Positions 1 through 64,000 of a DNA stretch of 64,000 nucleotides are shown one piece after another. The DNA is from Bryobacteraceae bacterium (GTDB taxonomy: Bacteria; Acidobacteriota; Terriglobia; Bryobacterales; Bryobacteraceae), in NCBI GenBank assembly GCA_049698695.1, contig JBAVYH010000216.1, forward strand, positions 6,992 to 70,991, written 5' to 3'. Numbering within the stretch: the stretch's first letter is position 1; every line of letters begins with the position of its first letter. The position numbers and the translations under genes were made by a program. Under the pieces are notes generated by a model. That model was not told the DNA's origin and searched no databases. It saw only the letters and a program-made list of their open reading frames with translations.

Positions 1-1
1 T

Positions 2-1594
2 GCCGGCGACGGCGGCAAGGCTACCCAGGCTTCCCTCAACCTGCCCAATGGAATCGCCTTCGACAGTGCGGGCAACATGTATATCGCGGATACCGGAAAC
101 AACGTGGTCCGCGAGGTGAACACCAGCGGCATCATTTCGACGGTTGCCGGGAATAATGCCTCTGCCTTCAGTGGGGACGGCGGACCCGCCATCGCCGCCA
201 GCTTGTCCGAGCCCACCAGCCTGGCCTTCGATGCCGCCGGCAATCTGTATATCGCCGACACCAACAACAATTGCATCCGCATCGTGACCTCGGACAAGAA
301 CATCAACACCTTTGCCGGGCAATGCAGCTACGCGCTTTTCGAGGGCGATGGCGGGCCGGCCACGAAGGCCAAGTTGAACAAGCCCTACTCAGTGGCGGTG
401 GATGCTTACGGCGACGTCTTCATCAGCGACACTGAAAACGAGCGCGTGCGCGAGGTGACGCCCGATGGCATCATCAACACCATTGCCGGCAACGGCACGC
501 CGGGATTTAAAGATGGCCCTGCGCTCCAGGCCGAATTCTACAGCCCCTCGGGTATGGCTCTCGATGCCTCCGGAAGCATTTATATCGCCGATAAGACGAA
601 CTCCCGCATTCGCAAGATACTGCCCAGCGGTACCGTGGTTACCGTCGCCGGCAACGGAAGTTTTGGCTATTCCGGCAATGGCGTGGCGGCCACCAACGCC
701 TGGCTGGATTTCCCGCAGGGCCTTGGGCTGGACCCCGCTTCCTCCGCTGTTTACATCGCCGACACGCAGAACGACGTGGTGCGGGAGCTGACGGTCTCGA
801 ATGCTTCCAGCCTGCCGTCCGTCAACACCGGTGGCGTGGCGAGCGCCTATGAGTTTGGTGCCCTGGCCTCGCCCGCGCCGGGTTCGTGGATCGAGATCTA
901 CGGCTCCAACCTGGCTACCGGCACGCAAGGCTGGACCACCGGCGATTTCAATGGCAACAGCGCGCCTACATCGCTCGGCGGCACGGATGGCACGCCTGGC
1001 ACGGCAGTAACCATCGGCGGCCAGCCTGCCTACGTCGATTACATCAGCTCCGGCCAGGTCAACGTGCAGGTGCCTTCGACAACACCAACGGGCACGCAGC
1101 CAATTGTGGTCACCTCGGGAACGAATGTCAGCCCCAACCCGCCGCGGACGATCACCATTAGCGCCACGGCGCCCGGCTTTTACGCCCCGTCGCAGCTTCT
1201 GATCGGCGGAAACCAATATGTGGGTGCGTTGTTTTCGAACTCCAACACCTGGGTTCTGCCGCCGGGCGCGGTTGCCGGCTTCACCAGCCAGCGCGCCAAG
1301 CCGGGAGACTATATTACTCTGTACGGCATTGGCTTTGGCCCGGTAATGACGAACCTGCCCGCCGGGCAGATCGCCCAGGGCACCAACAATACCTTGCCGG
1401 TCGGCTCCTTCCAGATTTCTTTTGGCGGCACGGCGGCAACGGTGAGCTATGCGGGTTTGGCGCCCGGCTACGTTGGCCTCTACCAGTTCAATGTGGTGGT
1501 GCCCAACGTTGCTGCCAATGATCTCACCCCAATTACCTTCACCCTGGGAGGCGTGGCCGGCACGCAAACGCTTTACACCGCTATCGGCAACTAG
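2..1594 (+). CDS. Secreted NHL-repeat beta-propeller protein with C-terminal Ig-like Acidobacteria-type module; 5' end lies outside the window
   Basis: The frame stays open back to position 2 (AGDGGKATQASLNLPNGIAFDSAGNMYIAD precedes the first Met). YIAD/FISD...N.RIRK/VREV blades recur and are typical of NHL repeats. The C-terminal ~230 aa (GSWIEIYGSNL...YAGLAPGYVGLYQFNVVVP) resemble the C-terminus of the GH5 protein at 53807-54500. Confidence 0.85.
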   Translation, partial: AGDGGKATQASLNLPNGIAFDSAGNMYIADTGNNVVREVNTSGIISTVAGNNASAFSGDGGPAIAASLSEPTSLAFDAAGNLYIADTNNNCIRIVTSDKNINTFAGQCSYALFEGDGGPATKAKLNKPYSVAVDAYGDVFISDTENERVREVTPDGIINTIAGNGTPGFKDGPALQAEFYSPSGMALDASGSIYIADKTNSRIRKILPSGTVVTVAGNGSFGYSGNGVAATNAWLDFPQGLGLDPASSAVYIADTQNDVVRELTVSNASSLPSVNTGGVASAYEFGALASPAPGSWIEIYGSNLATGTQGWTTGDFNGNSAPTSLGGTDGTPGTAVTIGGQPAYVDYISSGQVNVQVPSTTPTGTQPIVVTSGTNVSPNPPRTITISATAPGFYAPSQLLIGGNQYVGALFSNSNTWVLPPGAVAGFTSQRAKPGDYITLYGIGFGPVMTNLPAGQIAQGTNNTLPVGSFQISFGGTAATVSYAGLAPGYVGLYQFNVVVPNVAANDLTPITFTLGGVAGTQTLYTAIGN

Positions 1595-1614
1595 GGCTAA
1601 GCGGCGTTTGTCTC

Positions 1615-1699
1615 GTAGGGGCAGGGCATGCCCGGCATGCCTTGGCAATCTCGCCGACCTGGCCTGCAAAGGGCCGGCGTCAAAGGCTGCCGGGGCTAC
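1615..1699. repeat. Dispersed GC-rich palindromic intergenic repeat, copy A
   Basis: GTAGGGGCAGGGCATGCCC...GGCAATCTCGCCGACCTGGCCTGCAAAGGGCCGGCGTCAAAGGCTGCCGGGGCTAC aligns by eye with 22791-22876. It lies between convergent genes and contains the GGGCATGCCC palindrome. Confidence 0.7.
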
Positions 1700-1709
1700 T
1701 GCCGTCGAC

Positions 1710-2192
1710 TTACTCGCACACCGCCGGCGTGAGCAGCCACTTCAACACGCCTTTGGGTTCGCGCGCCAGGCGGTCACAATCGATGCGCACCATGGCGGCT
1801 TTTTTCATATCCACCTGGAGCGACGGGCTGGTCAGCAGAAGCGCCACCATGGTGCTCATCAGCGGCTCGTGGCCGGCCAGCAGAATCGCCGGTTCCTCGC
1901 CGCGGCGCCGGATCTCTTCCCATAGATCGTAAGGCGAGGCCTCCGGCAGCAGCGCGCGCCACTCCACTACCTTGCCTTTGTACTCGAGCACTTCCGCCGC
2001 GACTGCCGCAGTCTCGAGCGCGCGCCGCAACGGGCTGGAGACAATCGACGCCGGCCGCACTCCCGCCGCGGCGGCCCGCCGCAGCACGCGGCGCAGCTTT
2101 TCCTTGCCTTCCGCCGTCAGCGCGCGCCCGGCGTCCGGTTGCCCCGGACCGGCGTCTTCGGCGATGCCGTGACGTAACAGATAAATCTGCAT
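1710..2192 (-). CDS. sixA: Phosphohistidine phosphatase SixA (histidine phosphatase superfamily)
   Basis: N-terminal MQIYLLRHGIAED carries the RHG catalytic motif. Size is ~160 aa, with a later GHEP motif (LLAGHEPLM). Confidence 0.8.
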   Translation of the reverse strand: MQIYLLRHGIAEDAGPGQPDAGRALTAEGKEKLRRVLRRAAAAGVRPASIVSSPLRRALETAAVAAEVLEYKGKVVEWRALLPEASPYDLWEEIRRRGEEPAILLAGHEPLMSTMVALLLTSPSLQVDMKKAAMVRIDCDRLAREPKGVLKWLLTPAVCE

Positions 2193-2204
2193 CTCACCCA
2201 GCGC

Positions 2205-3110
2205 TTATTTTACAGGCTGGCTTGTCGCCAGGCCCCGCACCAGCATTTTGGCCAGATCCGCGATCAGCAGCGAGCCGGGGTTGTCCGGCCCCCAATCGGG
2301 CTGGGCGATGCCATCCACCGTGATCGCCATGGCGATACGCCCGGTCTTCGAGTAAACGATGCCGACATCGGACCGCAGGGCATCGAGCGCACCGGTCTTG
2401 TTGGCCAGCGGCAACTCGCCGAACGGGCGACGGATGCCGGTTGTGTCCTGGCAGCGCTTCATCACCGCAATCATTTCGTACGATGCCGCCGGGCTCACCA
2501 ACTCGCCGCGCTCCATGCGCTCCACCAGCGTAGCCATGTCGCGCGGCGTGGAAACGCCCAGTCCGTACTTCTGATTCCTTTCCAGCTTGCCGGCCGCCGA
2601 AATGCCCTGCGGCCCGTTGTTGCCCAGAATCTTGCGCAATGAGCGCGTGGAGCTTAGGCCGATGCGGTCCAGATAGGCGTTGACGCGGTCGGCGGGAAAG
2701 CGCTCGAGGATCATGTTGGTGGCCGTGTTATCGCTCAGCACCATCATCAAGTGCATCACGTCGCGAAGCGGCAGTTGAACGGCGTCGGAAAGCTCGCTAT
2801 CGATCACGCCCGAACCGGCCACTTTTTCGGCCTCGGTGACGGTGAGCCGCTCGTTCCAGTCGAGTTCGCCGCGCGCCACGGCGTCGAACAGCGCCGCCAT
2901 GATGGCCACTTTGATGGTGCTGGCTGTGCGTACCGGTTCGGTTTCGCGGATGCCGATTGCCTCCCCGTTATCCAGGTTTTTGGCGTAAAGGCTGACCTCG
3001 CCCGGAAACTGGGCGATGCGTTTGCGCAACTGGTCGCCGAGCGGCTGCGCCGCGGCTGTGCCCGCCAGCAACCAAAAAGCCGCCATTGCAAGAGCGCGCT
3101 TCACGTCCAT
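2205..3110 (-). CDS. Class A beta-lactamase-like serine hydrolase, secreted
   Basis: SxxK (STIK), SDN (LSDNTA) and KTG (NKTGAL) motifs occur in the correct order. A signal-peptide-like MDVKRALAMAAFWLLAGTAAAQP is present at the chosen start. Alternative in-frame ATGs lie at 3119 and 3131. The 416-aa track ORF has an implausible N-terminal extension. Confidence 0.8.
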   Translation of the reverse strand: MDVKRALAMAAFWLLAGTAAAQPLGDQLRKRIAQFPGEVSLYAKNLDNGEAIGIRETEPVRTASTIKVAIMAALFDAVARGELDWNERLTVTEAEKVAGSGVIDSELSDAVQLPLRDVMHLMMVLSDNTATNMILERFPADRVNAYLDRIGLSSTRSLRKILGNNGPQGISAAGKLERNQKYGLGVSTPRDMATLVERMERGELVSPAASYEMIAVMKRCQDTTGIRRPFGELPLANKTGALDALRSDVGIVYSKTGRIAMAITVDGIAQPDWGPDNPGSLLIADLAKMLVRGLATSQPVK

Positions 3111-3324
3111 CTGCACCATGCGTTCGATCATAACGCAGGCGGAGACCCCGCTTATGAGGCGCGCGATTGAATAGGGGCGACCCAAGGCGGCTGCTCCTGC
3201 CAGCCGCCGCGCAAGTGGGACAGACCATCGCCTTTCGTGGTCTGTCAGGTTCGGCAAGCGCACGACGACAGACGACAAAAACCGATCGTCTATCCTACCG
3301 AGCGCCATGGCGCGATAATGAGTC

Positions 3325-4521
3325 ATGCAAAACATTCTCCCGGTAGCATGTTTTATTGCCGGGTTTCTGCTGGCGTGGCTGGTGCTGCGGGCACGCCGCC
3401 AGGATACTGCAACCGTTTTCCAGGCGCTTTCCGCCGAGGCGCTGGCGCGGAACAATCAGGCGTTCCTCGAACTGGCCCGCGCCAATCTGGCGGAGGCGCA
3501 GACCGCGGCGCGCGGCGATCTGGAAAAGCGCCAGCAGGCGTTCGCGGAGCTGGTGTCGCCGGTGCGCGCGTCGCTCGACAAGGTGGATTCGCGCATTCAG
3601 GAACTGGAAACGGCGCGCGCGGCCGCCTACGCCGGATTGCAGGAGCAGGTGCGCGGCCTGGCCGAAACCGAGCAGCAGCTTCGCGCCGAAACCGGCAAGC
3701 TGGTGACGGCGCTGCGTTCGCCCGCTGCCCGCGGCAATTGGGGCGAGATCCAGTTGCGCCGCGTGGTCGAGATGGCGGGCATGCTGGATCATTGCGATTT
3801 CGAGACGCAGGCCACCGTGATGGGCGAAGAGGGCCGGCTGCGGCCCGACCTGCTGATTCATTTGCCGGCCGGAAAAACCGTGGTGGTGGATGCCAAGACT
3901 CCGCTCGATGGCTATCTCCGCGCCATCGAAGCGGCGGACGAAGCCACACGAAAAGCGAGCCTGGCGGATCATGCCCGGCAGGTGCGCGCGCATCTCACCG
4001 CGCTCGGCCGCAAGTCCTATTGGGAGCAGTTCGACCAGGCGCCGGAATTCGCCGTGCTGTTCCTGCCCGGCGAGTGCTTCTTCAGCGCGGCGCTGGAAGC
4101 CGACCCCTCGCTGATCGAATTCGGCGTCGGCCAGAACATCATCCTGGCCACGCCCACCACGCTGATCGCGCTCCTGCGCGCCGTCGCCTACGGCTGGCGG
4201 CAGGAGAAGCTGGCGGAAAACGCCGCCGAAATCAGCGCGCTGGGCAAGGAACTGTACAAGCGGCTTTCCGACATGGGCGCGCACCTGGGGAGCATGGGCA
4301 AGGGTCTGGAACGCGCGGTCGAGGAGTACAACAAGGCCGTCGGCTCGCTCGAAAGCCGGGTGATGGTGAGCGCGCGCAAATTTGCCGAGTTGAAGACCGC
4401 GCCGCTGGGAGTGGAAATCGCCGAGCTGCAACCAGTGGAAAAGCGGGTGCGGAGCCTCGAAGAAGCGGAGCCCGAGCCCGAGCGCCTTCCGCCGTCCCCG
4501 CCGCCGGCTCGTTTAGAATAG
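3325..4521 (+). CDS. rmuC: DNA recombination protein RmuC
   Basis: N-terminal TM helix, then a long coiled-coil, then the conserved C-terminal block ([27 protein letters not shown]) typical of RmuC. Confidence 0.85.
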
Positions 4522-4528
4522 TAGAAGA

Positions 4529-5854
4529 GTGCCCGCCAAGACCTTCTACCTGGAAACCTTCGGCTGCCAGATGAACGCGCACGACTCCGAAAAGGTAGTC
4601 GGCACGCTGATGGCGAAGGGCTACGCGCAAGTGGCCACACCGGAAGAAGCCGGGCTGGTCCTCTACAACACCTGCAGCATCCGCGATAAAGCCGAGCAAA
4701 AAGTGTACCACCGCTTGCAACAGTTCAAGCGCAACGGGAAGGACAAGGTGATTGGACTGCTCGGCTGCGTGGCGCAGCAGGAGGGCGAGCGGATTTTCGA
4801 ACGCGCCCCGCACGTCGGTCTGGTGTGCGGCTCGGCCAGCTACAACAAGCTCGGCGAGCTGCTGGTGCAGATTGAAGCCGGCGACAGGCGGGTCACCGGA
4901 TTGAGTCTCGATACCGATGAGGCCTTCGACACGCCTTTCACCCGGCGCGACAACCCGCACCGCGCTTACATCGCCATCATCGAAGGCTGCGACAAGAGCT
5001 GTGCTTATTGCGTGGTGCCGTTCACGCGCGGGCCGGAGCGCAGCCGCACCAGCGATAGCGTGATGGCCGAAGCGCGCCGCCTGGCTGCGGAAGGATACAG
5101 CGAGATCCAGCTCCTGGGGCAAAACGTCAACAGCTATCGCGACCCAACGCCGGCCGGCTGGAATTTCGCGGCGCTGCTCGCGCGTGTCGCGGAGATTCCG
5201 GGAATCCGGCGCGTGCGTTACACCACATCCCATCCGCGCGATTTTGGCAAAGACATCGTGGACGCTATGGACGCGAATCCCGTGCTTTGCGACCACGTCC
5301 ACCTGCCGGTGCAGTCTGGTTCGTCGAACGTGCTCGCCAAAATGGACCGGCTGTACACACGCGACGAATACATGCAGCGTATCGGCTGGCTGAAGACCGC
5401 GCAGCGTCCTTATTCCATCACCACCGACATCATCGTTGGCTTTCCCGGCGAGACGGAGAAGGACTTCGAGGCCACGTTGACCCTGCTCGACGAAGTCGAA
5501 TACGATTCGCTGTTCAGCTTCAAGTATTCGCCGCGCCCGAACACGGCCGCCCTCCGCTTCGAGGACCACATCCCTGAGGAAGAGAAGCAGCGGCGCCTCG
5601 AGATCGTGCAGGAGAAGCAGCGCGCCATCCAGATCCGCCGCAACGCGGGGCTCATCGGCAGCCTGAAGGAGGTGCTGGTGGAGGGCCGCAACCAGGCCCT
5701 GGCGCAGTGGATCGGGCGCACTTCGGACAACCGCACGCTGAACTTCACCCATCCCGAAAACGGCGCCGCTTCCCTGGTCGGCCAGTATCTGCCTGTGCGC
5801 GTCACGCGCGCCGGCCCCAACTCCTTGGTGGGCGAGAGCGCAACTGTGGTGTAA
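4529..5854 (+). CDS. miaB: tRNA-2-methylthio-N6-dimethylallyladenosine synthase MiaB (radical SAM methylthiotransferase)
   Basis: FYLETFGCQMNAHDSE N-terminus, radical SAM CDKSCAYCVVP cluster motif and a C-terminal TRAM-like region. GTG start at 4529. Confidence 0.9.
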   Translation: MPAKTFYLETFGCQMNAHDSEKVVGTLMAKGYAQVATPEEAGLVLYNTCSIRDKAEQKVYHRLQQFKRNGKDKVIGLLGCVAQQEGERIFERAPHVGLVCGSASYNKLGELLVQIEAGDRRVTGLSLDTDEAFDTPFTRRDNPHRAYIAIIEGCDKSCAYCVVPFTRGPERSRTSDSVMAEARRLAAEGYSEIQLLGQNVNSYRDPTPAGWNFAALLARVAEIPGIRRVRYTTSHPRDFGKDIVDAMDANPVLCDHVHLPVQSGSSNVLAKMDRLYTRDEYMQRIGWLKTAQRPYSITTDIIVGFPGETEKDFEATLTLLDEVEYDSLFSFKYSPRPNTAALRFEDHIPEEEKQRRLEIVQEKQRAIQIRRNAGLIGSLKEVLVEGRNQALAQWIGRTSDNRTLNFTHPENGAASLVGQYLPVRVTRAGPNSLVGESATVV

Positions 5855-5875
5855 TTGAGTTGGGAGGAGGGCGGC

Positions 5876-6361
5876 ATGGAAGTGGAAATGAAAATTCGCG
5901 GCCTGATGATGGACCCGGTCACCAATATGCCCATCGTCATCCTCAGGGACGTGAGCGGCAATTCTGTGCTCCCGATCTGGGTGGGTGTTTACGAAGCGAA
6001 CGCCATCGCGCTCGAAATCGAGAAGGTCTCCACTCCGCGGCCCATGACCCACGATCTCATCAAGAGCCTGCTGCTCGGCCTCAACACCGCGCTGCGCAAG
6101 GTGGTGGTGAGCGAACTGAAAGACGACACGTTCTACGCCGTCATTTGGCTGGATCGCGACGGGGAAACCATCAGCGTGGATTCGCGGCCGAGCGATGCCC
6201 TGGCCCTGGCGCTGCGCCTCGATTGCCCGATTTACGTGGAAGAGACCGTGCTCAAGTCCTCCAGCAAGGCCACCAACGCCGCCGACAAAGTCAACAACGA
6301 AGAGTTGCGGCGGTGGCTCGAAGGCCTCAATGATGAGGACCTCGGCCGCTATAAGATGTGA
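5876..6361 (+). CDS. Bifunctional nuclease (BFN/DUF151) family protein
   Basis: MKIRGLMMDPVTNMPIVILRD...RPMTHDL...RPSDALALALR is the typical BFN pattern. ATG 5876 is preceded by GGGAGGAGGG. The track start at 5855 is a TTG with no RBS. Confidence 0.75.
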   Translation: MEVEMKIRGLMMDPVTNMPIVILRDVSGNSVLPIWVGVYEANAIALEIEKVSTPRPMTHDLIKSLLLGLNTALRKVVVSELKDDTFYAVIWLDRDGETISVDSRPSDALALALRLDCPIYVEETVLKSSSKATNAADKVNNEELRRWLEGLNDEDLGRYKM

Positions 6362-6663
6362 CGCCCGAAACCGCCGCGCGCCTGGCCGGCTGCGGAATCC
6401 AGTTGGCCGCCGAATCTCCGGAGTACAGCATGTTCACCCGCGATTCCTGCGTGGCGCTAGCGAATCCGGGCGCGGCGGTGGGAATCGGCAGCACAGGTAT
6501 GATGACGGAACGCGGCCTGGCGTTCCTGGTGTGGCGCGAAGGCCTGCCGTATCTCGCCGCCAAGGGCCGCGAAACGCCCGCCAGCTCAGCGCAGGTGGAC
6601 GAGATACGGAAGTTTTCTTTGGATTTGAAACGCGCGCTGGGCGTGGATTCGGGCGAGGCGTAG
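6358..6663 (+). CDS. Hypothetical protein, translationally coupled to the BFN gene
   Basis: GTG start overlaps the upstream TGA stop (GTGA). Codon usage resembles neighbouring genes. No recognisable domain. Confidence 0.5.
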
Positions 6664-6715
6664 CACGCCGCGCCACGCGTCCCTCTGCGCGAAACTGGCT
6701 GCCTCACAAGAACGC

Positions 6716-7927
6716 ATGACGCTCGACGAACAACTTTCTTACCTGCGGAAAGGCATGGCGGAGATCATTCGCGAAGAAGATCTCCGCGAGCGGCTGGTCG
6801 CAGCCGCCGCCTCCGGCCGCAAACTGCGCATCAAGGCCGGCTTCGATCCGACCGCGCCAGACCTGCACCTGGGCCACACCGTGCTGCTGCGCAAGATGAA
6901 ACACTTTCAAGACCTCGGCCACACGGTGATTTTTCTGATCGGCGATATGACCGGCCTGATCGGCGATCCCACCGGGCGCAATGCAACGCGCCCGCCGATG
7001 ACGCGCGAGGCGATTCAAGAAAACGCCGAAACTTACAAGACGCAGGTGTTCAAGATTCTCGACCCCGAAAAGACCGAGGTCCGCTTCAACAGCGAGTGGC
7101 TGGAGCCGATGAAGTACGTCGACATCGTGCGCCTGGCGTCGCACTACACGGTGGCGCGCATGCTGGAGCGCGACTATTTCTCCAAGCGCCTGCGCGACGG
7201 CATCCCGATTTCGATGCACGAGATGCTCTACCCGCTGGCGCAGGGCTACGATTCGGTGGCCCTCCAGTGCGACGTGGAAATGGGCGGCACGGACCAGAGA
7301 TTCAACCTGCTGGTGGGGCGTGAACTGCAAAGCGATTTCGGACAGCCACCGCAGATCGTCTGCACCACGCCGCTGCTCGAAGGCACCGACGGCATCAACA
7401 AAATGTCGAAATCGCTCGGCAATTACATCGGCATCGCCGAGCCGCCCGACGTGATGTTCCGCAAGGTGATGCAGATCTCTGATGAGCTGATGTGGCGCTA
7501 TTACCTGCTGCTCACCGACAAGAGCGAAAGCGAAATCGCCGCCTTGCGCGCGCGTGTGGCGGATGGCTCGCTGCACCCGATGGAGGTCAAGATCGCGCTG
7601 GGCAAAATGATCGTCGGCGATTATCACCCGGCCGCGGAGGCGGAACGGGCGGCCGGGGTCTTCGACAGCGTGGTGCGCCACAAGCAGGTGCCGGACAAAA
7701 TCGAGACCGTCGCGCTTCCGCAGGAAGTGGTGAAGGACGGCGCCATTCGCGTCGACAAACTGCTGGCGCGCATCGGCCTGGCCGAATCGGTTAGCGACGC
7801 CGTGCGCAAGATCAAAGCCGGCGCGGTGGAGATTAATGGCGCGAAATGGACGGCGCTTTCTTGGACGGACAACTCGCCGGAGTTGCTCATTCAAGTGGGC
7901 AAGAACTGGCGAAAGGCCATCCGGTAA
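6716..7927 (+). CDS. tyrS: Tyrosine--tRNA ligase
   Basis: Class I HIGH-type motif (DLHLGH), KMSKS motif and a C-terminal S4-like domain ([14 protein letters not shown]). Confidence 0.9.
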
Positions 7928-7933
7928 GCCGCC

Positions 7934-8779
7934 GTGCGCAAGCTCTATTATTGGAAACTCAAGCGGCGCGAAATCCAGCTCGGAGACCGCACGCTGCTGA
8001 TGGCAGTGCTCAACGTCACGCCGGATTCGTTTTCCGACGGCGGCAAGTACGCCGATCCGGACCGAGCGTTCGCCCGTGCTCTGGAGCTCGAGGAACAAGG
8101 CGCGGACATGCTGGACATTGGGGCGGAATCCACGCGGCCTGGATCGGCGCGCGTCTCCGCTGCCGAAGAGATGCGGCGCCTGATTCCGGTTCTGAAGCGG
8201 CTGAAGGACCGGCTCACCATTCCCATTTCGGTGGATACGTACAAGGCCGAGATCGCCGAGCGCGCGCTCGAATTGGGGGTCGACGTCATCAACGATCCTT
8301 CCGGCCTCACCATCGAACCGCAACTGGCGCGGGTGGTCTCCAATCACGATGCCGGCCTGGTGCTGAACCACATGCGCGGGCGGCCGGAGAACTGGGCCAA
8401 GCTGGGGCCGATGCCCGATCCGGTAGCGGGCATCGCGCGCGACCTCGGCGCCGCCGTCAGCCGCGCCCGCCGCGTTGGCATCGCCGCTTCCAAGCTGGCC
8501 ATCGATCCCGGCCTCGGATTCGGCAAGCGCAAGGAACAGAACACGCTCATTTTGGGCCACCTCTCCGCGCTGGCGGCGATCGATCTGCCCCTCATGGCCG
8601 GTCCTTCGCGCAAGAGCTTCCTCGCTCACCAGGATGCGGAGCAGACTAAGTTCGCCACTGCCGCCGCGGTGGCTGCCTGTGTGCTCGGTGGCGTCCACAT
8701 GGTGCGCGTGCACGATGTGCGCGAGATGCGCGCCGTAACCGACCTGGCCGACGATATTCTTCGCGCGCAGGCGGAATGA
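7934..8779 (+). CDS. folP: Dihydropteroate synthase
   Basis: LMAVLNVTPDSFSDGG, DIGAESTRPG, SVDTYK and INDPSG motifs. GTG start. Confidence 0.9.
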   Translation: MRKLYYWKLKRREIQLGDRTLLMAVLNVTPDSFSDGGKYADPDRAFARALELEEQGADMLDIGAESTRPGSARVSAAEEMRRLIPVLKRLKDRLTIPISVDTYKAEIAERALELGVDVINDPSGLTIEPQLARVVSNHDAGLVLNHMRGRPENWAKLGPMPDPVAGIARDLGAAVSRARRVGIAASKLAIDPGLGFGKRKEQNTLILGHLSALAAIDLPLMAGPSRKSFLAHQDAEQTKFATAAAVAACVLGGVHMVRVHDVREMRAVTDLADDILRAQAE

Positions 8780-8875
8780 CCGCCCGCTGCAACCTCGCTC
8801 CTGGCTCTTCCTCTTGGCGGCCCTGAGCCGTGCGTCTCCTGTATAATAGTCGCGTTGGGCGCCAGCCCATTTCGG

Positions 8876-9346
8876 ATGCCGGACATCAAGAAGAAGCTGC
8901 AGGAGGAAATCGCCACGCTCGAACGCGAGCTGCACGTCGAGCTGCCGAAGGAGATCCTCACCGCGCGCGCCCACGGCGATCTGAGCGAGAACGCCGAGTA
9001 CCATGCCGCCAAGGAGCGCCAGGGGATGGTCAACGCGCGCCTCAATCAGCTCAAGAAGCGGCTGGCCGAGATGTCGATGATCGACTTCTCGAAGATTCCG
9101 CACGACCGCGTCGGCCTAGGCTCTACCGTGGTGGTGCTCGATAGCAAGCGCGACGAAGAGGTAACGTATAGTTTGGTGACCGTTGAGGAGGCCGATGCGG
9201 CCAACGGCAAGATTTCGACCACTTCGCCGATCGGCCGCGCATTGCTCGGCAAGGAAGTGGGTGACGTGGCCCGCGTGCAGAGTCCCAACGGCACCAAGGA
9301 TCTGGAGATCCTGAAGCTGACCACCATTCACGACGTAGTGGAATGA
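8876..9346 (+). CDS. greA: Transcription elongation factor GreA
   Basis: Coiled-coil N-domain with SENAEYHAAKE and a C-terminal ISTTSPIGRALLGKEVGD motif. ATG 8876 is preferred over the track start at 8855. Confidence 0.9.
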   Translation: MPDIKKKLQEEIATLERELHVELPKEILTARAHGDLSENAEYHAAKERQGMVNARLNQLKKRLAEMSMIDFSKIPHDRVGLGSTVVVLDSKRDEEVTYSLVTVEEADAANGKISTTSPIGRALLGKEVGDVARVQSPNGTKDLEILKLTTIHDVVE

Positions 9347-9347
9347 T

Positions 9348-10070
9348 ATGACCTTCACCGGCGGAATCGGAAGGTTCTGCGGCGCCATCATCGACCGTAT
9401 TGTGCGCTGGCTGGCGCTTTCGCGTATTCACCCCAACGTGCTCACGTTCATCGGGCTGGTAATCAACATCTGGGCGGCGTGGCTGCTGGCTCGGGGCAGC
9501 TTCCGCTGGGCCGGCCTGGTGGTAATCGGCGCTGGCTTGTTCGACATGGTGGATGGCCGCGTCGCCCGCGCCACCAGCCAGGTCACGCGCTTCGGCGGGT
9601 TCTTCGATTCGGTGATCGACCGCTACTCCGATCTCGCGCTGTACATGGGCCTGCTGGTTTATTACGCTTCCATCAACCGCTTTTTCTACATCGTGCTGAC
9701 CGCCGTGGTGATGACCGGCTCGGTGATGGTGAGTTACACGCGGGCCCGCGCCGAAAACGCCATTCCCAAGTGCAAAGTCGGCTTTCTGGAGCGGCCCGAG
9801 CGCGTGGTGTTGATCATCATCGGCGCCCTGTTCAATCGCATGGCCGCCGTGCTGTGGGTGATCGCCGTGCTTTCCAATCTCACCGTGGTGCACCGCATGA
9901 TCTACACCTGGCAGGAGGCCACGCGCCTGGAGGACGCGCAACTGCGCGCGGTGCCGCAAAACGAATCGCCCGCGGTTTCGTCGGAGCCTGATGGCGCAGA
10001 CCACCAGCCTTCGAGCGAAAAAAACATCGAGACAGAGACCGCCGGCGCTACCAAGAAACGCGTCCCGTAG
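9348..10070 (+). CDS. CDP-alcohol phosphatidyltransferase family protein
   Basis: DMVDGRVAR...G..FDSVIDRYSD matches the D-G-x2-A-R...D-x3-D signature. Multiple TM helices. The last ~11 codons and the stop lie inside repeat copy C. Confidence 0.8.
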   Translation: MTFTGGIGRFCGAIIDRIVRWLALSRIHPNVLTFIGLVINIWAAWLLARGSFRWAGLVVIGAGLFDMVDGRVARATSQVTRFGGFFDSVIDRYSDLALYMGLLVYYASINRFFYIVLTAVVMTGSVMVSYTRARAENAIPKCKVGFLERPERVVLIIIGALFNRMAAVLWVIAVLSNLTVVHRMIYTWQEATRLEDAQLRAVPQNESPAVSSEPDGADHQPSSEKNIETETAGATKKRVP

Positions 10071-10110
10071 TCGCAGTGGCGGCAGTCTTTGCCGCCGGTT
10101 CTTTGCGAAC
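10036..10110. repeat. Dispersed palindromic repeat, copy C (partial, overlaps a CDS 3' end)
   Basis: AGACCGCCGGCGCTACCAAGAAACGCGTCCCGTAGTCGCAGTGGCGGCAGTCTTTGCCGCCGGTTCTTTGCG aligns by eye with 22862-22933 of copy B. Confidence 0.65.
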
Positions 10111-10155
10111 AATCAATCATGCGTCGGGGTCGGCCCCTGGCCTGCGAACCCGCAA

Positions 10156-11616
10156 CTACCGGCTCGTATTCCGATAATCCAGCGGCGGCTTCTGATCCAG
10201 CGGGATCTTCGATTCGTACTTCACGCCCGCCATCCGCTTGGCGAAGTCTGCCTTGGCGGCGGCCAGCAGTGCCGGCTCCGTGAACAAGTCGTCCGCCGTA
10301 ACCGACAGCACGTTGGCAGCCAGTACCATTCCGTCCTGTCCAATCGCCATCCCGCTGGCTGCGGTGGCGTACCAACTGTGCGCCGGCGTTCCCGGCACCC
10401 AGGTGGCGGCGGTGATGCCGATGGTCGGCACGTTCCAGCTCACGTCGCCCACGTCCGTCGATGCACCGCCGCCTTCCCCAAGTTGGCGATCGAGCGGCTG
10501 CACTAGGCGCTCGCTGCCCAGTTTGGCCGTCGTTCCCGCGGGCAACAGCGGAAACAGCTTCTGGGCAAAGGCCTGCTCGGCCGGCGTGTACGTCAGTCCG
10601 CCGATTTCGGTGAAGTTGCGGTACATGCGTTCACTGAGCGGCGCGTTGTTGACGATGTTCGAATCGCTGCTGACAATCCGAACATCCACCGTCGTCTCCG
10701 TGGCCATCGCCGCGCCGTGGGCGCATTTCAGAATGCGCTCCCAGATGCCGCTCAGCACCGTCATCGAGGGATGGCGCGCGTACAGAAACAATTCGGCGTC
10801 ATCGGGAACGATGTTGGGCGCGGCGCCTCCCTTGGTCACGATGTAATGGATGCGCGTCGCGCTGGGCACGTGCTCGCGCAGAAACTCCACCGCGGTGGCC
10901 ATAATCATCACGCCGTCCAGCGCCGAGCGGCCCTTCTCGGGCGCCGCCGCCGCGTGCGATGCCAGACCGTGAAATTCGAATTTCGCCGTGATCACGGCTA
11001 GCATGCCGTCGCCGGTAGTCACCGTGTTGGAATCGCCCGGATGCCAGTGCAAAACCGCATCCACGTCGCGGAACAGCCCGGCGCGGACCATGTACACTTT
11101 GCCCGAACCGCCCTCCTCCGCCGGAGTGCCGTAATACCGCACCGTGCCGGGCAGGTGATGCGCGGCGAGATAATCCTTGATCGAGACGGCAGCCAGCGCA
11201 CCGCCGGCGCCGAGCAGGTTATGCCCGCAGCCGTGGCCCGGCGCGCCGGCAGTGAGCGGCTTGCGCTCCGGCGCGGCGTCCTGCGAGAGCCCAGGCAGCG
11301 CATCGAATTCGCCCAGAATTCCGATTACCGGCTTGCCCTGTCCCCAACTGGCAACGAATGCCGTGGGGATCTCCGCCACCCCTGCCTTCACGTCGAAGCC
11401 CGCCGCGGCCAGCGTCTCCTGAAGCAACGCTGAGCTCTTCTTTTCCTGATATCCCATCTCCGCGAATTCCCACACTTTCCGCGAGACATCCCGGTAGGTC
11501 GGTGCGTTAGTTTCCACCAGACGGATCACTTCGCTGTGAGCCGCTGAGATATCCGCCGCCAGCGCCGCAAATGGCGCCACCGCACCAAGAACAAGAACAG
11601 CCAGTTTCGATCGCAT
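10156..11616 (-). CDS. M20 family amidohydrolase (AbgB-like), secreted
   Basis: Signal peptide, HGCGHN metal-binding motif, PAEEGGSGK and the overall M20/M40 dimerisation-domain layout. Confidence 0.75.
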   Translation of the reverse strand: MRSKLAVLVLGAVAPFAALAADISAAHSEVIRLVETNAPTYRDVSRKVWEFAEMGYQEKKSSALLQETLAAAGFDVKAGVAEIPTAFVASWGQGKPVIGILGEFDALPGLSQDAAPERKPLTAGAPGHGCGHNLLGAGGALAAVSIKDYLAAHHLPGTVRYYGTPAEEGGSGKVYMVRAGLFRDVDAVLHWHPGDSNTVTTGDGMLAVITAKFEFHGLASHAAAAPEKGRSALDGVMIMATAVEFLREHVPSATRIHYIVTKGGAAPNIVPDDAELFLYARHPSMTVLSGIWERILKCAHGAAMATETTVDVRIVSSDSNIVNNAPLSERMYRNFTEIGGLTYTPAEQAFAQKLFPLLPAGTTAKLGSERLVQPLDRQLGEGGGASTDVGDVSWNVPTIGITAATWVPGTPAHSWYATAASGMAIGQDGMVLAANVLSVTADDLFTEPALLAAAKADFAKRMAGVKYESKIPLDQKPPLDYRNTSR

Positions 11617-11771
11617 ACTCGGATACGGTACGCGGCGGGACGGCGGCTGTCAAGCCGTAGGTGGGGCATGCTTTAGCTTGCCCGGAACAGGAGGCGCTTG
11701 CGCCGCTCCCGATTTAAGAGGAGAGCCGGGCGCCCTCGCGAGATCGAGCCGCGAAGTGTTAGACTCCAAGC

Positions 11772-11984
11772 ATGGGCCGAGCTGAGGAGATCGAGGCCGC
11801 CATCGACGGTCTGTCCCCGGAAGAATATCGGCGCGTCGCCGAGTGGTTTCGCGTCCGGGAGCAGGAGCGTTGGGATCACCAGTTGGATGCCGACTCCTCG
11901 GCCGGCAAGCTCGATTTCCTCTTTGATGAAGCGGAAAGCGAGTCCGCGAAGGGCCTTCTTCGCGAGTGGCCGCCGCCAAAGTGA
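11772..11984 (+). CDS. Putative type II antitoxin (small acidic addiction-module protein)
   Basis: 70-aa acidic protein. Its TGA overlaps the GTG of the downstream RelE/ParE-like ORF (GTGA). Confidence 0.55.
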   Translation: MGRAEEIEAAIDGLSPEEYRRVAEWFRVREQERWDHQLDADSSAGKLDFLFDEAESESAKGLLREWPPPK

Positions 11985-12246
11985 GATCCGTCGCTACTCG
12001 ACGGTTCTGGAGGCTATTCCAGGCACGGCCACTTGAGATTCAACGTCTTGCCACTAAGAACTATCATCTGTGGCGACGAGACCCGCACCATCCCCGCTCC
12101 GTTTCCGGCGCTTGCAGGGAAGCGAAGACCGGTTTAGCATCCGCGTCGGAGATCACTACCGAGCCTTGGGCAAGCTAACCGGCGAGAAAATGACCTGGGT
12201 CTGGATCGGCACCCACTCAGATTATGACCGGATGACAGGCTCTTGA
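11981..12246 (+). pseudogene. RelE/ParE-superfamily toxin gene interrupted by a frameshift
   Basis: The N-terminal frame reads VRSVATRRFWRLFQARPLEIQRLATKNYHLWRRDPHHP. The frame ending at 12246 then reads PLRFRRLQGSEDRFSIRVGDHYRALGKLTGEKMTWVWIGTHSDYDRM. Together these form a complete toxin-like sequence. The frames switch near 12089-12097. Confidence 0.65.
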
Positions 12247-12512
12247 GTTTGAAGAGCAGGCTTCGACTCCCCGCACATGCCAGAGGAAACATCCGGCTCC
12301 TGCGATTGCGAGATCCTGTACAACGTTCCTGAGGAAAGCCGCCTTAAATCGGAGTACTGGCATTGGCGCAGGAAGCAAGCCGGGTGAGTCATGTCTCCGT
12401 CACGCGGATGACTAGGTGCGCCATCCCGCGCTCCCGCCCTCAACTGTTGGATAATGGAATTAGAGTGACTTGGGTGATAGCAGCCGTGCCGACTCGCAAT
12501 GAGTGAGGCTGG

Positions 12513-13145
12513 ATGATCAAGTTTCTGGGCTTCTGGATTTCCTTCGGTCTGCTCGCGTCTTCGGGCAGAGTGATCACATTCGATCAGGCGGCAGTGGGGC
12601 ATGTCCCCGCAGGCTGGACCGTGGCCATGACGCACAACGGTGCCGAACCGCGCTGGGAGGTCCGCAAGGATAATTCCGCACCCAACCCTCCCTATGTGCT
12701 GGCCCAGGTTTCCGCCGACCATCACGTCGACCGCTGCCCGCTGGCCATTTTCGATGGCGTGAACCTGCGCGACTGCGACGTGAGCGTGCGCATCAAACCG
12801 GTCTCAGGGCTGCAGGACCAGGCGGGCGGCGTGGTCTGGCGCTATCGCGATCCCAACAACTACTACCTGGCGCGTGCCAACGCCATCACCAAGAACGTGG
12901 CCATTTACAAAGTGCGGGACGGCGAGCGGCTGCAGATCGCCACCGCCGTGCCCCACGACATCGAACCCAATACCTGGAGCATTCTCAAAGTCTCGGTACG
13001 CGGCTCCCGCTTCCAGGTCTACATCAACCATCGCCGCATCCTGCAGGCCGAAGACAAGACCTTCAGCGGCCCCGGCCGCGTCGGCCTGTGGACGGTCGGC
13101 GATTCCGTCACCTACTTCGACGATTTCCGCGTGTACCCAAAGTAG
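12513..13145 (+). CDS. Secreted concanavalin/LamG-fold protein (DUF1080-like)
   Basis: N-terminal hydrophobic signal. Beta-rich sequence ending in GRVGLWTVGDSVTYFDDFRVY, the typical C-terminal strand pattern of DUF1080/3-keto-disaccharide-hydrolase-like domains. Confidence 0.55.
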   Translation: MIKFLGFWISFGLLASSGRVITFDQAAVGHVPAGWTVAMTHNGAEPRWEVRKDNSAPNPPYVLAQVSADHHVDRCPLAIFDGVNLRDCDVSVRIKPVSGLQDQAGGVVWRYRDPNNYYLARANAITKNVAIYKVRDGERLQIATAVPHDIEPNTWSILKVSVRGSRFQVYINHRRILQAEDKTFSGPGRVGLWTVGDSVTYFDDFRVYPK

Positions 13146-13151
13146 GGCGCT

Positions 13152-14396
13152 TTACATCCCCTTGATCGTCACGCCCACCAGCGCCAGCGTGATGCCGATC
13201 ATGAAGGCCACGGTAAGCCACGAAACCAGGTTGAACCAGCGCGGGTTCACCCATTCGTGCATCAGGTCCTTGCGGTTGATCAGTAGGATCATCGGGATGA
13301 GCACGAATGGCAGCAGCGCGCCGTTCAGCACCTGCGAGAGCAGGATCATTTTCACCAGCGGGAAGTTCGGCAGCAGAACCGCGCCGGCGCCGGCGACGAT
13401 CAATAGCGTGTAAAGGAAGTAGAAGATCGGCGCCTCGCGCAGCCTCTTATCGACGCCGCTTTCGAAGCCCAGCCCTTCGCAGACCGAATAGGCGGTCGAC
13501 AGCGGCAGGATGGAAGCAGCGAAAATCGAGGCATTGAACAGGCCGGCGCTGAACAACAGGAAAGCGTACTGGCCGAACGGCTTCAGGCCCAGCGCCGCCT
13601 CCTTGGCGTCCTGAATGTCTTTCGGGGCGACGCTGTAGATGGCTCCCGCGCAGGCCACGATGATGAAGAACGCAATCACGTCGGTCATGATGCAACCCAC
13701 CACCACTTCCACCCGTGACGCCGCGTACTCCTTGGCGGTGACGCCTTTTTCCACCACCGCCGATTGCAGATAGAACTGCATCCAGGGGGCGATAGTGGTG
13801 CCCACCATGCCGATCAGCATGTAGATGTAACCGGGCTCCAGCAGCAGCACAGGCTTCACGCTGTATATCGCCGCTTCTTTCCAGTCCGGCCTCACCAGAA
13901 ATCCGGAGATGATGTAGGACACGTACAGAACGCTGGCGAACAGAAATATTTTCTCCACGCTGCGGTAATTGCCCTTGACCACCAGAAACCACACCGCGAC
14001 TGCGGAAAGCGGCACGGAAATATAGCGGCTGACGTGAAATAGCTCGAGCGAGCTGGCGACGCCGGCGAATTCCGCCACCACGTTGCTGAAGTTCGTCACC
14101 ACCAGCAACGTCATCATGATGAACGTGATCCGCAGGCCGAATTCTTCGCGGATCAGGTCCGACAGTCCCTTGCCCGTCACCGCGCCCATGCGCGAACACA
14201 TTTCCTGGGTGATGATCAGGACCAGCGTGATGGGCAGCAGCGTCCAAAGGGGCAGGTAACCCCAACGGGCGCCGGCAGCGGAATAGGTGAAAATGCCGCC
14301 GGAATCGTTGTCCACCATCGCCGTGATGAACCCCGGCCCGATGACCGCGAAGAACACCAGAATGTGGTAGCGGAACCGGCCGAGCAGTCGCCGCAT
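13152..14396 (-). CDS. NRAMP/SLC11-family transporter with non-canonical (NRMT-like) metal site
   Basis: IGPGFITAMVDNDSGGIFTYSAAGARWGY aligns with the MntH TM1 DPGN block, with Asn replaced by Gly. VGTTIAPWMQFYLQS aligns with the TM6 GATVMPH block, with Met replaced by Ala and His by Trp. About 11 TM helices. Confidence 0.8.
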   Translation of the reverse strand: MRRLLGRFRYHILVFFAVIGPGFITAMVDNDSGGIFTYSAAGARWGYLPLWTLLPITLVLIITQEMCSRMGAVTGKGLSDLIREEFGLRITFIMMTLLVVTNFSNVVAEFAGVASSLELFHVSRYISVPLSAVAVWFLVVKGNYRSVEKIFLFASVLYVSYIISGFLVRPDWKEAAIYSVKPVLLLEPGYIYMLIGMVGTTIAPWMQFYLQSAVVEKGVTAKEYAASRVEVVVGCIMTDVIAFFIIVACAGAIYSVAPKDIQDAKEAALGLKPFGQYAFLLFSAGLFNASIFAASILPLSTAYSVCEGLGFESGVDKRLREAPIFYFLYTLLIVAGAGAVLLPNFPLVKMILLSQVLNGALLPFVLIPMILLINRKDLMHEWVNPRWFNLVSWLTVAFMIGITLALVGVTIKGM

Positions 14397-14398
14397 CC

Positions 14399-15652
14399 CT
14401 ATTTCTGCCTCAGCACGGAAATGATGTCGTCGGCGGTGATGACGCCGGCCAGCTTGCCTTCGTCGTCCACCACGGGCAACGTCAGAATGTTGTACTTGTC
14501 GAACTGCTCGGTGACGCGGTCCTGCGATTCCCCCACGTGCGCTTGAATCAGCGGGTCGCTCGCCAGCTCTTTCAGCCGCGCGCCGGCGGGCGCCACGAAC
14601 AGCCGCGCCAGCGGGATGGCGGCCACCAGCCGTTCCTGCGCATCCACCAGGAAAATCGTGTTGAGCTGCTCCAGCAGGTCTTCGTTGGCGCGCAGCGCCA
14701 CCAGCGCGTCGTCTACGGCAGCCCCTTCGGAAAGCGCCACGTACTCGGTGTTCATCATGCCGCCGGCGGTGTCTTCCTCGAACTCCAAAAGCTCCTCGAC
14801 CTCCGTCTTGGGCTCCGCCTCCATCTCACCCAGGATCTCTTCGCTGGTCTCGTCTTCCAGCTCGGAAAGAGCGTCGGCCGCCTCGTCGGGCGCCATTTCT
14901 TCGACGATGTCTGCCGCCTTCTCCGGTTCCAGCGATTCCAGAATCGCCGCCTGCATCTTGGGATCGATTTCCGTCAGCGTGTCGGCGGCCACCTCGCTGT
15001 CGATGTTTTCGAGAATCGCCCCGCGGTCGGCCGGGCCCAGTTCCTCGACGATGTCGGCCAGGTCCGCCGGGTGCAGCCCTTCCAGCCTTTGATAACCGAT
15101 GGCGAGCCGCAGCCGCCGTAGCGGATCGGATTCCACCACGTTGCAGAGATCCCACCGGATGGAGTTCGGCTGGATAGGTCCTTGCAGCCGCCGGATCCAG
15201 CTCGCCGGCATCCCGCCTTGCAGCAGGCGGCGCACCACGCTGCGCAGCCCCACGTCCACTTCAACCACGTGCACGGTGGTCCGCCCGTTCTCCTGGCGGA
15301 TCTCCATGGTGAGGTCGTTCACCCGCACCACCTTGCGGCCGGTCACGTCGATGATCTGCTGGTCCAGCAGGTCGCGGGCAATGCGCAGGATGCAATCATC
15401 CTCGTGATAGGGAACGAGCTGTTCGTCGCTGAGGAGGATTCCCGTCTCGCGGCTGATTCCGGCCACCTGGTCATAGCGCACGGTCAGCCACGCGTCGCCG
15501 CCGCCCACCAGGTAACGGTCAATCCGGGAAGCGTGATCGCGCGGAACCAGCGCAGCGTCCTTGACGCGGCCAATGCGGCTGCCCTTCAGGTCGAGCACCG
15601 GCATGCCCATCAGCTCGGTAAAGAATAGCAAATGATTCGCCATCGAAATCAC
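14399..15652 (-). CDS. Soluble PRC-barrel + MgtE N-domain + CBS-pair protein (MgtE cytosolic module without a pore domain)
   Basis: Acidic MgtE_N-type helical repeats (LHPADLADIVEELGP...AADIVEEMAPDEAADAL) are followed by two CBS motifs. The protein ends after the CBS pair with no TM helices. Its stop is 2 nt upstream of the NRAMP ATG. Confidence 0.8.
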   Translation of the reverse strand: MISMANHLLFFTELMGMPVLDLKGSRIGRVKDAALVPRDHASRIDRYLVGGGDAWLTVRYDQVAGISRETGILLSDEQLVPYHEDDCILRIARDLLDQQIIDVTGRKVVRVNDLTMEIRQENGRTTVHVVEVDVGLRSVVRRLLQGGMPASWIRRLQGPIQPNSIRWDLCNVVESDPLRRLRLAIGYQRLEGLHPADLADIVEELGPADRGAILENIDSEVAADTLTEIDPKMQAAILESLEPEKAADIVEEMAPDEAADALSELEDETSEEILGEMEAEPKTEVEELLEFEEDTAGGMMNTEYVALSEGAAVDDALVALRANEDLLEQLNTIFLVDAQERLVAAIPLARLFVAPAGARLKELASDPLIQAHVGESQDRVTEQFDKYNILTLPVVDDEGKLAGVITADDIISVLRQK

Positions 15653-15800
15653 CCGGGCGCCGTCTGCAGCCCGAGCGCGGCTTACCAGCTTCGATGACGC
15701 TCGTTGCGATGCGCTCTACACGGCTTTGGCTCTGACGCCACTCCCAATATGGCGCATCCTCGCGCGGAACTGCAAGGGGAAAAATAGGGCTCCGCAGTCA

Positions 15801-15833
15801 AGGCCGGCGAACGGCGTATCGACCCGCCGGCCT
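15801..15833 (-). terminator. Possible terminator hairpin downstream of the MFS gene
   Basis: 9-bp GC stem AGGCCGGCG/CGCCGGCCT directly after the stop codon. A T-run on the minus strand follows only ~15 nt later, so this is not a canonical intrinsic terminator. Confidence 0.3.
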
Positions 15834-15836
15834 GGT

Positions 15837-17129
15837 TCAATCCAGCTTGGCCGGCGTGTACCGGGGCGTCATCAGGTGGACGACGATGAGCGCCAGGAAG
15901 TAGGACGAGCCGCAGACCGCGAACACCGGTATGTAGCTGTGGGTCCACTCCACCACGTAGCCGGTGAATTTTTGGAACAGGGCGCCGCCGAGCGCGCCCA
16001 TCATTCCGCCAATCCCCACCACGCTCGCCACCGCCGCCTTCGGGAACAGGTCCGACACCACCGTGAACAGGTTGGCAGACCACCCCTGGTGGGCCGCCAT
16101 GGCCAGCCCCGTCAACCCCACCACCAGCCACACGTTCTTGGCAAAAGGAGCGTAGAGCACCGGCAGGACGGCCACCGCGCATACCAGCAGGGCGCTCTTG
16201 CGCGCCACGTTGAGGCTCCTGCCGCCCTTGAGCATGGCTCCGGAAAGCCAGCCGCCGCCCACGCTGCCGATGGAGGCCATGCCGAAGGCCACCGCCACCG
16301 GCCACCGGTTGGATTCAATATCCAGGTGGAACGTCTCCTGCAAATAGCCGGGCAGCCAGAAAATGTAGAACCACCAGATGGGATCGCTGAGGAACTTGGC
16401 GACGGCGAATACCCAGGTTTCCTTGCACGGCAGCAGGCGGACATAGGGGACTTGGTCGAGGCTGTCGCCAGGATCGCTCTCGATGTGCGCCAGCTCGGCA
16501 GCGGAAACCGAGCGATGCTTCTCCGGCTTGGCGTACATCAGAAGCCAGAACGCCAGCCAGATGAAGCCGGTGGCTCCGGCAGCGACGAAGGCGCCGCGCC
16601 AAGCCTGGTCCCGGCCAAGCGGCGCGGTGAAGACACCTACCAGCAGCGGCACCAGCAGCGGGACCGCCATGGTGCCGATGTTGGCGCCGGAATTAAAAAT
16701 ACCGGTCGCCAGCGCCCGCTCGCCCCTGGGAAACCATTCCGCCACGGTCTTGATGCAGGCGGGAAAGTTGGCCGCTTCTCCCAACCCAAGAAAGAACATG
16801 GCGATGCCGAATGTCAGCACCGAACTGGCGGCGCCGGGAGACATGGCAGCGACGCTCCACAGCACGATAGCGATAGCAAGCCCTTTGCGGGTGCCCACCC
16901 AGTCCGTAAACCAGCCCGCGCCCACGAATGCAATCGCATAGGCAATTTGGAACGCGACCAGCACGTTCGAATACTGGATGGCGTTCCAGCCAATGACGTG
17001 CTGCAGCGTGTCCTTCAGATAACCGAGCTCGCCGCGGTCGATGTACGCGATCACCGTCGAGAAGAAAAGCAGCGCACAGATGTACCAGCGATAATGCGAC
17101 GCCGAGGGGCGAGCTTGGCCAGGTGGCAT
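15837..17129 (-). CDS. MFS transporter (anion:cation symporter / hexuronate-type)
   Basis: 12-TM layout. The N-terminal YRWYICALLFFSTVIAYIDRG and DWVGTRKG motifs are typical of ACS-family MFS. Confidence 0.75.
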   Translation of the reverse strand: MPPGQARPSASHYRWYICALLFFSTVIAYIDRGELGYLKDTLQHVIGWNAIQYSNVLVAFQIAYAIAFVGAGWFTDWVGTRKGLAIAIVLWSVAAMSPGAASSVLTFGIAMFFLGLGEAANFPACIKTVAEWFPRGERALATGIFNSGANIGTMAVPLLVPLLVGVFTAPLGRDQAWRGAFVAAGATGFIWLAFWLLMYAKPEKHRSVSAAELAHIESDPGDSLDQVPYVRLLPCKETWVFAVAKFLSDPIWWFYIFWLPGYLQETFHLDIESNRWPVAVAFGMASIGSVGGGWLSGAMLKGGRSLNVARKSALLVCAVAVLPVLYAPFAKNVWLVVGLTGLAMAAHQGWSANLFTVVSDLFPKAAVASVVGIGGMMGALGGALFQKFTGYVVEWTHSYIPVFAVCGSSYFLALIVVHLMTPRYTPAKLD

Positions 17130-17187
17130 AAAGCTCTGATTATAGCCCCCACCGACGACGGCGCAGGTCCGGGCCGGCGCCGGCCCA

Positions 17188-18006
17188 TCAACCCAGGAGC
17201 GAGAAATTCACCAGCTCGATGGAATGCCGCTCAAGGGCCTGCCGTGCCTCAGGGGCGATCAGCGCTCGAAGCTCCCGCTCGCGGCTCTCCTTGAGGCGGG
17301 TGGGCGCGTTGCGCAGCGCATCGCCGCAATATCCCGGATGGCACATCAACTCGGTGGATCCTTCGGGCAGCGCGGCAGCCAGCGCCGCCAGTTCGCCCGA
17401 ATCCAGGCGGCCCGTCATCCGGAAGCCGGCGAAATGATCGACGGTGCGGCAGTCGTACGCCGCCAGCACGCGCTCAAAACGGCCTCGCAACAAACCCAGC
17501 GCGCCGCTCGCCAGGCGCGTCAGGCGCGGCACGCCGCCCAGCCCGTGCATCGGAAAATCGAACGGCCGGCGCACCCATTGGATGCCGAAATCTCGCGCCA
17601 CGCGTGCCACCGCCTCCAGCACCGGCGGCGCCAGATGCGTGTGCTTGTGAGTGTCGAGGTGCGTGGGCCGGATGCCGGCCGCAACCGTGCGCCGCGTCTG
17701 CGCCGCCAGTTCGTCATAGAGCCGGATCTCGCGGCGCGCCAGCGCTCGCAAGAGTCGCACCACCGTGGACGGAAACGGCCTCCCCGTCACCAGTGAGCGG
17801 CCGCCGATCAGCACCAGGTGGCAGCCCACATCGAGCGCCGGCGTGTCGCGCGCCAGCCGCACGGCATCGTCAAACGCGTCGCCATTGGCCATCAATGTGG
17901 CCGCCGTCAGGATGCCCCGGCGGTGCGCCTCCACAATGCCCCGGTTGACGTCCGGCGTGAATCCGAAGTCGTCCGCGTTCACCACCAGTTGCCGGCGCGC
18001 GCTCAA
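17188..18006 (-). CDS. ChbG/HpnK (YdjC) family carbohydrate deacetylase
   Basis: LVVNADDFGFTPDVNRGI and HLDTHKHTH motifs. TTG start overlaps the mlaD stop (TTGA). Confidence 0.75.
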   Translation of the reverse strand: MSARRQLVVNADDFGFTPDVNRGIVEAHRRGILTAATLMANGDAFDDAVRLARDTPALDVGCHLVLIGGRSLVTGRPFPSTVVRLLRALARREIRLYDELAAQTRRTVAAGIRPTHLDTHKHTHLAPPVLEAVARVARDFGIQWVRRPFDFPMHGLGGVPRLTRLASGALGLLRGRFERVLAAYDCRTVDHFAGFRMTGRLDSGELAALAAALPEGSTELMCHPGYCGDALRNAPTRLKESRERELRALIAPEARQALERHSIELVNFSLLG

Positions 18007-19076
18007 AACAGGGCCAGCCGGAGGGTCAGAAACTTCTTCGGGTTGGCGCGTATGTCCTTGGCCAGCGTCTGGAAGTCGCGTGTGGCGCCGTTGAGCGCGT
18101 CGTAGAGCTGAGGGTTCACTACTAACTGACCCAGTGTGCCCTGGCCCGAGTTGATCTTGTCCACGGTGACGTTGAACTTGGCCACCAGCTCGTCGATGCG
18201 TTTGTAGAGCTCGCCGTCCTTCATGAGCTTGCCGGCGGTGCCTTTTCCCGCGTTCAGCTCGTTGAGCAGCTCATGAATCTCGCTGAGCGACTGGCGGGCT
18301 TCGTCATAGAGCGCCGGGTCCTTGAGCAGTTTGCCCGCCGTGCCCTGCCCGCCCTGCAAGCCGGCCATCATCGAGTCGACGCGCTTCAGAGGCGCGTCCA
18401 GGTCCTTGTAGAGTGTGTCGTCATAGATCAGCTTGCCCAGCGTTCCGTTGGCGGTGCGCACGTCGCTCAACAGCTTCTGGCCCTCGGCCGCTATGCCGTT
18501 CAAGCGGTCGTAGAGTTCCTCGTCCTTCAACAGCTTTCCGATGTTGCCCTTGCCTTGCTCGATCCCGGCCAGTAGATTGTCCACCCGCGTGACGATGGTC
18601 TGAAAGGAGTCGAGTACCACTTTCATTTCACCCATCAGTTGGGGGATGTCCTCCAACTGGGCCGAGCGCAGCTCGGCGCCCGGTTTCACCGGGACTTTCG
18701 ACACGCCCTTGGTGATGTCGATGATCTTGCCGCCCAGCAATGTGGAGGCGGCGATGGCAACCGTCGAATCCTCCGGAATCGCCGCCAGATACTGCGGCTT
18801 CACCATCATGTCGAACTCCACCGCGCGCCTGGGATCGTGCGACTCGGTCAACCTGGGCGTCTCGAGAAAACCGATCTGAATGCCGTTCAGCCGGACTTCG
18901 GTGCCGTCGGGAAGCCCCGCCGCGTTGTCCATGTAAGTGCGCAGCAGCGCGTAATGGGTAAACGGGCTCTTGCTCTGCGTCAGCAAGAACACCAGGATAA
19001 AGAGAATGATGAAGGCAGTGCTGGCAATGATGCCGATCTTGAGCTGCGACCAACGAACTTTCCTGCGATCCGCCAT
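18003..19076 (-). CDS. mlaD: MlaD/MCE-domain protein with long C-terminal repeat region
   Basis: N-terminal TM helix plus MCE domain (VRLNGIQIG). C-terminal repeated GKGxxGKLLKD/L-YD motifs. Last gene of an mlaE-mlaF-mlaD arrangement. Confidence 0.8.
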   Translation of the reverse strand: MADRRKVRWSQLKIGIIASTAFIILFILVFLLTQSKSPFTHYALLRTYMDNAAGLPDGTEVRLNGIQIGFLETPRLTESHDPRRAVEFDMMVKPQYLAAIPEDSTVAIAASTLLGGKIIDITKGVSKVPVKPGAELRSAQLEDIPQLMGEMKVVLDSFQTIVTRVDNLLAGIEQGKGNIGKLLKDEELYDRLNGIAAEGQKLLSDVRTANGTLGKLIYDDTLYKDLDAPLKRVDSMMAGLQGGQGTAGKLLKDPALYDEARQSLSEIHELLNELNAGKGTAGKLMKDGELYKRIDELVAKFNVTVDKINSGQGTLGQLVVNPQLYDALNGATRDFQTLAKDIRANPKKFLTLRLALF

Positions 19077-19079
19077 CGG

Positions 19080-19904
19080 TTATTCCCGCTGCTTGCAGAA
19101 CTTCGAAATGTAATCGTCGGTCGTGGACTCCAGCCGGTCCTGGTCGCCTTCGAAGATCAAACGGCCCTCGCGCAGCACCATGAACGTGGTGCGCGGGAGT
19201 GGGCCATCCCAGTGCCGGGCCGGCTCCAGACGCCCTTGTTTCGAATTGTAGCGGAAGTTGGCCATCAGATTTCCGTCCTGGTAGCGATAGGTCACCAGCA
19301 TCGTGGTCGTTTGTGCCATGTCGCGCTCCTTAATGAGCAGGGCCATGATGGTGTGCGCCGTGATCGGGTCCAGGCCGGCGCTCGGCGAATCGTAGAGCAC
19401 CAGCGGCGGCGCGGTCACCACCGCGCGGGCGATGGCGGCGCGGCGCCGCATGCCGCCCGAAAGCTCGCTGGGAAACTTATCCAGCGTACCGCCCAGCTCG
19501 ACGAAGTCCAGCGCCCGCTCCACCCGCTCGTGCACCTCGCTCTTCGGACAGCGAATCGATTTCTGATTGAGCAGCGGGTAGGCGACGTTCTCCTCGATGT
19601 TGAGCGAATCGAACAAGGCGCTTTCCTGGAACAGCATGCCGATCCGGCTGCGGATATCGAAGAGTTGCGTCTCCCGCATCCTGCTCAGATCCTGTTCGAA
19701 GACCAGCACGCGGCCGGAATCGGGCCGTATCAGGCCGAGCGCGGTCTTCAAGAGCACGGTCTTGCCGCTGCCGGCCGCACCCAGGATCACCCGGGATTCA
19801 CCCTCGAAGGCCTCGAAGGAAACATCGCTCAGCACCGCTTCGCCGTCATACGAAACGGTGACGTTTTCAAACCGCAGGACGCTGGGGGCGGCGGTTTCCG
19901 GCAT
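19080..19904 (-). CDS. mlaF: ABC transporter ATP-binding protein MlaF
   Basis: Walker A GAAGSGKT, signature LSGGMRRR and Walker B VLYDSP. ATG 19904 overlaps the mlaE stop (ATGA). The longer track ORF extension is Arg/His-rich and implausible. Confidence 0.85.
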   Translation of the reverse strand: MPETAAPSVLRFENVTVSYDGEAVLSDVSFEAFEGESRVILGAAGSGKTVLLKTALGLIRPDSGRVLVFEQDLSRMRETQLFDIRSRIGMLFQESALFDSLNIEENVAYPLLNQKSIRCPKSEVHERVERALDFVELGGTLDKFPSELSGGMRRRAAIARAVVTAPPLVLYDSPSAGLDPITAHTIMALLIKERDMAQTTTMLVTYRYQDGNLMANFRYNSKQGRLEPARHWDGPLPRTTFMVLREGRLIFEGDQDRLESTTDDYISKFCKQRE

Positions 19905-20716
19905 CAGCTTACCCCCTGGCTGACGAAGAATTCCGTGATCATCACGTCGGTGATGAAAATCATGATGGTGGCCGCCACCATCGCCTGCGTGGTGGAGCGC
20001 CCCACGCCCTGCGTACCGCCGGTGGTGCGCAAACCGTAGAAGCAGCCGATCAGCGAAACCACCACCGCGAAGACCAGCGGCTTGATCAGCCCCTGCGCCA
20101 CGTCGTTCCATTCCAGCGCCTGCCAGGCGGAATTCCAATACAGACGGGAGGAGATGTTCAATTTCACCACCGAGATCACCCAGCCGCCGAACAGACCCAC
20201 GAAATCCGCAATCACGGTGAGCAGCGGCAGCATGAAGCAGGTCGCCTCCAGTCGCGGCGTCACCAGCTTCTGTATCGGGTCGGTTCCCAGCGCGCGCATG
20301 GCGTCGATTTGCTCGGTCACCTTCATCGACCCCAGCTCGCTGGCGATGCCGGAGGAGTTGCGTCCCGCCATCATGATGGCCGTCAGCACCGGGCCCAGCT
20401 CGCGCGCCAGCGTAATCGCCACCAGGGTGCCGGTTTTTTCGACTTCCCCGTATTGCGCCAGTGCGCGCGACATCTGCAGCGCCATCACGATGCCGGAAAA
20501 CAGACCCACCAGCGCCACCACCACCAGGCTGCCCACACCGATAGTGTCCATCTGCAGGATGACGTCGTCGGCGTAATGCGGTTTGCGGAAGATGTTCCGG
20601 AAGGCCTTGCCGGCGAGCACGACGAATTCCTGAACCGCGAGAACAGGCTCCTTCAGCAGATCCAGCAAGCAGGTCGTTCTCCGAACTCCGATGCTACCAT
20701 ACAAGCGTGGCGCCAC
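19904..20716 (-). CDS. mlaE: ABC transporter permease MlaE
   Basis: Typical MlaE pattern (ARELGPVLTAIMMAGR, EQIDAMRALG) and multi-TM layout. Confidence 0.85.
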   Translation of the reverse strand: MAPRLYGSIGVRRTTCLLDLLKEPVLAVQEFVVLAGKAFRNIFRKPHYADDVILQMDTIGVGSLVVVALVGLFSGIVMALQMSRALAQYGEVEKTGTLVAITLARELGPVLTAIMMAGRNSSGIASELGSMKVTEQIDAMRALGTDPIQKLVTPRLEATCFMLPLLTVIADFVGLFGGWVISVVKLNISSRLYWNSAWQALEWNDVAQGLIKPLVFAVVVSLIGCFYGLRTTGGTQGVGRSTTQAMVAATIMIFITDVMITEFFVSQGVS

Positions 20717-20757
20717 CGCATTCGTAGCGGCGGGCGCCCGTCCCGCGGCCTGTAACC

Positions 20758-21717
20758 GTGAAAGGTCTCACCGATATCCCCGGCATCCGCGTCGGCCACG
20801 TCTCCGATTACGAGGCGCTCACCGGCTGCACGGCGATTCTCTGCGAGCGGGGCGCCGTGGGCGGGGTAGATATTCGCGGATCGGCCAGCGGAACCGAGGA
20901 GACCCCCGCGCTCGATCCGGGCCATCTGGACGACTCGGTCCACGCCATCATGCTCGCCGGCGGCAGCGCCTTCGGATTGGAGGCGGCGTCCGGCGTGCGG
21001 CGCTACCTGGCGCGGCGCGGCATCGGGGTCTTCTTCGGCGGCCAACACATTCCCATCGTGGCGGGGGCCATCCTTTTCGATCTGGGCATCGGCAAGTCGA
21101 ACGTTCACCCCGATCTGGCAATGGGCGAAGCTGCCGCTGCGGCTGCAACCGATAGCCCAGTGGCCGAGGGCGCGGTGGGCGCCGGCACGGGCGCCACCGT
21201 GGGCAAGATCCTGGGCATGAAGCATGCCATGAAATCGGGAATCGGCTCGGCTACGGTGGCGCTTGATGGCGGTGTGCTGGTGAGCAGCCTGGTGGCCGTG
21301 AACGCGATGGGCGACGTGCGCGACCCCGCCAGCGGCAGAATCATCGCCGGTGCGCGCCGGGCGCCGGAAGCCCGAGAGTTCCTCGATACCGCCGCGTACA
21401 TGAAACGCCACAGCGCGCTGCCGGGTGCGCCCGCGGCGCCTAAGAATACCACCCTTGCGGTGGTCGCCACCAATGCCCGTCTGACCAAGCTACAGGCTCG
21501 GAAACTGGCCGAATTAGGCGGCCTCGGCATGGCACGCGCCATTTGTCCAGTGAACACAATGGTGGATGGCGACATTGTCTTCGCGCTGTCGCTGGGCTCG
21601 CTCGCCGCCGGCATCGACTCGCTTGGCGTGGCGGCGGCCGAAGCGGTGGCGCAGGCCATTCTCCGCGCCGTCCAATCCGCCCGCAGCATGGGCGGGCTGC
21701 CGGGCCTGGCAGGGTAG
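20758..21717 (+). CDS. P1/S58 family peptidase (DmpA-like aminopeptidase)
   Basis: LTDIPGIRVGH, GCTAIL, the GGSAFGL autoprocessing region and NTTLAVVATNA. GTG start. Confidence 0.8.
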   Translation: MKGLTDIPGIRVGHVSDYEALTGCTAILCERGAVGGVDIRGSASGTEETPALDPGHLDDSVHAIMLAGGSAFGLEAASGVRRYLARRGIGVFFGGQHIPIVAGAILFDLGIGKSNVHPDLAMGEAAAAAATDSPVAEGAVGAGTGATVGKILGMKHAMKSGIGSATVALDGGVLVSSLVAVNAMGDVRDPASGRIIAGARRAPEAREFLDTAAYMKRHSALPGAPAAPKNTTLAVVATNARLTKLQARKLAELGGLGMARAICPVNTMVDGDIVFALSLGSLAAGIDSLGVAAAEAVAQAILRAVQSARSMGGLPGLAG

Positions 21718-21826
21718 CGCCGCTTCCAAACCTTTTCGCGTCCCACCGCGTCTCCAAAGAGTGGCACCGCTCACCAAGGTCGTCCGTGTGCCGAATGATA
21801 TACTGAAAACACACACACAATCTATT

Positions 21827-22768
21827 ATGAAAAGCCCCTGTTTTCTTCTATTGGTCTGCCTCGGCGCGGCCAGCGCCCAGACTCCGGCGCCGCCGTTAGC
21901 GAGTCCGCATTCTCCCGCCGCCGCGCATCCCAAGGCCGCTCCCACTCTCCCCGATCTGCCTGACCCGACGGTCATCGCCGAGTTTCAGGACGGCACCAAA
22001 TTCACCATGGGTGACTTAAAGAAGCTCTATCCGGTGCTGCCGGTTCCTCTCCAAAATGCCGTGAAGCAAGATCCGGTCGAGTTTTTCCACGAGTACGCCA
22101 CCATGCTGAAGTACGATCAAATCGCCCGCGAAAAGAAACTCGACGAGCAGAGCCCGTTCAAAGAGGCCCTCTATTTTTCGCGGTTGATCTACATGTACCA
22201 GGCGCAGTTGCAGGACGTGTTCACGACCGCCACCGTGGAGCCGAACGAGATCGTCAACTATTACGGCCAGCACAAAGACGACTTCAAGGAGATCAAGGTC
22301 AAGGCCATCTATATCCCCTTCGCCGACGCGTCTTCCGCGGAAGACAAAACGTTGACCGAGGAACAGGCCAAGGCCAAAGCCGACAAGTTGGTCGCCGACA
22401 TTAAAGGCGGCGCCGATTTCGTGAAGCTGGTCAGGGAAAACTCCCAGGACCCCGACTCCAAGGCCAAAGACGGGGACTTCGGAACCTTCGGCGCCACCGA
22501 TTCCGTGCCGGATGCCATCCGGCAAGCGGTGTTCCCGCTCCGGATGGGTGAGATCACCGAGCCGGTGCGGCAGCCTCATGGCTTCTACATTTTCAAGGCG
22601 GAGATCGTCACCATTCGCCCGCTCTCCCAGGTGCGCGACCAGATTTTCAACGAGCTCAAACAGCAGCACGCCAAGGATTGGATTGAGCGCACCAACGCCG
22701 AAATTAAGGTGGATTTTCCCAACCCCGCCTTTCCGCCGAAGGGCGCGCCCAGCACGCCTGTAAAGTAA
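21827..22768 (+). CDS. Secreted parvulin-type peptidyl-prolyl isomerase (SurA/PrsA-like)
   Basis: Signal peptide MKSPCFLLLVCLGAASAQ. Parvulin block DGDFGTF...GEITEPVRQPHGFYIFK. The track ORF start at 21566 is an implausible extension. Confidence 0.8.
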   Translation: MKSPCFLLLVCLGAASAQTPAPPLASPHSPAAAHPKAAPTLPDLPDPTVIAEFQDGTKFTMGDLKKLYPVLPVPLQNAVKQDPVEFFHEYATMLKYDQIAREKKLDEQSPFKEALYFSRLIYMYQAQLQDVFTTATVEPNEIVNYYGQHKDDFKEIKVKAIYIPFADASSAEDKTLTEEQAKAKADKLVADIKGGADFVKLVRENSQDPDSKAKDGDFGTFGATDSVPDAIRQAVFPLRMGEITEPVRQPHGFYIFKAEIVTIRPLSQVRDQIFNELKQQHAKDWIERTNAEIKVDFPNPAFPPKGAPSTPVK

Positions 22769-22790
22769 GCGCATCGGAACCACGACCGTT

Positions 22791-22933
22791 GTAGGGGCGA
22801 GGCATGCCTCGGCCAGCGTCGGCAATCTGCCGGCCTGGCTCGCAAAGAACCGGCGGCAAAAGACCGCCGGCGCTACCGAAGAACGCGCCGCCGTAGCCGC
22901 CGCACCGCCGGTTTTTTGCCGCCGGTTCCTTTG
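22791..22933. repeat. Dispersed palindromic repeat, copy B (full, two inverted arms)
   Basis: The left part aligns with copy A. Arms AAGAACCGGCGGCAAAAGACCGCCGGCGCTAC and GTAGCCGCCGCACCGCCGGTTTTTTGCCGCCGGTTCCTT are inverted copies of each other. Contains the CGAGGCATGCCTCG palindrome. Confidence 0.7.
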
Positions 22934-23007
22934 ACTTCACCCGCACCAGCGGCAAGACCGCCCCCGGGACAAATCGCTACCGGCACCTGCGCTAGCATGG
23001 GAGTCTC

Positions 23008-24039
23008 ATGCCAACCGTTGCCGCTCCCGTGCTCAGGAATTTCACTGAGTCTATCCTGGTGACCGCCGGCGTGCCGCCGCATAAGTCCGCCATCGTCGCC
23101 GCTTCGTTAGTTGCCTCCAACCTGCGCGGGGTCGATTCGCACGGTATCCAGTTGTTGACGTTCTACGTCGATCAACTGCTGGCCGGCGAAATGGACCCTC
23201 ACGCCGACGGTCGCGTGGTCTCCGAAAGCGGTTCCTGCTTGTTGTTCGACGGGCAGAACGGCATCGGGCAATGGATCGCGGAAACCTGCTGCGGGCACGC
23301 CGTCCGCATCGCCCGCCAGAACGGCGTGGCGCTGGTGACCGCGCGCGAATCCAATCATTTCGGAGCTTGCGCCTGGTGGGCGCAGAAGATGCGCGAGGCC
23401 GGACAAATCGGCATCGTGATGTGCAACGCCTCGCCCATTGTGCCGCCCTGGCAAGCCAAGGAAGGCCGCTTCGGCACCAACCCCATTTGCATGGCCGTGC
23501 CCGGGCCATGGCTGCTGGATATGGCCACTACCACGGTGGCGGCAGGCAAGATCTTCAAGGCCTTCATCAACCATCAACCGCAGATTCCGGCCGGCTGGGC
23601 GTTCGATTCCGAAGGCGTGCCCACCACCAGAACCGAGGAAGCCTATCACGGCATGCTGATGCCGCTCGGCGGTTACAAGGGCAGCGGGCTGGGGTTCCTG
23701 GTGGAGATTCTCTGCGCCGTGCTTTCGGGCGGCGCCATGTCCAACGAGGTGGGCGGCATCCGCTTCCGCGGGAAACTGGTGCGCACCAGCCAGATGTTCC
23801 TGGCCATCGACGTCGCCCGTTTCATGCCGCTCGAAGAATTCACCGCGCGCATGGAGCGCCTGGTTGCGCTGGTGAAGAGCGCCCCGCCCGCTCCCGGCTA
23901 CGAGGAAGTGCTGGTGGCAGGCGACCCGGAATGGCGCACCGAGGCCGAACGCCTCCGCAACGGAATTCCCATCTCCGCCGGCAATTGGGAAACGTTGCTC
24001 AACACTGCCGCTCGGGTAAGGGTTTCCCCGCCCGAGTAA
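23008..24039 (+). CDS. Ldh_2 family (malate/L-lactate dehydrogenase type 2) oxidoreductase
   Basis: RGVDSHGI, NHFGA, GTNP and GYKGSGLG motifs in the order typical of this family. Confidence 0.8.
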   Translation: MPTVAAPVLRNFTESILVTAGVPPHKSAIVAASLVASNLRGVDSHGIQLLTFYVDQLLAGEMDPHADGRVVSESGSCLLFDGQNGIGQWIAETCCGHAVRIARQNGVALVTARESNHFGACAWWAQKMREAGQIGIVMCNASPIVPPWQAKEGRFGTNPICMAVPGPWLLDMATTTVAAGKIFKAFINHQPQIPAGWAFDSEGVPTTRTEEAYHGMLMPLGGYKGSGLGFLVEILCAVLSGGAMSNEVGGIRFRGKLVRTSQMFLAIDVARFMPLEEFTARMERLVALVKSAPPAPGYEEVLVAGDPEWRTEAERLRNGIPISAGNWETLLNTAARVRVSPPE

Positions 24040-24222
24040 GCGTGCGGCACCAAGCCGCGGGCCGGCGGCGGTTCAATACGCGACGGCCGTCTTGCGTCCC
24101 TTGGCCTCGCTGCTGCCGGCGCGACAGCCAGCAACGCCGCCATCAGAATCCGGATCACTCTTCTCAGACTTCATCAAAAATATCACTTTCGCGCGGGCGT
24201 TCCAATCCTGTTCGGGCAGGAC

Positions 24223-24858
24223 TCACTTTGCGTCCGTTACGCCGGTCGCGGACCGCTGCCGCCATACCAGAAAGAAGACGGCGACGGCGATAAACGGCAG
24301 CGCCGGCGCTCCGCCGCGCCAAAGCCCGTAGGCAAGAGCGCTCAAGAGGCCGAAGACGATCGTCCCCATCACCGCGGCCGGCCGCAGCCCGAGCCGGAGC
24401 AGCGCCGCGGCGGCAACGCCGCCGACGAGCAGGTCGCCAATTCCCACAATCGGAATGGTGTGGCCGCGAACCGGCACGTCCAGGCTGAGGTACAGCAGCA
24501 AGCTACCCGAACCGGCACGGTATCGCTCGACAAGTATGTGAGTGAAGCCGCCGGAGAACGATAGAAGGTCGACAACCGCCGCCACGGCGAGAAACACGGC
24601 CACCGCCGGCGGCGCCTGGAGTCCGCTTTCGATCAGGAGCACGCCGCCGGTGGCTCCCGCCAGAACCGCTAGGTCAATCACCGGCCACGGCGATGGACGG
24701 AGAGCGAGCGCAGCGCCATAAGCGAGAAGGAGGGCGCCCGCCAGAAGCCTTCTCCGCGAAACGGAGACCGCGCCGGCGAGGCGCGAAGCGCACACCACCG
24801 CAGCCAGGCCGCCCACGGTCACCGCCGCGGCCAGGGCTGAAAAGAGGGAACGAGACAT
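24223..24858 (-). CDS. Small 7-TM membrane protein with GxGD and PAL motifs (possible intramembrane aspartyl protease)
   Basis: About 7 predicted TM helices. There is an Asp in TM4 (AVVDLLSF), GIGD at the start of TM5 and PAL in the last TM (GGAPALPF). Confidence 0.6.
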   Translation of the reverse strand: MSRSLFSALAAAVTVGGLAAVVCASRLAGAVSVSRRRLLAGALLLAYGAALALRPSPWPVIDLAVLAGATGGVLLIESGLQAPPAVAVFLAVAAVVDLLSFSGGFTHILVERYRAGSGSLLLYLSLDVPVRGHTIPIVGIGDLLVGGVAAAALLRLGLRPAAVMGTIVFGLLSALAYGLWRGGAPALPFIAVAVFFLVWRQRSATGVTDAK

Positions 24859-24992
24859 GCGCCTCCATCAGTGCGGAATCCTACGTCCGAATTGTAACTG
24901 GCCGGAGCGCGGCCGGCGCGGTGCGGTACGTGCCTTCCCTTCGCGGCTTCCTTTGAAGTACCCGGCCGCCGCCAGCAGATGCGAGGCAGTGT

Positions 24993-26000
24993 TTAGGAAC
25001 CGCCGGCCTCAGTGCCCGTGGGCTCCTGCTGCGTCAGGCAGTGCAGCGTGCCCAGGCCCCAGATCAGGTCGGTCGAGTTGATGCCGGCCACCTCGCGGTC
25101 CGGGAATGCGCGCGCCAGCGCTGCCAGCGCCACCCGGTCGGCGGGATCGTTGAAGGTCGGCGCCAGCACCAGGCGGTTGGCAATATAGAAATTGGCGTAG
25201 CTGGCGGGAAGCCGCCGTCCGGCAAACATCAGCGGCCGCGGCATGGGCAGTTTCACCACGCGCAAGCCGGCAGCGCGCAGAATGCGTAAATTTTCGCGCA
25301 GCGGCAAGTAGTTCGCGTCGGAGCGATCGGCTTCGCTCGCCGCCGCCACCGTGTCGCGCGCCACGAAACGCGCGATGTCGTCAACATGGCCGTGGGTATC
25401 GTCTCCGGCGATGCCGTTGTGCAGCCAGATCACACGTGTTACGCCCAGGTGCGCGCGCAGCATCTGTTCTACCTGCGCGCGGCTCATGCCCGGGTTTCGC
25501 GCCTGCATCGGGCTCAACAGGCATTCCTCGGTGGTCAGCAGCAAACCGGCGCCGTTGACGTCGATGCTGCCGCCTTCCAGCACCATGTCCGGCGTGAATA
25601 CCGGCAGCTTGAGGCGCCGCGCCATCCAGGCTGGCACAGCCGCATCCAGCTTCCAATCGTCGTATTTGGCCCAGGCGTTGAATCGCCACGTCGTGAGCGC
25701 CAGGGCGCCTCGCCGGTCCTTAACGAACAGCGGGCCGTAATCGCGCGTCCACGAGCGGTTGGTCGGGCAGACGAAAAACTCCACCGCCCCCGCATTCGCT
25801 CCAACTTTCGCCAGCACGCGACGCGCCTGCCGTTCCAGCGCGCGGTCGCGCACCAGAATGCGAACCCGCTCCACCTGGCTCAGCTTGCGCACGATCTCGC
25901 CGTACACCCACGGAATCGGCGCGAAACGGCCGGGCCAGTCTGAGCGGTTGTGCGGCCACGCGACCCAGGTGGCTTTGTGCGGCTCCCATTCCGCCGGCAT
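24993..26000 (-). CDS. aguA: Agmatine deiminase
   Basis: MPAEWEPHKATWVAWPH N-terminus and C-terminal catalytic GTLHCLTQQEP. The track start at 26126 is an extension. Confidence 0.85.
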   Translation of the reverse strand: MPAEWEPHKATWVAWPHNRSDWPGRFAPIPWVYGEIVRKLSQVERVRILVRDRALERQARRVLAKVGANAGAVEFFVCPTNRSWTRDYGPLFVKDRRGALALTTWRFNAWAKYDDWKLDAAVPAWMARRLKLPVFTPDMVLEGGSIDVNGAGLLLTTEECLLSPMQARNPGMSRAQVEQMLRAHLGVTRVIWLHNGIAGDDTHGHVDDIARFVARDTVAAASEADRSDANYLPLRENLRILRAAGLRVVKLPMPRPLMFAGRRLPASYANFYIANRLVLAPTFNDPADRVALAALARAFPDREVAGINSTDLIWGLGTLHCLTQQEPTGTEAGGS

Positions 26001-26023
26001 GCGAAAGGCGCGCTCTCTCCGGC

Positions 26024-26947
26024 TCAATCGATCACCCGGTTGAGGATGGGCTGGTAGGCGTCGATGCGACGGTCGCGCAGGAACGGCCAGTTGCGCCTTA
26101 CTTCCTCGATGCGCCTTGGATCGCATTCTACGATCGTCGTCTCCTCTTTTTCGTGGCCGGCCTCGGCCAGCATCTGGCCAAACGGATCGGCCACGAATGA
26201 GGCGCCCCAGAATTCCAGGCCCCGCTCCGGCGGTCCTTCATATCCCACGCGGTTCACCGCGGCCACGTATAGCCCGTTGGCGATGGCGTGCCCGCGCTGG
26301 ATGGTGCGCCATGCGTCGTGTTGCGCGGCGCCGAATTCCCGCTTCTCCGCCGGATGCCAGCCAATCGCCGTGGGATAAAACAGCACCTGCGCGCCGCCCA
26401 ACGCAGCCAGCCGCGCCGCCTCCGGATACCACTGGTCCCAGCACACCAGCGGCGCAATCCGCGCGTAGCGCGTCTCGAAACAACGGAAACCCAGATCGCC
26501 GGGCGCGAAGTAATACTTCTCGAAATACAACGGATCGTCCGGGATGTGCATCTTGCGGTACATCCCGAGCAGCAATCCATCCGCATCGAACACCAGCGCC
26601 GTGTTGTGATACAGGCCCGCCGCGCGGCGCTCGAAGATGGAGCCGATGATTACCACCGCCAGCTCGCGCGCCAGCCGCGAAAGGCTTTCCACCGTCGGCC
26701 CGGGCACCGGTTCCGCCAAGTCGAAGAAGCGGCTGTCTTCCTCGCGGCAGAAGTATTGCGAGCGGAACAACTCGGGCAGGCAGATGATCTGCGCCCCGCG
26801 GCCGGCCGCCTCGCGGATGCGCCATTCCGCCTTGGCCAGATTCTCGTTCGGATCCACCGAGCACGCCATCTGGATGAGCCCGATCCGGAACTTGGAGTGC
26901 TGCACCTCACCATTGTAGCGGGGCTTGGCCGGGCAGACTTGCTCCAT
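26024..26947 (-). CDS. aguB: N-carbamoylputrescine amidase (nitrilase superfamily)
   Basis: CN-hydrolase Glu (CLPELF), Lys (YRKMHIP) and Cys (VCWDQWYPE) motifs. Adjacent to aguA. Start chosen at Met-95 of the track ORF. Confidence 0.8.
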   Translation of the reverse strand: MEQVCPAKPRYNGEVQHSKFRIGLIQMACSVDPNENLAKAEWRIREAAGRGAQIICLPELFRSQYFCREEDSRFFDLAEPVPGPTVESLSRLARELAVVIIGSIFERRAAGLYHNTALVFDADGLLLGMYRKMHIPDDPLYFEKYYFAPGDLGFRCFETRYARIAPLVCWDQWYPEAARLAALGGAQVLFYPTAIGWHPAEKREFGAAQHDAWRTIQRGHAIANGLYVAAVNRVGYEGPPERGLEFWGASFVADPFGQMLAEAGHEKEETTIVECDPRRIEEVRRNWPFLRDRRIDAYQPILNRVID

Positions 26948-27073
26948 TGGCCTGGTGTCGCCAAGACCGGTTGCCGTCCGAAATCGTACCCGGCCATTGA
27001 GTCCCCAGGGAACCTGCGAGCATCCAAGCACCGTCAACATCAACGCGCGCGCAAACGCGCAAAGGAGAACCTC

Positions 27074-27937
27074 ATGCCACACGTTACTGTAGGGAAGGAA
27101 AACTCCGGCAACATTGACCTCTACTATGAGGACCACGGCTCCGGTGCGCCGGTTGTCCTGATCCATGGATATCCGCTGAGCGGCGCTTCCTGGGAAAAGC
27201 AGACCGCAGCGCTTTTGGCAGCGGGTCACCGCGTGATCACCTATGACCGCAGAGGATTCGGCAAGTCCAGCCAGCCAACCAGCGGCTACAACTATGACAC
27301 CTTCGCCGAAGACCTGCGCCAGCTCTTGACGCGGCTCGAGCTACGCGATTTCGCGCTGGTCGGTTTCTCCATGGGAGGCGGCGAAGTGGCGCGTTACGTA
27401 GGCAAATACGGATCGAACGGCGTGAGCAAGGCCATATTCATCTCATCGGTGCCGCCCTTTCTGCTGAAAACGCCGGACAACCCGGAGGGCGTGGACGGCG
27501 CTGTTTTCGAGGGGATCGAGAAGGCTGTCGCCGCGGACCGCTACGCGTTCTTCACCGAGTTCTTCAAGAATTTCTACAACACGGATCTCCTGCTGGGGAA
27601 GCGTGTCAGCGAACAGGCTGTCCAGGCGAGCTGGAACGTCGCAGCCAGCGCCTCCGCCACGGCCAGCCTCGCGTGCGTGCCGACATGGCACGAGGACTTC
27701 CGCAGGGATCTGACCCGCGTCGACGTGCCCACCCTGGTCATTCACGGCGATGCGGACCGAATTGTGCCGATCGGCGCCGCCGGTCTCCGCACCGCCAAAC
27801 TAATCAAGGGTGCCCGCTTGGTGGTGATCAAGGAGGGGCCGCACTGCATCACCTGGACCCACACAGAGGAAGTGAACCGCGAACTGGTGAATTTCCTTGG
27901 GAAAGAAATCGGCAAGAGAGCCGGTTCGGCGGCGTAG
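27074..27937 (+). CDS. Alpha/beta hydrolase (non-haem haloperoxidase/arylesterase type)
   Basis: LYYEDHGSGAPVVLIHGYPLSGASWEKQ, nucleophile elbow GFSMGG and C-terminal GPHCITWTH. RBS AAAGGAGAA precedes ATG 27074. The upstream 262 codons of the track ORF are antisense to aguB. Confidence 0.85.
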   Translation: MPHVTVGKENSGNIDLYYEDHGSGAPVVLIHGYPLSGASWEKQTAALLAAGHRVITYDRRGFGKSSQPTSGYNYDTFAEDLRQLLTRLELRDFALVGFSMGGGEVARYVGKYGSNGVSKAIFISSVPPFLLKTPDNPEGVDGAVFEGIEKAVAADRYAFFTEFFKNFYNTDLLLGKRVSEQAVQASWNVAASASATASLACVPTWHEDFRRDLTRVDVPTLVIHGDADRIVPIGAAGLRTAKLIKGARLVVIKEGPHCITWTHTEEVNRELVNFLGKEIGKRAGSAA

Positions 27938-28076
27938 AGAACAAAGCAATTGCCAACGAAGCATGGTCCGAAGTGTGTCGCGTGGTAGCATCAGGCCGAA
28001 TGCGCGCCGCGCCCAAAGTTGAATTCGGCAATCCGGTGCTCCGCGAATGCGCGCCCACTCGCGCTAGCATCATTTT

Positions 28077-28769
28077 GTGAGCTATCGCGCGCTGGTCTTG
28101 TTCGATATCGACGGCACCCTGATGCGGCGCGCCGGGCCGCACCATCGGCAGGCGCTGGTCCACGGCATCCGCAAGGTCACCGGCCTCGATACCAGTACCA
28201 TCGGCATTCCCGTGCAGGGCATGCTGGACCCGGCCATCGTAATGGAAATGATGCGCCGCGCCGGCGCCAAACGCGCGCTCATCCGCCAGGCCATGCCCGA
28301 AATTCAGCGCGCCGCGGAGCGCTACTACCTGCGCGTGTGCCCGCCGCTCGAAGGCTCGTACTGCCCCGGTGTGCCCGCGCTGCTCGAGCGCCTGGTCCGC
28401 CGCGGCTTTCTGCTGGCGCTGGTCACCGGCAACCTCACCCGCATCGGCTGGCGCAAGCTGGAGCGCGCCGGCTTTGCCCACTATTTCCGCTACGGCGCTT
28501 TCGGCGACATGGCCGCCACCCGAAGCTGCCTGGTGAAATGGGCTATCCGGGAGGCGCGGTTGCGCCACTCGCTCCCTGCGCGCGCGCCTGTCACGCTGGT
28601 GGGCGACGCCACTTCCGATGTGATCGCCGCGCGCGAAAACCGCGTCCGTGTCATCGCCGTCCAGACCGGCATTACTCCCGTGGAGGATCTTCAGGCGCTC
28701 AAGCCGGATTACCTGCTGCGCAATCTGAGGGACTTTCGCCTGCGGATGGTGGAGGACCCGCCCCGCTGA
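28077..28769 (+). CDS. HAD-superfamily hydrolase (phosphoglycolate phosphatase-like)
   Basis: DIDGTL motif I, VTGN motif II and GDATSD motif IV. GTG start. Confidence 0.75.
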   Translation: MSYRALVLFDIDGTLMRRAGPHHRQALVHGIRKVTGLDTSTIGIPVQGMLDPAIVMEMMRRAGAKRALIRQAMPEIQRAAERYYLRVCPPLEGSYCPGVPALLERLVRRGFLLALVTGNLTRIGWRKLERAGFAHYFRYGAFGDMAATRSCLVKWAIREARLRHSLPARAPVTLVGDATSDVIAARENRVRVIAVQTGITPVEDLQALKPDYLLRNLRDFRLRMVEDPPR

Positions 28770-28883
28770 ATCGCCGGAGGCGCGCATCCCCGCTCACGGC
28801 CCCCGTATTTGGCCGCTCTGACCGGCGTTGCTATCCGCGCTGGATCGGCCTGCCTCCGGCCGCGGTTTTCCGGCGCGCTTCGC

Positions 28884-29588
28884 CTATGGCGCGATCAACC
28901 CTGCCCGAATCGCATACCGCACCATGCTGGCGGTTTCATGCACGCCCAGCTTCTCCAGGATGCGGCTCCGGTGAGACTCCACCGTTTTGTAACTGATCCC
29001 GAGTTGCTGCGCCGCCTGCCTGGTGGACTTTCCCTCCGCGACCAGCACCAACACTTGGCGTTCGCGCTCTGTCAGCGTAAACACGATGCGCAGCGCTTCC
29101 TCATCCGGCGTGAAGTACGTGCGCCGGCGGTCGCCCATTTCCGCCGCCATGCCAATGAACCCAGCCAACTCGCCCGCTCCGTTCAGGCGCGGGAGGCCGC
29201 GGTCTTCCACCCAGCAATACTCGCCGTCCGCGCGCTGCAGGCGGTATTGGATGCGGTAGGGCTGCCGCGCGCCGAATGACTTGAGATAGGTTTCGACACA
29301 AATGTCGCGATCGTCGGGCTGAAGCCCTTCGGTCCAGCCGTTTCCCAATTCCTCCGCCATCGACCGGCCGCGGAAATCCAGCCACGCGCGGTTGCAGTAA
29401 GTCCGCAACGCATCGGGCCCGGACATCCAGATCATCAATGGAGAGGAATCCGCAGCCTGGCGGAGACTTTCCTCCCCGCTTTCTTCCCGCGTTTTCGTCT
29501 GCTCGAGTTCCGCTTCCAACTCGGCAACCCGCTTGCGCCAGACGGCGCATTCTTCACATGCCATTGCGGCGGGTGTGTGCGGTTCCAT
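28884..29588 (-). CDS. PAS-domain LuxR-family transcriptional regulator
   Basis: PAS-like core (YRIQYRLQRADGEYCWVEDRG) and C-terminal LuxR HTH (LTERERQVLVLVAEGKSTRQAAQQLGISYKTVESHRSRILEKLG). Confidence 0.8.
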   Translation of the reverse strand: MEPHTPAAMACEECAVWRKRVAELEAELEQTKTREESGEESLRQAADSSPLMIWMSGPDALRTYCNRAWLDFRGRSMAEELGNGWTEGLQPDDRDICVETYLKSFGARQPYRIQYRLQRADGEYCWVEDRGLPRLNGAGELAGFIGMAAEMGDRRRTYFTPDEEALRIVFTLTERERQVLVLVAEGKSTRQAAQQLGISYKTVESHRSRILEKLGVHETASMVRYAIRAGLIAP

Positions 29589-29747
29589 GGTCTAGTTGAT
29601 GATAGATCCCCTGAAACGAGCGGTAAAGCACTAAAATGATGAAAATGGCACACCGGGATGCCCTCAGCCGCCGCTGTGTGGGGTTTGTCGACGCCCGGCA
29701 GTTTTGGAACTTTAGTGCCTTAGTATGAAAGGATTAAGTGAGGGCCG

Positions 29748-30356
29748 ATGAAGCCGCCGGAATCGGATCACCAGCTATTTGAGCGACTCCGCGCTGGCCA
29801 AGAGCAGGCATTCGTGGCTCTGTACCATCGGCGGCAGCCGTCCCTCTACCGGTTCGCCCTCCAAATGAGCGGCTCGCCGCCTGTTGCCGAAGACGTCACG
29901 CAGGAAGTGTTCCTGGCACTGTTGCGGGAGGAGTGCGGCTACGACCCGGAACGCGGGAGCCTCGCTGCCTACCTGTTCGGGATCGCGCGCAAGCTGTTGC
30001 TGCGGCAGTTCGAGCGGCGGCGCTCCGATGTCGGCTTGGACACGGGCGCCGAAGAGGCGGGGGCTGCGGAACTGGCCGATGTTTCCGACCCGCTGGCGGA
30101 CCTGACGGCCCGGGAGCGCATCGAAGCGCTGCGCCGGGCGGTGAGCAGTTTGCCGCGCCGCTATCGCGAGGTCGTGGTGCTGTGCGACTTGGAGGAAATG
30201 GACTATGCCGAGGCCGCGGCGGCGTTGGGCTGCCCGATCGGCACGGTCCGCTCACGCCTGCATCGCGCGCGGCTGCTGCTGGCGGGGAAATTGCGTGACG
30301 AACGCCATGGGAGCGCTTCGGTTCCGGCGTGGAAGACCGCGAGGTGTGCGATATGA
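29748..30356 (+). CDS. ECF-type RNA polymerase sigma-70 factor
   Basis: Region 2 (AEDVTQEVFLAL) and region 4 (YAEAAAALGCPIGTVRSRLHRAR). Confidence 0.85.
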   Translation: MKPPESDHQLFERLRAGQEQAFVALYHRRQPSLYRFALQMSGSPPVAEDVTQEVFLALLREECGYDPERGSLAAYLFGIARKLLLRQFERRRSDVGLDTGAEEAGAAELADVSDPLADLTARERIEALRRAVSSLPRRYREVVVLCDLEEMDYAEAAAALGCPIGTVRSRLHRARLLLAGKLRDERHGSASVPAWKTARCAI

Positions 30357-30925
30357 ACTGCGAAGAGTATTGGAATGATATGGCCGGAGCCGAGCCGGCG
30401 GAAGGTTTCGACGCCCACCGGGCCGCGTGCCCCTCTTGTGCGGCCCGTTGGGCGGTGGAGCGTCCGCTGGCGGCCGGCCTCCGCCTGCTGGCCGCGGATA
30501 TGCAGGATGTGTCGGCGCCGCCGCGGGTGGAAGCGCGCCTGGTGCATGCCTACCGGGAACGGTACCGGCAGCGTGTCTCGCCTGCGGGGGGCACGCTTCG
30601 GTGGTGGGCCGCCGCGGCGGCGGTATTGCTGATCGCTACCGTGCTTTGGACGGGCGTGCGGCCGCCGCCGCCCCTGGTTGCCGCCAATGCCGGAGTTGCG
30701 CCCGCCGCCGGCATCGATGAAGAGGATGCTGCGTTTATTCCGCTGCCCAATGCCGCGCCCTTGCCGCAAGATGAGGATGTCGACCTGGTACGGGTGGAAT
30801 TGCCGCGCTCCGCGATCACCGCCCTAGGCATTCCGGCGAGCGATGACGGCGGCGCGGATAGTGTGGAAGCCGAGGTTCTGGTGGGCCCGGATGGCATGGC
30901 GCGCGCCGTCCGGTTCCTAAATTGA
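30353..30925 (+). CDS. Zinc-finger (zf-HC2) anti-sigma factor, single-pass membrane protein
   Basis: ATG overlaps the sigma-factor stop (ATGA). N-terminal C..H...C..C pattern (MNCEEY...HRAACPSCAARW). One central TM helix. Confidence 0.7.
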   Translation: MNCEEYWNDMAGAEPAEGFDAHRAACPSCAARWAVERPLAAGLRLLAADMQDVSAPPRVEARLVHAYRERYRQRVSPAGGTLRWWAAAAAVLLIATVLWTGVRPPPPLVAANAGVAPAAGIDEEDAAFIPLPNAAPLPQDEDVDLVRVELPRSAITALGIPASDDGGADSVEAEVLVGPDGMARAVRFLN

Positions 30926-30950
30926 CCCGACCCTGTCGCGGGAGCAGACG

Positions 30951-31751
30951 ATGAAGATGCGCAGCAGTTTCTCCTTTCTGATGGCGGCCGCCGCTCTCGC
31001 TTGGGCGCAAAGTCCGCCCGTTGGGCACGGCCGCTTCGGTCCCGGCCCGCGCTTCCTCGGCGCTGAGGCCGGGGTGCCGCGCCGCGTGGTCACGGGCGCT
31101 CCCTTCTCGGGAGATTTGGTCACCGAAAGCACCCAGACTTTGGCCGACGGCAATCGCATCCATCAAACCAGCACCGCGCACCTGGTTCGCGATAGCGAAG
31201 GCCGCACACGCCGCGAGGAATCGCTGGCAGGCTTGGGTGCGCTGGCCACAGGCGGAGGCGCGCAGCAGGTGATCTTCATCCATGACCCGGTGGCCGGGGC
31301 AAGCTACGCCCTCGACCCGGTGCGCAAGACCGCCAATAAGTCGGCATGGGCGGGGCGACGCGCCGCCGCGAGTCCCTTTGGCGCCGCCATTGAAGCGCAG
31401 CGTGAAATGCGCGCGGGTCTCAACCAGTCCGTCAAGACCGAAGCGCTCGGCACCATGACCATCGAGGGCCTCCCCGCGCAGGGTACCCGCACCACCATCA
31501 CCATACCGGCCGGCGCCATCGGCAATGAAGCGCCCATTCAGGTGGTGACCGAACGGTGGTATTCGGCCGATCTGCAGATGGCGGTCCTGATCAAACGCAG
31601 CGATCCGCGTAGCGGCGAAACCGTCACCCGGCTGACCAGCGTGAATCGCTCCGAGCCGTCGCCCGCCCTGTTCCAGGTGCCGCCCGACTACAAGGTTATC
31701 GAACGCCCCGCGGCGCGTTTCCGCTCCCCGTCCGGCGCTGCCGAGCAGTAG
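30951..31751 (+). CDS. Secreted hypothetical protein downstream of the ECF pair
   Basis: Signal peptide MKMRSSFSFLMAAAALAWAQ. Coding-like composition. No recognised domain. Confidence 0.55.
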   Translation: MKMRSSFSFLMAAAALAWAQSPPVGHGRFGPGPRFLGAEAGVPRRVVTGAPFSGDLVTESTQTLADGNRIHQTSTAHLVRDSEGRTRREESLAGLGALATGGGAQQVIFIHDPVAGASYALDPVRKTANKSAWAGRRAAASPFGAAIEAQREMRAGLNQSVKTEALGTMTIEGLPAQGTRTTITIPAGAIGNEAPIQVVTERWYSADLQMAVLIKRSDPRSGETVTRLTSVNRSEPSPALFQVPPDYKVIERPAARFRSPSGAAEQ

Positions 31752-31909
31752 CCCGGCGCGGCCCGGAACGCCGTCTCGTCCATCCCGGCCGGGCTTGTGT
31801 CAGCCGGCAGCCGAACCGGTACTTCACATCCTTTAATCGCGCTAGACTCTTGTTTGCGCGCGGTTCAAGGCGCCGGGCACGTTTAGGCGTGCGCGGCCGG
31901 GAGGTTGGT

Positions 31910-33286
31910 GTGAGCGCATCGGCACAGACGGTTCCGTTGGCAGACCGCATTTCTCTCAAGGAGAAAATCGCATACTCCTTCGGAGACGCGGCTTCGAATT
32001 TTTATTGGAAGACCTTCGAGTTCTTCCTGATGATCTTTTACACCGACGTCTTCGGCATCTCCGCCGCGGCCGTCGGCACTATGCTGCTGGTCACGCGCGT
32101 CGCCGATGCCGTGGCGGACCCGACGATGGGCGCTATCGCCGATCGGACCAAGACGCGCTGGGGCCATTTCCGGCCGTATGTCTTGTGGTTCGCTCTCCCG
32201 CTGGTTGTGGCGGGTGTGCTGACCTTCACCACACCCAATCTTGGCGGCGGCGCCAAGCTGGTTTACGCCTACATCACCTACGGTCTGCTGATGTTCCTTT
32301 ACACGGCCGTAAACATTCCTTACACCGCGTTGATGGGCGTGATGACGCCAAACTCGCAGGAGCGCACCTCCATCTCCTCGATCCGTTTCATCGGCGCCTT
32401 CACCGCCGGGGTGTTCGTGCAGTACTTCACGCTCCGGTTCGTCAAGTTCTTCGGCCACGGCAACGACGCGCGCGGCTGGCAGCTCACCATGGTGCTGTAC
32501 GGCGTTCTCGCCCTGACCCTGTTGGTGCTCTGCTTCGCCAGCACCCGCGAGCGAGTCGCCCCGCCGCCGCAGCAGGATTCCGATATCAAGCGCGACCTCC
32601 ATGACTTGTTCGGCAGCCGGCCCTGGCTGGTGTTGGTCGGCGTCCTGCTGATGGTGCTGGCATCGTTTGCCATCAAAGGTTCAGCTTCGACTTACTACTT
32701 CAAATACTTCCTGAAGCGCGAGGACCTGGTGGGGGCGTTCCTGGTCTCGAACGGTCTGGCGTTTCTGATGGCTGTTTCAATCACCTCGCGCATGGCGAAG
32801 TGGTTCGGCAAGAAACCGCTGTTCATGTTCGCGATCGGCGTCGGCGGGCTGGTGATTGGAGGTTTCTGGCTGGCGGGACCTTCGGACTTCTGGCTGATCT
32901 TCGTGCTGCAAATCGTCTCCAGCTTCGTGATCGGGTTCAACTCGCCGCTGGTCTTCGCCATGTTCGCGGATACCGCCGACCACGCCGAATGGCGCACCGG
33001 CCGCCGCACCACAGGATTGGTTTTCGCCTCGGCCATCTTCAGCACCAAGATCGGCGCAGCAATCGGCTCCTGGATGTTCGGCCTCATCCTCGCCTACTTC
33101 GGTTACGTGGCTAACGTGGAGCAAACCGCCCGCTCACTCCACGGAATCATCCTCACCATGAGCTGGATTCCATGCGTGCTGCTGGTAATGGCTGCCGCCA
33201 CCATGATGCTTTATCCGTTGAACGATCCCCTGATGGTGAAGATTGAGGCAGATCTAAAAGCGCGGCGGGGAGAGGCCGAAGCATGA
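31910..33286 (+). CDS. GPH-family (glycoside-pentoside-hexuronide:cation) MFS symporter
   Basis: KEKIAYSFGDAASNFYW, DAVADPTMGAIADRT..RWGHFRPY and 12 TM helices. GTG 31910 is preceded by GGGAGG. The track start at 31850 is less likely. Confidence 0.8.
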   Translation: MSASAQTVPLADRISLKEKIAYSFGDAASNFYWKTFEFFLMIFYTDVFGISAAAVGTMLLVTRVADAVADPTMGAIADRTKTRWGHFRPYVLWFALPLVVAGVLTFTTPNLGGGAKLVYAYITYGLLMFLYTAVNIPYTALMGVMTPNSQERTSISSIRFIGAFTAGVFVQYFTLRFVKFFGHGNDARGWQLTMVLYGVLALTLLVLCFASTRERVAPPPQQDSDIKRDLHDLFGSRPWLVLVGVLLMVLASFAIKGSASTYYFKYFLKREDLVGAFLVSNGLAFLMAVSITSRMAKWFGKKPLFMFAIGVGGLVIGGFWLAGPSDFWLIFVLQIVSSFVIGFNSPLVFAMFADTADHAEWRTGRRTTGLVFASAIFSTKIGAAIGSWMFGLILAYFGYVANVEQTARSLHGIILTMSWIPCVLLVMAAATMMLYPLNDPLMVKIEADLKARRGEAEA

Positions 33287-34356
33287 AGACCGCATTGCAG
33301 CCGTGGCGCACGCAGTCCTGCGTGCAGCGTCGAGATTCGTCTCGACGTTTCTTCACTCTGCGGCAGTTTGTTCTTTGCACATTCGCCGTGTGCCTGTTTG
33401 CCATGCCGTCTTCCGCGCTGGCGGCAGATCTGACCGTGCAGCAATGGAACGGTAACGGCATCGACTACTCCGGCTACCGGGCGGGCCAGAACCCGCAATT
33501 GAACCGCTTCCCGACGCAGGCGCAGATCCTCGAAGATCTCAAGATCCTGGAGAGGAACTGGACCCTGATCCGTCTCTACGGCGGGGATCAGCACTCCCAG
33601 GACGTGCTCGAAGTCATCCGGCGCGAGAAGATCGGCCTGAAGGTGCTGCTCGGTATATGGCTCGATGGCAGGCCCGGCCACGAAGCTGAGAGCGCGCAGC
33701 AGACCGCGACTGGAATCCGCCTGGCCAATGAGTATAAGGACATCGTGCTGGCGGTCGCGGTCGGCAACGAGATCCTCGTAACCTGGTCCGACCACAAGCT
33801 GACCGAAGAGAAAGCGCTCGAGTACGTCGCGCAGGTCAAGAAGGCGGTGAGCTGCCCGGTGACGGTCGCCGACGACTATCTCTACTGGCAACAGCCGCAG
33901 GCGAAGCTGGCGGACGCGGTGGATTTCATCGTCATGCACACGTATCCGATGTGGGGCCACGAGGACATTGAAACTGCCATGCCTTCGACCATCAGGAACT
34001 ATGAGAGCGTGCGCAAGGCGCATCCGGGAAAAACCATCGTTCTCGGCGAGGCGGGCTGGGCTTCCTACACCGTCGGCAAACAGCACGCTCCGCGGGCCGG
34101 CGACGAGAAGAAGCAGAAGCGTTATTACGAGGAACTGACCGCCTGGGCGAAGGCTAACAACGTAACGCTATTCTGGTTCGAGGCGTTTGACGAGCCCTGG
34201 AAGGGGAGCGGGACCGAGGGCCACTGGGGCCTCTTCTCCGAGGGCCGCAAGGCGAAGCTGGCCATGCAGGCGCTGTATCCGGACCTGATGCCCACCGGGC
34301 CGACCTCGCACGGTTACGATTCGCCGGCCGCGCCCGCCGTCAAGGCGAACCAATGA
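33283..34356 (+). CDS. Glycoside hydrolase family 17-like beta-1,3-glucanase, secreted
   Basis: Signal peptide. VAVGNEILV (acid/base Glu region) and VLGEAGWAS (nucleophile Glu region) match the GH17 pattern. ATGA overlaps with both neighbours. Confidence 0.7.
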   Translation: MKTALQPWRTQSCVQRRDSSRRFFTLRQFVLCTFAVCLFAMPSSALAADLTVQQWNGNGIDYSGYRAGQNPQLNRFPTQAQILEDLKILERNWTLIRLYGGDQHSQDVLEVIRREKIGLKVLLGIWLDGRPGHEAESAQQTATGIRLANEYKDIVLAVAVGNEILVTWSDHKLTEEKALEYVAQVKKAVSCPVTVADDYLYWQQPQAKLADAVDFIVMHTYPMWGHEDIETAMPSTIRNYESVRKAHPGKTIVLGEAGWASYTVGKQHAPRAGDEKKQKRYYEELTAWAKANNVTLFWFEAFDEPWKGSGTEGHWGLFSEGRKAKLAMQALYPDLMPTGPTSHGYDSPAAPAVKANQ

Positions 34357-37300
34357 GCACGGCCTTCGTCGGCGAAGCGCCGCTGCAGCGCGGCGCGCGA
34401 CAGGTGGAGGGCGGATCCATCGTCATCGGCGGCGAGCGTTTCTACCGCATCGTCAATTACGACGCGATGGCGCCGTTCCTGATGAGCCTGGTCAGCGGCT
34501 CGGACCATTGGATGTTCGTCTCGAGCACCGGCGGGCTCACCGCCGGCCGCAGGGATCCCGACCACGCCCTGTTCCCCTATTACACCGACGACCGCATTCA
34601 TGACAGCCAGGACCAGACCGGCGGCAAAACAATTCTGATCGCGACACGCAAAGGGCGCGCTGCGCTGTGGGAGCCTTTCTCACAGCGTTACGAGGGCCTG
34701 TACCGCATCACGCGAAGCCTGGCGAAGAGCGTCTATAGCAACAAGATCGTATTCGAGGAAGTCAACCACGATCTCGCGCTGTCGTTTTCCTGCGCCTGGA
34801 TGACGAGCGATCGTTTCGGCTTTGTGCGGCGCGCGACGCTGGCCAACCTGGGCGCGGAGCCGGTCGAAATCGATCTGCTCGATGGCATCCAGAACCTCTT
34901 GCCGCACGGCCTCACGCGCCGCTTCCAGATGGAGTACAGCACACTGGCGGATGGTTACAAGGAGGACGAGCTCGAACCCGAAACCGGCCTGGGCCTCTTC
35001 AAGCTCAGCTCGGTTCCAGCCGACCGCCCCGAGCCCAACGAGGCGCTCCGCGTGACTACGGTCTGGTCCGAAGGCATTGAACCGGCGCGCCGCCTGCTGT
35101 GCGCGGAGCAGCTGGGTCGATTCCGCCGGGGTGAGGCGGTGGAAGAGGAAACGCTGATCCGCGGCCGCCGTGGCTCGTATTTCGTCAACACCCGGCTGTC
35201 ACTCGCCGCCGCCGCACGCAAAGACTGGAGCCTGGTGGCGGAAGTGGATCAGGACGCCGCGGCTGTGGCGGCAATTGTCGGCCTGCTCAAGTCCGCCGGC
35301 GCGGCGTCATTACGTGGCAACTGCACCAACCGCCCCCCTACGGTCGCGGCTCCGATGCGCGCTCAGAGCCGCGACCGTGAGGGAACGGTAGCCGTCGATT
35401 CGAGCCCTAACCTGCGCGCGCAACTGGACGAGGACGTCGAGCGCGGCACTCGCAACCTGGTTCGCATCGTGGCCGCCGCCGACGGCCTCCAGCTTACCGG
35501 CGATGACCTCAGCTCTGACCGGCATTTCTCGAACACGCTGTTTAACGTGATGCGCGGCGGAATCCCCGACTCCGGCTACCTCATATCCCGCTCTAACTTC
35601 AAGGCGTTCGTTGGTAAGGCCAACCACGCGGTCGCCGAACGGCAAGCCGCGTTCGTGAACGCGCTCGACGAGACGCTGCCGCACAGCCGCCTGCTGGCGC
35701 TGGTGCGCGAGCAAGGCGACCCGGATCTCGAGCGCCTGGCGCACGAGTACCTGCCGCTGACCTTCAGCCGCCGTCACGGCGATCCCAGCCGCCCATGGAA
35801 CATTTTCTCCATCGAGGTGAAGTCCGAGCACGGCGAGCGAATCCTCAACTACCAGGGCAACTGGCGCGACATTTTCCAGAACTGGGAAGCGCTGGCGCTC
35901 TCCTTTCCCGGTTACGTGGAGAGCATGATCTTCAAGTTCGCCGGCGCCTCCACCGCCGATGGCTACAATCCGTACCGCATCATGCGCGACGGCTTCGACT
36001 GGGAGGTGCTCGATCCGCACGACGCCTGGTCTTACATCGGCTACTGGGGCGACCACCAGGTGGTCTACCTCTTGAAGCTGCTCGAAGTTTCTGCGCGCTA
36101 TCATCCCGGCGCCCTGGCGGGGCTGCTGACGCGGCGCGTCTTCACTTATGCCAACGTTCCCTACCGCATCAAGCCGTATCGCTCTCTGCTCGAAGATCCG
36201 CGCAACACCATCGATTTCGACTTCGCTCTCGATCGCGAGATTCGCCAGCGGGCCGAAGCCGTGGGCGCGGAAGGTAAATCTCTGCCGGGTGCCGATGGCG
36301 CGCCGTATCGCGTGAACCTGGCCGAAAAGTTGCTGGTCCTGGTGCTGGCGCGCCTCTTCAACTACATCCCCGAAGCCGGTCTCTGGATGAACACCCAGCG
36401 GCCGGAGTGGAATGACGCCAACAATGCGCTGGTCGGCTCCGGCGTCTCGATGGTGACGCTCTACTTCCTGCGGCGGTTTCTGTCGTTCTGCCGGGGCATT
36501 TTCGGCGCTGCGGGCACACCGGCGGTCGAGGTTTCCGCGGAAGTCGCAGAGGCCTTTCGGCGCGTCTCCGAAGCGCTGGAACGGCATGCGGGCCTGCTCG
36601 GCGTACCGATTTCGGACCGCGACCGCAAACGGGTCCTCGATGATTTGGGAATCGTAGGGAGCGACTACCGGGCTGGTCTTTATGCCCACGGGTTCTCAGG
36701 CCAGCAAGCAGCGCTCAGTGTCGCCGAGCTGGGCGCCTTCTGCGAGGTGGCGCTGCGCCACATCGACCATTCGATTCGCGCCAACCGGCGCGAGGACGGC
36801 CTCTATCACGCCTACAACCTCATGAAGGTCGATGGCGATGCGATCGTCATTCGCCGCCTCTACGAGATGCTGGAGGGCCAGATGGCAGTGCTGAGCTCGG
36901 GCGCGCTCTCCGCCCAGGAATCGGCGGCGCTGCTTGATGCGCTTCGCAACAGCCGCCTTTACCGTGCCGACCAGAACAGCTATGTTCTGTATCCGGACCG
37001 CAAGCTGCCGGGCTTTTTCGAAAAGAACAACATCCCGGCCTCGGCCATCGCGCAATCGAAGACGCTGGCCGCGATGATTGAACGCGGCGACCGCCGCATT
37101 GTGGTCGAGGATGTGAATGGCGTGGCTCATTTCAACGCGGCCTTCCGTAACGCCGCGCTGTTAAAGGACGCGCTCGCCGGCCTGGGCCTGACGGATGAAG
37201 AGCGCGCGCAGATTCTCGCGCTGTACGAAAACGTGTTCGATCACCAGTCCTTCACCGGCCGCTCGGGCACGTTCTACAAATACGAAGGGCTCGGCTGCAT

Positions 37301-37892
37301 TTACTGGCACATGGTTTCGAAGCTCCTGCTGGCCGTTCAGGAGGTGCTCGATCGGGCCGGCTGCGCAGGCGATGACGCCGCGGTAGTCGAACGCCTCAGG
37401 AGCCACTACCACCAGGTCCGCGAGGGCATCGGCGTCCACAAGCCGCCGGAGCTGTACGGCGCCATCCCTACCGACCCTTACTCCCACACGCCCGGTTTCG
37501 CGGGTGTGCAGCAGCCCGGCATGACCGGCCAGGTGAAAGAGGATCTCATCTCCCGGTTCGGCGAGATGGGCGCCGCCGTCACCGATGGACGGCTGTGCTT
37601 CCGCCGTCACCTGGTCAGCCGCGTCGAGTTTCTGCGAGTGGCGAGGACGTTCCACTTCTACGATGTCGACGGCGAGGAGCGCAGCCTCGATCTCGAGCCC
37701 GCCACGATGGCATTCACCACCTGCCAGACGCCGGTGGTGGCCCATCAGCCGGGCCCGCCCAGGATCGAGATCACCCGTGCCGGCGGCAGCCTGCAAGTGG
37801 TGGAAGGGCTCGACCTCGACGCCGGGACCAGCGCGGCGATATTCGAGCGCAGTGGAGCGGTCCGGCGGCTGGACGTGTTCGTCGGGTTCTAA
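34353..37892 (+). CDS. Large (1179 aa) cytoplasmic uncharacterised protein; putative GH94/GH149/GH161-like glycoside phosphorylase
   Basis: No signal peptide. Translationally coupled to the GH17 gene. Motifs GNWRDIFQNWE (~35859) and RPEWNDANNALVG (~36400) resemble the RD..QD and DWND catalytic blocks of GH94-type phosphorylases. Confidence 0.45.
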   Translation: MSTAFVGEAPLQRGARQVEGGSIVIGGERFYRIVNYDAMAPFLMSLVSGSDHWMFVSSTGGLTAGRRDPDHALFPYYTDDRIHDSQDQTGGKTILIATRKGRAALWEPFSQRYEGLYRITRSLAKSVYSNKIVFEEVNHDLALSFSCAWMTSDRFGFVRRATLANLGAEPVEIDLLDGIQNLLPHGLTRRFQMEYSTLADGYKEDELEPETGLGLFKLSSVPADRPEPNEALRVTTVWSEGIEPARRLLCAEQLGRFRRGEAVEEETLIRGRRGSYFVNTRLSLAAAARKDWSLVAEVDQDAAAVAAIVGLLKSAGAASLRGNCTNRPPTVAAPMRAQSRDREGTVAVDSSPNLRAQLDEDVERGTRNLVRIVAAADGLQLTGDDLSSDRHFSNTLFNVMRGGIPDSGYLISRSNFKAFVGKANHAVAERQAAFVNALDETLPHSRLLALVREQGDPDLERLAHEYLPLTFSRRHGDPSRPWNIFSIEVKSEHGERILNYQGNWRDIFQNWEALALSFPGYVESMIFKFAGASTADGYNPYRIMRDGFDWEVLDPHDAWSYIGYWGDHQVVYLLKLLEVSARYHPGALAGLLTRRVFTYANVPYRIKPYRSLLEDPRNTIDFDFALDREIRQRAEAVGAEGKSLPGADGAPYRVNLAEKLLVLVLARLFNYIPEAGLWMNTQRPEWNDANNALVGSGVSMVTLYFLRRFLSFCRGIFGAAGTPAVEVSAEVAEAFRRVSEALERHAGLLGVPISDRDRKRVLDDLGIVGSDYRAGLYAHGFSGQQAALSVAELGAFCEVALRHIDHSIRANRREDGLYHAYNLMKVDGDAIVIRRLYEMLEGQMAVLSSGALSAQESAALLDALRNSRLYRADQNSYVLYPDRKLPGFFEKNNIPASAIAQSKTLAAMIERGDRRIVVEDVNGVAHFNAAFRNAALLKDALAGLGLTDEERAQILALYENVFDHQSFTGRSGTFYKYEGLGCIYWHMVSKLLLAVQEVLDRAGCAGDDAAVVERLRSHYHQVREGIGVHKPPELYGAIPTDPYSHTPGFAGVQQPGMTGQVKEDLISRFGEMGAAVTDGRLCFRRHLVSRVEFLRVARTFHFYDVDGEERSLDLEPATMAFTTCQTPVVAHQPGPPRIEITRAGGSLQVVEGLDLDAGTSAAIFERSGAVRRLDVFVGF

Positions 37893-37990
37893 GCGCCGCC
37901 GCGCGGCCGCGCCCGGCGCTACAATCATGCTGCACTCGGGATGTGGTGTCACTTTTTGCCGGGAACCGCATCTCCAGTACCAGAGGCCAC

Positions 37991-38395
37991 ATGGAAGTCA
38001 GCATTCGGTATCAGGGTAACGTCAGATTCGAAGCCGAAGCGCGCGGGCATCGCGTGATTTCGGACCAACCGGTGTCAAACGGCGGCGAGGACGGAGGCAT
38101 GACGCCGCCGGAGCTGCTGGTTTCGTCGCTGGGCACCTGCGCCGGTTATTACGCCGCGCAGTATTTGAAGGCGCGGTCCCTTTCGGCGGAGGGACTCGAA
38201 ATCCGCGTGACCGCAGACAAGGCCCTGCAACCGGCCCGGCTGGCCCAGTTCCGCATTGAGGTGACCGTTCCCGGCCTGGACGCCGCGCACGAGGCCGGCA
38301 TTCTGCGGGCTGTGAAATCCTGCCTGATTCACCACACGCTGCTCCAGCCGCCGGCCATCGAAACGGTGTTCAAGGCCGTCGCGACGGTAAGCTAG
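37991..38395 (+). CDS. OsmC/Ohr family peroxiredoxin-like protein
   Basis: GGEDGGMTPPELLVSSLGTCAGYY and CLIHHTL contain the two conserved Cys. The track ORF start at 37595 is an extension overlapping the upstream gene. Confidence 0.8.
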   Translation: MEVSIRYQGNVRFEAEARGHRVISDQPVSNGGEDGGMTPPELLVSSLGTCAGYYAAQYLKARSLSAEGLEIRVTADKALQPARLAQFRIEVTVPGLDAAHEAGILRAVKSCLIHHTLLQPPAIETVFKAVATVS

Positions 38396-38423
38396 CGCCA
38401 CGACTGTGTGAGGGCATTCCTTT

Positions 38424-38499
38424 GTGGGGCAGCTTGCCAAGCTGCGGTCCGATTGCGCGGCGGTTGCCAACCGCCGCGCAGGATGCCATCCTGCCCCAC
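38424..38499. other. Cluster of three GC-rich hairpins 3' of osmC
   Basis: The three hairpins are GCAGCTT-GCC-AAGCTGC, GCGCGGCGG-TTGCCAA-CCGCCGCGC (38455-38479) and GCAGGAT-GCC-ATCCTGC. They are bracketed by GTGGGGCAG...CTGCCCCAC. Confidence 0.4.
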
Positions 38500-38600
38500 G
38501 CCGAGTCGCCGCCTGCTTCAAACTCGGCAAGCCGTTACTCGCCCGGCTTCGCTTTTTGACGTGCCTCACGCCGCGCCGCGGCGTCGCAAGAGTTCGCCAT

Positions 38601-38690
38601 TCAAGTGCCCACGCCCAGGCGCGGCAGCACCCATTTCATCAGCGCGAAATACGCGGCCATCAACAGGACGATCTGCAACCAGTCGGGCAC
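38601..38690 (-). CDS. Candidate 29-aa small membrane protein
   Basis: GTG start preceded by GGAGGAG at suitable spacing. Encodes VPDWLQIVLLMAAYFALMKWVLPRLGVGT (one TM helix). Below the track size cut-off. Confidence 0.35.
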   Translation of the reverse strand: MPDWLQIVLLMAAYFALMKWVLPRLGVGT

Positions 38691-38846
38691 GGTAGCTCCT
38701 CCGTCTATTGTCCCAGATGCAATGCACGCCGCGAGGTGACACGGCGCGCCGCCAGCAGGTTAAGAGCGCCCGAGCACCGCTAGTTGACGCGCGCGGCTCC
38801 GAAGCGTTACACCCAGGGCGGATGGCCTTCTCTGGCGTTGGCCGCG

Positions 38847-40997
38847 TTACGGGAGCACCGTGAAATCCGTCCACTGGCTGGCCGCTATGGCTTTTCCGCC
38901 TTGCTGCTCGGTCGCGATCACTTGCAGATCGTAGTCGCCGGGAGTCAGTCTGTCCGCCAGTTTCAGCGCGCCGAACGCGGCCGGACCACGGTCTTTCATT
39001 TCCACCAGCTTCGCCGGCGCCGAGTATATCTCCTTGCCATCGCGTAGAACGCGCACGCGCGTCTCCAGGTCCACTTTTGACCTTTTCTTGGCGCCGTTCT
39101 CAATCGCGCAAAGAAACTCCACCAAGCCGCCGCGCTTGAACTGCCGCAGCGCCGGCGTGATGTCAAGCAGCTCGGACGCCCAGGGCGACCGTTCGCCATC
39201 CCGTAGTATCACGCTGGCCAGGGCGAGTCTTGCCTTTTTCAGATTCGGGATCTCGATGAACTGCGTGGCCGAGCCAATCTTGCCCGTCGCTTCGTCCCGC
39301 ACCGCCGCGCGAATCTGGTACGCACCGCGCTTCGGCACCGGCACGTCCAGCGTGTACAAAGCGCCATCCCGCAGCGCGTCGGTCATCCTTCCCGCCGCCA
39401 CCTGCACGTTGTAGATGCGGCCCACCGCGGCCAGCGGCTGGTCACCAGCACCGGTGGCGACCACGAACAGCATAACCCGCGACCTGTCGCTGCCATCAAG
39501 GTCGTGCTCCCAACTCAGGTCGGCTGCGTTGATCCGAAGCAGATTGCGAACCACGGGACCTCGCTTCGGAACCTCCGCGTACAGCGCCGTCAGCCGCAAC
39601 CCCACGCCGGAAGACTTGAACGGCGACAACATGGCGGCACGCAACTGTTCGATCGGCGTGTTGAACTTGGGAACCGTTTCGTCGTCGGTTTCCCCGAAAA
39701 ACCCGGACCGCGAGCGAACCTGCAGCCCGGCGCGCGTCACTTTCACCTGGATGCGGTGAAAGCCGCGCCCGCCGTTCTTGCCTTGCCACGTGCTTTCCAA
39801 CGGATGATACCCCAGCAGGTAGTAACCCGCCTGATCCTCCAGCACCCGCGCGAGCCCCCAATTCATGTCGTTGCCGTTGTCGTAGGCCAGCCCGCCCGTC
39901 TGCCCCGCGAGGTATGCGAGATTCTCCTCTTGGACCTCGTTGCTGAGGTCCCTTTCGTCATTGACGCCAACATGGGTGTGGTTGTTTAGGGTGGTGTCCC
40001 CTGGTACCCCCGCCGTCTCAGTCAGCTCCGGGTTGTCCTCCGCGCCCGGTTGCAAAGTCTGTGCTCCAGTTGCGCGCATGGTGTAAATCACGGTGCCCGA
40101 CCGGTTGGCCCGGTCGATCAGGAGCCGGAGCACGCGCACAACGTCGGCGTAACTTTCCGGGGCGTCGTGTGCCCGATGCGCGTTTGCTCTATGGACATGT
40201 GGACCAACGCCAGCCTCAAACATCTGAAGCCCGTCCGAGAACAGCACGATTGATTTGCGCCCAGGCATCTCGCGGAGCGCACCAACGATATAGTTGACCG
40301 CCCCAAGAGTGCCAACGGTGGCGAGCGCGCTGCTCCTGGCGTCATCCGGCCCGGAGCCACCGCTGGGGACAGAGCCGATCAAGTCCTCCCAGGACGAGTA
40401 CTTGCCGTATGGATCGAAGTACGTCGCGCCAAAGCGTCCATTGGGGTTCCAGCGCAAGCCGTTGATGATCGACAGCAGCACCCGTTTATCGGCGCTGAAT
40501 TGCTGCAAGGCGCCCGATCCGGCGCCAGTCCGGCAAATCGCCACCAGGTCGCCTGGCTGCATCTGTTCGTTGACAAACCTGCGCAGCGACCTGCGCACGA
40601 GTGCCATGCTTTCGAAGGAGAGGCCGAGGTCGTCCACCATCAGCACGATGGTGCGCCGCACGTCTTCCGGGCGAAGCTGCGCGAGGGGTGGAGGCGGCAA
40701 GGCATCAACGGGCTTAGGCGAAAGCTTTTCACGGGCCGCCTCGAGTTCCGGGGTTACCTGGACATACGAAAAGTGCGTCAACTTCTGCAGCTTGCCATCT
40801 TCGAAGACCTGGAACTCTTCCGGTTTGAGATCTGTAATGTGATGTCCTTTGGAATCGGTCACGACGGCGTCCACTTGCACCAATGTCGAGGTGACGCGGA
40901 AAACCGTGGCCGGCTGCTGGGAGTCCGGCGCCGGCGCCGCGGGCTGTTGCCCGGAAGCGAACAACGCACCCAGGAAGAGGCCAGCCGCTGCCTTCAT
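38847..40997 (-). CDS. Secreted VWA-domain protein (acidobacterial VWFA type), paralogue 1
   Basis: Signal peptide MKAAAGLFLGALFASGQQP. VWA block TIVLMVDDLGLS (DxSxS-like MIDAS region). Long beta-rich C-terminus. Closely similar to the upstream gene. Confidence 0.8.
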   Translation of the reverse strand: MKAAAGLFLGALFASGQQPAAPAPDSQQPATVFRVTSTLVQVDAVVTDSKGHHITDLKPEEFQVFEDGKLQKLTHFSYVQVTPELEAAREKLSPKPVDALPPPPLAQLRPEDVRRTIVLMVDDLGLSFESMALVRRSLRRFVNEQMQPGDLVAICRTGAGSGALQQFSADKRVLLSIINGLRWNPNGRFGATYFDPYGKYSSWEDLIGSVPSGGSGPDDARSSALATVGTLGAVNYIVGALREMPGRKSIVLFSDGLQMFEAGVGPHVHRANAHRAHDAPESYADVVRVLRLLIDRANRSGTVIYTMRATGAQTLQPGAEDNPELTETAGVPGDTTLNNHTHVGVNDERDLSNEVQEENLAYLAGQTGGLAYDNGNDMNWGLARVLEDQAGYYLLGYHPLESTWQGKNGGRGFHRIQVKVTRAGLQVRSRSGFFGETDDETVPKFNTPIEQLRAAMLSPFKSSGVGLRLTALYAEVPKRGPVVRNLLRINAADLSWEHDLDGSDRSRVMLFVVATGAGDQPLAAVGRIYNVQVAAGRMTDALRDGALYTLDVPVPKRGAYQIRAAVRDEATGKIGSATQFIEIPNLKKARLALASVILRDGERSPWASELLDITPALRQFKRGGLVEFLCAIENGAKKRSKVDLETRVRVLRDGKEIYSAPAKLVEMKDRGPAAFGALKLADRLTPGDYDLQVIATEQQGGKAIAASQWTDFTVLP

Positions 40998-41029
40998 AGC
41001 TTCATTCTCACTGATGGCGACTCTTCGCG

Positions 41030-43174
41030 TTACGGAACCACCGTGAAATCCGTCCACTGGCCGGCCGCCGCGCCTGTGGTGCCTTTGGCCGCGTTTCGCT
41101 CGGCCACGATCACTTGCAGGTAGTAGTCGCCGGGAGTCATGTTGTCCCCCAGTTTCAACGCGCCGAATACAACCCGGCCGACGACCGGCATGTCGATCAG
41201 CCGGGCCGGCGTCGAGTAGACTTCCTTGCCATCGCGCAGAACCCGCACGCGCGTGGCCATGTCCACATCCGGTCCTTTCTTGCGGCCCTTCTCAACCGCG
41301 CAAAAATATTCCAGCGAACTCCCCCGCTTGAACTGCCGCAGCGCCGGAACGATGTCCAGCATGTCGGGCCTGGCCGACCGGTCGCCGTCCTGCAGGATGA
41401 CACTCGCCAGCGCGAATCCCTTCTTCTTTAGCTCCGGGATCTCGAGGAACTGGGTGGCCGAGCCGATCTTGCCCGTCGTCTGGTCCCGCACCGCAACGCG
41501 AATCTGGTACGCCCCGCGCTTCGGCACCGGCACGTCCAGAGTGTACAAAGCGCCATCCCGCAGCGCCTCGGCCATCTTTCCCGGCGCCACTCGCAGATCG
41601 AAAACGCGGCCCACGGCCGCCAGCGGCTGGTCGCTGGCGCCGGTGGCCACGCCCACCAGCATGACCTGCGCCCAGTCGTTGCCGTGGTCGTCGAGCTTCC
41701 AGGTCAGGTCGGCCGCATTGATGCGCAGAAGATTGCGGACCACCGGGCCTCGCTTCGGCGCTTCGGCGTACAGCGCAGTCAGCCGCACCCCCACGCCGGA
41801 GGACTGGAACGGCGACAACATTGTGGCGCGCAATTGTTCCGCCGGCGTGGTGTAGCTCGGCAGCGTCTCGTCGTCGGTCTCTCCGAAGAACCCGGACCGC
41901 GAGCGAACGTGCAACCCCGCGCGCGTCACCTTCACCTGGATGCGGTGGTAGTCGCTTCTGCCGTTCTTGCGCTGCAATGTGCCTTCCGGCGTTTGAAACC
42001 CCAGCAGGTAGTAACCCTCCTGGTCCTCCAACACCCGCTGCAGGCCCGAATTCAGATCGTTGCCGTTGTAGTAAGCCAGGCCTCCGGTTTTGTCAGCGAG
42101 GTATGCGAGATCCTGTTGCAGGACGTTGTTGACAACGTCTCTGCCGCCGCCAATATGCGTCAGGGCGTTCAGCGCCCCGTTCGCTTCCCCCCGCGTCATT
42201 TGATCCAGTTGCGGGTTGTCCTGCGCGTCCAATTGCAAAGTCTGGAGACCGGTGGCTTGGATCGTGTAGATCACCGTTCCCGAACGGTTCGCCCGGTCAA
42301 TCAAGCGGCGCAGCGCGGCAGTGACGTCGGCGTAACTGTCCAGCGACTCGCCTGTACCAGGGCTTTCAAACAGTTGGATTCCATCGGAGAAGAGCACGAT
42401 GGATTTGCGCCCGGGCATCTCGCGAAGCGCACCCACGATATAGTTGACTGCCCCGAGCGTGCCGACCGTAGTGATGGCAGTGTTCTCGATGTCATACCGC
42501 ACATCGAGCGACCGGGAATCGCCGCTGGGAACAAACCCGGACGCGCCGGCCGGCCCGAACTTGCCATATGGGTCGAAGTAGCTCAGGCCGAAGCGTCCAT
42601 TCGGATTCCAGTGCAAGCCGTCGATGACCGACAGCAGCACTCGCTTATCGACGCTGAATTGCTGCAAGGCGCCCGATCCGGCGCCGGTACGGCAAATCGC
42701 CACCAGGTCGCCCGGCTGCATCTGCTGGTTGACGAACTTGCGCAGCGAACCGCGCACGAATGCCATGCTTTCGAAAGAAAGGCCGAGATCGTCAACCATC
42801 AGCACGATGGTGCGCCGCACGTCTTCGGGGCGAAGCTGCGCCAGCGCGGGAGGTGGTAACGCCGACACGGTGTTGGGCGAACGCTTCGGCCGCTCGGCCT
42901 TGAATTCCGGTGCGGCCTTATGTTCCGATGCCACTTGGACATACGAAAAGTGAGTCAGCTTCTGCAGCTTGCCGTCCTCAAAGACCTGGAAGTCTTCCGG
43001 TTTGAGATCGGTGATGTGGCGCCCTTTGGAATCGGTTACCACGGCGTCCACTTGCACCAAGGTCGAAGTGACGCTGAAAACAGCAGTTGGCTGCTGGGAG
43101 TCCGGAGCCCGCGCCGCGGGCTGCTGCCCGGAAGCGAACAGCGTGGCAAGGAAGATGCCGGCTATTGCCTTCAC
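41030..43174 (-). CDS. Secreted VWA-domain protein (acidobacterial VWFA type), paralogue 2
   Basis: Same architecture and long identical peptide runs as 38847-40997 (e.g. ALYTLDVPVPKRGAYQIR, TIVLMVDDLGLSFESMA). Confidence 0.8.
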   Translation of the reverse strand: MKAIAGIFLATLFASGQQPAARAPDSQQPTAVFSVTSTLVQVDAVVTDSKGRHITDLKPEDFQVFEDGKLQKLTHFSYVQVASEHKAAPEFKAERPKRSPNTVSALPPPALAQLRPEDVRRTIVLMVDDLGLSFESMAFVRGSLRKFVNQQMQPGDLVAICRTGAGSGALQQFSVDKRVLLSVIDGLHWNPNGRFGLSYFDPYGKFGPAGASGFVPSGDSRSLDVRYDIENTAITTVGTLGAVNYIVGALREMPGRKSIVLFSDGIQLFESPGTGESLDSYADVTAALRRLIDRANRSGTVIYTIQATGLQTLQLDAQDNPQLDQMTRGEANGALNALTHIGGGRDVVNNVLQQDLAYLADKTGGLAYYNGNDLNSGLQRVLEDQEGYYLLGFQTPEGTLQRKNGRSDYHRIQVKVTRAGLHVRSRSGFFGETDDETLPSYTTPAEQLRATMLSPFQSSGVGVRLTALYAEAPKRGPVVRNLLRINAADLTWKLDDHGNDWAQVMLVGVATGASDQPLAAVGRVFDLRVAPGKMAEALRDGALYTLDVPVPKRGAYQIRVAVRDQTTGKIGSATQFLEIPELKKKGFALASVILQDGDRSARPDMLDIVPALRQFKRGSSLEYFCAVEKGRKKGPDVDMATRVRVLRDGKEVYSTPARLIDMPVVGRVVFGALKLGDNMTPGDYYLQVIVAERNAAKGTTGAAAGQWTDFTVVP

Positions 43175-43212
43175 ACCTTCATTCTCACCGATGGCTAGCT
43201 TCCCCGCCAGAC

Positions 43213-43220
43213 CTATTAAG
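43213..43220. repeat. Target-site duplication, left copy (CTATTAAG)
   Basis: Identical 8-mer directly abuts both IS ends. Confidence 0.8.
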
Positions 43221-43244
43221 GGTGATTATATACTTAACAAAATA
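43221..43244. repeat. Left terminal inverted repeat
   Basis: GGTGATTATATACTTAACAAAATA compared with the reverse complement of the right end, GGTGATTATATACTTGACAAAACA. The first 15 nt are identical and there are 2 mismatches in 24. Confidence 0.85.
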
Positions 43245-43304
43245 GGCGCGTGAGAAGTCAGCAGACGCGGTTTCTTGGTGTGCCGTGGTGAGACATGGAA
43301 ATAT

Positions 43305-43469
43305 TCAGGCCGTCTTCTTCGCCCGAGCCTTTTTTCTGTGAGCCCGCTTCCACGCCGCCTCTCGTTTCAGGATCTCTTCCTTCGAGACCGTGAACATCGT
43401 ATGGACGGCATTGTTCATCCTCTCAGCGTCCGTGTTGCCGGATACGTGCGGTGCTGGTAGTGGTTTCAT
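43305..43469 (-). CDS. 54-aa lysine/arginine-rich small protein, coupled to the PIN gene
   Basis: ATG overlaps the PIN stop (ATGA). Encodes MKPLPAPHVSGNTDAERMNNAVHTMFTVSKEEILKREAAWKRAHRKKARAKKTA. Below the track size cut-off. Confidence 0.5.
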   Translation of the reverse strand: MKPLPAPHVSGNTDAERMNNAVHTMFTVSKEEILKREAAWKRAHRKKARAKKTA

Positions 43470-43873
43470 GGATTTATCGAAATCACCTTAACGCCACTGG
43501 CTCGATGCATCGGTTTCGTGGATTTTTCCGTCGTTATAAGTTCCTCTGCCTCGGCAACAAGGGCGCATGCCACATGAATTGCGTCGATACCGGAAATACC
43601 GGTTCTTCCGCCTTCATCGATAGCGAGTGTCATAAGTTCGTCGCTGCTTGGCACACGTGTCATGCTGTTCTTGAAGAATTCTTCATAGAACTGCCTCTCA
43701 TCTTCGTTTTTGTGAAAGGTGCATTTCGGCAGCAGTTCAACCTTCACGTAATCACTTGTGACGTATTCCCTCAATGGGTCGTACAAGAACGAAAGGGCTG
43801 TGTCCGCCAGCGCTTTGTCGCCGCGGACAGCAGCAATCAAAACGCCAACATCGATATATGTCCGAGTCGGCAC
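43466..43873 (-). CDS. PIN-domain nuclease (VapC-like toxin)
   Basis: Acidic residues are spaced as in PIN domains: YIDVGVLI (Asp), VKVELLP (Glu), GIDAIHVA (Asp), ITTEK. GTG start. Confidence 0.75.
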   Translation of the reverse strand: MPTRTYIDVGVLIAAVRGDKALADTALSFLYDPLREYVTSDYVKVELLPKCTFHKNEDERQFYEEFFKNSMTRVPSSDELMTLAIDEGGRTGISGIDAIHVACALVAEAEELITTEKSTKPMHRASGVKVISINP

Positions 43874-43889
43874 TTATGCCTGGCCTTAG

Positions 43890-44165
43890 TTATAACCATC
43901 CGCGCGTTTCGTTGATTTCCCGCTCCAGGGCGTCTGGAGACAAAGGCTGGCGGCCGCTGTCAATGAGATGCTGGCGGAGAGACAACACACGTTCCCTGGA
44001 TCGCTCTAACTCGGGCGACATCGTTGTTACCGTACTGCCAACATACACAGCCGGATTCTCATAGCGTGGCACCGCAATCTCCACATTGCATGGGGATATT
44101 ACGTACGAAGGCGGTGTGTTTCTTAGTGCTTCCTCAATCTTCTTCGGATCGATCAACAATAACAT
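43890..44165 (-). CDS. Small protein upstream of the PIN gene (candidate cognate antitoxin)
   Basis: Occupies the antitoxin position, 16 nt upstream of the PIN gene. The start is uncertain: ATG 44165 overlaps the upstream gene by 32 nt, and an internal ATG at 44021 would give 43 aa. Confidence 0.45.
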   Translation of the reverse strand: MLLLIDPKKIEEALRNTPPSYVISPCNVEIAVPRYENPAVYVGSTVTTMSPELERSRERVLSLRQHLIDSGRQPLSPDALEREINETRGWL

Positions 44166-45057
44166 GGAGTGGCTCCCTATTCAAGGTTTGGTCGTAATAG
44201 TGTTTCCGTCTAATCCACTTGAAACCTTCATGTTTCGTGACGGCCGCAATTTCAATCGGGCCGCCAATGATCTGCGGACCCGGAAGAAATCGACTGTACA
44301 TTATTGATGCGTGAACAAGAAACTCGGCGAGGTCTATCGCGTCCTGAATCGGCATCGGTGGAAATACAATAGGAGCCTGCAATCTGGCAACCAAGATGGG
44401 GTTTAATTGCTTGAACAATTGCTCGGGCGATACTGGCTCCTGTTGCCCCTGCGAGGCACTGACCTCAGCCAATATCTGAAACAATAAAGGGCTGAACCCG
44501 ATCACGATCCTCTGAACTACCTCCGGTGCGCCACCCCAACTGATGCCAGCTTGATCTGAGGGACGTAGTTCGCTCGGCGGTGTTGGCTTACCAGCTTTGA
44601 TCTCAATGCCCCATGATTCGCCAAACCTCCCGGTTATTCCTCCAGTCGTCGAGTAGCCACCAAGCAAGAAACCTATATTCATGCCCAAGAGAGTTGCGGC
44701 AGGCTGTTTCTCACATTCGGCACCTAGAAACTTAGCGACTATCTCTGCCACGCCCCGCATCGTGTAATTATCTGGGTCAAATTCGAAATCGAACTGTTTT
44801 GCTTTTTCGCCATCCATTAATACAGCCCGGAGATCTTTCATCAGCGTACCGATAGAGGCGTTGCCAATGCTGCCCGATCCGAACGTTACGATTCCAATCG
44901 GTCTTCCCTTGTAGAGATTAAAAATCTTGTTGGCGTTATCGTATACTTTCGCGACTCCAGCCACGGTCCCTGGAACCACGGACACCGACAGGGTGGATGC
45001 ACTATCGGCGGCAATAACCAGCCCATCGTGAACGGCGATCAAGATCGCTATGCTCAT
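44134..45057 (-). CDS. Proteasome-beta/HslV-like Ntn-hydrolase-fold protein with ~100-aa C-terminal extension
   Basis: After Met removal, SIAILIAVHDGLVIAADSAST aligns position-for-position with the mature beta-subunit N-terminus, giving Ser1 and Asp17. NANKIFNL matches the Lys33 block, TFGSGSIG the Gly47 block and LLGGYSTTGG the GGxD..G block. The ATG is 6 nt after the transposase stop. Confidence 0.65.
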   Translation of the reverse strand: MSIAILIAVHDGLVIAADSASTLSVSVVPGTVAGVAKVYDNANKIFNLYKGRPIGIVTFGSGSIGNASIGTLMKDLRAVLMDGEKAKQFDFEFDPDNYTMRGVAEIVAKFLGAECEKQPAATLLGMNIGFLLGGYSTTGGITGRFGESWGIEIKAGKPTPPSELRPSDQAGISWGGAPEVVQRIVIGFSPLLFQILAEVSASQGQQEPVSPEQLFKQLNPILVARLQAPIVFPPMPIQDAIDLAEFLVHASIMYSRFLPGPQIIGGPIEIAAVTKHEGFKWIRRKHYYDQTLNREPLHVIVDRSEED

Positions 45058-45063
45058 TTACGC

Positions 45064-46047
45064 TTACCTCGATTCTGACGCCTGAGGTTGATCCAACCTC
45101 CGCTCAGGGCTGGCCTTCCCGGTCAGCGCGTCAAACGTGACGCGCTTTCCTACCATACCAGAAACGGCTACGGAAAAGCGTTCAGCGTCCGTCAATTCCC
45201 GACTGTTGAAACGGAACGCCTGTTCATCGAGGTAGCGGAACAGATGGAAGGGCTCAACGCTGACGTAGGTTCCACCGAGACCGCGCTTCAAGAGACTCCA
45301 GAAGTTCTCGATTCCGTTCGTATGCACCCTGCCATCGACATAGGCTACAGCGTGGTCAATCACCTGATGCTGGAATTCGTCAAGCCCCTCGTACGATTTC
45401 AGCGCATCGGTGTAAAGGGCGGCACCCGCCTGGACATGCCGCCGGACCTCAGCCTGAAGTGCATTCTTCTTGCGGTTCGGAACCACCGAGGTGCGGACCC
45501 GACTGTATTTTTCGCCGTCGCCCCGTTCAAGGATACCCATCACGGCGGCCTTGTCTTTCCCTCCAGTGCCAGTGATGACACGCGCACGCTTCGCCGTGTG
45601 CATATTTCGCGCCTTGCCGCCGATAAAAGTTTCGTCCACTTCCACGTGGCCTAGAAGCTTATCGGCAGAATCCGAGTTGAGCATCAGCCGAATCCGATGG
45701 TCCAGAAACCACGCGGTTTTCTGGGTCACGCCAATAGCCCGCGCCACTTCGCAACTGCTAATCCCGTTCTTGGAGTTCACAATCTGCCACATAGCCATCA
45801 GCCATTTGTCCAGACCGATAGGGGAATCCTCCATCACGGTTCCCGTCTTCAGCGTGAACTGGGGAGCATCGTGCTTCTCCCGGCAATGCCACCGGTTGTA
45901 CTTTTTCAGGAATAGCACGTTTGCGGAGCCGCACCGTGGACAAGTGACGCCCTTCGACCAACGGCGAGCAACGAGGTACGCCCGGCAATTCTCGGGCTTC
46001 GAAAAGTATATGATCGCTTCCTGAAGTGTGCTGGGTTCCTGTTCCAT
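45064..46047 (-). CDS. IS1595-family DDE transposase
   Basis: N-terminal zinc ribbon (CPRCGS...WHCREK), HVEVDETFIGG, AAVMGILER, YTDALKSY and TNGIENFWSLLKRG blocks typical of IS1595 transposases. Confidence 0.85.
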   Translation of the reverse strand: MEQEPSTLQEAIIYFSKPENCRAYLVARRWSKGVTCPRCGSANVLFLKKYNRWHCREKHDAPQFTLKTGTVMEDSPIGLDKWLMAMWQIVNSKNGISSCEVARAIGVTQKTAWFLDHRIRLMLNSDSADKLLGHVEVDETFIGGKARNMHTAKRARVITGTGGKDKAAVMGILERGDGEKYSRVRTSVVPNRKKNALQAEVRRHVQAGAALYTDALKSYEGLDEFQHQVIDHAVAYVDGRVHTNGIENFWSLLKRGLGGTYVSVEPFHLFRYLDEQAFRFNSRELTDAERFSVAVSGMVGKRVTFDALTGKASPERRLDQPQASESR

Positions 46048-46053
46048 GCTTTT

Positions 46054-46082
46054 ATTCTAGGGCACTTCGACTGTTTTGTCAA
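46054..46082 (-). promoter_or_regulatory. Putative transposase promoter inside the right IR (leaderless transcript predicted)
   Basis: On the minus strand: TTGACA (46082-46077), a 17-nt spacer, TAGAAT (46059-46054), then ATG 6 nt downstream. No RBS. Confidence 0.45.
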
Positions 46083-46095
46083 GTATATAATCACC
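46072..46095. repeat. Right terminal inverted repeat
   Basis: See the left IR. The element ends ...AAGTATATAATCACC. Confidence 0.85.
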
Positions 46096-46103
46096 CTATT
46101 AAG
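46096..46103. repeat. Target-site duplication, right copy (CTATTAAG)
   Basis: Identical 8-mer to 43213-43220. Confidence 0.8.
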
Positions 46104-46164
46104 AGCCATTACCCCAGCGTGCCACTAACCGCGCTTACCGCGACTGAAACGGTCCGTGCGCGGC

Positions 46165-46569
46165 TCACTGATTCAGCTCCGGATGCTCCGCGACGCTCAA
46201 TATGTTGCCGTCGGGGTCCTTGAACCAAGCCACCTTGGCGCCGGTGGGTGTGGTCCAGATGCCCAGCTCGTCCTGTTTCATGAAATCGTAGCGCTCGAAG
46301 CGGATTCCGGCTTGCGCCAGGTCTGTGACCGCCGCAACGATATCCGGGACCTGCCAGCCCAACACCGTGCCTTGGACCGGTGCGCGCTCCTTGCCCATGC
46401 CCAGCCGCAGCATGATGCCGTTGGCGTCGAACACCAGCGCGAACGGCGGCTCTTCGCTGAGCAGCCGCAGGCCGAGCGTGTCCCGATAGAATTCCTTCGC
46501 GCGGGCGACATCGACGATGGTGACGAAGCCCACGATGTTGTACTTGCCAAGTCCTGTGTGCTGAGACAT
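46165..46569 (-). CDS. VOC (glyoxalase/bleomycin-resistance/dioxygenase) family protein
   Basis: 134 aa. Starts MSQHTGLGKYNIVGFVTIVDVARAKEFYRDTLGL and ends AWFKDPDGNILSVAEH, typical of VOC proteins. The rest of the 407-aa track ORF is an Arg/Ser-rich extension. Confidence 0.8.
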   Translation of the reverse strand: MSQHTGLGKYNIVGFVTIVDVARAKEFYRDTLGLRLLSEEPPFALVFDANGIMLRLGMGKERAPVQGTVLGWQVPDIVAAVTDLAQAGIRFERYDFMKQDELGIWTTPTGAKVAWFKDPDGNILSVAEHPELNQ

Positions 46570-46723
46570 GGGGATAGGATGCACCAACTCTCCGTTTGTC
46601 GCAAGACCAGGATCAGGCCGGTCGTTCGCGGCCAGAAAAGCCGAGCCGACTCCCGGCTCATCGGGCTTGAGAGCCCGCGCCACTGCGGTTGCAGCCGGGC
46701 CGCGCGTTATAATCCGGTTTCCG

Positions 46724-48226
46724 ATGCCACCAGAACGGCGGGCGGCGAGCCGGGGCGGGGAAGAAGCCCGTGCCGCCATCGAAACGTTTCTCGAAGGCGC
46801 GCGGCAGCCGGCGCTGCTGGAGCCGGGCGAAGAACTGCTGCCGCTCAGCGACGGCAACTTCGCCATCGAGCTGCGTGGCGCTCGTCTCACATTGCAGGCC
46901 TGGGACCGCACGCGCAACCTGACGCGGCGGGTCACCGGCGTCGGCGAGGCTTCGGCCGGGCGGCTGGAGATGGCGGTGGAGCGATTCGCGCGGCGCGAAG
47001 GGCGCATGTACCTGCTCGATCTGGCGCGCCGCTCGGGCGCCGAGATGGGCCGGCGCAGCGGACGGCTGGTCTTTCGCGAACGCTTCCGGCTGTTTCTGCG
47101 GCGCCAGTTTCCGGAGTGGACGCTGGCCGAGCTGTCGACCGAGCCGAACCTGGAGCACAGCCTCTCGCCGGCGTTCCCGCGCGCGTTTCTGCGCCACGGG
47201 CAGCACGCCTGGGCGGCCATCGCCTGCCCGCCGGAAGGCGACGCGGCCGGCGTGGTGTCGTTCGGCTTGATCTGGCTTGCGTATTTGCGGCGGCGCGAAC
47301 GCCGGGTAACGGTGGAGGGCCTGGCGCTGTACCTGCCCCAGGGCCACGAAGGCGCCGCCGCCCTGCGCCTGCTTTGCCTCGATCCCACCGCTGCTCGGTT
47401 CGAGCTGTTTCGTTACTCGGGCGAGGATTTCGTGGCGCCGGTGGACCCGCGCGACCACGGCAATCTGGATACACGCCTGGAACCGTTTCGCCGCCCGGCG
47501 CCCGGCGCGGCTGCCCGCTGGCAGGGAATCGCCGCGCTTCCCGGCGTCGAGCAAGTCGTCAAGAGCGGAGGCCGCGTCGGCCTCCGGGTGCGCGGCCTGG
47601 AGTTTGCCGAGTTGGACGGCGAGGACCTCTCGTTCGGGCTGGGCCAGCGTCATCCGGCCGGCGAGCATGACGTCGCAGCCATCGAACGCGTGGCTGAGGA
47701 GCTGGAGCGCGTGCGATCGCCCCAGTCGGCGGACCGCGACCACCCGCTCTACCGTCAGTACCCGGAAGCGTGGCTGGAATCGCAAGCCCGCGCGCATATA
47801 CAGATCCTGGATGCCACGCTGCGGCCCGAGCCGGTCTATGGACAGGTGCCCGCGTTCGCCGGCGGGGAGCGCGGCATCCTGGACCTGCTGGCGGTGAATC
47901 ATGCCGGCCGGCTGGCGGTGGTGGAGCTGAAAGCGTCGGCCGATCTGCACCTGCCCCTGCAGGCGCTCGATTACTGGATCCGGGTGAAGTGGCACCTGGA
48001 CCGGCGGGAATTTGGGCCAGCCGGTTACTTTCCCGGCGTCGAGCTGGACCCCAGCCCGCCGCGGCTGCTGCTGGTGGCGCCATCGCTCGAATTCCATCCC
48101 GCCACCGAAACCATCCTCGAATTCTTCTCGCCCGCAATCGATGTGGAGCGAGTCGGGATCGGAGTAGAATGGCGGAAGGGCTTGCAGGTGATGTTCCGCC
48201 TCGCCGGCTCCGAACGCCCCCGCTGA
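46724..48226 (+). CDS. Hypothetical protein with C-terminal PD-(D/E)xK (NucS-like) nuclease-fold motif
   Basis: GILDLLAVNHAGRLAVVELKASADLHLPLQALDYW (~47873-47980) matches the D...(D/E)xK core with the NucS-type context. The N-terminal ~380 aa are unrecognised. Confidence 0.6.
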   Translation: MPPERRAASRGGEEARAAIETFLEGARQPALLEPGEELLPLSDGNFAIELRGARLTLQAWDRTRNLTRRVTGVGEASAGRLEMAVERFARREGRMYLLDLARRSGAEMGRRSGRLVFRERFRLFLRRQFPEWTLAELSTEPNLEHSLSPAFPRAFLRHGQHAWAAIACPPEGDAAGVVSFGLIWLAYLRRRERRVTVEGLALYLPQGHEGAAALRLLCLDPTAARFELFRYSGEDFVAPVDPRDHGNLDTRLEPFRRPAPGAAARWQGIAALPGVEQVVKSGGRVGLRVRGLEFAELDGEDLSFGLGQRHPAGEHDVAAIERVAEELERVRSPQSADRDHPLYRQYPEAWLESQARAHIQILDATLRPEPVYGQVPAFAGGERGILDLLAVNHAGRLAVVELKASADLHLPLQALDYWIRVKWHLDRREFGPAGYFPGVELDPSPPRLLLVAPSLEFHPATETILEFFSPAIDVERVGIGVEWRKGLQVMFRLAGSERPR

Positions 48227-48231
48227 TTCTT

Positions 48232-49137
48232 ATGTTGACCTTACTAAAACAGGCGCGGAGCGCGCTGGCCCTGCTCAATCCGGAAGAAGTCCGCAGGCGC
48301 GCCGGCCGGCCGGTGACGGTCGGGCTGGTGGCGTCGAGCGACCCCGCATACGCAGGCCTCGAAGATCTTCTGGCCAGCGGCGGCGGGCTGCGCGAATTCG
48401 TTTTCCGGGCCGGCCGCCCGAACGCTCCGGAACGCGTCGATCTGGTGATTTGCGAAGCCGGCGTGGACGCGCCGGCGGGTGCTTACGCCCTCGATCCAGC
48501 CAAGCCCGGCGACACCCTGGCCGAGATCGCCCGGCAACGGCAAGACGTGGCACTGGCGCTGGCACGGCGCCATCCCGTATTTCGCCGCGCGGTAGTGGAC
48601 CACACCATTCAGACCGTGGCAGGCGAAAACGCCCTCTTCGCCGTCGCCACCGCGCTGCCGGACGTGGTACCCAACCTGATCGAAATTCCCTGGGCGTTGG
48701 GCGAATGGGCCTCCGACACCACCTTCCTCACCGCTAACCAGTTCCGCATGGCGTTCCTGATCGCCGCCGCGTGCGGCAAACCGGTGGGCTTCGGCGAGCA
48801 GAAGCTGGAGATTCTTTCGATTGGCGCCGGCGCGTTTGGCTGGCGGGCCCTGGCGCGCGAACTGGCGGGCAAGATTCCGTTTGGCGGCGGGTTGATTCCC
48901 AAAGGCGCCATTGCCTACGCCGGTACGTACCTGGTGGGCAAAGGGCTGGAGCGGCTGCACGCAGGCCAAGGCCGGCTGGGACGGCGGCAGCGGAAGGAAA
49001 TCTACCGGCAGGGCATCGAGCATGGCAGGGCCGTAGCAAGTTCGGCCTTGCGCTACGGCGGGCAGCAGCGGGCGGAAAGCGGAGATGCGGGACCGGCGAG
49101 CTTAAAGGCTCGTCCTGCCAGCGAAAAATCGGTGTAA
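48232..49137 (+). CDS. Hypothetical protein (DUF697-like C-terminal region)
   Basis: Starts 5 nt after the upstream stop. A hydrophobic/amphipathic block (FLTANQFRMAFLIAAACG...GAIAYAGTYLVGKG) resembles DUF697. Weak call. Confidence 0.5.
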   Translation: MLTLLKQARSALALLNPEEVRRRAGRPVTVGLVASSDPAYAGLEDLLASGGGLREFVFRAGRPNAPERVDLVICEAGVDAPAGAYALDPAKPGDTLAEIARQRQDVALALARRHPVFRRAVVDHTIQTVAGENALFAVATALPDVVPNLIEIPWALGEWASDTTFLTANQFRMAFLIAAACGKPVGFGEQKLEILSIGAGAFGWRALARELAGKIPFGGGLIPKGAIAYAGTYLVGKGLERLHAGQGRLGRRQRKEIYRQGIEHGRAVASSALRYGGQQRAESGDAGPASLKARPASEKSV

Positions 49138-49191
49138 ACACCAGGGCCGCGGCGAGCGTCGTACAATGAGAAGGAACTGCAAGGGATAGCT

Positions 49192-50199
49192 ATGCGTTGG
49201 TTATCGACTGTATTGGCACTCGCTCTGGCCACCGCGGCTTCGGCGGACGTAATTACACTGAAGAGCGGCCGCGTCATCAACGGCACCTATTTGGGCGGCA
49301 CGGCGCACCAGGTGAAGGTCGAGGTCGCCGGCGCGGTCGAAACTCTCGATGTGGCGGACATATACCGCATCGAGTTTTCCGGCGGGGCACCCGCCGCAGT
49401 GGATTCCGACCATCCCACGCTGCGCCGCGCGCCGGACTCCGGTGCGGATTCGGGCGCACCCACGCTGCGCCGCGCGCCAGACTCCGGTGCGGATTCGGGC
49501 GCACCCACGCTGCACCGCGCGCCGGACTCCGGTGCGGATTCGGGCACGCCGACACTGCACCGCGCGCCGGACGCCGCGGCCGATGCCGAATCGAGCCAGC
49601 CCGCGCCGCGCCGCAGCGATACCGGGCCCGCCGTCGCTATCCTGAAGCCGGGCGAGGAGCCCTCGGTTTCTTCCCGTCCCGCGCCCGCGCCGCCGCCGAT
49701 TGTCCTGCCGGAGGGCACTAACTTCGTGGTGCGGATGATCGACGCCGTGGATTCCGACAAAGTATCCGTGGGCCAGAATTACAACGCAGCGCTGGATGAG
49801 CCCGTGGCGATTGACGGCCAGACCGTCATCCCGCGGGGCGCGGACGTGGTGGTCAAGCTGGTGAACGCCAAGGACGCCGGCAAGTTCACCGGCCGCGCCG
49901 AACTTACCCTGGCGCTCTGGACAGTTCAGGTAAACGGCAAGGTGGTGGACGTGAATACGCAAACCGTCACGCGGACAAGCGATTCGCGGGGCCAGAGGAC
50001 CGGCGCCATGGCCGCAGGAGGCGCGATTGTGGGAGCGGTGATTGGCGGCATTGCCGGCGGCGGAAAGGGCGCCGCCATCGGCGCGGGCGCGGGCGGCGCG
50101 GCGGGAGCCGGCGCCGAGGCTGCCACCAAGGGCCCACGTGTCAAGATCCCGGCGGAAACACGCCTTACCTTCGTGCTCGATAACGCAGTGACCATATAG
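49192..50199 (+). CDS. Secreted repeat protein with C-terminal glycine-zipper segment
   Basis: Signal peptide MRWLSTVLALALATAASA. PTL(R/H)RAPDSGADSGA repeats. GAIVGAVIGGIAGGGKGAAIGAGAGGAAGAGA glycine zipper. Confidence 0.7.
   Translation: MRWLSTVLALALATAASADVITLKSGRVINGTYLGGTAHQVKVEVAGAVETLDVADIYRIEFSGGAPAAVDSDHPTLRRAPDSGADSGAPTLRRAPDSGADSGAPTLHRAPDSGADSGTPTLHRAPDAAADAESSQPAPRRSDTGPAVAILKPGEEPSVSSRPAPAPPPIVLPEGTNFVVRMIDAVDSDKVSVGQNYNAALDEPVAIDGQTVIPRGADVVVKLVNAKDAGKFTGRAELTLALWTVQVNGKVVDVNTQTVTRTSDSRGQRTGAMAAGGAIVGAVIGGIAGGGKGAAIGAGAGGAAGAGAEAATKGPRVKIPAETRLTFVLDNAVTI
49414..49575 (+). repeat. In-frame 45-bp tandem repeat, about 3.6 copies
   Basis: The unit CCCACGCTGCGCCGCGCGCCGGACTCCGGTGCGGATTCGGGCGCA occurs at 49414, 49459 and 49504, with a diverged partial copy from 49549. 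Confidence 0.9.
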
Positions 50200-50426
50200 C
50201 GCCGCGGGCAATCGACCGGGATTGTAGGTTCGATCGATTCTGGTCTTCGCCAGCCAGCAGCCAATGTTACAGATTCACCGCTTTGAGGGTATTATCGTTC
50301 ACCTGACTTTGCGGGTAATGTTTAACGGTAAGTCTCCCCGCATGATTGTTTATAGAAATTTATAGGAGAATGCATGATTAACGCTACGATGTAATCAGTA
50401 CTCTCATTACGTACAGAAACACCGCC

Positions 50427-50672
50427 ATGCGGACGCATTATTTCCCTCGGGGACTTCGGATTTCGCAGGACCTGATGTTACTGACGGCCAGACAACTTGC
50501 CAGGGACAATGCGGCTTTGTGCGAAGAAGTGAAGCAGCTCAAAGCGGCAGTCAATGTCTACCGCGAGCTTGCCATGATGAAGGGCCCGGTAGAGCGAGAG
50601 GGTTCGTCCTTGGTCAAGGTGAGGATCGTGAGAAGCAGACCCGACGATATCCGCCGAAGCAGCGTCGCATAG
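50427..50672 (+). CDS. Orphan 81-aa ORF in an AT-richer island
   Basis: ORF with coiled-coil-like centre (ALCEEVKQLKAAVNVYRELAMM). No RBS and no recognised domain. Confidence 0.3.
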   Translation: MRTHYFPRGLRISQDLMLLTARQLARDNAALCEEVKQLKAAVNVYRELAMMKGPVEREGSSLVKVRIVRSRPDDIRRSSVA

Positions 50673-50844
50673 TCCCCGACAATCGAGTCCCCGGCGCCGG
50701 TTGCCATCGTTCCCGCACACCGTCCTGACCGCTCTATCTGCGGTGCGTTTTCACATCAGGGTAAACGCTGCGCGCGGCGCAGGATTACGCGCTACTTTCT
50801 CCAGGGCACCGGGTTATCATCAGCATGCACTTCTCGAGGGGCTT

Positions 50845-52413
50845 ATGAAGCAGCTTCTTTCAATCGCCGCAATCACCGCTCTGGCGGCGCTCTACCCCGC
50901 TGCCGGCCAGACCACGCCCCCGACAATGAGCGACGGGGCCGCCGGCCGTTTCCTCGACCAGGCCACCTGGGGACCTACACCGGCCTCCATCGCGCAACTG
51001 CAACAGATGGGCATCGACGCCTGGCTGGCGGCGCAGTTTAAGTTGAACACCTCCGACCTGCCGGATCAGCCTATCCTGAATTCGGCCGGAAAGTCGAACC
51101 GGGATCTGACTCCGGTGCAGCGGGCGTTTTTTGCTAACGCGGTCAATGGGCAGGATCAACTGCGGCAACGCGTGGCGTTCGCCCTGTCGGAGATCTTCGT
51201 GGTCTCGGCGGTGCAGGTGAAACCCGCTTATGCGATGCCCCCTTACTGGCGGATCTTTCGCGATAACGCGTTCGGCAACTTCCGCAGCATCATCAAGGCG
51301 GTCACGCTAAGCCCGGCCATGGGGGCCTATCTCAATATGGCCAATAACAATAAGGGAGACCCCGCCAAGGGTACGTCGGCCAATGAGAACTACGCTCGCG
51401 AGCTGATGCAGTTATTCACGCTGGGCCTGACCCAGCTCCATCTCGACGGCAGCCCGGTGCTCGATGCCAGCGGCAACCCGGTTCCCACTTACGACCAGGC
51501 GGAAGTCACCAGCCAGGCCAAGATGCTGACCGGCTGGACGTTTGCCACCGCGCCCGGCGCCAGCCCCAAGAACAATAACCCGGCTTACTACTACGGCCAA
51601 ATGATCGCGGTGGAAGCCGAGCACGACACCAGCGCCAAAACCATTTTCGGCGGCATCCAGATTCCGGCCGGCCAGACAGCAGAACAGGACCTGGATTCGC
51701 TGCTGGACGCTTTGATGGCGCAACCCACCATGGCGCCGTTCGTCTGCCAGCAACTGATCCAGCACCTGGTCACCAGCAATCCAAGCCCGGCCTACATCGA
51801 GAGCGTGGCGACCGTGTTCGAGGACAACGGCGAAGGAGTCAGCGGCGACATGCGGGCGGTAATCAGGGCGATTCTCACCGACCCGGAAGCGCGCGCCGGC
51901 GACGATTCCACTGCCGCGCCCAACCCTGGCTTCGGGCACCTGCGCGAGCCGGTGCTGTTCATGGCCAACCTGCTGCGCGGCCTGAATGCCACGCTTGGCT
52001 CCGCCAGCACGATCTACAACGACGCCAACCTGATGGGGCAGGACCTCTTCTACGCACCCAGTGTGTTCAGCTATTTTTCGCCGCTCTACCGGATCTCGAG
52101 CGGGCAGCTCGCGCCCGAGTTCCAGCTTTATTCGACGCAATCCGCGGCGGAGCGGGCCGATATCGTCAACACCGCGCTCTACGGGCACCTGGACAAAAGC
52201 ACCACCGTCGATCTCACGCCGTTCGCCAGTTACGGCAATGACGTGAGCGGGCTGGTCGATTACGCCAGCTATGTTTTCCTGCACCACACCATGCCGCCGG
52301 GACTGCTGGAGCAAGCCTCGGCCGCGGCCGAAGCGGCGGCCACCCCTATGGCGAGAGCCCAGGCGGTTCTTTACCTGGTGCTGACCTCGAGCGACTACCA
52401 GGTGATTCAGTAA
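50845..52413 (+). CDS. DUF1800 family secreted protein
   Basis: Signal peptide MKQLLSIAAITALAALYPAAG. NENYARELMQLFTLG and TGW motifs typical of DUF1800. Paired with a DUF1501 gene. Confidence 0.75.
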   Translation: MKQLLSIAAITALAALYPAAGQTTPPTMSDGAAGRFLDQATWGPTPASIAQLQQMGIDAWLAAQFKLNTSDLPDQPILNSAGKSNRDLTPVQRAFFANAVNGQDQLRQRVAFALSEIFVVSAVQVKPAYAMPPYWRIFRDNAFGNFRSIIKAVTLSPAMGAYLNMANNNKGDPAKGTSANENYARELMQLFTLGLTQLHLDGSPVLDASGNPVPTYDQAEVTSQAKMLTGWTFATAPGASPKNNNPAYYYGQMIAVEAEHDTSAKTIFGGIQIPAGQTAEQDLDSLLDALMAQPTMAPFVCQQLIQHLVTSNPSPAYIESVATVFEDNGEGVSGDMRAVIRAILTDPEARAGDDSTAAPNPGFGHLREPVLFMANLLRGLNATLGSASTIYNDANLMGQDLFYAPSVFSYFSPLYRISSGQLAPEFQLYSTQSAAERADIVNTALYGHLDKSTTVDLTPFASYGNDVSGLVDYASYVFLHHTMPPGLLEQASAAAEAAATPMARAQAVLYLVLTSSDYQVIQ

Positions 52414-52426
52414 AGGAGCCAAGCAG

Positions 52427-53767
52427 ATGTTTTCGCGCCGTGGATTCATTCGCATCGGAGCCGCCTCGGTAGGCACGCTGGCGCTCCGCCCGTTCGGCCT
52501 GCTGCCGGCCATGGCAGCGAGCAGCTCCAACTACCGCGCCCTGGTCTGCGTGTTCCTGTTCGGCGGCAACGATTCCAACAACAGCGTGATTCCGCTCGAC
52601 GACGCGGACTACCAGGCATACCAGTCGGCGCGCGGCGCCCTGGGCCTGGCCACCAGCTCGCTGGTTCAGGTGAGCGATGCGACCGGCGCGCCCTACGGCT
52701 TCCACTCGCTGCTCACCGAGCTTGCGTCGCTGTTTAGCAGCAAGCAACTGGCTGTGGTGGCCAACGTCGGTCCGCTGGTGGCGCCGCTGACTCGCGCGCA
52801 GTACCAGGCGCAGCAGGGCTTGATTCCGTCCAACCTCTTCTCTCACGCCGATCAACAGTTGGAATGGCAGACGTCTGTCGCGCAGGGCAACAGCCCAACC
52901 GGTTGGAGCGGCCGGGCCGCCGATTACATCACGGCGCAGAAGATCAATTCCTCTTCGTTCCCGGTCTTCATGTCGATGGCGGGCAACGTGCTTCAGGGCG
53001 CGGGGGCGAACACGCAACTGGTGGCGGTGGCGCCGGGCCAATCCTTGCAGCTTGCCGGCTTCAACAGCTCCGCCGCTTCCCAAGCGCGCTGGAACGCGCT
53101 CAACAGCCTGATCTCGACCGATAGCGGCGTCGCGCTGGTGCAAGCGGCCAACAACACGCTGGCCAACAGCATCAGCGATGCCAAGGCGCTGACCGACGCG
53201 CTGAGCAAGTCCACCCCGCTCAAGACGCAGTTTCCCAAGACCACGCTGGCGGCGCAGCTTCAGCAGGTGGCCGAGATCATCCAGGTGCAGGCCGATCTGG
53301 GAATGAGCCGGCAGATCTTTTTCTGCTCGCTTGGCGGCTTCGACACTCACACCGCCGAACTGTCGACGCACGACCAGCTCTACCCGCAGGTAAGCCAGGC
53401 GCTGGCTGCATTCTACGATGCCACTGAGGAACTGGGCGTGGCGGACAGCGTCACCACCTTCACCGAATCCGATTTCAATCGTACCCTGCAGCCCACCTCC
53501 GGTTACGGCAGCGACCATGCCTGGGGCGGCCATCACTTCGTGCTCGGGGGCGCGGTCCAGGGAGGGAAGATCTTCGGCAAGTTTCCGTCGTTGCAATTGG
53601 GCGGGCCGGACGATACCGACGTGCGGGGGCGATGGATACCCACCACTGCGATCGATCAGTACGGCGCCACGCTCTGCTCCTGGTTCGGCATCCCCGGCTC
53701 CGGCCTGGCCGGCGTGTTTCCGAACCTCGCCAACTTCCCGACGGCCGATCTTGGCTTCCTGGGCTGA
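52427..53767 (+). CDS. DUF1501 family (sulfatase-like) protein with Tat signal
   Basis: Twin-arginine signal (FSRRGFIRIGAAS), FLFGGNDSNN, GGFDTH and SDHAWGG motifs. RBS AAAGGAG. Confidence 0.8.
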   Translation: MFSRRGFIRIGAASVGTLALRPFGLLPAMAASSSNYRALVCVFLFGGNDSNNSVIPLDDADYQAYQSARGALGLATSSLVQVSDATGAPYGFHSLLTELASLFSSKQLAVVANVGPLVAPLTRAQYQAQQGLIPSNLFSHADQQLEWQTSVAQGNSPTGWSGRAADYITAQKINSSSFPVFMSMAGNVLQGAGANTQLVAVAPGQSLQLAGFNSSAASQARWNALNSLISTDSGVALVQAANNTLANSISDAKALTDALSKSTPLKTQFPKTTLAAQLQQVAEIIQVQADLGMSRQIFFCSLGGFDTHTAELSTHDQLYPQVSQALAAFYDATEELGVADSVTTFTESDFNRTLQPTSGYGSDHAWGGHHFVLGGAVQGGKIFGKFPSLQLGGPDDTDVRGRWIPTTAIDQYGATLCSWFGIPGSGLAGVFPNLANFPTADLGFLG

Positions 53768-53777
53768 ATTCGAAGCT

Positions 53778-53810
53778 GTAGCACACGGGGGCGCGCTGGC
53801 CGTGCGCTAC
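53778..53810. terminator. Hairpin between convergent genes (possible bidirectional terminator)
   Basis: GTAGCACACGG / CCGTGCGCTAC form an 11-bp stem with one mismatch around an 11-nt loop. The right arm overlaps the GH5 stop codon. No U-tract. Confidence 0.3.
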
Positions 53811-56545
53811 TGTTGGACCGTCAGGTTCACACCCTGGGGTGATGACACTCCATTGACCGTAGCGACAATCGGGTAATCGCCATTGGGCAAGTTCGGCACG
53901 GTGACGTAGAGCTGGTACAGTCCGGCGGATCCCGGTGATAGCGCAGTCCACTGCACCGTCGCGGGGGTCCCCCCGATCGTTACCGTGACTCCGGAGACGA
54001 GGCACGTTTGCGTCGAACTCGGGATTATTTGGCCAGCCGGAGCGGGTGGAGTGGTGGCGCCAAATCCAGTGCCCCATAGATAGATGCTCTCGCCCGGCTG
54101 GGCAGGCGTGGTAGGCGTGCTGAACGTCTCATTCTTTATCAGCCAGTTATAGTTAACGTCAGTAGCGACCGCATAGTTGCCCGGCCACTCGAAGAACGCC
54201 GGCTGCACAGCGGCCGACTGGGTACTGTACGGCTCGCTGGTTCCCGCTGGCGTGGTTACGGTAACCGATGTAGAACCCGTACCGAGGCCTGGCGCCAGGA
54301 CATTGATCTGCCCGGGACTAACATAATATACATAGGCAGGTGTTCCCCCCACGCTGACGCTCACGCTCGCGAGCGTGGTAGGTAATTGCAAGTTGACGAT
54401 ATAGTCATACCAACTCGAAGCCGGCCAGCCGGCGGGCGCGAAGTTCGATCCGTAAATCGAGATATAGGTCCCCGCCGCGACACCCAGTTGCCCGCCTGCG
54501 CTGTTCGCTATCCCAGCGATTTCCGGCAATGGTGCGGACACCCCAGCCACTGGCACCGCGCGAAGGTTATCAATGTAATATGTTGAGGCGGATGGAAGAC
54601 TTACGAACAAGCTGCGCACATTGGTCAAATCCGGCGTACCGCCGCCGCAATCGAGCGGCGTGGACAGTTGCTGTGACGGCAGCAGTGGCAGCGTTAGTGT
54701 GGTGGCGCCGAACAACTCAAGCGGTTCCCAATTCTCGCTCTGGCACCAAAGCCAATTGGAGCCTGACTGGAACGCAACGGCCGAGTAACCTCCGACTGTG
54801 GTCGGTGTGACATCCACCGCCAAGGACGGCCATGACGAGAGATCGACCGGTGTAGGGAGAGTGACTCCGAACCAGCCAGGCCTGGTCACATTTACTTGCA
54901 GCGAGTATTCCCCCTCGGTGTTAAAGGTCGGGCTGACGGCAACCGTACCGGCAGCCGGCGACAACGGTCCCCATCCGTCAACGCCTGGTTCGAACGACTC
55001 GAGTATCTCACAACACGTCTCGGGACCATTCACAGTTACAAACAGGTAGCCGACATTGGACACCTGTTGGTTGGTGTCCTTAACCGTATAGGAACCAAAG
55101 GGAATTCCGACATAGCCGGCTTGGGGCGTAAACTGGATGGTCTGCCCGACGACGTTGAACACGCCGCCAGTGACGGCGAGGGATGTCTGCCTGTTCTGCG
55201 GGTCGGGACCGAGATTGATGCTGGCAGGGTCGATTGTTGCCCCCCCGTAAGCGACGTCATTCGACGATACGTCGAGGGTAACCGTCACGGGCTGCCCAAA
55301 GGGCGTCGCGGCCCATTGGTTGCCAGCGACGGGCGGGAGCGGTTGGGTCGGGCCTGCCATCAATTGGGCGAAATCGTCCATCAGCCACAGCACCGGGCTG
55401 CCCTCTTCTTCATCGAATGTGCTCTCCGCTTCCGCATTGGCGGGTAGAGGCGTGCCGGGCAGGACGTCCCAGAACATGGCGCCGCTGCCGACCCCGCTAA
55501 ATATCCGGTTGGTCCAATCGTTGTAAATAAACTCCTTTGCGTTGCCGGATAGCAAACCGAACTCACCCATATAAAGAGGCTTGCCAAGGCTGGTTGCTAT
55601 CGACTGTTGGTTGGCGATGAAGGTATCCGACTCTGGAATGCTCCAGCCCCAGGTGTCCGGGTAGAGGTGAAATCCCACCAGATCGACATTCTCAGCTTGA
55701 GAGAAGCTCTTGCTATCGACGCCGTTAGCGTTGGAACAGGAGAGAGGATCGCAGATGAAGCCTTCGTCACCCACTGCCACCAGGTGATTCGAGTCGATGC
55801 TCTTGACGTACGCTGCCGCGTTGCTGATCCAGGTGACGATCGTTTGCGTGTTGCAATTCCCCGATGTGGGGTATCCATTGGGTGGTCCGGAGCCTCCGCA
55901 TTCAGGCTCGTTCGCCAGCTCCCACGCCATGATGGTCGGATCGTCTTTGTAAGCTACGTTGTAGGATGGCCCCTGAACCGTATTCTTGTGAGTCAGCACG
56001 TGGTTGACCCAGTTCTCGTACCATTGGAAGATCGTGGAGTCGGTGTAGAACTGGTCGTGGTATGCCGGCTGCAAGCCGCGCCACTTGACGTACGTATCCA
56101 TGCCGCCGAAATCCGTCCAGTTATTGGTCAGGGTCATGATGAGCTTGATCTGCAGCGCGTTGGCTTCGTTGACCGCTAAGTCCACGTTGCTCAAGCCATT
56201 AAAGGCGTTGTCGTTGTACACCGGCGCGCCGGTGGTTTGGTTGAAGGACTGAAAGTAGAAACCGTTTCCACAGGTACTGTCGCAAAAGACCCACATGCGG
56301 ACGACCTTCAAATTTTTGTTGGCCGCGGTTTGCAGAATCTGCTTCACCGTCGATTGGTTGGAATACATCAAGGGATAGGAATTGGTGCCGCCGAAGCGGA
56401 AGGGCAAGCCGCCCAGCGTCAGCGTGCCGTTAGGTGTTGCCTGCACGAACCCGCTTCCCTGGCCCCACGCCAGCGAAGCCAATCCAAACAAGAAGAGCGC
56501 AGCGCCCCAGATACGCTTGTCCAGTAACCGAAAGATCGTCGGCAT
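53807..56545 (-). CDS. Secreted glycoside hydrolase family 5 enzyme (mannanase/cellulase-like) with extra beta domains and C-terminal Ig-like Acidobacteria-type module
   Basis: Signal peptide. GH5 acid/base WELANEP and nucleophile MGEFG motifs. C-terminus GSAGLYQLYVTVPNLPNGDYPIV parallels the NHL protein C-terminus. ATG 56545 was chosen over the track start. Confidence 0.8.
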   Translation of the reverse strand: MPTIFRLLDKRIWGAALFLFGLASLAWGQGSGFVQATPNGTLTLGGLPFRFGGTNSYPLMYSNQSTVKQILQTAANKNLKVVRMWVFCDSTCGNGFYFQSFNQTTGAPVYNDNAFNGLSNVDLAVNEANALQIKLIMTLTNNWTDFGGMDTYVKWRGLQPAYHDQFYTDSTIFQWYENWVNHVLTHKNTVQGPSYNVAYKDDPTIMAWELANEPECGGSGPPNGYPTSGNCNTQTIVTWISNAAAYVKSIDSNHLVAVGDEGFICDPLSCSNANGVDSKSFSQAENVDLVGFHLYPDTWGWSIPESDTFIANQQSIATSLGKPLYMGEFGLLSGNAKEFIYNDWTNRIFSGVGSGAMFWDVLPGTPLPANAEAESTFDEEEGSPVLWLMDDFAQLMAGPTQPLPPVAGNQWAATPFGQPVTVTLDVSSNDVAYGGATIDPASINLGPDPQNRQTSLAVTGGVFNVVGQTIQFTPQAGYVGIPFGSYTVKDTNQQVSNVGYLFVTVNGPETCCEILESFEPGVDGWGPLSPAAGTVAVSPTFNTEGEYSLQVNVTRPGWFGVTLPTPVDLSSWPSLAVDVTPTTVGGYSAVAFQSGSNWLWCQSENWEPLELFGATTLTLPLLPSQQLSTPLDCGGGTPDLTNVRSLFVSLPSASTYYIDNLRAVPVAGVSAPLPEIAGIANSAGGQLGVAAGTYISIYGSNFAPAGWPASSWYDYIVNLQLPTTLASVSVSVGGTPAYVYYVSPGQINVLAPGLGTGSTSVTVTTPAGTSEPYSTQSAAVQPAFFEWPGNYAVATDVNYNWLIKNETFSTPTTPAQPGESIYLWGTGFGATTPPAPAGQIIPSSTQTCLVSGVTVTIGGTPATVQWTALSPGSAGLYQLYVTVPNLPNGDYPIVATVNGVSSPQGVNLTVQQ

Positions 56546-56805
56546 TGCTTTTGACCCCCTGCCCGCGCACGCGAGATGTGGCGAGCCTACAGCCATTCGC
56601 GCGGGCCCGGCTCCCACCCGGCCGATCCGGCTGCACATTCGAATGACTTGCGTACGATTTTACTATGTGGCGCGGTGGAAGGGATCGGCCATTGTGGTGC
56701 AGGCGCATACAGGGACGTGATGCCAAAGCGGGCAGCCTGAGAAACCCGCCCCCAAGCGGGCGTTGGCAGGCTGAAGCCCGCCCCACCAGTGCAAGCGGAC
56801 GACAC

Positions 56806-58101
56806 TCACGCGGCCGGCTCTGGGTGAACCTCGATTTCCTCGGGTTCCACGCCGAGGCGTTCGGGCTCCGGGAGACGGCCCGTGAAATGGGCCCAGCCCC
56901 AGAACAGAGCGGTCGAGGAGCTGAGCACGCCGGCAATGGCGCCGATGGTACGTGGGTTCCAGTATTCGCTGGCGATGCCGGCCAGCGTCATCGAAATCAG
57001 CATCACCGACCAGGTTGCCGATTCCATGGTGGCGAAGACGCGGCCGCGGAGCCCATCGGGGACGATGCGCAGCAGTTGCGACATGTTGAGCACCGAGCTC
57101 ATGGCCACGCCGGCGCGCGAGAGGGCGATGAAGAACAGTGCCCAGCCGAAATGGCGCATCTGGCTGAACAGAACGTAAGAGCCGCCGTGGACGATGTAAC
57201 AGAGCACGATGGCGCGCTTGTAATTGGTGAAGCTGAGGCGGCGGCCGAAGCTGTAGCCGAGCGCGCCTCCCGTCAGCAGGCCGATTCCGGCGAAGCTCCA
57301 GACGATGCCCAGGCCGGCGGGGCCGCGATTAAAAACGATCTCGCCGAAAATGGTGAACAGAATTTGCGCCGCGCCGCCGCCGGAGGCCCAGCCCACGTTG
57401 ATGAGCAGCAGCCCCATCACCAGCGGCACGCCGCGCATGTAGCGCAGGCCCTCCTTGTACTCGTGCCAGGGCCGGACCACTTCGGCTTCGGTGAGCGCGC
57501 GCCGCGGCGGATAGAAGCCGCGCCCGGGCAGGCGCAAACGCGAAATGCAACACGCGGAAATCAGAAACGAGAGCGCATTGCCCACGAAGGCCCAGCGGTA
57601 GCCGAACTGCATCACGCTGACACCGGCGAGGAAAGTGCCGATGGTGAGCGTGGTCCAACCCGTCGTCTGGGTGAGCGAATTGGCGGTGTGCAGCTCCTCG
57701 CGGGTGGCGATGGCGGGAAGAATGGCGGCGCGGCCGGCGGTAAAGAATGGCGAGGCCCCCATCAGCAGCGCGCTCAACGAATAGAGCAGCCAAGTGTCGC
57801 CGCGGCCGATGGCGAGGATGAAGCCGAGCGCCACCACGGCGCGGATGAGGTCGCTCGCGATCATCACATGTTTGCGGTTCAGGCGGTCGAGCGCCACGCC
57901 GGCCGCGGGCCCGATGAGCATGGCGGGAATGGCGCGCGAAAGCATCACGCCGCTGACTACCATGCCAGAGCGGGTGGCAGCCACGGCGAGGCTGAAAACG
58001 GCGATGTTGTTGAAGTGGTCGCCGATCTCGCTGACCACCTGGCCCACCCAGGTGAAGCGGTAGTTGCGGTTCCCGGCGAGGAGCGAGAGGAAGGCGTTCA
58101 A
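56806..58101 (-). CDS. MFS transporter (EntS/DUF894-like)
   Basis: N-terminus LNAFLSLLAGNRNYRFTWVGQVVSEIGD is typical of this MFS subfamily. 12 TM helices. TTG 58101 is preceded by GAGGAG and overlaps the upstream stop (TTGA). Confidence 0.7.
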   Translation of the reverse strand: MNAFLSLLAGNRNYRFTWVGQVVSEIGDHFNNIAVFSLAVAATRSGMVVSGVMLSRAIPAMLIGPAAGVALDRLNRKHVMIASDLIRAVVALGFILAIGRGDTWLLYSLSALLMGASPFFTAGRAAILPAIATREELHTANSLTQTTGWTTLTIGTFLAGVSVMQFGYRWAFVGNALSFLISACCISRLRLPGRGFYPPRRALTEAEVVRPWHEYKEGLRYMRGVPLVMGLLLINVGWASGGGAAQILFTIFGEIVFNRGPAGLGIVWSFAGIGLLTGGALGYSFGRRLSFTNYKRAIVLCYIVHGGSYVLFSQMRHFGWALFFIALSRAGVAMSSVLNMSQLLRIVPDGLRGRVFATMESATWSVMLISMTLAGIASEYWNPRTIGAIAGVLSSSTALFWGWAHFTGRLPEPERLGVEPEEIEVHPEPAA

Positions 58102-59207
58102 CCGGTGGTCTCCTCGCGCACCGTGATGGCGTCGATAAATTCGCGATCGAGCGCGTAGCCGAAGCCGGGCTGGTCGCGGATTTCGATGGTGCCGCGCGGG
58201 GTGGTTTCCACCGCCGGCTGAATGATGTCGCGCTGCCAGTAGCGGCGGCTGGCGGAAACGTCGCCCGGTAGCACGAAATTGGGCAGCGTAGCCAGCGCCA
58301 CGTTGTGCGCGCGGCCGATGCCGGCTTCGAGCATGCCGCCGCACCAGACGGGAATGCCGGCCGCCTGTGCCACGTCGTGCAGACGGCGCGCTTCGGCGAA
58401 CCCGCCAACGCGGCCCAGCTTGATGTTGAGGATGCCGCAGGCGCGCAGCCGGATCGCCTGGGCGGCGTGGTGCGCGCTGCGAATCGATTCATCCAGGCAG
58501 ATGGGCGTCTGCAAACGCGCCTGCAATGCGGCGTGGTCGATGATGTCGTCGTGCGCCAGCGGTTGCTCAATCATCATCAGGTAGAAATCGTCCAGCTTGC
58601 GCAAGTGGTCGGCGTCGGCCAGCGTATACGCGGAGTTGGCGTCGGCCATCAGCTTGATGCGGGGAAAGCGCTCCCGCACACGCGCCACCACGTCGACGTC
58701 CCAGCCGGGCTTGATCTTCATCTTGATGCGCTGATACCCGGCGGCCAGCTCGCGCTCGATGGTTTCCAGCAGCTCCTCCACCGAATCCTGTATGCCGATG
58801 GAGACGCCGCAAGGGATTTCGCGGCGCGCGCCGCCGCCGATCTTTTTCCAAAGCGGCAGGCCTTCGATGCGCGCGGCCAGGTCCCACACGGCGGTTTCCA
58901 GGCCGCCTTTGGCCATGTTGTGGCCGCGAATGTGAGCGGTGAGAGGATAGACCGCCTCCGGGCCATCAAGCTCGCGGCTGATCACGCGCGGGGCGGCGTA
59001 ATCGCGCAGAATCCGCCACGCCGATTCGGTCCATTCCTCGTTGTAGAAAGGGTTCTCGCCGGCGGTCACTTCGCCCCAGCCGGAAATGCCGCCCGCTTGT
59101 GCCTCCACCAGGATGATGTGGCGCTCGTAAGTGCGGCCAAAACTGGTTTCGAAGAAGTGCACCAGCGGCATGCGGATCTGCCGCAGGGTGACGCACTCGA
59201 TCTTCAT
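58098..59207 (-). CDS. Enolase-superfamily o-succinylbenzoate synthase / N-acylamino acid racemase-type enzyme
   Basis: KxK (IKMKIKPG), metal ligands (LMADANSAY, MIEQPL, CLDES) and a second catalytic Lys (NIKLGRVGG). ATG overlaps the GNAT stop (ATGA). No men genes nearby. Confidence 0.8.
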   Translation of the reverse strand: MKIECVTLRQIRMPLVHFFETSFGRTYERHIILVEAQAGGISGWGEVTAGENPFYNEEWTESAWRILRDYAAPRVISRELDGPEAVYPLTAHIRGHNMAKGGLETAVWDLAARIEGLPLWKKIGGGARREIPCGVSIGIQDSVEELLETIERELAAGYQRIKMKIKPGWDVDVVARVRERFPRIKLMADANSAYTLADADHLRKLDDFYLMMIEQPLAHDDIIDHAALQARLQTPICLDESIRSAHHAAQAIRLRACGILNIKLGRVGGFAEARRLHDVAQAAGIPVWCGGMLEAGIGRAHNVALATLPNFVLPGDVSASRRYWQRDIIQPAVETTPRGTIEIRDQPGFGYALDREFIDAITVREETTG

Positions 59208-59929
59208 AGCCATGGCTCCAGCAGATAGGTTCCCATAGCGGGACCGCGTTCGAACCCGGTCACAGCCAGGCCGCGCGCAAAAGCATCCTGAAACAGCGCG
59301 GCGTTGGCTTTCTGAATTTCGCGCGCGCGGGCGGAGTCCTGGCTGCGAATCAGCGCGATATCGGCGGGAAAGGAGATGCGCTCGGCGGCGTGGACGGGCG
59401 GCCGCCCGCCTGCCAGCGTCTGCCGCACGCGCGGCGAATCCAGCCACCATTCGGCGGTGCAGCGATCGGTGGGCAGGCCGCCGTGCAGCGGGCTCGCGGT
59501 GATGCCGTACTGATTCTCCGTGTAGCGCCGAACGATGGCGCCGAGGCGTTCCAGGTTGAAGTACGCGTTCTTCAGCTCGAGCGGATCGAAGGTCCATTCG
59601 ATCAGGCCGATGCCGCGGGCGAGCGCGTCCTCGCGCTGGCGGAGCTTGAGGCGGCGGCCGATGCCGGAATCGCGATATTCCGGCAGCACACCCAGCATGT
59701 GGCTGTGCAGATACGGCGTGGGGCCGGGCTTGACCCCGGGGATGGCGAAGCAGAAGGCTATTAGGCGATCGCCGTCGTAAGCGCCGAAAATGTGCCCGCC
59801 CACTTTGTCTAGCACTACCAGGAACCGCATGGGCAGCAGATCGATGGCATCGAAGCCCCAGACCTCTTGCTGCAATTCGACCACGCAGGCGTACTGGGAG
59901 AGTTCGTGCAGCGGCCGAATGTCGATCAC
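59204..59929 (-). CDS. GNAT-fold acyltransferase-like protein
   Basis: Core HSHMLGVLPEYRDSGIGRRLKLRQRE is the GNAT acyl-CoA-binding pattern. GTG 59929 overlaps the mazG stop (GTGA). An alternative ATG lies at 59947. Confidence 0.65.
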   Translation of the reverse strand: MIDIRPLHELSQYACVVELQQEVWGFDAIDLLPMRFLVVLDKVGGHIFGAYDGDRLIAFCFAIPGVKPGPTPYLHSHMLGVLPEYRDSGIGRRLKLRQREDALARGIGLIEWTFDPLELKNAYFNLERLGAIVRRYTENQYGITASPLHGGLPTDRCTAEWWLDSPRVRQTLAGGRPPVHAAERISFPADIALIRSQDSARAREIQKANAALFQDAFARGLAVTGFERGPAMGTYLLEPWL

Positions 59930-60708
59930 GCTTTGGCTTCCTGCCACAGCGCCTCCATTTCCTCAAGGGTCGCATCGGCCGGCTTCTTGCCGCGCTCGGC
60001 CAGCTTGCGCTCAATGTAGCCGAAGCGCCGGCGGAATTTGGCATTGGTGGCGCGCAGCGCCTGCTCGGGATCCACCTTCACGAAGCGCGCCAGGTTGACG
60101 AGCGTGAAGAGCATGTCGCCCAGCTCGTTTTCCAGTTCGGCAGGCGATCCGCCGCGGCGCGCCTCGGCAAATTCGCTCGCCTCTTCCTGCAGCTTCTCGA
60201 GCACCTGCTCGGGGTTCTCCCAATCGAAGCCCACTTGGGCGGCGCGCGAAGTGATCTGCTGCGCCTCCACCAGCGCCGGAAGGGCGCGCGGCACGCCGGC
60301 CAGCAGGCCTTCCTCCTGCCGGCCTTGCGCGGCCTTTTCGGCGGCCTTCACCTCGCTCCAGATGCGTTTCACGTCGCCGGCGGTCGAGGCCGATTCCTCG
60401 CCGAAAATGTGCGGATGGCGGCGCAGCAGCTTGCGATTGATCGCCTCCAGCGCGTCTTCGATGCTGAAGAGGCCTTGTTCAGAGGCCATCTGCGCGTAGA
60501 AGACGGCCTGCAGGATGTAGTCGCCCAGTTCTTCGGCCAAGTCGGGCCAGTCGCGGCGGTCGATGGCGTCGAGCACCTCGTAGGTCTCTTCCAGTGTGTA
60601 GGGCTTGATGCTGTCGAAGGTTTGCTCGCGGTCCCACGGGCAGCCGCCCGGCGCGCGCAAGCGGGCCATCAGGGCAAGCAGACGATCAAACTTTTCGGCG
60701 GCGCTCAA
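59926..60708 (-). CDS. mazG: Nucleoside triphosphate pyrophosphohydrolase MazG
   Basis: Tandem MazG domains with the EETYEVLDAI and EELGDxL motifs each present (EELGDYIL, NELGDMLF). Confidence 0.85.
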   Translation of the reverse strand: MSAAEKFDRLLALMARLRAPGGCPWDREQTFDSIKPYTLEETYEVLDAIDRRDWPDLAEELGDYILQAVFYAQMASEQGLFSIEDALEAINRKLLRRHPHIFGEESASTAGDVKRIWSEVKAAEKAAQGRQEEGLLAGVPRALPALVEAQQITSRAAQVGFDWENPEQVLEKLQEEASEFAEARRGGSPAELENELGDMLFTLVNLARFVKVDPEQALRATNAKFRRRFGYIERKLAERGKKPADATLEEMEALWQEAKA

Positions 60709-60753
60709 CGGGCGGCTCCGGCCAGGCGCCGGCCCGAGCGCCGGACCAGAACC

Positions 60754-62337
60754 TCAGTGCGTGTAACTGGCGTTGATGAACTCGTCGACATCTCTATGCA
60801 TTTTATCGTGCGCCTTGCTGTCGATATAGACCATGTGGCCGGATTCGTAATACGCGAACGCAATATTCTTCCTCACCGGCGGCTCCAGGTTCATGTGCGA
60901 GACGGTTTCCTCGATGCCGTTGAAGGGCGTGGCGACGTCATAATAACCGCACAGCACCAGCACCTTCAGAGAGCTCTCCTCGGTCATGGCGGAGCGCAGA
61001 ACCTCGGCTACCCGGGTTTCGCCGGCGTCGCTCCAGGGCCGCACATTGGCGCTGACTTCGTAAGTCATCTCGCTCTTCCAGCCGAGTTCGCGGCGCAGGT
61101 AGTCCTGGAAAGTGGCCACGAAGGCGCCGACATAAGAGGCTTCGCTCGGATCGTATTCGTTGCGCTCGCCTGCGGCATCCACGTCCGTGCCGAGGAACCG
61201 CGAATCCAGGCGGCCGACGGTGCGCCGCTGATCGCGCATCAGCTCTTTGAACCACCGTTGCGGGCTGATGCGCAGGTTGGCCTCCTCGATGTACTGCGGC
61301 TTAAGGCCGGTGAAGCGGGCTATGTCCCTGACGACCTTCTGATACTCGGCCGGGGTGAGCTGATCGCCTTTTTCGAGCGCCTGGGCGTACTCGCCGTGGG
61401 CGAACTGGCGCGCCGCCTGCGCCACGGCTTCGATGCTTTCCTTTTGCAGATCGGGCGGCAGCAGGTGGTGATACCAGGCGGTGGTGGTGTAAGTGGGCAG
61501 GAAGAAGATATGGCGGTCGTCGCCGCCCCAGTCGGCAAACGCCACCGTAGAAAGCAGCACAATACCGTTCAGGTAAATCTCGTGGCGATGCTCGAGAACG
61601 CCGGCCAATTCCGCCGAGCGCGTGGTGCCATAGCTTTCGCCGATCAGGAATTTGGGCGATGCCCAGCGCTCACTGCGGGTGATGTACTGGTAAATAAAAT
61701 CGGCGAACCAGTTGGCGTCTTCGATAACGCCGTAAAACTGCGACGCGGTCTGGCCCGGCGCCGGCCGGCTGTAGCCGGTGCTGATGGCGTCGACGAAGAC
61801 CAGGTCGGTCGCATCCAGAAAGGAATCCTCGTCGTCGACGATGCTGTAGGGCGCCGGCATGCCGTGACCGTCGGGCGTGAGCACCACTCGCCTCGGTCCC
61901 ATGCCCATGTGAGTAAACAGCGAAGCCGATCCGGGTCCGCCGTTGTAGACGAACGCCACCGGGCGTTTGCTGATGTCGGCGACGCCGTCCTTGGTATACG
62001 CCACGTAGAAGAATGTGGCCTTGGGCGTGCCATCATCGGCGTTAATGACGTAAGTGCCGGCGGTCGCGGTGTAGTGGATCTCTTCGCCGCCGATGCGCGC
62101 CGAATGGTGGGTGACTACGGCCTTCTCTTCGGGCGGCGGCTGGTGCTTCGCTGCTGGCTCCGATTCGGCGCCCCCGCGCGCAGACGCCGGACGCTGGGCC
62201 GGCGGCATGCCGCCTCGTCCAATGCGCTGCGCCGGCGGAGTGGTCATGGTCTCGCCCGGCGGCGGGGCTTGGGCCGCCGCCCATGAGGCCAACAGGCAGG
62301 AAAGTACGCTTACCAGAATCGGGCTTTTCATCACCAT
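60754..62337 (-). CDS. Secreted S10-family serine carboxypeptidase-like protein
   Basis: Signal peptide, NGGPGSAS, nucleophile GESYG and C-terminal YESGHMVY (His). RBS AAGGAGAA. Confidence 0.75.
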   Translation of the reverse strand: MVMKSPILVSVLSCLLASWAAAQAPPPGETMTTPPAQRIGRGGMPPAQRPASARGGAESEPAAKHQPPPEEKAVVTHHSARIGGEEIHYTATAGTYVINADDGTPKATFFYVAYTKDGVADISKRPVAFVYNGGPGSASLFTHMGMGPRRVVLTPDGHGMPAPYSIVDDEDSFLDATDLVFVDAISTGYSRPAPGQTASQFYGVIEDANWFADFIYQYITRSERWASPKFLIGESYGTTRSAELAGVLEHRHEIYLNGIVLLSTVAFADWGGDDRHIFFLPTYTTTAWYHHLLPPDLQKESIEAVAQAARQFAHGEYAQALEKGDQLTPAEYQKVVRDIARFTGLKPQYIEEANLRISPQRWFKELMRDQRRTVGRLDSRFLGTDVDAAGERNEYDPSEASYVGAFVATFQDYLRRELGWKSEMTYEVSANVRPWSDAGETRVAEVLRSAMTEESSLKVLVLCGYYDVATPFNGIEETVSHMNLEPPVRKNIAFAYYESGHMVYIDSKAHDKMHRDVDEFINASYTH

Positions 62338-62441
62338 CGCTGTTTCTCCTTGTTGAACCGCAATCGTATACCCTCAACGCGTGCCCAAGCAAGCGCGCGC
62401 GCTTCGTCGTCAGGCTCCCGAGCCGCACCGCCACTTTTCGC

Positions 62442-62470
62442 TTGACAAGCTCCTCATTTAGTACTAATAA
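62442..62470 (+). promoter_or_regulatory. Putative sigma-70 promoter of blaI (leaderless transcript predicted)
   Basis: TTGACA (62442-62447), a 17-nt spacer, TAATAA (62465-62470). The ATG at 62477 is 6 nt after the -10 element and has no RBS. Confidence 0.5.
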
Positions 62471-62477
62471 ATTAGTA
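62462..62477. promoter_or_regulatory. Perfect palindrome TACTAAT-AA-ATTAGTA, candidate BlaI-family operator
   Basis: 7-bp inverted arms separated by 2 nt. Overlaps the -10 element and the first base of the start codon of the repressor gene. Confidence 0.5.
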
Positions 62478-62857
62478 TGCGATCGCGAAGCAGTATCCTG
62501 ACGGGCCAGGAACTGGAAATCATGAAGATCGTCTGGGAGCGCGGCAGCGTGACCGTGCGCGACGTCTACGAGGCGCTGCTGGAGCGCCGCAAGGTGGCCT
62601 ACACCACGGTGATGACCATGATGAAGATCCTGGAGCAGAAGAAGTACCTGAAGAAGACGCAGGCCGAGCGGGCTTACGTGTACCGGCCGGCGCAGCCCAA
62701 GCGCAAGGTGATCGGCGCCATGGTGCGGGAATTCGTCAACCGGGTCTTCAACGGGTCGGCCGAGCCGCTGCTGGTTCACCTGGTGGAAGAGGGCGACCTG
62801 TCGCGTGAGGATCTCGAGGAAATCGCGCGGCTGCGCAAGCCGGGGAGGGAGTCATGA
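62477..62857 (+). CDS. blaI: BlaI/MecI/CopY family transcriptional repressor
   Basis: Winged-helix N-terminus LTGQELEIMKIVWERGSVTVRDVYEAL...YTTVMTMMKILEQKKYL. Confidence 0.85.
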   Translation: MRSRSSILTGQELEIMKIVWERGSVTVRDVYEALLERRKVAYTTVMTMMKILEQKKYLKKTQAERAYVYRPAQPKRKVIGAMVREFVNRVFNGSAEPLLVHLVEEGDLSREDLEEIARLRKPGRES

Positions 62858-64000
62858 ACACCGCGCTGGTCTGGAGCAACATTCTGGCGTACAGCCTTCA
62901 AATCGGGCTGCTGGTGGCCGTGGCGGCTTTCCTGCCTGCGCTGATGCGCATGCGCGCGGCCGGCGCGCGGCTGTTGTATTGGCAGTTGCTGCTGGCGGCA
63001 TGCCTGCTGTTGCCGTGGCTGCGGCCCTGGCATCGGGAAGTGATCGCAGCCAACGTATCGGTGACCACGGTTGTGACCAGCATGGCGGCAGCGCCGGCGC
63101 CGGCGCGCTTCCATGTCTCGCCGGGCAACCTGCTGCTCTACCTGCTGGCCGCCGGTGTGGTGGCGCGGTTGGCGTGGCTGAGTGTGGGACTCTGGCAGTT
63201 GCGGAGTTACCGTCGCCGCGCTGTGCCGCTCGAAAACGAGGGCGTGCGGGCCGAGGTCCTGCTTTCAGCCGAGATTTCGAGCCCGGTGACTTTTGGCTGG
63301 CGCCGGCCGGTGATCCTGCTGCCGGAACGGTTTCCGCAACTGGGCGACGCCATGCAGCAGGCCATCCTGTGCCACGAAAACCTGCACGTGGAGCGGCACG
63401 ACTGGCTTTTCACCGTCGCCGAGGAACTGGTGCGCGCCATACTGTGGTTTCATCCGGCCATCTGGTGGCTGCTGGGCGAAATTCAACTGGCGCGCGAACA
63501 AGCGGTGGATTGCCAGGTCGTCAAAATCACCCAGTCGCGCGATCCCTACGTGGATGCGCTGCTCGAAATGGCCGGTGCGCGGCCGGAACTGGATCTGGCG
63601 CCGGCGCCGCTGTTTCTGCGCAAGAGGCATTTGAAACAAAGAGTGATGGAAATCGTTCGGGAGGCAACTATGTCGAGAACGCGATGGATTTCCGCCCTGG
63701 CCGCAAGTGTGATGTTCCTGGCCGCGGCGACCTGGCTGGTAACGGGCGCATTTCCGCTCGCCGGCGCGCCGCAGTTGGTGTCGGACGCTCCAGGCGTCAC
63801 GGTGGATCTCGGCGGCGCGCGGCTCATCCACCGCTCGGGAGTGGAGTATCCCGTGGCGGCGATCGCCAAAGGCGTGCAAGGCACCGTGGTGGCCCAGGTC
63901 AAGCTGGATGCGAACGGCGTGGTGACCGACGCCAGTATCCTCAGCGGTCCGGATGAGCTGCGCAAAGCGGTGTTGCAATCGGTGCTGAACTGGCACTTCT
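62854..64000 (+). CDS. M56-family (BlaR1-like) membrane metallopeptidase with C-terminal TonB-like domain; 3' end lies outside the window
   Basis: Not in the supplied track because no stop falls within the window. ATG overlaps the blaI stop (ATGA). My translation gives MNTALVWSNILAYSLQIGLL..., the HExxH motif (ILCHENLHVERHD) and C-terminal GVQGTVVAQVKLDANGVVTDASIL (TonB_C-like). Confidence 0.8.
   Translation, partial: MNTALVWSNILAYSLQIGLLVAVAAFLPALMRMRAAGARLLYWQLLLAACLLLPWLRPWHREVIAANVSVTTVVTSMAAAPAPARFHVSPGNLLLYLLAAGVVARLAWLSVGLWQLRSYRRRAVPLENEGVRAEVLLSAEISSPVTFGWRRPVILLPERFPQLGDAMQQAILCHENLHVERHDWLFTVAEELVRAILWFHPAIWWLLGEIQLAREQAVDCQVVKITQSRDPYVDALLEMAGARPELDLAPAPLFLRKRHLKQRVMEIVREATMSRTRWISALAASVMFLAAATWLVTGAFPLAGAPQLVSDAPGVTVDLGGARLIHRSGVEYPVAAIAKGVQGTVVAQVKLDANGVVTDASILSGPDELRKAVLQSVLNWHF

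Follow-up and report, generated by a model that had tools for sequence, protein, structure and literature searches.

Why would a gene for the Mg2+-sensing part of an MgtE channel, devoid of a pore, lie directly before a gene for a transporter of the NRAMP family, and could the protein made from the first control the protein made from the second? The question is raised by two genes on the minus strand of a 64,000-nucleotide stretch of DNA from a Bryobacteraceae bacterium, referred to here as the window. A preliminary description of the window had placed two open reading frames 2 nt apart, assigned one to the NRAMP-related magnesium transporter (NRMT) clade and the other to a stand-alone MgtE sensor module, and proposed that the second regulates the first in trans. 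Both reading frames were found, with the gene of the sensor-like protein, hereafter the partner, at 14399 to 15652 (minus strand; 417 aa) and the transporter gene at 13152 to 14396 (minus strand; 414 aa). The 2-nt spacer at 14397 to 14398 (minus strand) separates the TAG stop codon of the partner (14399 to 14401) from the ATG of the transporter (14394 to 14396), and translation of the two genes is probably coupled.

The product of 13152 to 14396 is an NRMT-clade SLC11 transporter. It matches the Pfam Nramp profile (PF01566) with E = 1.8e-90 over profile positions 2-356 of 357, and its score of 124 bits against the NCBIfam MntH profile lies below the cut-off of 430. The closest solved structure is that of EleNRMT from Eggerthella lenta (7qia, E = 1.2e-102, versus approximately 1e-24 for MntH structures; PDB 7QIA, 7QIC, 7QJI, 7QJJ; Ramanadane et al. 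2022, PMC8806188), with which the transporter shares clade and 44% identity. In a phylogenetic tree with an MntH outgroup, the transporter fell within a 66-row clade containing EleNRMT (SH-aLRT 100), while DraNramp and the genome's own MntH were placed outside this clade, across a long and fully supported branch. The clade assignment made in the preliminary description is thus borne out, with no sign of clustering among MntH proteins. Like the canonical MntH/NRAMP Mn2+/Fe2+-H+ symporters, of which DraNramp is an example, the transporter has the SLC11 fold and the TM1 aspartate, but alignment to EleNRMT places D31-S-G-G34 (14295 to 14306, minus strand) at the TM1 metal site in place of D-P-G-N and G199-T-T-I-A-P-W205 (13782 to 13802, minus strand) at the TM6 metal site in place of G-A-T-V-M-P-H. 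The canonical MntH paralogue of the same genome, on contig C57, has DPGN and GATVMPH. All of the NRMT site changes (Asn to Gly in TM1; Ala to Thr plus Met to Ala in TM6) are therefore present, as had been noted in the preliminary description, and all seven residues probed in EleNRMT are kept: D31, G34, E109, T200, A203, W205, and Q355 of the transporter correspond to D55, G58, E133, T224, A227, W229, and Q379 of EleNRMT, respectively. As for the proton pathway, compared here at the alpha-6b histidine positions, the histidines are replaced by W205 (W229 in EleNRMT) and by a Leu at the second position, where EleNRMT has Asn, side chains that are unable to take up protons. The roles of the binding-site residues have been described for EleNRMT, which carries both Mg2+ and Mn2+ without H+ coupling and for which T224 is critical for Mg2+ (PMC8806188).

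The partner gene encodes a soluble PRC-PRC-MgtE_N-CBS protein, or "MgtE-like fragment", begins with GTG (with an ATG at 15643), and is single-copy in the genome. Pfam matches to PRC (28.7 bits, cut-off 21.2), MgtE_N (E = 1.1e-26), and CBS (E = 1.2e-11) were obtained. The domain matches in both proteins are strong profile matches and not chance likeness. No match to the MgtE pore domain PF01769 was found in the partner protein, which covers only positions 27-253 of 450 of the NCBIfam mgtE profile (TIGR00400; 142.6 bits, cut-off 232.75) and thus has no pore domain. A Foldseek search with the AF2 model of the partner (pLDDT 88.9) returned MgtE cytosolic domains with E values of approximately 1e-19, including a target TM-score of 0.84 to 2yvy, the Mg2+-bound form. 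The N-terminal half is composed of two predicted beta-barrels that T. thermophilus MgtE does not have. The first, a PRC-type barrel (residues 8-74; 15431 to 15631, minus strand), is all-beta in the model; its 28.7 bits are the score of the whole protein and come from a short stretch of the PRC profile (PF05239), while orthologues match the profile almost whole (positions 3-76 of 78 in L087), with scores of 35.8 and 45.4 bits (approximately 45 for the Eggerthellaceae orthologue, L107). The second barrel (residues 99-172; 15137 to 15358, minus strand) is modelled with strands at 99-133 and 164-172 and a helical insert at 136-157; Pfam PRC does not match this segment of the window's protein when searched alone, and the Eggerthellaceae orthologue has two PRC stretches. 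This second barrel is the most conserved portion of the N-terminal half, with D97, K107, V109, V111, D113, R141, and R142 invariant in the partner family and D102, G105, and W167 nearly so.

The C-terminal half consists of a helical MgtE_N domain (residues 188-294; 14771 to 15091, minus strand) and a CBS pair (residues 296-416; 14405 to 14767, minus strand), homologous to those of T. thermophilus MgtE (PDB 2YVX, 2ZY9, 2YVY, 5X9G), to which residues 188-415 align with E = 2.8e-33. The partner ends at the point where the plug helix of MgtE would start and, having no plug helix, also lacks the Mg2 and Mg3 sites. According to the alignment, the ligand equivalents of Mg4 (D256 and D409 for MgtE D91 and D247), Mg6 (D260 for D95), and Mg7 (D224 for E59) are still present and show conservation throughout the family; D260 occurs in 67 of its 68 members and D256 in just 45 of 68. 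In contrast to MgtE, the Mg5 ligands D226 and D250 are replaced by N388 and S412, and the ATP-contact residues Y170, R187, D188, N203, and F227 by T332, A349, R350, S365, and I389, at positions that lack conservation across the partner family. Judged from the retained ligands, the partner would be expected to bind Mg2+. The Pfam matches and the structural likeness agree with the preliminary description of a poreless MgtE sensor module with PRC, MgtE_N, and CBS domains.

The pairing of these two gene families was taken to be uncharacterised in the preliminary description, and on this point the description was mistaken: most NrmT genes have been reported to adjoin one that encodes the cytoplasmic domain of MgtE, feedback regulation has been speculated upon, and an acidobacterial pair has been tested (Shin et al. 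2014, PLoS Genet 10:e1004429, PMC4072509). The window's locus shares both gene families, the order with the partner upstream of the transporter, and the feedback hypothesis with the nrmT operons of that study, and is a member of the system known since 2014 and no new kind. It differs in being a Bryobacterales orthologue, with the Acidobacteriaceae loci compared being approximately 60% identical in the transporter; moreover, the text of the 2014 study does not mention the tandem PRC-barrel region of approximately 185 residues ("PRC" and "barrel" occur 0 times) and reports neither genome-wide co-occurrence nor near-exclusion with MgtE.

A survey of 301 Acidobacteriota genomes, counted as raw genomes with phylogenetic kinship ignored, revealed that an NRMT orthologue and a full-length partner co-occur in 63 of 63 genomes versus 0 of 238, so that the pairing proposed in the preliminary description is indeed conserved. 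Of the 62 other pair-bearing genomes, 33 have the genes side by side with the partner first, 14 more have them within 6 kb, and in 14 they are unlinked. A search with the partner alone yielded at least 8000 clusters. At 17 Bryobacterales loci the partner is directly upstream, with the ends of the tblastn alignments -3 to 56 nt apart; none of the genes flanking the pair is conserved. A second, distant subfamily keeps the pairing with the gene order reversed. A locus search with a narrower alignment returned Acidobacteriota only, besides a few probably mis-binned MAGs, and conservation across phyla was checked via relatives of EleNRMT: in Eggerthellaceae, a 450-aa PRC-MgtE_N-CBS gene ends 4 nt upstream of a 91%-identical EleNRMT relative, and its product aligns with the window's partner over the full length (31% identity, E = 1e-61). 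EleNRMT itself was studied alone, and the paper on it does not discuss a partner.

The survey bears on whether the two proteins touch at all. PRC barrels are known from proteins of RNA metabolism, where they bind ribosomal or RNA-processing partners. The partner might, by means of such barrels, signal to some other target, or might serve as a cytosolic Mg2+ buffer or chaperone that is merely co-expressed with the transporter, a metal-chaperone role having been raised by Shin et al. (2014; PMC4072509). Compatible with such a partner are the 14 of 62 genomes with unlinked genes and the finding that no natural partner-transporter fusion occurs among the best 150 representatives at 50% identity, the longest of which is 546 aa. 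Against it stand the one-to-one co-occurrence, with 0 partner-only and 0 transporter-only cases among the 301 genomes, and the retention of the pairing across phyla and in two divergent subfamilies that differ in gene order. A defined arrangement is also suggested by a model of the L007 pair as a read-through pseudo-fusion, which reached a pTM of 0.73 despite a disordered linker, where we would estimate approximately 0.5 for independently placed halves; this result consists of pTM and pLDDT only, with a cross-chain depth of 9 paired rows and no coordinates or PAE, and is thus a weak indicator. We regard a partner that makes no contact with the transporter as very improbable, and infer that the two proteins are in physical contact.

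The complement of other transporters points to the substrate. No MgtE pore (PF01769), CorA, or MgtA was found above cut-off in the source genome, which is 100% complete, and as this genome has its own MntH, Mg2+ import must be by something else. Amongst the Acidobacteriota genomes surveyed, MgtE pores are present in 8 of 63 pair-bearing genomes versus 177 of 238 others, and in 26 of the 63, the source genome among them, CorA and MgtE pores are both missing. Many Acidobacteria appear to rely on the pair in place of the common magnesium channels, and Mg2+ would be the physiological substrate of the window's transporter.

The DNA upstream of the pair was analyzed for signals of expression and regulation. 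A promoter-like element, TTGCAG-N18-CATATT, lies approximately 100 nt upstream of the partner start (15746 to 15775, minus strand), and TTGCNN followed after 17-18 nt by CATAGT or CATATT precedes the partner in nearly all Bryobacterales loci compared. This conserved layout suggests that the element may function as a promoter. A strict sigma-70 scan called no promoter, TTGCAG-N18-CATATT included, and terminator matches were at chance level. The sole small ORF of the leader (MRHIGSGVRAKAV) overlaps the -10 promoter-like element CATATT. Further downstream, a conserved leader box, TGTAGAGCGCA (15710 to 15720, minus strand), has just 2 occurrences in the 5.6-Mb genome; exact copies occur in the same relative place at L008, L009, L012, and L184, with variants at L021 and L027, and its GAGCGC is able to pair with a GCGCTC 32-45 nt downstream. 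Alignment and folding of the leader RNA (MAFFT and RNAalifold) gave 4 invariant pairs and no covariation, and the single-sequence fold had a z-score of -1.13. When metagenomes were scanned with the pattern for further leaders, 120 stretches were returned, one of which (L184) was a true partner-transporter locus. No Rfam family, including the M-box, matched at E <= 1 in 11000 to 18000 of the window, while an Rfam scan of 41 related loci identified one Acido-Lenti-1 RNA and one M-box, the latter a riboswitch match of 115 bits directly upstream of the pair at L066 in an acidobacterial MAG.

The sole published test of an acidobacterial pair allows the substrate and the role of the partner to be weighed further. 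This pair, Acp2976/Acp2977 of A. capsulatum, is likewise from the Acidobacteriota and lacks an M-box as the window does. In B. subtilis its transporter rescued a Mn2+ defect, that of an mntH/mntABCD mutant, fully and a Mg2+ defect partly, with the Mg2+-transport mutant being rescued by Acp2977 only at millimolar Mg2+; co-expression of Acp2976 did not change the rescue, and the authors concluded that Acp2977 is probably a Mn2+ transporter (PMC4072509). The pair could on these results be a physiological uptake system for Mn2+, or for divalent metals more broadly, whose partner senses Mn2+ or another signal instead of Mg2+, the view taken by Shin et al. of A. capsulatum, and both the tighter binding of Mn2+ (Kd approximately 100 uM) than of Mg2+ (approximately 400 uM) by EleNRMT (PMC8806188) and the missing M-box of the window are consistent with this. 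However, any NRMT should be able to relieve a Mn2+ defect, because EleNRMT carries both metals, and a Mn2+ role sits poorly with a genome that already encodes a canonical MntH while missing CorA, an MgtE pore, and an MgtA-type pump. The 26 of 63 pair-bearing genomes that are without CorA as well as MgtE pores, the near-exclusion with MgtE, the M-box preceding one acidobacterial orthologue, and the equivalent of the Mg2+-critical T224 likewise favour Mg2+, and we therefore consider a Mn2+ system unlikely.

The same experiments touch on the sign of regulation. Perfect co-occurrence even in genomes where the genes are unlinked would make the partner indispensable wherever the transporter exists, as expected of an activator, assembly factor, or stabiliser acting for example at low Mg2+; the weak Mg2+ rescue by the A. 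capsulatum transporter alone would fit such a role, and sequence cannot tell the sign. Yet co-expression of Acp2976 brought no better rescue, and no partner is needed for Mg2+ transport either by C. acetobutylicum NrmT or by EleNRMT in purified form. That C. acetobutylicum NrmT is functional without a partner (PMC4072509) fits a negative regulator, and in MgtE the binding of Mg2+ causes the homologous cytosolic domain to shut the channel (PMC5882242). A positive role for the partner accordingly has a low probability in our judgement; we infer instead that the partner regulates the transporter and that it does so by inhibition.

Taken together, our analysis favours, at somewhat better than even chances, a two-gene Mg2+ uptake module in which the uncoupled importer most likely has the partner as its cytosolic Mg2+ brake. 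The enlarged, Met-free site of the NRMT would accept largely hydrated Mg2+ (and Mn2+) and pass the ion down the membrane potential with no proton coupling. The sensor of the partner would become compact as in MgtE, and the partner would dock on the cytoplasmic face of the transporter, probably via its conserved PRC barrels, to apply the brake. Unlike in T. thermophilus MgtE, the sensor would act in trans and on an unrelated LeuT-fold carrier, so that the pair could be described as MgtE in two pieces on another transporter fold. Several points weigh against the brake: the A. capsulatum experiment, with its partial Mg2+ rescue and no effect of Acp2976, the replaced Mg5 ligands, the presence of D256 in 45 of 68 family members, the missing fusions, the unlinked genes in 14 of 62 genomes, and the lack of an M-box in the window and at 40 of 41 related loci.

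What is new here is the co-occurrence across 301 genomes, the near-exclusion with MgtE pores, and the 26 of 63 pair-bearing genomes in which CorA and MgtE pores are both missing; the predicted site inventory of the partner, with Mg4, Mg6, and Mg7 kept, Mg5 and the ATP site lost, and no plug helix; and the M-box at one acidobacterial orthologue together with the PRC-bearing partner beside a 91%-identical EleNRMT relative. An uncoupled Mg2+ carrier operating on the membrane potential requires a brake, for which the partner, known since 2014, is the obvious candidate. The residues singled out for mutagenesis are D224, D256/D409, and D260 of the sensor and D97, D113, R141, and R142 of the PRC barrels, and the pair would be a good model of the trans regulation of a transporter by a sensor domain. 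More tentatively, and at slightly less than an even chance, the PRC-PRC-MgtE_N-CBS protein may be a detachable gating subunit that docks via its PRC barrels and closes the NRMT at high cytosolic Mg2+, which would make the MgtE sensor a portable module able to act on an unrelated transporter fold. The pair, in place of CorA, MgtE, or MgtA, would then be the housekeeping, and sometimes the sole, importer of Mg2+ for much of the Acidobacteriota, among them the abundant soil Bryobacterales and Terriglobales. As the pair is the sole recognisable Mg2+ importer in many complete genomes, that of the source organism included, these findings bear on how dominant soil bacteria acquire Mg2+.

The transporter, an NRMT-type NRAMP/SLC11 protein of 414 aa, is encoded at 13152..14396 on the minus strand, and its partner, a PRC-PRC-MgtE_N-CBS protein of 417 aa, at 14399..15652 on the same strand, such that the partner stop codon (TAG, 14399-14401) is separated from the transporter ATG, which runs from 14396, by exactly 2 nt. 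This confirmed both open reading frames, the 2-nt gap, the DSGG and GTTIAPW motifs, and the combination of PRC, MgtE_N and CBS domains without a pore that had been reported in the preliminary description. Convergent with these genes is a 210-aa open reading frame (12513-13145, plus strand) with a signal peptide-like N-terminus that only weakly resembles 3-keto-disaccharide hydrolase and galactocerebrosidase lectin domains (E ~1e-3, below cut-off); its position adjoining the operon is not conserved in relatives.

The Pfam Nramp profile covers the transporter end to end (E = 1.8e-90), and the NCBIfam MntH profile scores 124 bits, far under its cut-off of 430. The site motifs are D31-S-G-G34 and G199-T-T-I-A-P-W205, versus DPGN and GATVMPHN in the canonical MntH of the same genome (contig C57, 117138-119045, plus strand), which served as a same-genome control; this MntH is apparently fused to a C-terminal extension of ~150 residues that, by eye, resembles a universal stress protein domain. 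The nearest solved structure is that of the Eggerthella lenta NRAMP-related Mg2+ transporter EleNRMT (7qia; E = 1.2e-102, 44% pairwise identity), compared with E ~1e-24 for MntH structures and 8e-10 for the plant aluminium transporter. The EleNRMT residues probed by Ramanadane et al. (PMC8806188) are all kept, with D55, G58, E133, T224, A227, W229, and Q379 corresponding to D31, G34, E109, T200, A203, W205, and Q355. A maximum-likelihood tree was inferred from 50%-identity representatives, related loci, EleNRMT, DraNramp, and own-genome paralogues (68 sequences in all), and in it the transporter fell inside a 66-member clade with EleNRMT (SH-aLRT 100) that is set apart by long branches from DraNramp and the own-genome MntH, and nearly all members of which carry D-x-G-G and G-T-T-x-x-P-W/Y. 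The transporter thus does not cluster with MntH, in keeping with the NRMT affiliation first proposed from its motifs.

The partner matches the PRC (28.7 bits), MgtE_N (E = 1.1e-26), and CBS (E = 1.2e-11) profiles, and as the mgtE profile is covered only at positions 27-253 of 450, it lacks a pore. An alignment with Thermus thermophilus MgtE pairs the cytosolic domain of that channel with residues 188-415 of the partner (E = 2.8e-33), and a confident AlphaFold2 model built from a 55-sequence alignment (pLDDT 88.9, pTM 0.70) superposes through its C-terminal 230 residues on MgtE cytosolic domains (Foldseek E ~1e-19), with a TM-score of 0.84 to Mg2+-bound 2yvy. The first 185 residues are modelled as two beta-barrels (8-74 and 99-172), the second with a helical insert. 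The Pfam PRC match, weak in the window partner, reaches 45 bits over two stretches in an Eggerthellaceae orthologue and is near full length in a distant acidobacterial orthologue. In the second barrel D97, K107, V109, V111, D113, R141, and R142 do not vary, and D102, G105, and W167 are almost invariant.

MgtE Mg2+ ligand positions (PMC5882242) were transferred by alignment, with numbering that agrees with I28, I84, I190, and I242 of that study. This revealed that Mg4 (D91/D247 in MgtE, D256/D409 in the partner) and Mg6 (D95, D260) are kept, as is Mg7 with an acidic residue (E59, D224), while Mg5 is replaced (D226/D250 by N388/S412) and the plug helix ligands of Mg2 and Mg3 (E258, D259) are absent, the protein stopping just before them. 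Across 68 partner family members, D260 is found in 67, an acidic residue at position 224 in 59, D or E at 409 in 57, and D256 in 45. The ATP-contact residues of MgtE (PMC5529423) are replaced, and these positions are unconserved across the family. Given its homology to the MgtE sensor, the missing pore and the replaced ATP residues, the partner is a stand-alone MgtE-sensor homologue that falls outside the MgtE channel family; relative to MgtE, it carries two additional barrels, and its ATP input is predicted to be lost.

Among 301 Acidobacteriota genomes, drawn evenly, an NRMT orthologue (E <= 1e-100) was present in 63 and a full-length partner in exactly the same 63, with neither gene found without the other (Fisher's exact p = 1.5e-66, kinship ignored). 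The other 62 genomes with the pair belong to 37 genera: the genes are adjacent on one strand, partner then transporter, in 33, and adjacent but convergent in one; they lie 0.7-5.6 kb apart on the same strand in 13, ~5 kb apart and divergent in one, and are unlinked in 14. In 80 reference-genome loci, all Acidobacteriota by sequence, the partner was found in 50, always upstream on the same strand, and it directly abuts the transporter in each of the 17 Bryobacterales loci for which upstream sequence was available. The pairing extends to Eggerthellaceae, where a 450-aa PRC, MgtE_N, and CBS gene ends 4 nt before a 91%-identical EleNRMT relative and its product can be aligned end to end with the window partner (31% identity, E = 1e-61). 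In a second, distant subfamily of Acidobacteriota the two genes are again paired but in reversed order, transporter then partner; its transporters are 33-38% identical and its partners 27-30%. In the partners of this subfamily (L087-L094; genomes G080, G278, G029, G140, G263, G092, G167, and G207), the D91 equivalent is lost to Ala or Pro and the D95 and E59 equivalents are mostly kept. As no conserved flanking genes were found in the compared loci, the conserved unit is the pair itself. Identification of both proteins and conservation of their pairing are therefore supported. In several relatives (L007, L008, L012, L013, L018, L066, and G269), the two genes share a frame, one stop plus 0-4 codons apart; this frequency is near chance (roughly one third) and implies no read-through.

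Two further NRAMP-related paralogues were found outside the window. The first (C67:62159-63502, minus strand; DNDAGA and GTTIAPW, 34-36% identical) is NRMT-like and groups with the transporter-then-partner subfamily; as it holds an in-frame TGA and has no partner gene beside it, the partner being single-copy in this genome, it is probably a decaying copy that has lost its partner. The other (C62:48537-49949, plus strand; DDDPSG and GTTISPY) belongs to a separate, well-supported subclade, with two P-type ATPase genes 8-13 kb downstream (C62:57516-59744 and 62952-64850).

The Bryobacterales loci compared share a promoter-like element, TTGCNN-N17/18-CATA(G/T)T, ahead of the partner gene; in the window it reads TTGCAG-N18-CATATT (15746-15775, minus strand). 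It is followed by a leader box, TGTAGAGCGC(A) (15710-15720, minus strand), in seven long-leader loci (the window, L008, L009, L012, and L184, with variants in L021 and L027); the promoter-like element and the box, TGTAGAGCGCA, together occupy 15710-15775 (minus strand) and are common to Bryobacterales orthologous loci. The box has only two copies in the genome, and its GAGCGC can pair with GCGCTC 32-45 nt downstream as a possible stem, for which no covariation was found and the leader folding energy was not significant. The window leader contains no acidic mini-ORF. An Acido-Lenti-1 RNA motif (RF01687; 38.8 bits, just above cut-off) was seen once, ~200 nt before the partner gene of an Acidobacteriaceae MAG (L026:3335-3384, plus strand).

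In the preliminary description the pairing was not known to have been characterised, but it was already described by Shin et al. 2014 (PLoS Genet; PMC4072509), who named NrmT and assayed in B. subtilis the pair Acp2976/Acp2977 from Acidobacterium capsulatum. The transporter fully rescued a Mn2+-uptake mutant and partially a Mg2+-uptake mutant, co-expression of the partner made no difference, and the authors concluded that the protein is probably a Mn2+ transporter. The window pair thus adds a member to a published system, and the claim of novelty is unsupported. The PRC barrels go unmentioned in Shin et al., as does the partner in later structural work on EleNRMT, and our literature search found neither a publication characterising the partner nor a paper combining 'PRC-barrel' with 'MgtE'.

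Despite the A. capsulatum result, we favour Mg2+ as the physiological substrate, based on the genome inventory, the near-exclusion of MgtE, and a riboswitch. The 100% complete genome holds no MgtE pore domain, CorA, or MgtA-level P-type ATPase (best 362 versus a cut-off of 610.75 bits), leaving the NRMT protein as the sole recognisable Mg2+ importer, while its canonical MntH already covers Mn2+ uptake. MgtE pores occur in 8/63 pair-bearing versus 177/238 other Acidobacteriota genomes (p = 2.5e-19), and CorA and MgtE pores are both missing from 26 of the 63. An M-box riboswitch (RF00380; 115 bits, E = 1e-24; L066:3438-3622, plus strand) lies directly before the partner-transporter operon of one uncultured acidobacterium, MAG RBC058; no M-box was found in the window or the other 40 of the 41 related loci scanned (from L007-L086 and L107). 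As EleNRMT transports Mn2+ as well as Mg2+, at sub-millimolar affinity and uncoupled from H+ (PMC8806188), rescue of the Mn2+-uptake mutant is compatible with a Mg2+ substrate.

Without restraint, a divalent-cation carrier that runs uncoupled on the membrane potential would overload the cell. We infer a sensor mechanism, as proposed earlier in the literature, in which the partner would bind Mg2+ at its retained N/CBS interface sites, compact like the cytosolic domain of MgtE, and dock on the cytoplasmic face of the carrier to inhibit it, most likely through its conserved second barrel. In a crude contact test, the in-frame L007 pair was translated through its single TGA, a modelling device that carries no biological claim, and folded with a block alignment of nine paired rows plus unpaired rows. 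The 833-residue pseudo-fusion gave a pLDDT of 83.3 and a pTM of 0.73, and its linker (418-438) is disordered; since independently oriented halves would be expected to give a pTM of ~0.5 by our own estimate, the model seems to place the two halves confidently relative to each other, although this is only a hint drawn from these two summary scores. What remains of interest is how the sensor acts, the PRC barrels of the partner, and the apparent replacement of MgtE by the pair in Acidobacteriota.

Follow-up and report, generated by a model that had tools for sequence, protein, structure and literature searches.

A predicted β-1,3-glucan utilization operon of a Bryobacteraceae bacterium with an in-frame REP-like repeat in its GH149 phosphorylase gene

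The closest known counterpart of the system analyzed here is the bacterial GH149 β-1,3-oligosaccharide phosphorylase Pro_7066, which originates from a marine metagenome (PDB 6HQ6/6HQ8; PMC5827456, PMC6771811). Its active-site residues and domain definitions have been reported (PMC6771811), and GH149 reactions were shown to be reversible in vitro (PMC5827456). Gene clusters combining GH149 with GH17 and an MFS transporter of pfam13347 have already been published (PMC5827456), and laminarin loci have been described as well (bioRxiv 10.64898/2026.01.22.701063). The type II GH149 clusters of Alteromonadales and the laminarin loci of Bacteroidetes both combine GH149 with GH17 and with a PF13347 transporter of the inner membrane, and the logic proposed for them is breakdown outside the cytoplasm, import, and cytoplasmic processing. 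With respect to repeats, class 3 REP-like sequences are known from Acidobacteria and Planctomycetes, including a high-copy family in the related Solibacter usitatus (PMC6006769), and in-frame MITE/REP insertions, among them the Rickettsia palindromic elements, have been reviewed (PMC10969869).

The window, a 64,000-nt stretch of DNA from a Bryobacteraceae bacterium, contains three co-directional genes for a transporter, a GH17 enzyme, and a GH149 phosphorylase (Table 1). The two ATGA overlaps that the earlier note had reported between them were found, and all three frames have a coding-type composition, with a GC3 of 0.80 to 0.82. The gene order MFS-GH17-GH149 was also seen at the loci L003, L006, L008, and L011. 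Among 80 GH149 loci from other genomes, 53 carry GH17 in the flank, in 37 cases adjacent and on the same strand. As the synteny of the flanking genes is not kept in the relatives, the trio represents the conserved unit. GH149 beside GH17 and an MFS transporter is a published arrangement of laminarin loci, and the pathway outlined in the earlier note, while supported, is already known. In contrast to the type II clusters and the laminarin loci, the module described here consists of only three overlapping genes and lacks a TonB-dependent receptor or SusC/D pair, GH16, GH30, GH3, and a regulator. As none of the three genes encodes an outer-membrane transporter, a GH16 enzyme, or a dedicated regulator, the operon does not explain how polymer would reach the periplasm. 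The genes for GH17 and GH149 are present in single copy in the genome, which elsewhere contains three PGM/PMM genes, 11 GH3 matches, and two GH16 matches. We consider it highly probable that one joint explanation holds with all its steps, namely that the trio is a compact, translationally coupled operon for β-1,3-glucan use, that it serves the four-step pathway outlined below, and that its GH149 tolerates a repeat-derived loop.

Table 1. Features of the MFS-GH17-GH149 locus (positions within the window)
Feature	Position	Strand	Evidence or remark
GPH-family (MFS_2) sugar:cation symporter, 458 aa	31910..33286	+	start GTG 31910; TIGR00792, PF13347
ATGA overlap	33283..33286	+	transporter stop / GH17 start
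GH17 enzyme, 357 aa, short type (mature ~310 aa)	33283..34356	+	PDB 6fcg, 4wtp matches
Signal-peptide-like GH17 leader, residues 1-47	33283..33423	+	SRRFF 20-24, hydrophobic core ~29-43, ALA|AD 45-49
GH17 Glu163 (VGNE), predicted acid/base	33769..33771	+	aligns with GNE/GSE motif of 6fcg, 4wtp
GH17 Glu256 (GEAGW), predicted nucleophile	34048..34050	+	aligns with ISETGW of 4wtp
ATGA overlap	34353..34356	+	GH17 stop / GH149 start
GH149 β-1,3-glucan (laminaridextrin) phosphorylase, 1179 aa, without leader	34353..37892	+	NF058639, 6hq6, AF2 model
In-frame 108-nt insertion (residues 316-351), REP-like palindromic repeat	35298..35405	+	boundaries ±~12 nt
Repeat hairpin core, 24-nt arms ACCGCCCCCCTACGGTCGCGGCTC and GAGCCGCGACCGTGAGGGAACGGT, 13-nt loop	35329..35389	.	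consensus of 45 copies
GH149 Arg505-Asp506, RD motif (sugar-1-phosphate recognition, predicted)	35865..35870	+	= R470/D471 of Pro_7066
GH149 Trp686-Asn687-Asp688, WND catalytic loop; Asp688 predicted catalytic acid	36408..36416	+	= W651/N652/D653 of Pro_7066
GH149 His986 (phosphate recognition, predicted)	37308..37310	+	= H959 of Pro_7066

The product of the third gene had been read in the earlier note as a phosphorylase of the GH149/GH161 type without a signal peptide, and both statements were borne out. No such leader was found, and the protein scored 1570 bits against the NCBIfam equivalog NF058639 (GH149; cut-off, 1150), the match being divided into two stretches that flank the insertion. 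In a phmmer comparison, Pro_7066 (PDB 6hq6) matched over the full length with 1200 bits. The suggested structure prediction gave the anticipated result, since the AF2 model (pLDDT 84.4, pTM 0.84) has the fold of 6hq6 with its (α/α)6 domain; 6hq6 was the top Foldseek match (TM 0.91/0.95, rmsd 2.8, 46% identity over 1171 columns), followed in the ranking by GH161 and GH94 phosphorylases. The domain order of Pro_7066, i.e., an N-terminal β-sandwich, a helical linker, the (α/α)6 catalytic domain, and a jelly roll at the C-terminus, is shared, and no large gaps interrupt the alignment in the stretch that contains Dom 1 and Dom 2, which are specific to GH149. Two blocks that the earlier note had likened to the RD..QD and DWND blocks of GH94-type phosphorylases, GNWRDIFQNWE (residues 502 to 512) and RPEWNDANNALVG (residues 683 to 695), are present and coincide exactly with the RD and WND active-site motifs of Pro_7066 (PMC6771811); residue numbers in the PDB chain differ by 19 from those used in the paper. 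The two proteins agree in the RD, WND, and His residues of the active site, which are also shared with GH94, and R505/D506, W686-N687-D688, and H986 were invariant across 30 homologues. Score, homology, fold, and catalytic residues clearly mark gene 3 as encoding a GH149 β-1,3-glucan phosphorylase, with the enzymatic activity being predicted. The suggestion that this protein might stand for a distant or even new family of phosphorylases, which is in line with the lack of any matching family in a Pfam search, was refuted by the NF058639 score, the full-length homology to the solved enzyme, and the Foldseek match; together with at least 599 confirmed relatives in one scan of species genomes, these results leave virtually no room for it. 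The host also differs from that of Pro_7066 in being a soil or peat acidobacterium.

In the case of gene 1, the proposed GPH importer was confirmed by TIGR00792 (gph), which gave 422.8 bits (cut-off, 231.35), and by the Pfam model MFS_2, which matched with 328 bits over model positions 2 to 427 of 427. Judging by its sequence, the protein is a glycoside-pentoside-hexuronide:cation symporter (GPH, TC 2.A.2). In the NCBIfam profile search no named equivalog exceeded its cut-off, the best being a YagG-like model with 412 bits compared to the 610 required, and laminari-oligosaccharides would be the substrate on the ground of genomic context alone. The open frame extends back to a TTG at 31850; GGGAGG lies upstream of the GTG chosen as start, and the orthologue in L003 is 83% identical, the identity running from residue 1.

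The GH17 enzyme was matched by two solved structures, the endo-laminarinase FbGH17A (PDB 6fcg; E 2e-26, 96.1 bits) and the glucanosyltransferase RmBgt17A (PDB 4wtp; E 1e-25, 93.8 bits), and both catalytic glutamates known from these structures are conserved in it. In GH17 enzymes the acid/base glutamate follows strand 4 and the nucleophile follows strand 7. Opposite Glu256 the mutant structure 4wtr reads ISATGW, this being its Glu-to-Ala position. Pfam GH17 (PF00332) remained below its gathering cut-off (23.9 versus 28.2 bits) with a match limited to the C-terminal 74 residues, and the Pfam model thus appears to be weak on this bacterial protein, which the two structures match far better. Homology to the same structures suggests a (β/α)8 barrel. 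A leader resembling the signal peptide described in the earlier note was seen by eye and by hydropathy, the only means by which the leader was assessed: a charged N-region is followed by a hydrophobic stretch with a maximal 15-aa Kyte-Doolittle value of 2.12 at residue 29. Hydrophobic leaders also start the GH17 homologues at the four loci named above and at L040 and L049. Because a leader-bearing enzyme of a diderm is concerned, the periplasm is the most likely location; the GH17 of the type II clusters, in contrast, is described as cytoplasmic.

The earlier note had assigned extracellular trimming to this enzyme, of which the GH17 identity and the leader stand, whereas the leader most likely leads to the periplasm and the short GH17 type includes transglycosylases, exo-glucosidases, and hydrolases. 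Gene 2 may therefore not encode an endo-glucanase. Within the same pathway, it could be a β-1,3-glucanosyltransferase or exo-glucosidase that resizes periplasmic oligosaccharides for the symporter, with no trimming of extracellular polymer. Such a role would suit the mature length of ~310 aa and the alignments, since the fungal RmBgt17A, which is nearer in length, aligns end to end (residues 43 to 325 versus 17 to 289), whereas FbGH17A is longer (430 versus 357 aa) and aligns in two pieces with gaps. It would also suit a study on Muricauda, according to which the β3-α3 loop is markedly longer in bacterial endo-laminarinases than in transglycosylases, RmBgt17A, and the exo-acting FbGH17B. However, the bit scores for the two structures are nearly equal, the type of activity is not readable from a GH17 sequence, and the same study did not tie differences in subdomains or length directly to activity. 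We regard this assignment as a tentative one that deserves consideration but is on the whole rather doubtful.

The pathway that we propose would begin with the leader-bearing GH17 enzyme in an extracytoplasmic compartment, which is most likely the periplasm. Its substrates would be β-1,3-glucans or their oligosaccharides, derived for instance from laminarin or from the glucans of fungi or plants, and it would cut or remodel them to short laminari-oligosaccharides. Family membership and context suggest that the GPH symporter would then bring these through the inner membrane in symport with a cation. By orthology to characterized enzymes, the cytoplasmic GH149 would use inorganic phosphate to take glucose units from the non-reducing end with inversion, yielding α-glucose-1-phosphate and a chain shortened by one unit; Asp688 would serve as catalytic acid, Arg505 and Asp506 would hold the sugar phosphate, and His986 would lie at the phosphate site. 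A phosphoglucomutase encoded elsewhere would finally feed glycolysis, saving one ATP per glucose. The operon might instead serve the turnover or synthesis of the organism's own periplasmic or capsular β-1,3-glucan, with GH149 being synthetic or recycling self-made oligosaccharides. The reversibility of GH149, the existence of GH17 transglycosylases in bacteria, and an operon without an outer-membrane uptake component are compatible with this. On the other hand, symporters of the GPH family work as importers, this trio of genes occurs in catabolic laminarin loci of many phyla, and no glucan synthase gene was found among the neighboring genes of the operon, so that we judge a role in own-glucan metabolism to be improbable.

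What is new at this locus is a repeat copy in frame inside the GH149 gene; the rest is an ordinary, known module. The insertion adds a 36-residue loop to the helical linker, near the position that corresponds to residue 313 of Pro_7066, and none of the 16 relatives that were aligned from other genomes has it. Its hairpin core folds with -54.3 kcal/mol (z -3.2). In the AF2 model, insert residues 318 to 351 have a pLDDT of 27 to 29 and no secondary structure, and the insert lies as a disordered loop between two helices of the linker (302-321 and 354-375), remote from the catalytic domain. A point against the joint explanation given above is that the 36 additional residues and an mRNA hairpin of -54 kcal/mol could lower expression or activity.

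At this GH149 site, in-frame insertions that differ from the present one were found in five further species of the genus; their lengths are all divisible by 3 nt, and three of the five visibly derive from two repeat families. The closest of the same-genus genomes, G008, has no insertion. In the gene tree, the genome studied here is placed next to an insertion-free species, and in a separate clade this codon is occupied by a repeat of another family, so that several independent events are more plausible than a single insertion in an ancestor. In all GH149 pairs, including those of insertion-bearing species, dN/dS was 0.12 to 0.16, which indicates that the gene stays functional. Had the repeat crippled GH149 or its expression, the gene would be decaying and the pathway inactive in this organism. 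A foreign palindrome of 108 nt within coding sequence that can form so stable a hairpin, and its lack in the closest relative, could be read in this way, but the frame is intact and free of stop codons, all catalytic residues are kept, the low dN/dS holds between this genome and its relatives, the insertions of the five other species likewise preserve the frame, and the modeled loop is clear of the catalytic domain. We therefore think that decay has little chance of being correct. Most likely, the enzyme tolerates the loop as a passenger and is not disabled by it.

A search of the genome with the repeat core gave 99 matches, of which 49 have a length of 45 nt or more. Only about five of these 49 longer copies lie inside long coding-like frames. 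Each of the 13 genomes of the genus contains the repeat, and it was also found in Bryobacterales MAGs. As a short imperfect palindrome with many dispersed copies, mostly between genes, it fits the REP type. The genome contains 13 Y1_Tnp matches; none has a repeat core within 1.5 kb or a 13-nt repeat arm within 800 nt, in an assembly of 216 contigs that could split a REPtron, i.e., a Y1 (HUH) transposase gene flanked by copies. A possible difference from known REP/MITE insertions is that no Y1 transposase gene was seen next to a copy in this assembly, and another difference is that one codon position was hit by two repeat families in sister species. As with these insertions and the Rickettsia palindromic elements, a short high-copy palindrome lies in frame in a metabolic gene, which remains intact and gains a peptide loop. 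The likeness to the Rickettsia elements is one of behavior, namely in-frame insertion, and the repeat described here differs in residing in a free-living soil acidobacterium, with almost all its other copies being intergenic.

These observations lead us to propose, with the case for and against evenly balanced, that the helical linker of GH149 is a recurrent landing site in this genus, where REP-like repeats of at least two families were inserted in frame several times and kept as loops. If this is true, the Rickettsia palindromic elements would have a counterpart in a free-living bacterium of the soil, and the locus would provide a natural experiment on protein sites that tolerate peptides encoded by selfish DNA.

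The three co-directional open reading frames proposed in the earlier note were found on the + strand at 31850/31910-33286 (transporter), 33283-34356 (GH17 enzyme) and 34353-37892 (a protein of 1179 aa), with an ATGA stop/start overlap at each of the two junctions. A GGGAGG site precedes the GTG at 31910, and the alignment with the transporter orthologue of the nearest relative begins at the residue encoded by this GTG. The G+C content across the window is 57-68%, and the third-position G+C content is 0.80-0.82 in all three frames, the level typical of genuine genes of this genome. Scans for promoters and terminators across 31500-38900 returned sites that were no more common than in shuffled sequence.

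The 1179-aa protein had been suggested to represent a distant or new family. A Pfam search gave no family match, which was rejected as a sign of novelty, as Pfam has no model for this protein. On the NCBIfam GH149 beta-1,3-glucan phosphorylase equivalog the protein scored 1570 bits (cut-off 1150), and in a comparison with solved structures it matched the bacterial GH149 enzyme Pro_7066 (PDB 6HQ6) over its whole length with 1200 bits, GH94 and GH161 phosphorylases being weak matches only. With 30 homologues as input, AlphaFold2 gave a model (mean pLDDT 84.4, pTM 0.84) that superimposed on 6HQ6 with TM-scores of 0.91/0.95, an rmsd of 2.8 Å and 46% identity; the next structural matches were GH161 enzymes (TM ~0.6-0.7), followed by GH94. 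The suggestion of a distant or new family therefore fails. The conserved active site described for Pro_7066 comprises the WND loop (W651, N652 and D653, with D653 as the catalytic residue), the RD motif (R470, D471) and H959 (PMC6771811). When the 19-residue offset between the numbering of the paper and that of the PDB chain was allowed for, the counterparts in the 1179-aa protein were W686-N687-D688, R505-D506 and H986, all of which are invariant in 30 homologues from many phyla. Two peptides quoted in the earlier note as resembling phosphorylase motifs are located at residues 502-512 and 683-695, and this reading was correct, because they map to these named residues and correspond to the RD and WND active-site motifs of Pro_7066. 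The protein has no leader, as had been stated. By homology, in both its identity and its catalytic apparatus, it is a regular GH149 member, and it would be named correctly as GH149 by current NCBI family models. The GH17 and GH149 genes are each single-copy in this genome (5.6 Mb, 216 contigs).

With 422.8 bits on TIGR00792 (cut-off 231) and 328 bits on Pfam MFS_2, the transporter is, as judged from these profile matches, a GPH-family symporter. A paralogue with 40% identity adjoins a GH3 gene elsewhere in the genome (C92:16489-20097), which may constitute a second oligosaccharide-uptake module.

The GH17 protein scored 23.9 bits on Pfam GH17, under the threshold of 28.2, and matched the Formosa endo-laminarinase FbGH17A (6fcg) with an E value of 2e-26 and the Rhizomucor glucanosyltransferase RmBgt17A (4wtp) with an E value of 1e-25. 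Both catalytic glutamates are present, E163 (VGNE) and E256 (GEAGW), the latter aligning with the residue that is changed from Glu to Ala in the mutant 4wtr. The N-terminus shows the features of the signal peptide that had been claimed, namely a charged stretch including SRRFF, a hydrophobic core and ALA|AD, and the leader was judged on these features alone. Hydrophobic leaders also start the GH17 homologues of six other genomes, and the homologue in locus L017 is without one. Because of the leader and the diderm host, a periplasmic location is most likely, and not the extracellular one assumed in the earlier note for glucan trimming. The SRRFF stretch (residues 20-24, window 33340-33354) is similar to a motif for twin-arginine (Tat) export; the RR pair is missing from the closest homologue (L003). 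The mature form of ~310 aa is of the short type; its alignment with RmBgt17A runs from end to end, but that with FbGH17A falls into two pieces with gaps. In a study of Muricauda, the beta3-alpha3 loop was longer in endo-laminarinases than in transglycosylases and the exo-enzyme FbGH17B, with the caution that such loop features do not fix GH17 activity. In view of the short type, this loop comparison and its caution, a transglycosylase or exo-acting enzyme is a live alternative to an endo-acting one.

The best-supported reading of the trio is still the pathway outlined in the earlier note, with the GH149 step assigned by homology. Beta-1,3-glucan would be processed by the GH17 enzyme outside the cytoplasm, the oligosaccharides would be imported via the symporter and phosphorolysed by the GH149 enzyme, and the resulting alpha-glucose-1-phosphate would be converted by phosphoglucomutase. 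We infer the direction of flux, the substrate of the symporter and the type of reaction catalyzed by the GH17 enzyme. The operon contains no outer-membrane component. Two GH16 matches, 11 GH3 matches and three PGM/PMM genes are present elsewhere in the genome. GH16 and GH3 domain matches occur together within a single open frame of 1264 aa (C127:3024-5207), which may encode a fused beta-glucanase and beta-glucosidase.

Upstream of the trio lie an ECF sigma/anti-sigma pair, a 266-aa protein without a family and a PAS-LuxR regulator, and downstream an OsmC-like gene and two acidobacterial VWA-domain genes. The ECF sigma factor, the weak anti-sigma match and the 266-aa protein are encoded directly upstream on the same strand (29748-31751), and the OsmC-like gene follows GH149 after ~90 nt, also on the same strand (37985-38395). 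When the ECF sigma/anti-sigma, 266-aa, OsmC-like and VWA genes were sought near GH149 in relatives, no recurrence was found, the ECF sigma factor giving only a weak match in one relative locus (L044). The OsmC-like gene was absent beside GH149 in all fetched loci, some of which have short downstream sequence, and is probably outside the module. Because the flanking genes do not recur, we consider the trio the conserved unit, with no regulator tied to the operon.

When a single genome was scanned for each species, at least 599 GH149 relatives emerged; of those with a name, the closest are Bryobacteraceae and other Acidobacteriota MAGs (60-83% identity). Among 80 fetched GH149 loci, a GH17 gene is found in the flank in 53 and adjacent on the same strand in 37, and the exact order MFS-GH17-GH149 occurs in four (L003, L006, L008 and L011). 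Clusters of GH149 with GH17, a pfam13347 MFS transporter, GH16 and a TonB-dependent receptor, and Bacteroidetes laminarin loci with GH17, GH16, GH3 and GH30, were described in the founding paper (PMC5827456), and a 2026 preprint reports the same gene theme in Muricauda (bioRxiv 10.64898/2026.01.22.701063). Compared to the published laminarin loci, the arrangement found here is a trimmed version. Acidobacteriota surveys already list GH149. Within the genus, 11 of 13 genomes encode GH149, whereas it is missing from all 18 genomes that represent other genera of this family and order, and this patchy distribution hints at acquisition by gene transfer, in contrast to the founding paper (PMC5827456), which proposed vertical inheritance. 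A GH149 gene with 62-65% identity to the one described here was found in a MAG that bears the label Candidatus Brockarchaeota archaeon (L005, JAFNIX010000008.1), reflecting either between-domain transfer or a binning error.

An alignment with 16 relatives revealed a 36-residue insertion (residues 316-351) that is present only in the GH149 protein of this genome. The inserted DNA belongs to a nested palindromic REP-like repeat (first family) with copies at ~100 places in the genome, 49 of which have near-full cores with 74-93% identity. The consensus of the core reads ACCGCTCCCTGACGGTCGCGGCTC-loop-GAGCCGCGACCGTGAGGGAGCGGT, and the GH149 copy has a predicted fold of -54.3 kcal/mol (z -3.2). Many copies are intergenic, just past stop codons; the GH149 copy is the sole one to lie deep in a long coding frame, which extends 379 residues upstream of it and 833 downstream. 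Each of the 13 genomes of the genus contains the family, whose occurrence within the order is patchy, exact-arm copies being restricted to Bryobacterales, Solibacteraceae and Terriglobia MAGs. In one sister genome, six copies on one strand are spaced regularly, ~240-275 nt apart (G004:C102:22299-23669). A link of a high-copy REP-like family to class 3 Y1 transposases was reported for the related Solibacter usitatus (PMC6006769). In the genome studied here, none of the 13 Y1_Tnp matches had a repeat core within 1.5 kb or a 13-nt repeat arm within 800 nt. As a known Rfam RNA, the insert gave only sub-threshold plant microRNA hairpins (19-24 bits versus gathering scores of 67-168), which were dismissed as chance matches.

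The AlphaFold2 model has a single long stretch of low confidence, residues 318-351 (pLDDT 27-29), which is without secondary structure and sits in a helical linker between helices 302-321 and 354-375. The insert is thus predicted from the model to encode a disordered loop in this linker.

At the codon position that corresponds to window 35298, further species of the genus have in-frame insertions that differ from this one, as listed in the table below.

Insertions at the GH149 linker site in this genome and in related genomes and loci
Genome (locus)	Position in window	Strand	Extra nt	Repeat family
This genome	~35298-35405 (boundaries uncertain by ~12 nt)	+	+108 (exactly)	first
G004 (L092)			+78	first (part)
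G005 (L093)			+105	second
G006 (L094)			+165	both
G003 (L099)			+78	second, reversed
G009 (L102)			+12	none identified
G001, G008, G011, G012, L003			0	none

The insertions derive from the two repeat families in at least four of the five sister species; all lengths are divisible by three, and every insertion is free of stop codons. For the second family, also a dispersed palindromic repeat, the hairpin is AAAAGCCGAGACGACTCTCGGCT and the core includes GAAGAAAAGCCGAGACGACTCTCGGCT (e.g., C100:51358-51410, C193:7057-7108 and C93:5759-5809); it gave 68 blastn matches scattered over many contigs of this genome. An assembly artefact was rejected as the source of the insertion, because the frame is continuous and the independent assemblies of sister species carry insertions at the same site. 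In the gene tree this genome is placed beside the insertion-free G008, and G005, G003 and G006 form one clade, both with 100% support. These placements favour at least two or three separate insertion events, or else a single old insertion with later remodelling and precise losses. The linker is an apparent insertion hot spot. The dN/dS ratio was 0.12-0.16 in all pairs, including pairs of insertion-bearing species (1126 shared codons), and the GH149 gene is therefore kept under purifying selection.

The operon alone adds little, as GH149 was already nameable and surveyed and the layout known; it does show the pathway as a self-contained minimum of three genes in Acidobacteriota from soil and peat. 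The repeat-derived loop is the more interesting point. In-frame insertion of small palindromic elements is known, most famously in Rickettsia (reviewed in PMC10969869), so that the GH149 case adds a new example to an established phenomenon and not a new kind. It provides a concrete case of a REP-like element absorbed into an enzyme under purifying selection, with the same site apparently struck repeatedly in sister species, marks an insertion-tolerant linker position in GH149, and informs how small mobile repeats shape proteins.

Follow-up and report, generated by a model that had tools for sequence, protein, structure and literature searches.

An IS1595-family insertion sequence of Bryobacteraceae carrying a conserved module of proteasome-like hydrolase, VapB-like antitoxin candidate and PIN-domain nuclease

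A 64-kb stretch of a Bryobacteraceae genome (the whole of the DNA analyzed, hereafter "the window") almost certainly contains an intact, recently inserted IS1595-family element, which would count as a new insertion sequence (IS) within this known family. Three of its genes, encoding a proteasome-like hydrolase (ORF-A), a small protein (ORF-B) and a PIN-domain nuclease (PIN), very probably form a conserved, mobile module (A-B-PIN), and the best reading of its distribution is that the module has been repeatedly mobilized by IS1595 elements. The complete statement, namely an IS1595 element carrying a VapBC-like pair together with its own protease, ORF-A, acting on ORF-B, may well hold, and our confidence in it is a little under even. 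The module provides the first genomic-context clue to the role of a very large and unstudied family of proteasome relatives.

The insertion sequence and its transposase

A first-pass annotation of this DNA had described 24-bp terminal inverted repeats with two mismatches and the first 15 nucleotides identical, the same 8-mer abutting both of them, a 2875-bp interior poorer in GC than its flanks, and five tightly packed minus-strand open reading frames (ORFs); all of these features were recovered. The interior of 2875 bp lies between the two 8-bp duplications (Table 1), and the repeats agree in 22 of their 24 nt, with the outermost 15 nt identical. The 8-mer CTATTAAG is present only twice in the window, at both IS ends, with an expected count of 0.22 (two or more matches in 2 of 100 shuffles); the repeat 15-mer likewise has two sites only (0/100 shuffles gave any match), and the transposase-end terminus is also found on three related metagenomic elements. 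GC content is 0.49-0.58 within the IS vs. 0.61-0.72 in the flanking DNA. From the transposase gene through to ORF-D, the first two ORFs are 6 nt apart, the next pair overlaps by 32 nt, 16 nt separate the third pair, and the last pair shares the 4 nt ATGA. A promoter candidate, recognized by consensus match, has its -35 box within the inverted repeat and lies 7 nt upstream of the transposase ATG. The insertion site is intergenic, in an acidobacterial (Acidobacteriota) genome.

Table 1. Features of the IS1595-family element (positions within the window)
Feature	Position	Strand	Basis
Target-site duplication, copy 1 (CTATTAAG)	43213..43220	.	Identical 8-mer adjoins both inverted repeats
Terminal inverted repeat, transposase-distal end (GGTGATTATATACTTAACAAAATAG)	43221..43244	+	22/24 complementary to 46072-46095
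ORF-D, 54-aa small basic protein	43305..43469	-	Start overlaps PIN stop by 4 nt (ATGA)
PIN-domain nuclease, 135 aa, VapC-like, putative toxin	43466..43873	-	PF01850 at 2.4e-7
ORF-B, 91-aa VapB-like antitoxin candidate, novel N-terminus	43890..44165	-	C-terminal homology to PIN-pair partners
ORF-A, 307-aa proteasome-like N-terminal-nucleophile hydrolase, uncharacterised family	44134..45057	-	AlphaFold fold match
IS1595-family transposase, 327 aa, intact	45064..46047	-	PF12762, PF12760, NF033547; D138, D214, E247
Sigma-70-like promoter candidate TTGACA-17-TAGAAT	46054..46082	-	11/12 consensus positions
Terminal inverted repeat, transposase end (GGTGATTATATACTTGACAAAACAG on minus strand)	46072..46095	-	Pairs with 43221-43244
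Target-site duplication, copy 2 (CTATTAAG)	46096..46103	.	Identical 8-mer adjoins both inverted repeats

Membership of the IS1595 family, as first annotated, is solid. Terminal inverted repeats and an 8-bp target-site duplication characterize this family (PMC8101967), and both are present here, the repeats starting with GG. The transposase matches PF12762 (DDE_Tnp_IS1595) over the full domain length (1.5e-40), NF033547 (4.3e-53; 180 bits, cut-off 75) and, through residues 19-57, the zinc ribbon PF12760 (1.9e-8; 34.5 bits, cut-off 25.4), with all three catalytic residues in place. Since an N-terminal zinc ribbon occurs in all IS1595 groups except IS1016 (PMC8101967), its presence disfavors the IS1016 group. 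Subgroup placement was approached by comparison with 20 reference DDE domains (PMC8101967, S2 File): the window transposase gave a near-tie between ISPepr2 of the ISNwi1 group (87 bits) and ISAba36 of the IS1016 group (86 bits), and four relatives of its lineage (L001, L023, L040 and L036; related loci carry L numbers) had ISNwi1 as best reference (82-119 bits).

The resemblance to ISNwi1-group elements with passenger genes ("ISNwi1+" in ISfinder) comprises the DDE_Tnp_IS1595 transposase with its zinc ribbon, the GG-starting repeats, the 8-bp duplication, and the extra genes located between the transposase and one end. Furthermore, the termini of this subgroup follow ggnnatTAT (ISfinder tables), a pattern that both ends of the IS, reading GGTGATTAT, fit; those of relatives read GGGGATTAT and GGGAATTAT, and those of others in the same transposase group GGTAATAAT or GGCATAAAT. 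On the other hand, identity between the DDE domain of the window transposase and those of ISNwi1-group references is no more than 32-36%, and the IS1016-group reference gives an equal score. The initial description as ISNwi1-like is thus plausible and weakly tested, the ISNwi1 subgroup being the nearest placement.

It could be argued that the IS is an inactive relic, with repeats and a duplication left over from some old insertion. Only a single copy is present: the second copy and the empty site sought on the suggestion of the first-pass annotation were not found, either by searching the window for the repeat 15-mer or by exact-protein look-ups of the transposase and of the neighboring glyoxalase gene, both of which returned the same context only; several related elements (L036, L041) also contain frameshifted genes. 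Nevertheless, the duplication is perfect, the repeats still pair at 22/24, the five ORFs are intact with catalytic residues present, and the GC contrast with the host has not been erased, all of which make a relic hardly credible. The first-pass annotation was to be refuted if the repeat and duplication pattern recurred in no other copy or empty site; the pattern does recur in related, diverged elements.

The proteins of the cargo

The cargo had initially been taken for a four-gene passenger operon encoding a proteasome-like hydrolase, a PIN nuclease and two small proteins, in a combination not recognized as any described toxin–antitoxin, defense or IS-accessory module. Both enzymes were borne out by predicted structures. 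The two small proteins are indeed present, one of them (ORF-B) now being recognized as an antitoxin homologue; the operon resolves into the conserved module A-B-PIN, which also occurs outside IS elements, and ORF-D, which goes with the IS lineage. No description of the A-B-PIN combination was found in the profile libraries or literature searched, and PHROGs returned matches to families of unknown function only.

The AlphaFold model of ORF-A (pLDDT 76) gave 426 solved-structure matches at E ≤ 1e-3 with Foldseek (best E 6e-7; target-normalized TM up to 0.68), and the best 50 of these 426 are all 20S subunits or Anbu, so that the protein is predicted to adopt a proteasome-beta fold. Fold comparison alone allowed this assignment: neither the sequence nor the A profile retrieved anything significant among solved-structure sequences, and ORF-A has no match in Pfam, NCBIfam or PADLOC. 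Of 40 aligned sequences, 38 have Ser or Thr as second residue, and an M-S/T start is shared by 129 of 149 family representatives; the alignment shows no variation at D18 or K44, the latter being the likely Lys33 equivalent by sequence pattern, not by superposition. The family comprises 4859 clusters at 50% identity, always labeled "hypothetical protein", and relatives of ORF-A are also present on 36 viral or proviral contigs; tblastn searches of PLSDB plasmids and INPHARED phages gave no match. Most members stand alone, lacking a conserved neighbor, which points to a function of A independent of B or PIN.

Many new proteasome homologues have been catalogued, with no genomic context hinting at their function (Fuchs, Alva and Lupas, 2021; PMC8665760), and clusters PMI-2 to PMI-6 have a helical insertion between helices H3 and H4 (PMC8665760). 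ORF-A resembles HslV, Anbu, BPH and the PMI clusters in its predicted proteasome-beta fold, its N-terminal Thr/Ser lacking a propeptide, and its putative Asp17 and Lys33 equivalents; its family further resembles the PMI clusters in the H3/H4 helical insertion and a broad distribution (Euryarchaeota, phages), a likeness limited to these two traits. It differs in having no sequence match to solved proteasome chains and no Pfam model; moreover, in contrast to the uninformative contexts described in that paper, it is found in a conserved operon with a putative toxin–antitoxin pair and on IS elements.

The AlphaFold model of the PIN protein (pLDDT 95.3) has VapC toxins as top solved-structure matches (TM 0.67-0.73); of its four acidic residues, D8, D97 and E116 never vary and E46 hardly does. 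Its distant relatives sit in classic two-gene pairs devoid of A. ORF-B is a small gene directly upstream of PIN, ending 16 nt before it, and 32-46 loci retain it in this place between A and PIN. Over its last 38 residues it shows homology to the proteins paired with PIN where A is missing (hhalign probability 95%, E 3e-8; ORF-B HMM matches at 1e-8); these partners carry the C-terminal motif of ORF-B and lack its N-terminus, which is also unlike that of the Calothrix partner. ORF-B is thus, from its homology, an antitoxin homologue and a VapB-like candidate. Neither Pfam nor NCBIfam recognizes a domain in it, no solved structure matches its sequence, and the ORF-B and PIN profiles likewise retrieved nothing significant among solved-structure sequences; with no N-terminal DNA-binding domain recognizable in these three collections, the autoregulation typical of VapBC systems is not evident.

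B-PIN would accordingly resemble type II VapBC systems in its PIN protein of predicted VapC fold with four acidic residues, and in the small gene that precedes it, the C-terminal part of which has homology to the partners in related two-gene PIN pairs, the genes being adjacent or overlapping. It differs from them in the third, upstream and translationally overlapped gene for a proteasome-like hydrolase, and in the N-terminal domain of ORF-B, where no DNA-binding domain can be recognized. We infer that B-PIN is a VapBC-like toxin–antitoxin pair, comprising a putatively toxic PIN and a putatively neutralizing ORF-B.

Conservation of the module and its carriage by insertion sequences

The same gene order with the same overlap frame is found in approximately 36 of 80 genome loci, and all A proteins linked to B and PIN form one clade in the A tree; by this phylogeny, the module arose once, mostly in Acidobacteriota. 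Even where identity has dropped to ca. 50% in A and 24-30% in B, the order, the A/B overlap frame and intact reading frames are retained. The first-pass annotation had raised the question of whether the passengers co-occur outside IS contexts, and indeed most A-B-PIN copies have no transposase nearby; IS ends were undetectable around most triads in a scan for repeats and duplications, and relaxing these criteria around transposase-less triads yielded only noise beyond L042 and L053.

A-B-PIN is enclosed by at least seven diverged IS1595-type elements, all of them bounded by inverted repeats and an 8-bp duplication of their own. Among them are L005 (duplication ATCCCGCA), L036 (duplication CAAATTAG), L001, L020 and L041, together with L042, in which the module lies within repeats and an 8-bp duplication and no transposase is present. 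Carriers from different groups have transposases 33-40% identical and A proteins 59-65% identical, and A proteins from IS elements interleave with copies from elsewhere. Frameshifts in A or PIN (L036, L041, L049, L064) were considered as decay and set aside, being possible long-read indel errors.

The relationship with the transposon could also be read differently, with ORF-A serving the IS itself (for example by controlling transposition through processing or degradation of the transposase or a host factor) and B-PIN being an unrelated, linked toxin–antitoxin pair. A relatives do occur in IS1595-type elements of two subgroups, sometimes lacking B and PIN (L079, an ISNha5-like element 56% identical to ISNov3, L053, L113 and L107), and the gap between transposase and A is only 6 nt in the window; the IS link may concern A itself. 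However, of the 80 genome loci containing an A relative, only 8 have an IS1595 transposase within 6 kb, the A tree and the transposase groups are not congruent, A and the transposase lie on opposite strands in L001 and L036, and the close IS relatives L093, L092 and L023 have no A at all. We consider this alternative very unlikely, and repeated mobilization of a separate module remains the preferred reading. IS1595-type elements, which are usually regarded as mere insertion sequences, have thus carried a toxin–antitoxin-type cassette many times over, in one case as a transposase-less carrier, with a bearing on the spread of addiction and defense genes in soil Acidobacteriota.

Proposed working of the module, and the fifth gene

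In the explanation that we propose, the DDE transposase recognizes the 24-nt terminal repeats and makes an 8-bp staggered cut, a step established for the family and visible here in CTATTAAG at both ends; it would probably be transcribed from the promoter overlapping the adjacent repeat, and the four genes downstream probably together with it. A-B-PIN would be a pre-existing, self-contained module, in which PIN acts as a VapC-type ribonuclease toxin and ORF-B as its antitoxin, the latter keeping the C-terminal toxin-binding segment and having its usual N-terminal domain swapped for a new one. Removal of the initiator Met would expose the N-terminal Ser of ORF-A, which would serve as dedicated protease of ORF-B, probably via the novel N-terminal part of the antitoxin; antitoxin turnover would then release PIN independently of the host Lon or Clp proteases. 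The module could stabilize its carrier DNA or, once triggered, kill the cell, which would explain why IS1595-type elements acquire it repeatedly. The action of protease A on antitoxin B is a tentative proposal, and PIN toxicity and the biological role of the module are likewise putative.

The general logic has parallels. In toxin–antitoxin–chaperone (TAC) systems, and in Xre/COG2856 or ImmA-IrrE-type protease–regulator pairs, a third protein from the same operon handles a labile antitoxin or regulator. The proposed working of A-B-PIN would be analogous; however, ORF-A has a predicted fold of the proteasome-beta type instead of being a SecB-like chaperone or a zinc metalloprotease, and there is no homology. 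A-B-PIN might, with comparable reserve, be regarded as a new class of three-component toxin–antitoxin (or defense) module, with a proteasome-family hydrolase as the dedicated protease of a VapB-like antitoxin, the module being spread between genomes by IS1595 elements and their transposase-less derivatives. If true, it would give a huge unannotated family of proteasome homologues its first assigned function, and would be the first toxin–antitoxin system bringing its own protease.

Two further alternatives bear on this proposal. ORF-A could be a peptidase of general purpose that is functionally unconnected with B-PIN, and the gene order a frozen accident that came down from a single ancestor and spread horizontally, as might be suggested by the single origin of the triad in one clade, by the mostly solitary A family and by the finding that none of the newly catalogued proteasome homologue families had an informative context (Fuchs et al., 2021; PMC8665760). 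This is improbable in view of the gene order, overlap frame and intact frames maintained at the divergence described above, of an N-terminus of ORF-B that differs from A-less antitoxins precisely where a new partner interface is expected, and of three genes that move as a unit within IS boundaries, including the transposase-less L042.

The module could otherwise be an anti-phage, abortive-infection system, in which A senses or is triggered by infection and destroys B, and the freed PIN shuts the infected cell down, the IS being only a vehicle. Its patchy distribution and carriage on mobile elements, the viral and proviral contigs with ORF-A relatives and the protease-plus-inhibitor-plus-nuclease layout, a common logic of defense systems, are consistent with this, as is the GC dip, from which horizontal arrival can be deduced. 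Against it, none of the five IS proteins matched a PADLOC-DB v2 model at E ≤ 1, and no other defense genes were found among the conserved neighbors. A defense role is unlikely, and a toxin–antitoxin module with its own protease is still preferred.

Besides the triad, the element encodes ORF-D. Group-1 IS elements contain homologues or look-alikes of this protein whether or not they carry A-B-PIN (L041, L093, L020, L001, L023 and L092), the L093 counterpart being 70% identical; by this homology, ORF-D is part of the IS lineage and not of the A-B-PIN module, whatever the cargo.

The window element and its transposase

The insertion sequence (IS) of the window is intact, with a fresh duplication. 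The first-pass annotation had described terminal inverted repeats abutted by a duplicated 8-mer, a GC dip and five tightly packed minus-strand ORFs, and all of these features were borne out. The repeats (43221-43244 and 46072-46095) are identical over their first 15 nt and match at 22/24 positions, this 15-mer having only two sites in the 64-kb window, both at the element ends, and no match in any of 100 shuffles; both ends are abutted by CTATTAAG, in its sole two occurrences in 64 kb (0.22 expected); GC content is 0.49-0.58 inside vs 0.61-0.72 in the flanks; and, from the transposase to ORF-D, successive genes lie 6 nt apart, overlap by 32 nt, lie 16 nt apart and overlap by 4 nt (ATGA). The annotation had also proposed searching for a further copy or an empty site; neither was found by a repeat scan of the window or by exact-protein look-ups, and an exact-match metagenome scan with the repeat as query gave the same terminus on three related elements. 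The host is a metagenome-assembled Bryobacteraceae genome. A reading of the element as a dead relic has to be weighed against these ends and against a transposase (327 aa) with all of its catalytic residues (D138, D214, E247). This protein has the IS1595 catalytic domain (PF12762, 1.5e-40; NF033547, 4e-53) and the zinc ribbon of the family (PF12760, 1.9e-8). Just upstream of the transposase ATG lies a promoter-like site, TTGACA-17-TAGAAT (a consensus match only), with its -35 box within the adjacent repeat.

These features are those defining the IS1595 family in the summary of PMC8101967. Compared with reference DDE-domain sequences from the S2 File of that paper, the window transposase scored 87 bits vs ISPepr2 (ISNwi1 group) and 86 bits vs ISAba36 (IS1016 group); the transposases of the related loci L001, L023, L040 and L036 scored highest against ISNwi1. 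The IS1016 group is disfavoured for the window transposase because the zinc ribbon is present. Thus, of the “ISNwi1-like” assignment the family holds, and the subgroup is reasonable, although not firm given the tie in bits. The GGTGATTAT termini fit ggnnatTAT, which we take to be the terminus pattern of the ISNwi1 group. As the transposase is 32-36% identical to ISNwi1-group references, the element would be a new IS within a known family. All of its genes read toward a neighbouring 714-aa gene, which is followed downstream by a 716-aa paralogue (84% nucleotide identity over 182 nt); insertion at 43213-43220 may have cut off or replaced the promoter of the 714-aa gene.

ORF-A, ORF-B and the PIN nuclease

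The claimed cargo of a proteasome-like hydrolase, a PIN nuclease and small proteins was confirmed by the fold of ORF-A, the PF01850 match of PIN and the antitoxin homology of ORF-B. ORF-A has no match in Pfam, NCBIfam or PADLOC, and its public name is “hypothetical protein” in every case. The AlphaFold model, for which 40 homologues were used (pLDDT 76), has matches to 426 solved chains (E<=1e-3), all 50 matches listed being 20S proteasome subunits or Anbu. In the alignment, a Ser/Thr comes right behind the initiator Met, and both Asp18 and the Lys of the NANKIF motif are invariant; of the 149 best-matching family representatives, 129 begin with M-S/T. Such a signature is that of an N-terminal-nucleophile hydrolase lacking a propeptide. 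The family comprises 4859 clusters at 50% identity (E<=1e-3); almost all of them measure about 270-300 aa, with alignments that begin at residue 1. Twenty-two new families of proteasome homologues were described by Fuchs, Alva and Lupas (PMC8665760), who reported no genomic context suggestive of a function; some of these families (the “PMI” clusters) share an H3/H4 helical insertion with ORF-A.

PIN is predicted to be a nuclease of the VapC type whose active site is complete (D8, E46, D97 and E116 conserved), and its model (pLDDT 95.3) has VapC toxins as closest structures (TM about 0.7). Its relatives at 41-44% identity belong to ordinary two-gene pairs without ORF-A, in which a small upstream gene overlaps by 4 nt. 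The products of these upstream genes share with ORF-B the C-terminal motif ...R.IRAEI.ASGE.L.S.EE...E...RRGG (hhalign probability 95%, E 3e-8; matches at 1e-8 with an HMM made from the B proteins of triads), whereas their N-termini are unrelated to that of ORF-B, which is therefore a putative VapB-type antitoxin with an exchanged N-terminal domain. Separately, a distant PIN relative at locus L097 has as its partner a DUF433 protein of 152 aa, in which a B-like C-terminal motif is kept (B HMM, 3e-7); Schlafen/AlbA_2-, helicase- and MZB-domain genes surround the pair, in a neighbourhood resembling a defence island.

Carriage on IS1595-type elements

The module is carried repeatedly on IS1595-type elements. 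When loci were scanned for 16-nt inverted termini bordered by 8-bp direct repeats, the pattern of the window element recurred, with A-B-PIN inside the IS1595-type ends of seven diverged elements, window included (Table). Over all loci, ten enclosed-element matches were seen at <=3 mismatches vs an estimated 0.4 or so by chance.

Table. Elements carrying the module or its parts, and associated features (L-numbers are fetched loci)
Feature	Position	Length	Duplication	Content
Window element	43221-46095	2875 bp	CTATTAAG	Transposase, A, B, PIN, D, all on one strand
L005/L040		2808 bp	ATCCCGCA	
L036		2937 bp	CAAATTAG	27-nt repeats perfect; cargo strand opposite to transposase
L001	2915-9146	6232 bp	CACTCTTG	A-B-PIN and extra genes
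L020		2982 bp	TTAACTCG	
L041		3131 bp	CTACAATG	Repeats match only 12/16
L042	998-3123	2126 bp	CTCCATAG (perfect)	IS1595-type repeats around A-B-PIN; no transposase
L053	2382-3867	1486 bp	AACTTCTG	ORF-A relative alone, no transposase; Pyrinomonadaceae genome
L079	5186-9075	3.9 kb		ORF-A relative, no B or PIN; transposase of ISNha5 group, 56% to ISNov3
L093	152-2275		7/8 positions match	No A-B-PIN; ORFs of 201 and 157 aa instead
Unit adjoining L036 element	4694-5761	1068 bp		IS1595-like ends GGTGATTATGTTAGG... and ...CATAATAACC
L031 lone end	around 7811			GGTAAGAATATAGTTG, just downstream of PIN
L097 pair	3546-4405			PIN relative and DUF433 protein
714-aa gene, window	41030-43174 (minus)			GTG start 46 nt downstream of IS; no Pfam match on record

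The repeats of L041 are mismatched to the level of chance matches in the same scan, and this element was accepted as a carrier because its ends start with GG and bracket transposase through ORF-D exactly. L042, with IS ends and no transposase, is a non-autonomous derivative; an additional inverted repeat copy lies 78 bp inside its left end. The 16-nt repeats of L053 have one mismatch. Transposases of different groups are 33-40% identical and their A proteins 59-65%, the latter interleaved with non-IS copies, so that either capture or exchange of the cargo took place on more than one occasion, or IS ends decay fast after insertion. The lone repeat-like end at L031, with no transposase nearby, probably remains from a carrier IS that has decayed.

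The four-gene passenger set of the first-pass annotation is upheld for A, B and PIN, and fails for ORF-D. ORF-D-type proteins (small, basic, with the motif F..a..a.L.V.K.E and a Lys/Arg-rich tail) are encoded near one end or beside the transposase in group-1 elements (the lineage of the window's IS), with or without A-B-PIN: in the carriers L041, L020 and L001, and with other genes in L023, L092 and L093. L093 has the window's termini, a transposase truncated at 152 aa whose N-terminus is 84% identical, and a 70% identical ORF-D next to unrelated ORFs. ORF-D is therefore part of the IS lineage and not of the module.

Other cargo was also observed. L001 contains seven more small ORFs, two of them XRE-type helix-turn-helix, with its transposase on the opposite strand; further genes of L079 encode products of 142, 199 and 219 aa, the second a helix-turn-helix protein and the third bearing an NPPY methyltransferase-like motif; and the unit adjoining the L036 element holds a 269-aa ORF not recognised by the transposase HMM.

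Distribution and candidate function

ORF-A, ORF-B and PIN are tightly and conservedly coupled. A-B-PIN occurs in unchanged order at about 36 of 80 genome loci with an ORF-A relative, mainly in Acidobacteriota, and in these triads the ORF-B start lies within the end of ORF-A in a constant relative frame; the triad A proteins form one clade, and thus the triad arose once. A coincidental linkage of ORF-A to B-PIN has to be set against this coupling; among the same 80 loci, distant A proteins (Actinobacteria, Proteobacteria, methanogens) have no conserved neighbours.

We propose that ORF-A could be a protease dedicated to ORF-B, whose novel N-terminal part would be the docking site. The toxin would then be released independently of host proteases, and the module would act as a portable addiction or suicide device, which would account for how well it has done as IS cargo. 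The main weakness of this protease reading lies in the solitary members of the A family and the IS elements with A alone: since most relatives are solitary, and some are alone on an IS, ORF-A must have an activity not needing B or PIN. Those same elements would suit a role of ORF-A in transposition; an IS1595 transposase lies within 6 kb at only 8/80 genome loci with an ORF-A relative, and the module evidently works without the IS. Passenger-carrying IS1595 elements are already known and VapBC pairs are ordinary; in the literature and databases searched, no description was found of a proteasome-like gene in a VapBC-type operon, or of its recurrent IS1595 link. With this context, what an orphan family of proteasome homologues does can be put to a direct test.

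A-B-PIN as a defence system is a further alternative to the protease reading, to be considered along with the ORF-A relatives on 36 viral or proviral contigs from IMG/VR (L101-L136), which include variants of about 400 aa resembling phrog_5990. On two of the viral contigs, L113 and L107, an IS1595 transposase or fragment adjoins the ORF-A relative.
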